In this document: one piece after another, positions 1 through 21,707 of the stretch | Layout: the number at the start of each line of letters is the position of its first letter | Numbering within the stretch: the first letter of the stretch is position 1 | Assembly (NCBI GenBank): GCA_048937405.1 | Contig: JBHLNF010000024.1 | Location: 1-21,707 of the forward strand | Source: Promethearchaeota archaeon | GTDB lineage: Archaea; Asgardarchaeota; Lokiarchaeia; Sigyniarchaeales; SOKP01 | Length of the DNA stretch: 21,707 nt | Direction: 5' to 3' | The notes under the pieces: generated by a model | The model's database searches: none | Told to the model about the DNA's origin: nothing | What the model saw: only the letters and a program-made list of their open reading frames with translations | Translations under genes and position numbers: made by a program

Positions 1-504
1 AGAAGAGTAATAACGGGTCATAATGACGAGGGTAAATCAATTGTAGCTTATGACGGGCCCCCTATCAAATTAAGAAGTTTATTTGAGATGTGGGTCACAG
101 ATAGTTCACCTGCAGATAATAAGCATAAAATTGATGCTGCTAAGCGAAAAGTAAGACTTGAACCTCCGCCAAATGGTTCCATATTTCGATTCTTTAAGAT
201 ATTTTCTGAAAATCCATCAATATCAACTGAGGAATTGGAAAAGGACATAGCTACAAGATTTGCTGCTATGGATGCGACTCATTGTCGTATAGATACTTCA
301 AGAAGTCCTGGTATGCATAAAACTAAAACGATCGATTATATAATATTGCTAGAAGGAGAAGTTACACTCCTCTTGGATGAGGGTGAGGTGGATTTAAAAC
401 CATTTGATGTGGTAATTCAACGGGGTACAAATCACGCTTGGGTTAATAAAGGCTCTAAACCCGCTCTTTTAGCCGCAGTCTTAATAGATGCTGAACCAAT
501 TTAA
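1..504 (+). CDS. Cupin domain protein (5'-partial, starts upstream of window)
   Basis: The frame is open from base 1 (RRVITGHNDEGKSIV..., a typical N-terminus for this cupin family). Cupin motifs MHKTKTIDYIILLEGE and GTNHAWVN; stop TAA at 502-504. Confidence 0.9.
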   Translation, partial: RRVITGHNDEGKSIVAYDGPPIKLRSLFEMWVTDSSPADNKHKIDAAKRKVRLEPPPNGSIFRFFKIFSENPSISTEELEKDIATRFAAMDATHCRIDTSRSPGMHKTKTIDYIILLEGEVTLLLDEGEVDLKPFDVVIQRGTNHAWVNKGSKPALLAAVLIDAEPI

Positions 505-529
505 TGTTATTTTATTCAAATTTTTTTAC

Positions 530-580
530 CAAAACAAGCAAAAGAAAGCCCTTCCCTTTAGGGATGGGATGGATTTTGCT
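530..580 (+). repeat. IS left-end subterminal hairpin (TnpA recognition site)
   Basis: CCCTTCCC/GGGATGGG stem with one T-T mismatch (549-568), preceded by AAAG. Outer AGCAAAA/TTTTGCT pairing at 537-543/574-580. Confidence 0.85.
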
Positions 581-643
581 GTGAACATCATTAAATCATT
601 TCAGTCTATCTTTTAAAATAGGTAACATAAGATACTACTTATA

Positions 644-1894
644 ATGCTTCGTATCAACATCTTAGAACTGAACCCTTCCACCCAACAGAGGAAGATTCTT
701 AGCAAAATGTTGGTAAGATCTAGTGCCATTTGGAACCTAGGGAATTATGCAAGGCGACAAGCATTCTTTCATAAAGATATAAAGAGTCCATCTTATTATG
801 TTCAATGTAAAGAACTAAAGAACAACGATCTTTATAAATCGTTAGGATCCGCATATTCCCAGCAATTTTTAAAGAAATTGGATAAATCATGGCAGTCATT
901 TTGGAATTCTTTAAAATCTGAGAATATTGCACATAAGGTATCAATCCCTCGCTATTTTAAGAATTATAAGACTAATCAAACACTCCCTAAATTATTGATT
1001 TGTCGAAACGATTGTTACCATATTGATCGGGATTATATTTATATTTCTTGTTCCAAGGACTTAAAGGAAGAATATAGAAGGAAAGGACTCATGAAAATAA
1101 GATATAAAGGCATAAGAAAATGGAAGGGAGAGCAAAAGGCTATGGAGATTAAATATATTCCCTATATTAAGAAATTTTATGCGTATCAGACTGAAGAGGT
1201 AGCTTCTACGCCCATAGACTTTGAAGAAGAGAATATTTGTTCTATCGATTTGGGAATTAAGCGATATCTTACCACCTACATTAAAACCTCTGAAGATATC
1301 TCTCTTATCTATGAATCAGGGCATATATTTCAAGAATATCTCATTCTTTCAAGAAGAATCGCCTCTTATCAAGCAAGAGCTAAAAACGAGAATAACACCT
1401 ACACTACTCATAGAATTAGGAGATTATATCTTAAAAGAAGACGAAAACTCCATAACTATCTTAATAATATTGTGGCACATTTATTTCGGAAATTGAAGCA
1501 CTATCAGGTCTCTAAGGTAGTAATCGGAGAATTAAAAGGGATTAGAGATTCTCAAATTCCCTCCTATTATAAAAATAAGAAAAAGATCAATGAAATGATT
1601 CAAAACTTCTGGTCAGTTGATCTTTTAAAAAAAAAAATAAAAAATAAATGTGAGGAGTTTGGAGTTGAACTTGTGGAAGTCGATGAAGCCTATACATCTT
1701 CTACTTGTCCCATGTGTAATAAGAAGGTCCGTCCGAATGATAGAATGTTTAAGTGTCCTCATTGTGGGTATAAGCAAGATAGAGATGTGGTAGGGGGTAT
1801 TAATATTCTTAAGAAATATTATCATGATCATCAGATTGATGATGTAAGGGTAGAGAACTATCCTTTAGTGTCTACGATTCTCATTGAATCATAG
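644..1894 (+). CDS. tnpB: RNA-guided endonuclease TnpB (IS200/IS605 family)
   Basis: 416 aa. N-terminal 'ELNPSTQQ' segment, RuvC-I SIDLG, RuvC-II VIGEL, EAYTSSTCPMC...FKCPHCG zinc finger, RuvC-III DRDVVGGINI. All three acidic catalytic residues are present. Confidence 0.95.
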   Translation: MLRINILELNPSTQQRKILSKMLVRSSAIWNLGNYARRQAFFHKDIKSPSYYVQCKELKNNDLYKSLGSAYSQQFLKKLDKSWQSFWNSLKSENIAHKVSIPRYFKNYKTNQTLPKLLICRNDCYHIDRDYIYISCSKDLKEEYRRKGLMKIRYKGIRKWKGEQKAMEIKYIPYIKKFYAYQTEEVASTPIDFEEENICSIDLGIKRYLTTYIKTSEDISLIYESGHIFQEYLILSRRIASYQARAKNENNTYTTHRIRRLYLKRRRKLHNYLNNIVAHLFRKLKHYQVSKVVIGELKGIRDSQIPSYYKNKKKINEMIQNFWSVDLLKKKIKNKCEEFGVELVEVDEAYTSSTCPMCNKKVRPNDRMFKCPHCGYKQDRDVVGGINILKKYYHDHQIDDVRVENYPLVSTILIES

Positions 1895-1953
1895 GGACTA
1901 CGAATCCATACCCGATGAGGAATGGTAGTTCAATTCTTTTTTAATACTAACAT
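1801..1953 (+). ncRNA. Predicted omegaRNA/reRNA of TnpB (scaffold ~1801-1933, guide ~1934-1953)
   Basis: Consecutive hairpins at 1801-1821, 1827-1843, 1846-1865, 1866-1900 and 1906-1925 overlap the tnpB 3' end and run to TCAA. TnpB reRNAs are known to derive from this position. The 5' boundary is uncertain. Confidence 0.7.
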
Positions 1954-2136
1954 GCGATTCTCACATATATTCTCATACCATTTCTTATTTTTACGAAGTT
2001 CTGAAACAATATTCATACACATAAATTCCTTGTAATTGCTATATTTTTCTGGTAATTCGTTTTCTACTGATGGCATTCTTTTTATAACTTTTCTTTTTAG
2101 TTTATCTTTTTCACATAACCTACATTTTACTTCCAT
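1930..2136 (-). CDS. Small Cys-rich putative zinc-ribbon protein (68 aa)
   Basis: MEVKCRLC...FMC...ICENRM. AAGGT SD lies 7 nt upstream of the ATG. The TGA stop lies inside the IS right end. Confidence 0.65.
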   Translation of the reverse strand: MEVKCRLCEKDKLKRKVIKRMPSVENELPEKYSNYKEFMCMNIVSELRKNKKWYENICENRMLVLKKN

Positions 2137-2576
2137 TTTTTTACCTTTTTTAAAAATATTCTAAACGTCCATTTTGTATTCGAACACACAATTATTAACA
2201 CAAATTTCAAATTTTTAATATGCATTTTAAAGTAGACGTAATTACTAGACAAGTGAATTACGAACATTTAAACTTTGTAGTTTAGAATTATTGTTGGTTA
2301 AAATCTCTTATATTTTTCAAGATTTTGATTTTATAAACAGGATCTACACACAGGAAAAAAGCTAGTTCTTGCTAAAATTTCAAAATTTTTCACTTTTTTT
2401 TCTTAAAATATTTTAGTTTAACCCTATTAAAAAATAAATAAGGAAAGTATTTTTATTACAAAATTTGAATTATAATTTTCATAATACCAAGGTTTATTAA
2501 ACTTAAAACTATATTTTAAATACTTGAACAGAGAAATTTCAATGTTACAAGTATAAAATTAAAAATTGGTGAAAGT

Positions 2577-2717
2577 ATGTCTCATAGAAGTTATGGCAAT
2601 AGAACGATGCACAAAGCTACATGCGCTAATTGTGGAAAGGAGTGCGAAGTTCCATTTAAGCCTACGGAAGGCAGAGATGTTTATTGTCGAGAATGTTATA
2701 GAAAGCATAGAAGATAA
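2577..2717 (+). CDS. CxxC-x17-CxxC domain small zinc-finger protein (46 aa, absent from the ORF track)
   Basis: Translation MSHRSYGNRTMHKATCANCGKECEVPFKPTEGRDVYCRECYRKHRR* matches the family pattern CxxCG...VPFKP..GR.VYCxxC. GGTGA SD at 2568-2572. Confidence 0.93.
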   Translation: MSHRSYGNRTMHKATCANCGKECEVPFKPTEGRDVYCRECYRKHRR

Positions 2718-3161
2718 TTTATTCTATTTTTTCTAAGTTTAGTTATAAACAAAAACTTATTTTCTAACTTATTAAGTAATACCTTATTTTTTTTTATTTT
2801 CTTTTTAAGTCCTAGATCTATAAGAATAAACCTACATAAAATAATTAAAGTCCACGTTTAAAGGCATCAACCAGTTCAAGTTTAAATATTAGAAGATTTT
2901 TATCAATATTTTGAGTTAAAAATGGGGACTAGAGACTAATGATTAATTTTACAAAAGATCAAATTTTTGGGTATATTGATTATTTCTTCTGATTCCTGAT
3001 ATGAAAAAATTCTATCTTTTCATATTTCTCCCAGAATTAATATAGTTCATTACAGATTTTCGATATTTATGGGGAATTTTATTCCATTTTTTAACGTATA
3101 TATAAAAGGCTTATTACCTTAACAAACATAATATATTTAAGAATTTTATTTTTTAAGCGAC

Positions 3162-3380
3162 ATGGAGAAATCAAACGAAATATCACAAATGATAGAGAGA
3201 TTGAAAGAGATTAAACAAGAAGAGAAAATAATAGTGCCTAAGTGTGAATTCTGTGGTAAATCCATCGTGGGTAGTAAGTGGAATAAGGAATATCATCATA
3301 TTAATATATGTCAAGAAAAAAAAAAACGATTTTTTTGTTCCCGTCAATGTAAATTAAATTGGATTTTTACAAATTTTTAA
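3162..3380 (+). CDS. Small TRASH/MYM-like zinc-finger protein (72 aa)
   Basis: KCEFCGKSI...FFCSRQCK motif following a short N-terminal helix. Confidence 0.8.
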   Translation: MEKSNEISQMIERLKEIKQEEKIIVPKCEFCGKSIVGSKWNKEYHHINICQEKKKRFFCSRQCKLNWIFTNF

Positions 3381-3463
3381 TTTTATTTTATTGTTATTAC
3401 TTGATACTTAGGGATATTTTTAATTCCAATGTATAAAGAGGAAAAATAAAAAGAGAATTAGCC

Positions 3464-4324
3464 TTAATGCACTAGAGTTAATGGTTCTTCTTTAAATAAA
3501 TGTTCACTTAATTCCCACAATCTTTTTTGAGTTTCCAGATTGTATGATGCTTCCGATGAGTCAACAGGTTCACACTTTACGAAATATTTTCCTGTTATTC
3601 CTTGGACTTCGGGTGAACTTGCTAGGTAAATGGATGTTTTAGCACCCTTTTTAACACTTATAGCAAAGAGTCTAGCGAATGCAAATAATACTTTTAATAG
3701 AGTATTCCGTCCACGTTTACCAAAGTTAGATCTTACAAATCCAGGATGAAGTGCATTAACTGTCACTCCCGTCCCTTCAAGTCTTCGAGCGAGTTCATAT
3801 GTAAAAAGCAAATTTGCTAGTTTTGAATTAGAATAGGCAAGAAAGCTTCTGTAATGCTTCTTCTGGTTAATATCATTGAAATTTAGGTTAGCTCTTCTGT
3901 GAAGAGCAGAAGCTACATTAATAATCCTTGAAGGGGTCGATTGTTTTAAGGTATCTAATAACAATTGTGTTAAGAGAAAATGCCCCAAATGGTTGACGGC
4001 AAATGTTTTTTCATATCCTAAGGGGGTAATGATCTTCTTACTTATTGATGTGCCTGCATTATTTATCAAAACATCGAGTCTATCATACTTTTCTTTAAAT
4101 TGAGTGACTGCTTTACGAATTGAATCTGGATCAGCTAAATCAGCAATAAATAATTCAATATTGTCAGAATAAGTTACTTTTTTGAGCTCCTGAAGCGCTG
4201 CTTCTCCTCGTTCCTTACTACGACAAAGCATAACAATTGTAGCGCCTCTTTCCGCTAAAACTCTTGCGGTTTCTTTACCAATTCCCGAATTTGCACCTGT
4301 TATCATAACAATTTTTCCATACAT
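3464..4324 (-). CDS. Short-chain dehydrogenase/reductase (retinol dehydrogenase-like)
   Basis: TGANSGIG, LINNAG, NHLGHFLLT, YSNSK catalytic motif, LHPGFV. Confidence 0.95.
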   Translation of the reverse strand: MYGKIVMITGANSGIGKETARVLAERGATIVMLCRSKERGEAALQELKKVTYSDNIELFIADLADPDSIRKAVTQFKEKYDRLDVLINNAGTSISKKIITPLGYEKTFAVNHLGHFLLTQLLLDTLKQSTPSRIINVASALHRRANLNFNDINQKKHYRSFLAYSNSKLANLLFTYELARRLEGTGVTVNALHPGFVRSNFGKRGRNTLLKVLFAFARLFAISVKKGAKTSIYLASSPEVQGITGKYFVKCEPVDSSEASYNLETQKRLWELSEHLFKEEPLTLVH

Positions 4325-4715
4325 CCTAATATTACTACTTTCATAATTTTCAATTTCTATGGTACATCACCAAAAACTAGACATAAAAGTATTAACTTAA
4401 GTTCAAGCATAATAAAAAATAAAATATCATGAGAAATCAACAGAATTCGATAAAGAGTTTTTAATTTTATGTTATAATTTGAAGGTAATACTTAATTAAA
4501 TCTATTTATTAACTCCAAATAATTTAAAGTTATCCTTCTTGTAGGTTCACAAAATTTAGAATAGAATTTATTACACCATAATACATATGTTATATCGGAT
4601 TGAGGTTTTGGTATATCTCTAACTTTTTCAATATAAAGAAAAATAATGGGAATCTATGATCAATAATATATTTAAAAGATAAAGAGAACTAATTAAGAAA
4701 GGGAGGTGTAAATAA

Positions 4716-4910
4716 ATGCCAAATGTTACCATAGATGGTCCTTCAATTAAGGATTTGGAAATAAAGAGAACATTGGTCAAAGAAATAACTGATGCTTTAG
4801 AAAAGGCTTATAAGATACCTAGAGATGCTTATATAGTTGTAATAAAGGAGAATCTCGCTGAAAATGTAGGAATTGGTGGAAAATTATTAATAGATCGAGC
4901 ACAAAAATAA
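4716..4910 (+). CDS. dmpI: 4-oxalocrotonate tautomerase family protein (archaeal DmpI type)
   Basis: Catalytic Pro-1 after the Met (MPNVTIDGP), KRTLVKEIT, ENVGIGG. GGAGGTG SD 7 nt upstream. Confidence 0.9.
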   Translation: MPNVTIDGPSIKDLEIKRTLVKEITDALEKAYKIPRDAYIVVIKENLAENVGIGGKLLIDRAQK

Positions 4911-5205
4911 GCTAAAGAACAGATTTTAAAAATAAATGAGAAAGATACCTAAACAAAATTGGATAAAAGAACATAACTAATTGTGGAATTATTTAAATTA
5001 CAATGTACGATTAATGTTGAATTGAAACACTAATCGAGAGAAATAATAGGAAAATTACGCTAAAAAAAAATAATTTAATTAAATAATTAGATTCTTTTCA
5101 AGATTACTAGAATTTAATTAGAAAATCTTTTTAAGTAAGAAAAAATACAAAATCCTATAAAAAAAGAAATATAATAAATGTTGAAATCATTAAAGGGAGA
5201 TAACA

Positions 5206-6105
5206 ATGATAATTGATACACATTGTCATATTTGGCCAGAAGAATTATTATCTGGTAAGCTACAAGATATCCTTATTGCCACAGCGAAGCAATTAAAATT
5301 TGATTATCATTTAATTTTAAATGGAACTCCAGAAAGGTTAATACCAGAAATGAATGAAGCGGGAATAGATAAAACAGTGATATTTGGATTAGATTATGAG
5401 TTTAGATTCCGAGGAAAGATAGGTTATAAGGAATTTAATGATATCGTTGCTGGTTATGTAAATGATTATCCTGACAGATTGATAGGGTTTGCAGCTATTG
5501 ATCCAAGAAGGGGTGAAGCTGCCACCCAAGAGCTTGAGAGGTGTGTGGAGGAACTTGGATTCTCAGGAGTGAAACTTTGGACATTAACAGGATTTTATCC
5601 AGATGATCCTAAATTTTACCCTTTTTATAAGAGGGTTGAAGAGCTAGGGTCGGTACTATTATATCATACTGGTATGGGGCCTTCCATGACATATCTTAAA
5701 TATTGTAGGCCAGAATATGTCGATACTGTTGCTGTAGATTTTCCCAAAATCAAAATAATAATGGCACATATGGGAGATCCATGGATAAATGAGGCTATCG
5801 CAGTGGCTACTAAAAATCCTAATGTATATATTGATATTTCTGCATGGGAGCCAGTCTTCAAAATGGCTCCATTTGCTTTTCTCCAAACTTTAGTTCAAGC
5901 AAAGCAGTCATGTGGAATAGATAAAATCTTATTTGGGTCAGATTGGCCTATGTTCACTCCAATTTTATCTCTTGAAAAATGGGTAAAAGGAATCAAGACC
6001 ATGAAATTACCACCTCCACTTAAATTAATGGGGCTACCTGAATTTACTGAGGAGGAAAAAAACAAGATTCTGGGAGGAAATGCCACAAAAATATTTGGTT
6101 TATAG
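5206..6105 (+). CDS. Amidohydrolase family 2 protein (LigI/decarboxylase-like TIM barrel)
   Basis: IIDTHCH, HTG, AHMG, ILFGSDWP, KILGGNA motifs. Confidence 0.93.
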   Translation: MIIDTHCHIWPEELLSGKLQDILIATAKQLKFDYHLILNGTPERLIPEMNEAGIDKTVIFGLDYEFRFRGKIGYKEFNDIVAGYVNDYPDRLIGFAAIDPRRGEAATQELERCVEELGFSGVKLWTLTGFYPDDPKFYPFYKRVEELGSVLLYHTGMGPSMTYLKYCRPEYVDTVAVDFPKIKIIMAHMGDPWINEAIAVATKNPNVYIDISAWEPVFKMAPFAFLQTLVQAKQSCGIDKILFGSDWPMFTPILSLEKWVKGIKTMKLPPPLKLMGLPEFTEEEKNKILGGNATKIFGL

Positions 6106-6208
6106 GTTTTTTCAATTGTAAAAGTATATGAAGGAATCAAATATTAGGTATTAATTAAAAGTAGTAATAAATGTATCTAAATAGAGATTCACATTAGAGA
6201 GGATTATT

Positions 6209-7009
6209 ATGGGAGAACGTTTGAAGAATAAGGTCGCTATTGTAATAGGAGCAGGACAACAACCAGGAGATACCATAGGGAATGGAAGGGCAATTTCAAT
6301 TCTTTTTGCTCGTGAGGGTGCTAAAGTAATGCTTGTTGACAAAAATATTGATTCTGCTCAAGAAACAAAAGCAATGATTGATAAGGAAGGTAATGAATCG
6401 TTCGCGTTTAAAGCCGATATTGTAAGAGAGGATGACTGTCGTCAAATAATTGAAAAATGTATTGATTTATATGGTAGAATTGATATCTTAGTCAATAATG
6501 TTGGTACTGGAACTGGAGATAACAATTTAGTAAGGATGAGTGAAGATATTTGGGATAAAATTATTAACACAAACCTTAAAGGAATGTTTTTTACATGTAA
6601 ATATGTCTTACCAGTAATGGAGAAACAAGAAAGCGGGTCTATTATCAATATATCTTCTATTGCGGCTATTTGTTCCACAGCTTTAGCAGTTTACAAAATA
6701 TCAAAATCAGGAGTTAATGCTTTAACTCATCAACTTGCTTTAAAATATGCGGAGAAAGGAATCCGCGTCAATGCGATTATGCCTGGTCTTATGAATACAC
6801 CTATGGCTATTGAAGGAAGATCTAAAGCGACAGGGAGAAGTAAAGAAGAAGTCATCAAATATAGGAATAATATGGTACCATTAAAAGGAGGGATGGGAGA
6901 TGCTTGGGATACTGCTTATGCTGCTCTTTTCTTATCTTCGGATGAGGCAAAATTTATTACTTCCGTTATACTCCCAGTAGACGGTGGTCAAAGTTCAAGA
7001 AGAGGATAA
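6209..7009 (+). CDS. Short-chain dehydrogenase/reductase (FabG-like)
   Basis: GAGQ...GNG, LVNNVG, YKISK, IRVNAIMPG, VDGG. Confidence 0.93.
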   Translation: MGERLKNKVAIVIGAGQQPGDTIGNGRAISILFAREGAKVMLVDKNIDSAQETKAMIDKEGNESFAFKADIVREDDCRQIIEKCIDLYGRIDILVNNVGTGTGDNNLVRMSEDIWDKIINTNLKGMFFTCKYVLPVMEKQESGSIINISSIAAICSTALAVYKISKSGVNALTHQLALKYAEKGIRVNAIMPGLMNTPMAIEGRSKATGRSKEEVIKYRNNMVPLKGGMGDAWDTAYAALFLSSDEAKFITSVILPVDGGQSSRRG

Positions 7010-7078
7010 ACTAACAAAAATATTAGCTTAATAGAATTTTTGAATAGATTGTTGTTTTGAGATTGAGGTGAAATAATA

Positions 7079-7696
7079 ATTACAAAAAAAGTAGAAGATT
7101 TCCAAAAACAAGGAAAAAATGTTGGGCAAGAAAGGGTAAGGCTTACGCACCCCAGAGTAAATCCATTAGAAGAATCTGAGTGGAATGAGGATGTTAGAGA
7201 TATTTTACAACCAATGATGGATGAAGAAACAGGTCGAGTTATTAATATTCATAAAACCATGGCTAGGTATCCAGATCTACTTAGACGCTGGCTTGTATTC
7301 GCAAGACATATTTTGTTTAAGTCTTCTCTCCCAGCGAGGGAACGAGAGATTCTCATACTTCGTATAGGATGGCTTTGTCAAGCAGAATACGAATTTGGTC
7401 AGCATGCCATAACAGGTAAAGAAAGCGGACTTAATGATGAAGAAATTCAAATGATCATGGAAGGTCCAGATTCAAAAGGATGGAGTAGCTTTGACGCGAC
7501 TCTGTTAAAAGCTGTAGATGAGCTTTATTATGATGCTTTTATTAGTGATCCTACCTGGAAGGCACTTTCTGAAAAATATAATACGCAACAAATCATAGAT
7601 TTGGTTTTTACTGTAGGACAATATAATCTTGTAAGTATGGCACTAAATACTCTCGGAGTTCAATTGGAAGAGGGTACTAAAGGGTTTCCAAAGTAA
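7079..7696 (+). CDS. Carboxymuconolactone decarboxylase / AhpD-like protein (first ATG at 7214; frame extends to a probable ATT/ATA start at 7076-7079)
   Basis: LPAREREILILRIG...YEFGQH...LLKAVDEL...VGQYN. The upstream in-frame sequence PRVNPLEESEW is typical of the family N-terminus. GAGGTG SD at 7065-7070. Confidence 0.88.
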   Translation: MTKKVEDFQKQGKNVGQERVRLTHPRVNPLEESEWNEDVRDILQPMMDEETGRVINIHKTMARYPDLLRRWLVFARHILFKSSLPAREREILILRIGWLCQAEYEFGQHAITGKESGLNDEEIQMIMEGPDSKGWSSFDATLLKAVDELYYDAFISDPTWKALSEKYNTQQIIDLVFTVGQYNLVSMALNTLGVQLEEGTKGFPK

Positions 7697-7821
7697 AGGG
7701 AGCATTATAATATTCTCATTTTTCAAATTCTATATGGGAGAATAGTTAACAAATAGAAATTTTCTTTTTCTTATTTTTTTGGTTTTAAGAGTAGATTAAG
7801 CGAATTTATATTTTATGTCAA

Positions 7822-8418
7822 TCATCCATTTACTCGTCCTAAATAATGAAGATAGAATCTATTATTATTGTATTCAACATAAGTAGCTGATCCATGAGGT
7901 ATTTTAAGGTTCCAATAATTTGAAAGGGGAATTTGGAGTAAATTAATGAGAACTGCTCGAATTGGACCTCCATGTGTAAATACAAAACAAGTTGAGTCTA
8001 AGGAATCTAATAAAATTTTTATAACTTTTTCTATTCGTGAGCATAACATTGAAACTGATTCTCCGTTTGGTGGAGTAAATTGATCAGGAACATCCATCCA
8101 TTTAGTAAAATCCTTAGAATGGTTTTTATTTAATTCTTCAAAAGTTAATCCTTCCCAATCACCGAAATCTATCTCTTTTAATTCACTTAATTCGATAACC
8201 TTGATGTTTTTTCTCTCTAGCATTATTTCAACTGACTGTTTTGCTCTAAGAAGGGGGCTATAATAAAAAAAGGTGGGATTATATATTTTTAAAAAAGATT
8301 TGAGACGTTGGATTTGATTAATACCCGTCTTATTTAAAGGTTCATTGGTTCGACTGCCACATAGTCTTTGATGAAGAGATGAATCCGTTTGGCCATGCCT
8401 AATGAAGATAATTTTCAT
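7822..8418 (-). CDS. Histidine phosphatase / phosphoglycerate mutase family (CobC-like)
   Basis: RHGQT, SPLLRA, EIDFGDWEG, PPNGES, THGG motifs. Confidence 0.93.
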   Translation of the reverse strand: MKIIFIRHGQTDSSLHQRLCGSRTNEPLNKTGINQIQRLKSFLKIYNPTFFYYSPLLRAKQSVEIMLERKNIKVIELSELKEIDFGDWEGLTFEELNKNHSKDFTKWMDVPDQFTPPNGESVSMLCSRIEKVIKILLDSLDSTCFVFTHGGPIRAVLINLLQIPLSNYWNLKIPHGSATYVEYNNNRFYLHYLGRVNG

Positions 8419-8533
8419 AAGATTTATCTATTTTCCGAAAGCAGATTAGAATAAGTAATAACCTTATTTTATCATATTTTTCATCAATATTTTAATACCT
8501 GTAGAGGACGTTTCTGAAAGTTTTTTCTCGATT

Positions 8534-9277
8534 TTATTCTCTAAAGACAAATCGGCTGTATCGATTCATTTGACCAAAATAGTCGAATAAGGCATCTACT
8601 CCTCTAATTCGTAAATCAGTATTAAGGGAGATTTTATTGTGAAGAAGTCCCATAGGGGGGATTTTAGCCATTTCATCTGCAATATTATTAACTTCTTCTT
8701 CCAGTTTATCTCGTGGGACACTCAAGCTAACAAGTCCCATTTCTTCTGCTTGTTTTCCAGATACTGTTCGACCGGTCATTATCAAGTATCGTCCTTTTTT
8801 GACACCTAAATACAGTTGCCATAAAGGCATACTCGGTGCTCCGCCCCATTTTATAGCAGGGTGTCCGAGTATCGCATCTTCTGCTGCCACTGAAATATCA
8901 CATAGTAATTGAAGATAACATCCAGCATCGGTACAGTAACCATGAATCTGGGCAATAGTAGGTTTTGGAAAATATAATATCCTTGGGTATTTTGCATATA
9001 TCTTTTTATTCAGGATTTCATATGAGTTTTTATACTTCCATCCTCCTTCGGGTACTGTCATATAATAGGATTGCTTTAGATCAAAACCAGAACAAAAACT
9101 CTTCCCGTTAGCTTTTAACACAATTACTTTTGCTTTATCATCTGCTTCAGCCTCATTAAGTACTGCATCTAAATCATCAAGTAACTGAAAATTTAGGGCA
9201 TTATGTTTTTCTGGCCTATTTAAAGTTATATAGCCAGTATGTTTAATAGTCTCATAAATTAATGTTTCATATTCCAT
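8534..9277 (-). CDS. Enoyl-CoA hydratase/isomerase (crotonase) family protein
   Basis: ITLNRPEKHNAL, FCSGFDL, KPTIAQIHG, MTGR...AEEMGLV. Confidence 0.92.
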   Translation of the reverse strand: MEYETLIYETIKHTGYITLNRPEKHNALNFQLLDDLDAVLNEAEADDKAKVIVLKANGKSFCSGFDLKQSYYMTVPEGGWKYKNSYEILNKKIYAKYPRILYFPKPTIAQIHGYCTDAGCYLQLLCDISVAAEDAILGHPAIKWGGAPSMPLWQLYLGVKKGRYLIMTGRTVSGKQAEEMGLVSLSVPRDKLEEEVNNIADEMAKIPPMGLLHNKISLNTDLRIRGVDALFDYFGQMNRYSRFVFRE

Positions 9278-9435
9278 ATTAACACCTTTTAATTTTTATA
9301 TTATTTCAACTAATCATTGAAATTTTATAAAAACTTTTGAATATTTCTAAAAATCAAAAAATGAAGCCTCTTTTTTAATTTATATTTATAAAACGCATTG
9401 ACTCATTTAAGTTTAAAATCAAAATATATTTTAGA

Positions 9436-9663
9436 ATGTGTTCTGAGAAATTAGTAAAAATTGCAGACGTTATCATTCTATTAAGCCTTACTATTCAAAC
9501 TTTAAGAAATCGGTTAAACAGCTGATATATGAATACTATCATCGGAAAAGGAGGACATTGAAAGTTCCGAAGGTATAAAACAAATAAGATGAAAAAAGAA
9601 CTTTTAGAGGGGATTTGAGAAAAATAATTTTCTTTAAAAGAATTAAATAAGAGAGAGAAATAG
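9436..9663 (+). pseudogene. tnpA: Decayed, internally deleted IS607-family tnpA (MerR-type HTH remnant)
   Basis: Translates MCSEKLVKIADVIILLSLTIQTLRNRLNS*YMNTIIGKGGH*KFRRYKTNKMKKELLEGI*EK*FSLKELNKREK*. This resembles the IS607 TnpA HTH (QTLRNW..G...GGHRR). Stops at 9523, 9559, 9616 and 9625; the final TAG abuts the tnpB ATG; no serine-recombinase catalytic domain. Confidence 0.72.
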
Positions 9664-11184
9664 ATGAAACAAACCATAAAATTTCGTTTATATCCAACCA
9701 GCTCCCAGGAGCATCAATTACACAATATTTTTACAATCTATAACAAAATTAAGCGAATCGGATATAAATTATTTTATGAGCTAAGAGAGATTGATTTATC
9801 TAAAAATGAAAAGCGTAAAATTGTCCAACCTCACTTAATGGAACTTTGTCAGAATAATCCTTATGTAAATAGCATTCTAATCGACTGTGAAAAAAGATTA
9901 GCTCAACAAGAAGCGTGGCTTGAAAAACGAGCAAGATTCCTCATAAATCAAATCGAAACAATTAAAAATGAAATAGCACGGATAGTGGAAAAGGATAACA
10001 AGGATAGAAGATTAAAAGGACTTTATTCTCGGTTATCCTTTGCGCAAAACAAATTAGATATTTTGCAATTTAAGCCTGTTGTATTTGGTACAAAGAGATT
10101 ATTTAGAATGCGAATTTTACGAAAGATGACCAGAAAAGAATTTAGATTCAAAAGAGATTCTTCATTTTGCTGTATAGGAAAGAAGCAAGGGATTAATTTA
10201 AATTTGAAAATCCTTCCAAACATGACTCTCAAAGTAAGGACGTTCTCTAAAGAAAAGGAAAAGAAATGGCTAATTATCCCCTTTACAGTTAATTACATGC
10301 AAGAAAAGTGGTTTGATGAAATACTTGATTTAGAGCTTTATCAAGTTGAAGTAGTAAGGAGGATTAATAAAGGAAGAGTCCTCTGTTTCGCACATATTAC
10401 CTATGAAATTCCAGAAGAAGAGCCACGCCATGGATTTGAAAACGGAGCAATTGGGCTTGACATGAATTATAATTTTGCTTGCCTTAGTAATGTGGATATA
10501 CGAGGGAATTTTAAGAGCTTTCACGAAATCCACTTCAGAAATTTACACTCATATCGTAAATACAAACGTACCGATTATATTAATTATAAGATGGAAAAGG
10601 TGGTAAACTATTGTTTAAATAAGAAGAAAGGACTTGTTATTGAAGATCTTTTTTTTGAACAAGAATTCTCTTATGGGAAAAAACGAAATAGAAAGTTCAA
10701 TAATTTCAAAACATCAGCGTTAGACTTATTAGAACGAAAATGTCTTAAACGAGGAGTTTCAATTAAAAGAGTACATCCAGCATACACCACATTAATTGGT
10801 AAATATAAATATTCACAATTATATAACTTCTCTACTCATATATTAGCAAGTTATGTAATAGCTCGAAAAGGTCTGGGGTTTTCGGAAGAGATTCCCGTCC
10901 GTTACAAGTGGGTGCTTGCACAAGTCGGGGACGCGATAAAGCCCCGTTTGAAACCAAGCAGTCCCTACCGTGATTGGGCAAAACTTCACGACTTTTTCAA
11001 GCATAGCGGGATAACGTCCTTCAAGACTTCCAAAGTAATGCAAAAAACATTACAAATGAAGCATGTCTTGAACTCGGTAACGAGCGAACAGCCTGATAAC
11101 CTTAGGGTTGGCCTTTCCTCTTCAGGAAAGATTGATAATTGGAATAAATTTTGGAAATTTATAGAAATTACCAATTTTTTATAA
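9664..11184 (+). CDS. tnpB: TnpB-related RNA-guided nuclease family protein (zinc-finger-less, RuvC D-E-H type)
   Basis: 506 aa. KFRLYPT N-terminus, VVFGTK, RuvC-I IGLDMN, RuvC-II LVIEDL, VHPAYTTLIGKYKY, STHILASYVIARKGLG. Confidence 0.88.
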   Translation: MKQTIKFRLYPTSSQEHQLHNIFTIYNKIKRIGYKLFYELREIDLSKNEKRKIVQPHLMELCQNNPYVNSILIDCEKRLAQQEAWLEKRARFLINQIETIKNEIARIVEKDNKDRRLKGLYSRLSFAQNKLDILQFKPVVFGTKRLFRMRILRKMTRKEFRFKRDSSFCCIGKKQGINLNLKILPNMTLKVRTFSKEKEKKWLIIPFTVNYMQEKWFDEILDLELYQVEVVRRINKGRVLCFAHITYEIPEEEPRHGFENGAIGLDMNYNFACLSNVDIRGNFKSFHEIHFRNLHSYRKYKRTDYINYKMEKVVNYCLNKKKGLVIEDLFFEQEFSYGKKRNRKFNNFKTSALDLLERKCLKRGVSIKRVHPAYTTLIGKYKYSQLYNFSTHILASYVIARKGLGFSEEIPVRYKWVLAQVGDAIKPRLKPSSPYRDWAKLHDFFKHSGITSFKTSKVMQKTLQMKHVLNSVTSEQPDNLRVGLSSSGKIDNWNKFWKFIEITNFL

Positions 11185-11327
11185 ATAATTATAAGGTTAG
11201 TAATTGGTATCATTATTTAGAACACTTAAGTTCCAATGATTGTTAAACAAAGGATCTAAGAAAATTTAAGAGTCTAAATAGTTATATAATTGCTTAGCAA
11301 AAAATTAGGTTTATAATGATTTGAGGT

Positions 11328-12020
11328 GTGACAGATTTGCCACAAACAGCCAAAATAGAAAGTGAAAAACCTCAGTTACAATTAGCATTAGATTTTGAAT
11401 CTATAGATGAAGCATTAGCAATTGCCAAAGATGTAGCAGCATTTGTAGATATTATGGAGGCTGGAACGCCTTTAATAAAATCTGAGGGGATGCGAGCTAT
11501 TAAAATATTAAAAGATACATACCCTGACAAACTTGTATGTGCTGATTTAAAAACTGCGGATGCAGGATATCTAGAGGTGAAAATGGCAGCAAAAGCGAAA
11601 GCGGATATCGTATCGATATTAGCGGATGCGTATGAATCTACAATTAGAGAGGCTTTACGTGCTGCCCATGAATTTCATGTAGAAATTATTGCAGACCTGA
11701 TCATGTCTCGATCACCTGCTATTACGTTAGCAGGGCTTATAGATATTAAATATAAAAATACAAAATTAGATTATGCACTTGTCCATAGTGGGCTAGATCG
11801 CCAATCATCGAGAAGAGCTCCACTTTTTGAGTTAGAATCCATAGCACGTTTAAGAGACCATCCAAAATTAGCGATTGCTGGGGGGATAAGAGCGACTGAC
11901 ATTTCTCAAATATTGGCTTTTCCAGTAGCAATTATAATTGTGGGTGGCGGAATTACTCGTGCTGAAAATCCCACTAATGCTGCAAAAGATATTCGGAAAG
12001 AGATTGATAAGTACACTTAG
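11328..12020 (+). CDS. hxlA: 3-hexulose-6-phosphate synthase (HPS/OMPDC barrel); alternative start TTG at 11337
   Basis: LQLALD, EAGTPLIKSEG, ADLKTADAG, IAGGI, IVGGGIT. GAGGTG at 11323-11328 suits the TTG at 11337 better. Confidence 0.88.
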   Translation: MTDLPQTAKIESEKPQLQLALDFESIDEALAIAKDVAAFVDIMEAGTPLIKSEGMRAIKILKDTYPDKLVCADLKTADAGYLEVKMAAKAKADIVSILADAYESTIREALRAAHEFHVEIIADLIMSRSPAITLAGLIDIKYKNTKLDYALVHSGLDRQSSRRAPLFELESIARLRDHPKLAIAGGIRATDISQILAFPVAIIIVGGGITRAENPTNAAKDIRKEIDKYT

Positions 12021-12319
12021 CAAATAAATAAAACTGCTTAAAAGTGATTATATTCAAATTCGTTTTCATAATTTTTTTCTCAAATATAACCGGTTCTTCG
12101 ATTTTTTACTATTTATATTAATTTATTTTGTCATTTGATTGAAATTCCTTTGTTTCATGTGAAAAAACGGCACAATAATGGTATTTATATAGATTCTTTG
12201 CTTAATCATATGTAATATTATTAGAGTTCGGTGGCTAAACCAACTTCTTTTGGAGTAATTTGTAAGGCTAGTATCTAATTGATGATGTGTGTTATTTAAA
12301 GATTGGGTTTTAATAGTAC

Positions 12320-13459
12320 ATGGCGGAATATGATTTTACTTATAAAATAATACTTTTTGGAGACGCATCAGAGGGAAAGTCATATTTTGCGAGAAGTTTT
12401 TGCAATCAGTTATTTATGAGTGATACAGGAATCACTATTGGTGTTGATTTTTTTGTTCGATTGATCGAAATATTTGGAATAAAGGTTAAATTTCAAATTT
12501 GGGATATCTCGCCGGATGAAAGGTTTAAATTTTTAATTCCAACATATTGTAGAGGTGCCAAAGTAGGTATAATAATTTATGACGTTACAAATACAAATTC
12601 TTTAACTCATATTCTTGAAAATATTCAGGTAATAAGGCAAGGGGCCGGAGATATTCCAATTATGATAGTTGGAATCAAATGCGTAGAAGATCCTCAAGAA
12701 AATACAAGACTTCAAGAAATACAAACAGGCTATTTAGAGAATGTTCAAAATGCTGAGATTTTTTTTGAGAACGTAGCAATAAACTTAATTGAAGGATTTA
12801 GCTCAGATATTATAACTATAAAAAAACCTATAGATATAAAAAGAAAGTCATATAGAGAAAAATGGCCTGAATTCAGAGTAAATAAGTACTTGACTCTCAG
12901 GTTAGAAAATAATAGAACCAATATTTATGTTGGTAGAAAATTATTCAATCAATGTAAGTATTTATTATTAAACATTGCTCGAGACAGATTTGAAGATTAT
13001 GATGAGCTTGAATCTATCGATGAAGCCTCAGAGAAGCTTGATGATTCAATGCATGGTTCAAGTTTCCAAAAGAATTATATATCTCCTGAGGTAGAATTTT
13101 GGGGACATTGTTCAAATCTACAAGCGTGGTATGAAAATAACTACAACACACGATTATTGCATAGAAATTTATCATTTTCTTTATTAGAAGCTCTAATGAA
13201 AGTGGGAGATCCCCTAGCAAAAAAGGTATTTAAAGAGGAAATTGCGGAGAGACTTGAGAGTGGTTATCCGTCCGTGGTTATGTACCTAATAAAACAAAAT
13301 TATTTAAAATATTTAACTCAAGAGGAATTGCAAACTGTCTTTGAAAATACTAAAATTCAAAAGGGTTTATCAAAATGGTTTGAAGATTCAAGACTTATTC
13401 CGAGATGGTTATCTCTAAAAATTAAATCTGAATTGAAAGTTCAGAAGTTATGGAAATAA
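12320..13459 (+). CDS. Rab-like small GTPase domain (degenerate) fused to an uncharacterised 'EFWGHCSNLQAW' domain
   Basis: N-terminus: GDASEGKS, TIGVDF, QIWDISPDERF, YDVTN. C-terminus: EFRVNKYLTLRLEN...FNQCKYLLLNI...SIDEA...EFWGHCSNLQAW...RLLHRNLSF...GDPLAKKVFKEEI. Confidence 0.88.
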   Translation: MAEYDFTYKIILFGDASEGKSYFARSFCNQLFMSDTGITIGVDFFVRLIEIFGIKVKFQIWDISPDERFKFLIPTYCRGAKVGIIIYDVTNTNSLTHILENIQVIRQGAGDIPIMIVGIKCVEDPQENTRLQEIQTGYLENVQNAEIFFENVAINLIEGFSSDIITIKKPIDIKRKSYREKWPEFRVNKYLTLRLENNRTNIYVGRKLFNQCKYLLLNIARDRFEDYDELESIDEASEKLDDSMHGSSFQKNYISPEVEFWGHCSNLQAWYENNYNTRLLHRNLSFSLLEALMKVGDPLAKKVFKEEIAERLESGYPSVVMYLIKQNYLKYLTQEELQTVFENTKIQKGLSKWFEDSRLIPRWLSLKIKSELKVQKLWK

Positions 13460-13514
13460 GAGATTTAAAGTAGTAAAAATAAATTATTCTATTTCTTTTA
13501 TAAATCACTAGTAA

Positions 13515-13565
13515 ATAGGGAGCCTGAATTAAATAATTAGGTTATGGGCTCTATCTTCTTTTTTT
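13515..13565 (+). terminator. Putative terminator: hairpin plus T-tract after the Rab fusion gene
   Basis: ATAGGGAGCCTG...TGGGCTCTAT stem followed by CTTCTTTTTTT. Confidence 0.4.
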
Positions 13566-13815
13566 CCTAAATTTATACTTTTTCTATTAATTCATAGGAC
13601 AAAAATGAAATAAGTCAAAAATACTAATATTTTTACTATTTTCCACTAATTTCCATGACAAAAAAGAAATCCTGATTAAAATCTAACAATATATTTAAAT
13701 ATTGGTGAAGTTATGAGTATTCTTGTATAAAATTTAGTTACTAAAATATATAAGGCGTTAGTAGAGTCTAAGAAGACACACAAAAGGAGCTTAGAAGGGG
13801 TTAGGCAGGATTATT

Positions 13816-14370
13816 ATGTATGATGCAATTTTAAAAACTGTCATTTTGGGCGATGTTGATACTGGTAAAACAACTCTAATACGAAGGTTTATCACAAACA
13901 AATTCAATCCAGGTTGTATGAGCACAATTGGCATTGATTTTCAAACTAAAGATTATGAGCTTGATGGATCTGAACTAAAGTTAATGATCTGGGATTTTGC
14001 GGGACAAAGAAGATTTCATTATATGTTTCCTAAATATTTATATGGTGCCTTAGGAGGAATTTTAATGTATGATATCACAAACTACTCCTCCTTTTCTCAT
14101 ATTGGTAAATTATTATCACTCGTCCAAGAAACGAATCAATCTTTACCATTTTTATTAATTGGTTCAAAGTTGGATTTAGAAGATGTTAGAGAAGTTCCTA
14201 AAGAAGTTGGATGGAGAGTTGCCAAATCAATGGGATTAAATGGATTTATAGAATGTTCCAGTAAAACTGGTGAGAACGTCGAGCTCGTATTAGAAACATT
14301 AATGCGATTAACTTTAAATAATATGTTAATCAATAAAGAAAAAATAATAGAAGTAGAAGGCATACCTTAA
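13816..14370 (+). CDS. Rab-like small GTPase (Ras superfamily)
   Basis: G1 GDVDTGKT, G2 STIGIDF, G3 WDFAGQ, G4 GSKLD, G5 ECSSK. No C-terminal prenylation Cys. Confidence 0.95.
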   Translation: MYDAILKTVILGDVDTGKTTLIRRFITNKFNPGCMSTIGIDFQTKDYELDGSELKLMIWDFAGQRRFHYMFPKYLYGALGGILMYDITNYSSFSHIGKLLSLVQETNQSLPFLLIGSKLDLEDVREVPKEVGWRVAKSMGLNGFIECSSKTGENVELVLETLMRLTLNNMLINKEKIIEVEGIP

Positions 14371-14792
14371 AATTTTATAAATAAGGTTTCTGGCTAATTC
14401 CACCGATTAAAGATTTGGTTAGTTAATTTCATAGAGCTCATTTTGGGTCCTATACAAATCATATACTATTTTTATTTTTGGTCTTTCTTCTTTTTTGCTA
14501 TCTTCTTTAGATTTTTAGAACTGGTATTAAAATTGTTTGAAAAATCTACACTAATTTCAAGAGGATTATCTCTTAAAATAAAATCTGGAATTAAAAGTCA
14601 AAAATTTGTAGAAATATGAGATTGAAAGTAGTAAAAAGTCAGCACTCTTTCTTTTTTATATTGTCTTTGACTAGTATTATTTTTTTTTTCAAAATTAAAG
14701 AATTTGAATTTTTTCCTATATGAGATATTTATATATATAAAAAATCCTTTATTAATCAAAATATTATACATACTAAGTTTTGATAAATAAAT

Positions 14793-15104
14793 TTGAAAAG
14801 CGTGTTTATAACGTCTAAACTAGATATGCATGTCTTATTGAAAAGTGAAGAAGAAAATTTTTGTGCTAAATGCTGCAAAACAATGAATATTATTGATCGA
14901 ATGTTTGCATCCATACCAGAATTAAAAGAAAAAATCGAAGTAACCTATGAGGATGTTTATTCATCTGAAACAATAGAAAAGTTTGGAGAATTAACCCCAC
15001 CAGCAATCGTCGTTGGTGATCATCTTCTAACAGAAGGACATGTTCCAATTTTGAAAAAACTCGCAAGTGAGTTATTTAAAATAATGGAACCTGCAAAAAG
15101 TTAA
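14793..15104 (+). CDS. Small thioredoxin-fold protein
   Basis: CAKC motif, TPPAIVVGD cis-Pro loop and EGHVP; TTG start. Confidence 0.75.
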   Translation: MKSVFITSKLDMHVLLKSEEENFCAKCCKTMNIIDRMFASIPELKEKIEVTYEDVYSSETIEKFGELTPPAIVVGDHLLTEGHVPILKKLASELFKIMEPAKS

Positions 15105-15179
15105 ACCTTTTTCTATTAATTAATATTCCTCACGGAGTTAAAGGATTAAGAAATGTATTTTTAAATTAAATTTAATATT

Positions 15180-16337
15180 TTATACTTTACGTCCTGAGAT
15201 CATTTTCCCCAGCATTTTGAGGGTACCAATAAATCCCCTTTTCTTCACCATTATTTTCGCATACATTATCCCAGAATTCTTGGGGGGTGTTTTAGTTTTT
15301 CCTTTTTTATAGAGTTTCATAGCTTTCATTCCGCAAGTTGGGACACAATTACCACATCCAATACACCTATCCAAATTAACAATTGCTTTGTTATTTTCTA
15401 GTGAGATTGCATCCATTTGACATCGCTTTATACATGTTTCACATCCATTGCAGAGTTCTGGATTCGATTGTGCAAAAAAATTAGAAGAGTAATATTCAGC
15501 CGGTTTAGGATATTGTTTAGCCATCTTTAGAACACCACAACAACATCCACAACAGACACACATAAAAGAAGGATTTTTACTATTTTCAGGTTGCAGGACA
15601 AAACCTTCTTTTTGAAATTTCTTTAGAATATCAAACATTTCTTCTTTAGTAACTTCTTTTCCTATTCCATCTTCAATTCGTCTTGCTGCGGAATCATTAA
15701 ACATGACACAACATCGACGAGTGTTCGAAAGTTTACATGGTTCATTAAGAACATCATGTTCTTCACGGCACACACAGTTCATTATTGCGATTTTATCGAC
15801 TTTAGTTGTGATTATTTCTCGTATATTATCATATGTACTAACAGTGTAATCTGGAGAAAGGCTTTTTTCCACAGGAATCGTACGCATTTGACTAGGTTTC
15901 TTTTTATTATGAAATTCTTTATAAAATACATCAAGTGTATAGTCATTAGCAAGTTTGGCAAATTCTTTTGTAATCCTCCCTAGTTGATATTCAAAAATAC
16001 CAATAGCCCATTGAGCTAGTCTGTAGCGCCTTCTATTATGTTTTTTGTCATATATGGAGCCTCCTCCCTGAATTGCTCCTTTTTCATCAAGATTATTTAA
16101 TAATTTTTCCAATCTTTCCTTGGATATTGATATACCAGTCTTTGTAACTCGTTTATGAATCTTGTCTAAAGATTCTGGAAGAGCACTTAAATGAATGGCA
16201 ATCTCAGCTTCCTCTGGTGTAAAAAGAAGTTTCAATATTTCAATCTCTAAACCAGTTTCATGTGTCGGAAAGTTAATGGGCATACGTTCGTCAATTTCTT
16301 TATGGAGTTTTTTATAAACATCATCTTCTATTTGCAT
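15180..16337 (-). CDS. 4Fe-4S dicluster ferredoxin-domain protein
   Basis: CNGCETCIKRC and CIGCGNCVPTC motifs, plus CVCR and CVCCGCCCG. N-terminal ILKLLFTPEEAE helix region. Confidence 0.92.
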   Translation of the reverse strand: MQIEDDVYKKLHKEIDERMPINFPTHETGLEIEILKLLFTPEEAEIAIHLSALPESLDKIHKRVTKTGISISKERLEKLLNNLDEKGAIQGGGSIYDKKHNRRRYRLAQWAIGIFEYQLGRITKEFAKLANDYTLDVFYKEFHNKKKPSQMRTIPVEKSLSPDYTVSTYDNIREIITTKVDKIAIMNCVCREEHDVLNEPCKLSNTRRCCVMFNDSAARRIEDGIGKEVTKEEMFDILKKFQKEGFVLQPENSKNPSFMCVCCGCCCGVLKMAKQYPKPAEYYSSNFFAQSNPELCNGCETCIKRCQMDAISLENNKAIVNLDRCIGCGNCVPTCGMKAMKLYKKGKTKTPPKNSGIMYAKIMVKKRGFIGTLKMLGKMISGRKV

Positions 16338-16706
16338 AATAATATCCCTTTTTTATTTTCGAATCATTATTTTTACCTAATTAAATGAATGAATAATTAT
16401 TAAAAAGAAAGATAAATATCTCCTTCTCTATAATTTTACAAAAAACCCTATTCAAATTTTATTCTATATAGTCATTGAAATGTAAAATTATTATTTAATC
16501 TAAAAAATTTACTTTACTACTATGAATTATAACTCGTATTTAAAATAGAAAGAGAATTAAATCTCCATAAGTGAACTTTTTTTTACTTATTCAAAATAAA
16601 CTCTTCTTAGATTTTGATAATTAATATTTAAGAAATGTTAAGAGAATAAATATTAGTTTTTAAATGACTTTTTAAAAAAAAAAAAGAGATTAGGTAAAAA
16701 TCAAAT

Positions 16707-17666
16707 CTAACCGAATAAAATATTATAAATCATTAATTGTATTGCGAAAAAACCAAAAAGGAATAATCCTACACCTACTATCAACATTAGGAAAAATGTA
16801 AAGTAGCTTAAACCACGCTCTAGTATTGATTCATTAGGATTATGAGGATCGTAATAAACATTAATTTTTTTTCCTTCTTGGTACTGTTCTACTTTCATCA
16901 TAGCAAAGATTTTAGGAACAAATGTTCTAACTCCATGGGTGAAATCGAGTTTTATTTGGTGATTAGTATATTTCTGTCCTTCCACTTCATAAGTATAGGT
17001 TACATCCACGTTATAAGAAACGGTTTGTTCCTCTTTTTTTCGATATACCATTACTTTTTTGATTTCTCCTTCTACATAAGGCCATTTTTTACTTCTTGAT
17101 GCTTTTACAAGATATCTAAAATTTTGTCCAATTATGAGTACGGACGCGGTATATAATGCAAATGAGATAAGGTAGATTCCTAATTGAATTAGAAAATTAA
17201 ATCCACTAAATGCAAATCCTAATCCTAGGAAAATTAAGGCTGTTGGAACAGTAATGGCTACTGGAGAAAAACGTATCCAAGGATCCAATAATGATTCGTG
17301 AGGATTTTGAGGGTTATAGAAAATATAGACCTTATGACCTTCTGGATATAAATTTAGTACCCGTTGCACTATGGGTTTATCTTTCGTCATATTTCTTCCA
17401 ACTGGTCTCACTTTATTATTGGAGTATTTCTCTCCATCAATTTCATATGTATAAGTTATATCTGGTTGATAGATAGAAGCTGGTGTGTGGACAGCTTCGG
17501 CAAATTCAGCCAATTTTTTGGATTTAGGTTTCATTTGTGACTTGATCACTTCACCAATAACAACAGGCCATTTAGAGCATCTTGTAGTAATAATAATGTA
17601 TCTTATGATTAAAATAAAAATTAAAATACCAATCGCAAAAAATATAATAGAAAACCAATTTGAAAT
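16707..17666 (-). CDS. Membrane protein with two tandem DUF3592-like domains (track start GTG 17549; frame extends to a probable ATT at 17666)
   Basis: Two repeats of S..WP.V.GE(V/I)...YTYE(I/V).G.KY.N...Y(N/D)P.NP.ES.L separated by TM helices. The upstream extension supplies the first TM helix and SKWPVVIGEV. AGGTGA SD at 17673-17678 (minus strand). Confidence 0.85.
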   Translation of the reverse strand: MSNWFSIIFFAIGILIFILIIRYIIITTRCSKWPVVIGEVIKSQMKPKSKKLAEFAEAVHTPASIYQPDITYTYEIDGEKYSNNKVRPVGRNMTKDKPIVQRVLNLYPEGHKVYIFYNPQNPHESLLDPWIRFSPVAITVPTALIFLGLGFAFSGFNFLIQLGIYLISFALYTASVLIIGQNFRYLVKASRSKKWPYVEGEIKKVMVYRKKEEQTVSYNVDVTYTYEVEGQKYTNHQIKLDFTHGVRTFVPKIFAMMKVEQYQEGKKINVYYDPHNPNESILERGLSYFTFFLMLIVGVGLFLFGFFAIQLMIYNILFG

Positions 17667-17881
17667 AAATTCTCACCTACTAAAAGATTTCGTTTGTAAT
17701 TATATCTAATTTTTAACTCCATTATAAAAGCATTAATATTTAAGTTTTTTTAAAAATAGAAGGGAAAAGGAATCTATATAGTTATTTTAAATCACTCATA
17801 TTAGAAATTTGGAAATCAAAAAGTATTATTTTAACTCAAAACATACATAATAAGATTAAAAAATATAACTATTTGATTTAA

Positions 17882-19000
17882 ATGAGTTTAGAAACCTTAT
17901 TCAGTTCAGAAAAAATTGGGAATGTTGAAATAAAGAATAGGATAATTCGTTCAGCAACATTCACCAATTCTGCTACAGAGGATGGATATGTTACTGATAG
18001 AATGATTAAGTATTATACTGATTTAGCAGAGGGCGGAACAGGATTAATAATTACAGGTATTGTATCTATAGATGAAATAGGAAAGGCGGAGAAAAATCAA
18101 GCCTGTTTATATGATGATTCGTATATTAAGGGACAGGAAAAACTAGTTGACACGGTTCATGAATCTTCCGATGTAAAAATTGCTCCACAATTAAGCCATG
18201 CTGGACGCCAAAATCGAACTCCAGTGGCACCATCAGCTATTTTGAACCAAGTAAATAAAAGAATGCCTAAGGAGTTAACATCTGAAGAGATAAAAGAAAT
18301 AACTAATAACTTTATAAGAGCGGGGTGTCGTGCTTATGAGGCAGGTTATGATCTATTACAATTAAATGGTGGACATGGGTGGTTATTAAGTAACTTCTTA
18401 TCTCCTTATGTTAATAAGCGTACTGATGAATATGGTGGGAGTATAGAAAATAGAGCCAAGATATTAGTTGATATATATAATGGAATTGTTGACGAAGTTG
18501 GAAAAGATTTTCCAATATTTATAAAATTACAGACTGCTGATTATGTCGAGGGAGGATTAACATTAGATGATGGAAAAAAAATAGCAGAAATTATTGTTGA
18601 TACAGGATATGCCGCTATCGAGGCAACTGGAGGTTCTGCACACACATTACTAAATAGGGAAAAAACATATCCTGGTGTTGTTGTCAAATTAGAACAAGAT
18701 GAGAATTATTTTTTACCAAATATAGAGAAAATAAATCCAATAATGGGAAGTTGCAAGAGAATTCTCATGGGTGGTGTTAGAAATCCAATTAAAGCTGATG
18801 AACTGCTTAAAAAAAAAGTCATTGATTTTATAGCTATTTCGAGACCTTTGATTTGCGAACCTGACCTTCCAAATAAATGGTACAATGGTGATCTTTCAAC
18901 TCCATTATGTAATAGCTGTAATGCTTGCTTTGCAAGTGTTAGGACAAGTGCTGTAAGATGTACAATTAAAGAAAAGTTAATGTATCAGAGAAAAGAATAA
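17882..19000 (+). CDS. NADH:flavin oxidoreductase (Old Yellow Enzyme family)
   Basis: KNRIIRSAT, GGTGLIITG, QLSHAGRQ, GHGWLLSNFLSP..NKRTDEYGGS.ENR, RPLICEPDL, C-terminal CNSCNAC...C. Confidence 0.95.
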   Translation: MSLETLFSSEKIGNVEIKNRIIRSATFTNSATEDGYVTDRMIKYYTDLAEGGTGLIITGIVSIDEIGKAEKNQACLYDDSYIKGQEKLVDTVHESSDVKIAPQLSHAGRQNRTPVAPSAILNQVNKRMPKELTSEEIKEITNNFIRAGCRAYEAGYDLLQLNGGHGWLLSNFLSPYVNKRTDEYGGSIENRAKILVDIYNGIVDEVGKDFPIFIKLQTADYVEGGLTLDDGKKIAEIIVDTGYAAIEATGGSAHTLLNREKTYPGVVVKLEQDENYFLPNIEKINPIMGSCKRILMGGVRNPIKADELLKKKVIDFIAISRPLICEPDLPNKWYNGDLSTPLCNSCNACFASVRTSAVRCTIKEKLMYQRKE

Positions 19001-19002
19001 AA

Positions 19003-19521
19003 ATGAAAAAAAAACCAAATTTCGAATTTATTGAAAAAGAAATTAAAAAGAAAACTTTTGGAATAATTAGCACAATTGATAAAAATGGTCATTCTCATTC
19101 CACCGGAGTTGTATATGGAGTAGCACCTATTAGTTCTGAATTTGCCTTATATATTCTAACAGATAAGAATTATAAGAAGGTTAGAAATATAGAAAATAAT
19201 AGTTCTGTTTCATTTGTTATACCATTTCCTCATCATGTTTTAAGATTCGTCCCAGCATCATGCGTCCAATTCCAAGGTACTGCGCAAATTGTACCTTTTA
19301 GTGATAAAGTGGCTCAAGAATCATTTAGAGGGGGTTCCAAAATATTAAGAATGAACTTAAAACAAGTAAGTAATATGCCTAATAAGGGAGAAGGAGTAAT
19401 TTTTATAAAAGTTATTCCAAATAAGAAACTATTTTGTTATGGAGTAGGTATGAGTATAATGAAACTTCGCAAAAATGTGGAAAGTGGATCCTATTTCGTT
19501 AAAATTCCCGATAAACTATGA
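19003..19521 (+). CDS. Pyridoxamine 5'-phosphate oxidase-like split-barrel flavin/F420-binding protein
   Basis: GIISTIDKNGHSH, KKVRNIENNSSVSF, VQFQGTA. Starts 2 nt after the OYE stop, suggesting an operon. Confidence 0.85.
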   Translation: MKKKPNFEFIEKEIKKKTFGIISTIDKNGHSHSTGVVYGVAPISSEFALYILTDKNYKKVRNIENNSSVSFVIPFPHHVLRFVPASCVQFQGTAQIVPFSDKVAQESFRGGSKILRMNLKQVSNMPNKGEGVIFIKVIPNKKLFCYGVGMSIMKLRKNVESGSYFVKIPDKL

Positions 19522-19592
19522 TCTTTCTATTGATTTAATAAATCAGATTACATACCATATTTTTCTTTTACAATTTTTTATTAAAATTCTCT

Positions 19593-20858
19593 TTATATTT
19601 CGACGTCGAATTGTCCTGGAATGATTGAATTTGACCCACTAATAATATAAGCTATTACTGTTGTAATTCCCGCAGGGATAAATAATAATGGTACCCAAGT
19701 CATTTCTACAATTATAAATATAGCCGCAATAGGATTATTAGTTGCTGCACCTAAAGTAGCAGAGATTCCTAACATAACAAATAATTCAGGATTTTGTGGA
19801 TAAAATATAAGACCAAATAATCCCCCGATTATACCCCCAATAATCATAAGGGGCATGATTATTCCAGAACTGTTCAATGTTCCAATTGAAAGAATAATCG
19901 CAATAACTATAAAAATTGAAAAGATGAATAAATTAACCCAGTGAATATTTTGGATAAAATTTGTTAATACATTCAAAAATGATACATCTGGATGAAGAAG
20001 TTCTTCGCTATATGTAAAAGTTATAAATGGTATTAATAACAATAGAAAAATTCCATAGCAGATCCCTCCGAATAAAGGTAGAATCCATAATCCTATTTTT
20101 TTTTCAAAAATTTTTTTACATTGCATATTAAAATTTCTTAAGATAATCATGTAAAAAAAGACGAAAACTCCCATAATAACTCCAAAAAATACTAAAATTG
20201 GAAAAAGAATAATATAGTTGATGCTATTTTGCGTTGCTGTCGATAATTGAGTACTTATTAGAGGATCAAATCCAAAAACAACACAAAAAACAAGATAAGC
20301 GATTGTCGAAGATGTTATTGATGGAATTAATGATTTATAATATATATGGTTATTATAAGGAAGTTCAGCACAAAATAGAGCACCACTTATAGGAACTTTT
20401 AATAGTGCTGCAGTACAAGCACTAGCACCGATAAATGAATATTCTTTTCTGTTTGGATTATTTTTTTTTGAGAAAAGAGTTCCTAAATTTGCTCCAATTA
20501 TAAGTCCGGGGCCTTCTCTCCCACAGATCATTCCAGATCCAAATGTACATGACGTTGCGAAGGATTTGGCAATTGAGTTTGGTACTTTCTTATATTCCAA
20601 ATCTGATAAGGTGACCTCTTTTATAAATTGATCTGAACCAGTCCCCATAATTCTTTCAAATCTTCCATATTTTACTAAAAGACTTGTTAAAAGACTTGCT
20701 AAAATTGGTGCTATAAAATAAGGTATATAAGAAAACCCAAATTCGAAAAAAAGTAATAGATAATTAAATAAAATCATTATAATGCCACATATTACACCGA
20801 GAATAATAGCGACTAAGAATATCCGATAATTAATATTAGCCCAAGTCATTTTAACCAC
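19593..20858 (-). CDS. ClC chloride channel/transporter family protein (no CBS domains)
   Basis: GSGMICGREGP, PISGALFCAE, SGIIMP, NPIAAIFIIVEMT; multiple TM helices. Confidence 0.9.
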   Translation of the reverse strand: MVKMTWANINYRIFLVAIILGVICGIIMILFNYLLLFFEFGFSYIPYFIAPILASLLTSLLVKYGRFERIMGTGSDQFIKEVTLSDLEYKKVPNSIAKSFATSCTFGSGMICGREGPGLIIGANLGTLFSKKNNPNRKEYSFIGASACTAALLKVPISGALFCAELPYNNHIYYKSLIPSITSSTIAYLVFCVVFGFDPLISTQLSTATQNSINYIILFPILVFFGVIMGVFVFFYMIILRNFNMQCKKIFEKKIGLWILPLFGGICYGIFLLLLIPFITFTYSEELLHPDVSFLNVLTNFIQNIHWVNLFIFSIFIVIAIILSIGTLNSSGIIMPLMIIGGIIGGLFGLIFYPQNPELFVMLGISATLGAATNNPIAAIFIIVEMTWVPLLFIPAGITTVIAYIISGSNSIIPGQFDVEI

Positions 20859-20940
20859 AACAATTTCTCTTGATTAATTTGAAAAAATCATTTATTTATA
20901 GGATAAAAATTGTTTAAAAATATTTATTGAAATAAATAAA

Positions 20941-21510
20941 CTAATTATTGTTTTTATGAAGTAGGATAATTGTTATTAAATTTGATAATTTTGAGAAATT
21001 TGTAGTTTCTAGATTATCTTTATTAGGATCCCACCCAAATAAAACTTTCGCAGCTTTACTAAATTTCGATACGTACCATTTCATAATTGTTATCTTTTGT
21101 TTCAATTCTGAGACAAATTCTAATCTCGGCTTAAAATGATGAAATCCGTGCATTACTGAAGCATTGTCAGGATTTGACCTTAAATTTTTTATCCATGTTG
21201 CATCCTCTCCTCTTGCAGCAAAAATAGTGATAGTTCCTTCATATCGTCTGTATTCTAAAGGTGTTCTTCTTGTTTTTCCTGTTTTCCATCCTTTTGTTTT
21301 TAAAATCAGAATAATTCTTCCAAATCCCAATAAAGGCAATAATTTAGCTCTATACAATGGGATTACTAAATATTTATTTAGTTTTTTCCATCTTTTTAAA
21401 GTCTTTTTTTTAGAAATTTCATCTTGATAATGAAAGTTAAACATTACAGATCCAGGACGTGGTAATTCTTCGTTATTCTTTTCAATTTCATTTGATTTAG
21501 ACATTATCAT
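20941..21510 (-). CDS. Deazaflavin (F420)-dependent nitroreductase-family oxidoreductase (DDN/FDOR-A-like)
   Basis: LILKTKGWKTGKTRRTPLEY...AARGEDATWIKNLRSNP. Confidence 0.87.
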   Translation of the reverse strand: MIMSKSNEIEKNNEELPRPGSVMFNFHYQDEISKKKTLKRWKKLNKYLVIPLYRAKLLPLLGFGRIILILKTKGWKTGKTRRTPLEYRRYEGTITIFAARGEDATWIKNLRSNPDNASVMHGFHHFKPRLEFVSELKQKITIMKWYVSKFSKAAKVLFGWDPNKDNLETTNFSKLSNLITIILLHKNNN

Positions 21511-21707
21511 TATAAAAAAATTTTAATACTTATGAATTTTAAACACCATTTTTTACTTAAATTTATTGAGCATAGTTATAAGAATACTGGTCAAAAATCC
21601 TAATTAATGGCTTATCAATTTCAAGTTATTAATATTTACTATTTAATTTAATACAATGGAAAGTAACCCCATACAGTTAATAATATAAGATAAATAGTTA
21701 ATATAAC

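Follow-up and report, generated by a model that had tools for sequence, protein, structure and literature searches.

Does a mobile element that has landed on the stop codon of a host gene, and provides that gene with another one, follow a strategy for entering genomes without harm, or is the stop replacement a consequence of how its ends are cut and joined? The question is raised by an insertion near the start of a contig stretch of 21,707 nucleotides (the window) from a Promethearchaeota archaeon, whose relevant features are listed in Table 1. The stop replacement is real, recurrent and backed by an empty allele, and it most likely emerges as a side effect of a mechanism already known.

Table 1. 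Features of the insertion locus, in window coordinates.
Feature	Position	Strand	Basis or remarks
Cupin_2 domain gene, 5' end beyond the window	1..504	+	PF07883, E 7e-8; stop TAA 502-504
Target and left cleavage site TTTAC, host DNA	525..529	+	minus strand reads G-TAA-A
tnpB-only IS200/IS605 element, 1404 bp	530..1933	+	two sister copies with the same ends; joint omitting exactly 1404 bp
Left-end guide AAAG (545-548) and subterminal hairpin (549-568, loop TTTA)	545..568	+	sequence, fold, covariation
tnpB, 416 aa, RNA-guided endonuclease family	644..1894	+	NF040570, PF07282, PF01385
Right end: guide GAAT (1902-1905), hairpin (1906-1925), cleavage site TCAA (1930-1933)	1902..1933	+	conserved in ~280 relatives
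Element-supplied third base of last codon (T, 1933) and replacement stop TGA (1930-1932)	1930..1933	-	sequence
68-aa host gene, four conserved Cys	1930..2136	-	homologs in same-genus genomes; no curated family
Predicted omega-RNA guide (right flank)	1934..1953	+	antisense to the last codons of the host gene; inferred from known TnpB architecture (PMC10097598)

The host gene codes for a protein of 68 residues and had its original stop TAA at 526-528 of the minus strand, within the TTAC at 526-529. In its present state it ends with AAG AAT TGA (LKKN*), the stop being read from the TCAA that terminates the element, while joining position 529 to position 1934 in silico gives AAG AAG TAA (LKKK*). 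The original prediction held that this junction rebuilds the empty site and that the two states differ only in the last residue of the protein. Both statements are borne out, the latter by the sequence itself and the former by an empty allele found exactly as predicted in run X4, in which two contigs carry the joint 529 to 1934 and skip exactly 1404 bases; these contigs fit a precise excision as well as a site that was never occupied. Run X4 comes from study P2, the three best holders from study P1, and X4 also carries the filled left junction. Among the listed holders of the locus there is no RNA run. The predicted junction is real, and LKKK* became LKKN* through the insertion. The homologs found in other GTDB species sit next to other genes, and the comparison with an empty allele is limited there to the coding end. 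A variant joint, 528-T-1934 (TTAT), is present in run X4 on a contig of ~97% identity, whose minus strand reads AAG AAA TAA and also codes for LKKK*. This related strain has TTTAT at the site, where an element with an AAAG guide should not insert, and the variant might represent an escape from a TnpB that depends on TTTAC.

The 68-aa ORF is regarded as a real gene because homologs, on whose existence the prediction had depended, occur in 8 of 36 same-genus genomes (64-82% identity). They end with LKKK*, LKKR* or a few residues further on, and two of them finish with AAG AAG TGA (LKKK*). The conserved cysteines are at positions 5, 8, 40 and 58 of a protein for which no Pfam, NCBIfam or Atlas family was found. 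The label zinc ribbon, initially given to this gene, was not adopted: it lacks a Pfam or NCBIfam match, though the four cysteines are kept. The cupin gene and the 68-aa gene are convergent and, when recomputed, their stops are 21 bp apart in the empty allele, in agreement with the first reading of the locus; this cupin gene is not a conserved neighbour elsewhere, in other species. A 46-aa CxxC-x17-CxxC protein that scores above the cut-off of TIGR04272 is encoded at 2577-2717 (+) of the window, in divergent orientation to the 68-aa gene.

The boundaries of the element, initially drawn at 526-1956, were corrected on the basis of two sister copies from the same genome (C7 and C28). They are full length, 1404 bp long, 92-93% identical to the copy under study, preceded by TTTAC and terminated by TTCAA, and since they share both ends amid unrelated flanks these ends define the element. 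It has neither terminal inverted repeats nor a target duplication. The TTAC first proposed as target is present where it was placed, but it is only part of the full target, which is the pentamer TTTAC: a T is found at -5 in 49/49 left ends of the family, 50 left ends show TTTAY, which is thus the strict target, and TTTAC precedes 3/3 full-length copies in this genome. The left hairpin has a predicted fold of -10.5 kcal/mol (z -2.5). The right hairpin is damaged in this copy, with a loop GATG instead of TTTA and two mismatches, and is intact in the sister copy; such damage may have immobilised this copy. Note that the damaged hairpin is also devoid of the second in-frame TAA that intact copies have five codons past the TGA. 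The fixed left-flank target, the absence of duplication, the subterminal hairpins and the pairing guides assign the element, by its sequence, to the IS200/IS605 family with IS608-type ends and, as a tnpB-only copy, to the IS1341 type. Sister copy C7 (L022, right end at C7:341931) abuts a convergent Cys-rich ORF of 76 aa, touching its TAG stop with a gap of 0 nt, and that stop is not replaced. Partial or gene-less family copies lie at C11:17379, C21:21625 and C25:176948 of the same genome (G000). With the last one (L122, ~190 bp) the genome has another swap, from TAG TAA to TAT TGA.

The tnpB gene is the sole ORF between the element ends. Its product scores 174 bits against NF040570 (cut-off 100) and features the RuvC-like motifs IDLG (D202), GEL (E296) and DRD (D379/D381), which start at residues 201, 295 and 379. 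The family score, the RuvC D-E-D triad and a zinc finger place it among RNA-guided TnpB proteins. The element itself has no tnpA, and PF01797, the Y1 TnpA family, has no match in this assembly. An ORF of 120-150 aa, Y1 TnpA-like by its DH(V/I)H motif, is present in seven members of the family that share the right end. Combined with TTTAC, the predicted guide in the right flank would point to the empty allele. The terminal TAGTTC can pair with GAACTA at 1855; in a pooled test across the family, pseudoknot partners of the terminal GTTC did not outnumber control 4-mers, and an Rfam search gave no meaningful match for an omega-RNA. The left end is separated from tnpB by only 114 bp. An identity as IStron was rejected, as Rfam gave no match to a group I intron at the left end within positions 400-2300. 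A second, atypical TnpB-related ORF of 506 aa is found at 9664-11184 (+) of the window, with HTH_OrfB_IS605 and weak TnpB matches below the family cut-off.

Relatives of the element are found mostly in Promethearchaeota, the Loki-type Asgard archaea. Guides and cleavage sites covary within the family, on the left (AAAG with TTTAC in 37 cases, AAAA with TTTAT in 26) as on the right (GAAT with TCAA in 282, GAAG with TCAC in 12). Gene-less derivatives of ~45 to 450 bp, including single-hairpin forms with a deleted core, share the ends of the element. Genome G074 harbours about two dozen single-hairpin mini-elements of 45-60 bp, many of them near-identical (e.g., L520-L545), in which the left guide, AAAG or AAGG, is joined directly to TCAA of the right end. 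They resemble the core-deleted PATEs of Haloquadratum and look recently mobile.

The recurrence of stop swaps was assessed on 379 distinct right-end sites collected from genomes and metagenomes. Those of low GC that had a flank of 300 nt or more were kept, 322 in all with the window's own site excluded; 34 high-GC metagenome sites of the first set were set aside because the gene model, a codon model trained on the 3776 genes of this genome and used for classification, was unsuited to them. The right end lies at the stop of a convergent gene in 30/322 sites (9.3%; 16/171 in the first set and 14/151 in the later one), the swap target being seen directly in 5 cases and assumed in the others, most of which come without an assembled left end. 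Exact swaps account for 25 of the 30, tandem stops with gain of a Tyr for four, and one site rebuilds TAG. In two of the exact swaps the end mutated later and the frame extends five codons to the TAA of the hairpin loop. Among the swap genes that have a homolog in this genome, 21/23 are full length, ending within 6 residues of the homolog. The protein is unchanged in 11/30 swaps, the other 19 being not silent. The MITE-rich genome G074 has 3/91 swaps (3.3%), about the non-coding expectation, against 27/231 (11.7%) in other hosts. A one-off coincidence, an alternative the prediction itself had named, or mis-drawn boundaries therefore have next to no probability left: the swap is seen in just one of the three full-length copies of this genome, but the exact empty junction came from the run of a second study and the 30 further cases are spread over two sets.

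How far these numbers exceed chance depends on the null, and all nulls rely on a simple gene caller and are drawn from a single genome or from the neighbourhood of insertions, while the site counts include related genomes that are not fully independent and pattern searches that favour well-preserved ends. Swap positions make up 0.9% of all TTTAY sites, which gives a 9.8-fold excess; the enrichment over genome-wide motif sites that the prediction had anticipated is thus present. As a test of strategy the genome-wide TTAC null was rejected: it cannot part targeting from the purging of genic insertions. Insertions inside genes are depleted ~9-fold and therefore all harmless classes are inflated in the genome-wide null. 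Among non-coding sites the swap share is 4.1%, corresponding to a 2.4-fold excess (p 9e-6). Compared with same-orientation sites 0-120 nt past the stop of a convergent gene the excess is 1.4-fold with the own-genome null (p ~0.02) and 1.8-2.1-fold with a host-locus null from fetched loci (p ~1e-4). With a promoter-safe null the expectation moved only slightly.

Most telling of these comparisons is the mirror control. The left end lies 0-60 nt after the stop of a co-oriented gene, where a swap is impossible, in 31/113 cases, and these mirror-orientation sites are filled at a relative rate of 8.6x, swap sites at 8.9x. Antisense insertions that fall out of frame within the last 15 codons amount to 0/67 two-flank sites versus 218 per 10,000 available; L162, of which only the right flank is at hand, looks like an insertion of this type. 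The replacement stop makes a harmful position safe, yet no safer than the best ordinary positions.

These results make it probable that the swaps are a by-product of the TnpA pairing code combined with the survival of harmless insertions, and not the outcome of homing to stop codons. The element would be an ordinary non-autonomous member of the IS200/IS605 family that uses the IS608 code. By the known mechanism, a Y1 TnpA provided in trans would have pasted the single-stranded element 3' of TTTAC without duplication. Since the left and the right cleavage site each pair with a guide located at the base of a hairpin, both read T-Y-A-N, a form whose reverse complement contains TAA or TGA in one register. 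When the TTA of the target is an in-frame TAA, TCAA therefore puts TGA in the same register and leaves the last codon as it was except for its third base. The earlier proposal that the TTAC/TCAA pair permits an almost costless entry at a G-TAA stop accordingly holds and extends to A-TAA, and the swap recurs among the 322 sites. Insertion would be near-random among TTTAY sites, harmful events being removed by selection, and harmless swaps would accumulate among the survivors at a rate like that of other safe 3'-end sites; the rates are those counted above, with selection as their presumed cause. The fall of the enrichment from 9.8- to 2.4- and 1.4-fold as the null tightens counts for the by-product reading, which leaves the 1.4-2x excess over same-orientation neighbours without explanation.

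It is quite unlikely that stop swapping is instead a selected trait, in which TYA ends derived from transposase chemistry were kept or favoured as they turn stops into harmless sites, and which would aid the spread of TTTAY/TCAA families in compact, TAA-rich genomes. TAA makes up 72% of the stops in this genome, every end variant seen retains the property (targets TTTAC and TTTAT, ends TCAA and TCAC), the loop of an intact right hairpin offers a second in-frame TAA, and the missing out-of-frame antisense insertions indicate that the replacement stop matters for survival. The prize for selection is small, however, with harmless target space growing from 18.4 to 19.2% (TTTAC) or 27.7 to 28.9% (TTTAT), a gain of about 0.75-1.25 points or ~4% relative. 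The end bases are already fixed by guide pairing, base triplets and the omega-RNA pseudoknot, most swaps are not silent, and ISDra2 combines a TCAA end with a target where premature stops would arise. The built-in safe-harbour strategy first suggested for this locus is not supported, given the merely 2.4-fold excess over non-coding sites, the equal filling of mirror sites, a motif pair that is the textbook IS608 code and a TTCAA end common to ISDra2.

A true bias of insertion or retention towards gene 3' ends or stop codons could account for the residual 1.4-2.1x excess and for the clustering of both orientations near 3' ends. It might operate through single-stranded DNA exposed at transcription termination, which would favour TnpA integration, or through guides from coding sequence that would improve re-copying of the element into the empty allele by TnpB. 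Elements with a recognisable tnpB C-terminus do show more swaps, 5/31 (16%) versus 25/291 (9%) for the rest, but the difference is not significant (p = 0.19). No base preference is seen in the right flank, G074 has no excess, and selective avoidance of promoters predicts the same clustering, sites near gene starts being depleted; such a bias looks improbable as well. It is doubtful that TTTAY/TCA(A/C) IS200/IS605 elements have evolved stop replacement as a property or that they preferentially land or persist at stops. Were it so, they would insert harmlessly by a route that needs no splicing, with the last codons of the host gene in the TnpB guide.

The end code is that of IS608 (ISHp608) from Helicobacter pylori, with CL TTAC, GL AAAG, CR TCAA and GR GAAT (PMC5934647, PMC3201880). 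The element shares its cleavage and guide tetranucleotides, its subterminal hairpins, its lack of inverted repeats and of target duplication, and a precise empty joint that retains TTAC. It differs in that the copy here has no tnpA, that the family needs the pentamer TTTAY and has a TTTAT/AAAA branch, and in its Asgard host. Guide pairing and base triplets hold the end bases within the TnpA complex (PMC5934647), and the terminal bases of ISDra2 are in addition part of an omega-RNA pseudoknot (PMC10097598). ISDra2 of Deinococcus radiodurans (PMC2806898, PMC10097598) likewise has a GAAT guide, a TTCAA end and a TnpB with an omega-RNA from the right end and flank, but its target TTGAT (PMC2806898) does not read as a stop on the other strand, and its end would introduce stops there instead of replacing them, which argues against an end shaped for stop swapping. 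IS1341-type elements and PATEs of archaea are similarly tnpB-only with near-terminal palindromes and have gene-less derivatives; they were described in haloarchaea, and the accessible text of that report holds no stop-codon overlap (PMC3119063).

IStrons (PMC4227781; bioRxiv 10.1101/2023.11.20.567912) derive from IS605/IS607 and their insertions are likewise harmless to host genes, but they avoid harm by splicing, whereas no group I intron match is found here. RU/ERIC MITE-like repeats of enterobacteria (PMC2759123) are also small mobile elements that occur fused to the 3' ends of genes, at the stop codon. In their case the normal stop is lost, the protein gains tens of residues and the transposition chemistry is another one, while protein length is kept here. 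Stop-codon replacement is not mentioned in the accessible text of the IS608 papers PMC3201880 and PMC5934647, and a literature search that included few subscription papers found no report of it for IS200/IS605 elements. It is apparently an unreported consequence of the IS608 end code, present at ~9% of the surviving insertions in Loki-type Asgard genomes, and on present evidence a neat by-product and not a new mechanism. Should targeting or selection be shown, it would be a second route of harm avoidance besides IStron splicing. The last residue changes from K to N, E to D or L to F, or a Tyr is added, and the genes stay full length with a stop borrowed from a mobile element, which bears on the annotation of element boundaries and gene ends.

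A sense-orientation counterpart is seen at the left end of L250, where the host gene ends with TTT TAT and the first bases of the element, TAA TAA, replace the stop that came after TTTAT in the empty site. Further along the window, 12320-13459 and 13816-14370 (+) hold two small-GTPase-like ORFs with Rab-like motifs recognised by eye, one of them with a long carboxyl-terminal extension; such ORFs are typical of Asgard archaea.

Follow-up and report, generated by a model that had tools for sequence, protein, structure and literature searches.

A non-autonomous IS607-family element with an uninterrupted tnpB and an overlapping predicted guide RNA gene in an Asgard archaeon

Anatomy of the element and state of its tnpA

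The window, meaning the whole stretch of 21,707 nucleotides of Promethearchaeota DNA that was analysed, contains a 1.9-kb non-autonomous IS607-family element on the forward strand, in which a tnpA remnant is followed by tnpB and by a predicted omegaRNA gene that overlaps the 3' end of tnpB (Table 1). The left end contained an inverted repeat, TTTCAA (9304-9309) and TTGAAA (9317-9322), followed by the TATA-like TTTTATAAAAA (9323-9333), and this candidate region probably serves as both the TnpA binding site and the element promoter. In 27 family loci the left end lay 130-840 nt upstream of tnpB, and the sequence 5' of it was unrelated from locus to locus. The homology of the host DNA to the ech-upstream region of related genomes ended at about 9299-9305. 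At all 27 loci the left flank had A or T at position -1, the junctions were AT-rich with no clear core dinucleotide, and a TAM logo built from these left flanks showed nothing beyond A/T richness. At the right end every copy closed with ...TAAATAATTnnAAGGTT (window position 11198) and shared nothing further; when about 55 copies with unrelated flanks were compared, conservation fell off abruptly past AAGGTT.

Table 1. Features of the element in the window
Feature	Position	Strand	Remarks
Whole element	9299..11198	+	DNA homology among copies: start TATTRTTTCAAC..., end ...AAGGTT; host homology stops at ~9299-9305
Left end	9299..9361	+	conserved in 27 family loci; also present in the L012 miniature element
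tnpA remnant, 183 nt	9436..9618	+	tblastn with intact L035 TnpA: E 8.8e-14; 7e-12 in a second search
tnpB, 506 codons, intact	9664..11184	+	uninterrupted ORF; zinc-finger-less D-E-H type (D266, E327, H392)
Predicted omegaRNA (reRNA) scaffold, ~289 nt	10910..11198	+	overlaps the last ~92 tnpB codons and 14 nt past the stop
Covarying omegaRNA helices	10910-10965, 11006-11022, 11035-11053, 11073-11084, 11089-11110, 11111-11132	+	RNAalifold
3'-terminal omegaRNA stem-loop	~11137-11190	+	recurs in single-sequence folds; ends ~8 nt before the boundary
Predicted omegaRNA guide portion	11199..11218	+	host DNA adjoining the right end (AGTAATTGGTATCATTATTT); length assumed

A search for the empty site found ech and hxlA adjacent in no related genome searched, and the right flank gave no BLAST match to the ech loci. 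At one locus, L016, a collinear local alignment resumed just past the right-end junction; its score was marginal, being reached by 2 of 200 shuffles, and it is suggestive of a trace of the uninterrupted host site. A divergent enoyl-CoA hydratase gene (8534-9277, minus strand) has the left end only about 21 nt ahead of its start codon (window 9277-9299), and the insertion displaced its original upstream region. Relatives without the element have unrelated sequence upstream of the enoyl-CoA hydratase gene. No group I intron of the IStron kind was seen in the element.

Pooling genomes and metagenomes gave 88 family loci; the scan of genome contigs with a single protein yielded 3 and the metagenome scan with an alignment yielded 79. 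An intact IS607 TnpA was found directly upstream of tnpB at five of the loci (L035, L044, L076, L080 and L090). The upstream ORF of the relatives was 207-215 aa long and ended 0-120 nt before tnpB, and the TnpA proteins of L035 and L080 had MerR/HTH_17 and Resolvase domains. TnpA-like sequence was kept at 20 of the 88 loci, about 6 of them intact and the remainder frameshifted, truncated or short relics; tblastn with the L035 TnpA found no TnpA-like sequence at the other 68. Measured from the left end to tnpB, the copies fell into three length classes, one of about 810-840 nt with tnpA present, one of about 130-165 nt from which tnpA was cleanly lost and which was the commonest, and one of intermediates of 211-365 nt that included the window copy at 365 nt. 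At one locus (L028, SDBT01000354.1) two family elements lay close together (1621-3138 and 4148-4765), a tnpA-less copy being followed about 1 kb downstream by the intact tnpA of a second copy.

The sequence-only reading had described the stretch upstream of tnpB as a 228-nt tnpA remnant with four internal stops, consisting of an HTH and a probable C-terminal tail without the recombinase domain. The identification as an IS607 HTH-and-tail relic held up in the tblastn searches with the L035 TnpA (Table 1), but the length and the number of stops had to be revised. Translation of the frame at 9436-9663 gave stops at codons 30, 42, 61 and 64. Codons ~1-46 aligned to the MerR-type HTH of the L035 TnpA with about 63% identity by hand count, and the last ~15 codons of the remnant aligned to the TnpA C-terminus (...KKELLxGI-stop). 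Since the end of the remnant matches the C-terminus, codon 61 is the natural tnpA stop; the true remnant ends at 9618 and is interrupted prematurely by TGA at codon 30 and again at codon 42. About 147 codons encoding the serine-recombinase domain are deleted. The remaining stretch, 9619-9663, is a normal tnpA-tnpB spacer of 45 nt, identical in length to that of L035, and so the observation that the remnant lies in frame with tnpB carries no meaning. When the remnant, its stops replaced by X, was searched against Pfam, no match appeared even at E 10; judged by the alignment to L035, we read this as a false negative, the match being revealed only by the family's own intact TnpA.

No intact cognate TnpA was found in this assembly. 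Because the recombinase domain is deleted and two nonsense mutations are present, the window copy appears unable to move by itself and is, to judge from its sequence, stranded. On another contig of this genome there is a second IS607-type tnpA (G000:C10:106256-106821, minus strand; L105/L106), which is about 31% identical to the family TnpA and, being in two pieces with a stop, is a pseudogene.

A D-E-H TnpB with the features of clade RIIIr-4

The 506-codon ORF was found uninterrupted, as had been read from the letters. Its residues 1-26 matched HTH_OrfB_IS605 in Pfam (E 3e-5) and residues 299-375 matched the NCBIfam model TIGR01766, 'TnpB-related', with 32.8 bits against a cut-off of 32; the score for the RNA-guided TnpB subfamily model was far under its cut-off. 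As sequence matches these family assignments seem weak but specific. In an alignment of 56 homologues D266 (GLDxN), E327 (IED) and H392 (LSTHxLASYVIARxG) were invariant, and the canonical D-E-D RuvC triad was absent, with H392 at the third position. Between PAYTT and H392 there were only about 20 residues and no CxxC, leaving no zinc finger, and no full match to the Cas12f1-like_TNB/Zn-ribbon Pfam models was obtained, the relatives matching at most the first 28 model positions below the cut-off. Both the His at RuvC-III and the missing zinc finger had been noticed correctly at the outset. All 62 family-invariant residues were retained in the window protein, which departed from the consensus at 11 of 203 highly conserved positions (family median 6); this raised count could reflect a somewhat relaxed constraint.

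There were about 317 homologues, nearly all of 496-518 aa and 57-79% identical to the window TnpB, the nearest at 79%, and those with a named source all came from Asgard bins (Promethearchaeota, Lokiarchaeia, Thorarchaeota and Hermodarchaeota). An exhaustive search reached a larger superfamily of 1315 representatives at E<=1e-3 with about 25-35% identity, which shared the motif NPAYTSxIGxxKY...LSxHxAAAxVIARRGLGF; the RuvC-III His was nearly invariant across these representatives, and the alignment mostly ended near residue 410-420. One family member of 656 aa (P0121) carried about 175 extra N-terminal residues without a Pfam match, and by Pfam it is not a TnpA fusion. For five homologues (P0059, P0068, P0074, P0093 and P0119) the precomputed annotation gave PF27229.1, which our own Pfam search of these proteins did not; PF27229.1 may be a newer Pfam model for this TnpB family.

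An AlphaFold model made with the family alignment as input had a pLDDT of 80-95 for residues 1-410. A long hairpin of two helices (67-110 and 116-133, pLDDT about 90) lies within this span, in agreement with the long coiled-coil-like insertion that had been proposed for about residues 75-135. A Foldseek comparison of the model to the PDB returned Cas12k, Cas12f, CasX, Fanzor2 and TnpB, all with probability 1.00 and with E-values from 3e-9 to 1e-4. Cas12k and Cas12f came first, and Fanzor2 (9b0l) was at rank 32. The family profile reached only Cas12f-type chains among the PDB sequences, and the search with the single protein returned only chance coiled-coil matches. The predicted structure thus places the window protein in the TnpB/Cas12 superfamily, with a RuvC (RNase H-like) nuclease fold and WED and REC lobes. 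The evolutionary interest that the sequence-only reading had attached to a relation between IS607 TnpBs and Fanzor2 found no particular support in the Foldseek ranking or the PDB profile search.

The sequence-only reading had called this TnpB atypical, which overstates its position. The absence of a C4 zinc finger and the change of the RuvC-III Asp to His define the major TnpB clade RIIIr-4 (Altae-Tran 2023, PMC10691335), and by these published features the window TnpB would belong to that clade; like RIIIr-4 proteins, it lacks the zinc finger between RuvC-II and RuvC-III and keeps the RuvC-I Asp and the RuvC-II Glu. The authors considered the clade likely to be active since the change is conserved (PMC10691335; PMC10278001), and they describe separate events in which it became associated with a TnpA of the Y1 or the serine-recombinase type (PMC10691335). 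We found no biochemical test of a D-E-H TnpB in the literature. Compared to RIIIr-4 as a whole, the subfamily in the window occurs only in Asgard metagenome bins, keeps a uniform length of about 506 aa, has an unusually long omegaRNA overlap of about 92 codons and has no RHH/MazE partner.

The last difference bears on a possible toxin-antitoxin-like role, as proposed for the RHH/MazE-TnpB branch of this clade; here the HTH peptide upstream of tnpB would act as the antitoxin. RIIIr-4 does include TnpBs linked to RHH/MazE genes (PMC10691335), and an HTH-coding stretch does lie upstream of tnpB in the window. However, what lies there is no RHH or AbrB gene but a TnpA pseudogene, interrupted at codons 30 and 42, and most relatives lack any upstream gene; we consider a module of this kind most improbable.

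The predicted omegaRNA, the C-terminal tail and the guide

The sequence-only reading had noted a C-terminal extension of about 95 aa. The extension is present and its length is conserved among the relatives, but the constraint on it acts mainly at the nucleotide level. The GC content was 0.47 at 10825-11124, compared to about 0.30 around it, and the DNA identity among copies peaked at the omegaRNA stretch (0.87-0.96 versus about 0.8-0.87 in the catalytic core). When 65 copies were aligned by codon, the third positions had a variability of about 0.42 over the body of tnpB; this dropped to 0.27, 0.25, 0.135 and 0.20 over the final four blocks of 30 codons, with no change at positions 1 and 2. 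The ratio of third- to first/second-position variability was about 1 for residues 451-506. For residues ~412-450 it was about 2, and a Trp there was conserved across the superfamily, which suggests that some protein-level constraint persists in this part. The dS was saturated in the core of tnpB and only 0.10-0.33 in the tail, a drop of about tenfold.

RNAalifold on 62 copies predicted 50 base pairs, 25 of them with compensatory changes (e.g. UA/CG 30:30). In the pairing control 97.7% of the cells were paired and 0 of 500 shuffles reached any of five measures, and the covariation score was 0.272 compared to 0.056-0.075 when the partners were slid. The 3'-terminal stem-loop (Table 1) was not called by RNAalifold on the sub-alignment. 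The scaffold matched no Rfam family, the best being sok at E 0.96. A sharp boundary between scaffold and guide has been used as a criterion for omegaRNAs, which generally have a 3' stem-loop shortly before that boundary (PMC10278001); at this locus we found both a structured RNA at the 3' end of tnpB and a sharp scaffold-guide boundary.

Copies of the RNA region were also found by themselves. About 1.4 kb upstream of a full copy there was a miniature derivative (L012:1136-1710, G018:C56), composed of the left end (cf. 9299-9361), about 220 nt, and then the omegaRNA and right end (cf. 10906-11198), with no tnpB, and it may be a guide-RNA-only non-autonomous element. At L107:1006-1287 (G052:C13:422505-422786), and also at L108, L109 and L110, there were solo copies or pieces of the omegaRNA and right end, 82-95% identical to window 10916-11198, in genomes in which no family tnpB was found.

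The collapse of the third-position variability and of dS, the covariation, the pLDDT below 50 for residues 420-506 and the solo copies together argue that the C-terminal 'extension' arises chiefly because the tnpB frame continues across the omegaRNA gene; it would thus be largely an overlapping RNA gene and not a new protein domain.

The sequence just past the right end, which would serve as the guide, differed in every copy (~55 copies). The window guide falls in the hxlA upstream region (11199 onward), and a search of this genome with 20 nt and up to two mismatches gave no second match.

The arrangement closely resembles known systems. Like other members of the IS607 family, this family has the order tnpA-tnpB, the TnpA domain architecture (in the relatives), asymmetric ends, an omegaRNA that stops at the right end and draws its guide from the flank, and frequent tnpA-less derivatives; unlike them, the window copy retains only an HTH-plus-tail relic of tnpA, and its TnpB is a zinc-finger-less D-E-H protein and not of the typical DRDxN type. 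The TnpB of ISDra2/IS605 (8exa, 8h1j) has the same fold (Foldseek E ~3e-5 to 6e-5), and there too the omegaRNA overlaps the 3' end of tnpB and has a 3' stem-loop within about 8 nt of the guide. In contrast, ISDra2/IS605 elements use a Y1 transposase where this family uses a serine recombinase, and the ISDra2 TnpB differs from the window TnpB by its zinc finger and its RuvC-III Asp. The scaffold in the window is also longer than that of ISDra2, and the window TnpB has a helical hairpin insertion in the REC region.

Distribution, selection and the probable role of the element

The element is present in one copy in this genome. Among the 41 genomes of the genus, 4 had full copies, with 0-3 per genome and all at different loci, and a search of 16 genomes from other families within the order yielded none. 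A close homologue of the window tnpB was located between unrelated genes. Thus, the check on copy number and locus that had been proposed with the sequence-only reading gave copies scattered over loci across the family, but a single copy in this genome. Seven copies at different loci shared one tnpA-less junction between the left end and tnpB, and they differed by an unsaturated dS of 0.17-0.64 with a dN/dS of 0.13-0.30; compared to relatives, the core of tnpB had a dN/dS of about 0.04-0.1. Since the junction is shared, the seven copies appear to descend from one deletion, and since their loci differ and their dN/dS is low, they would have moved after the loss of tnpA with tnpB under purifying selection. 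The earlier proposal that tnpB stayed under selection after the loss of the transposase was borne out in these tnpA-less copies. The pattern is what an IS family comprising both autonomous and non-autonomous members would show, and not that of a host gene.

The selection seen in the relatives also bears on whether the element is functionally dead in this genome, with tnpB and omegaRNA unused and merely not yet broken. A single copy in an assembly without an intact cognate TnpA, a tnpA remnant that already has a deletion and two stops, and slightly raised deviations at conserved sites (11 versus a median of 6) would fit such a relic. However, the ORF is open over 506 codons in a genome of 30% GC, none of the 62 family-invariant residues, the catalytic triad or the covarying RNA helices has been lost, and the tnpA-less relatives are under purifying selection. 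The stops, 2 in 61 remnant codons versus 0 in 506 tnpB codons, also speak against it, although a rate based on two events gives only a rough indication. We consider a dead relic rather unlikely.

The second possibility raised by the sequence-only reading was a domesticated TnpB, acting after the loss of mobility as an RNA-guided binder or regulator of the TldR or Cas12k kind or as a host nuclease. An intact tnpB beside a dead tnpA in a genome without transposase, a nearest homologue that is just 79% identical and a guide in the hxlA upstream region would fit domestication, and TldR/Cas12k-type nuclease-dead relatives share the fold, Cas12k being the top Foldseek match. In contrast to the window element, those relatives no longer have the catalytic residues; they occupy fixed loci together with partner genes, and their guides are conserved. 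The element in the window is not fixed beside hxlA. It lacks synteny, being carried by only 4 of the 41 genus genomes at other loci and in differing contexts. Guides vary from copy to copy, and that of the window copy had no second target in this genome. TnpB has retained its catalytic residues and the element both of its intact ends, and autonomous and mobilised relatives exist. Domestication is therefore very unlikely. There is a small chance, only slightly greater, that the tnpB-omegaRNA pair is kept by selection without a cognate transposase in an early stage of host capture (e.g. through the guide in the hxlA upstream region), or that the dual-coding tail of about 92 codons has a protein function of its own.

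Given the anatomy of the element, its family relations, the covariation in the RNA, the purifying selection and the scattered loci, we conclude with a probability of about 0.82 that the element at 9299-11198 belongs, as a non-autonomous copy, to an Asgard-specific insertion sequence of the IS607 family and has an intact tnpB-omegaRNA module for homing or retention. A homing/retention role has been shown for TnpBs of IS605 and IS607 elements, and the earlier suggestion of a selfish homing nuclease in a non-autonomous lineage fits the scattered loci, the differing guides and the purifying selection. The autonomous ancestor would have resembled the relatives in which a MerR-HTH serine-recombinase TnpA is followed by TnpB and then by the omegaRNA, and the window copy would have lost the recombinase domain by internal deletion and acquired two nonsense mutations. 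A transcript through the 3' end of tnpB would give a folded scaffold of about 289 nt up to the right end, with the adjoining host flank as the guide. TnpB (D266/E327/H392, without zinc finger) would bind this omegaRNA and cut a vacant insertion site, and repair from the occupied copy would restore the element there. We infer that the module is expressed, that its RNA is processed, that its D-E-H site acts as a nuclease and that a TAM is recognised, and by analogy the D-E-H TnpB presumably keeps the retention mechanism of known TnpBs. Because this genome has a single copy and its sole other TnpA-like gene is different and broken, homing would have no excision to act on here.

IS607 elements, the TnpB clade RIIIr-4 and omegaRNAs are all known already, and the element in the window is a further member of each. 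It lends no support to a special link from Asgard archaea to Fanzor. Its main value lies in annotation, as an odd-looking Asgard TnpB can be assigned to the RIIIr-4 clade, to an ordinary IS607-type element and to a well-defined guide RNA. The family is also well suited to testing the activity of a His-containing RuvC site, since it offers about 300 proteins of nearly full length, forms that are autonomous, tnpA-less or miniature, and a scaffold of 289 nt that has strong covariation, an exact scaffold-guide boundary and a second role as coding sequence.
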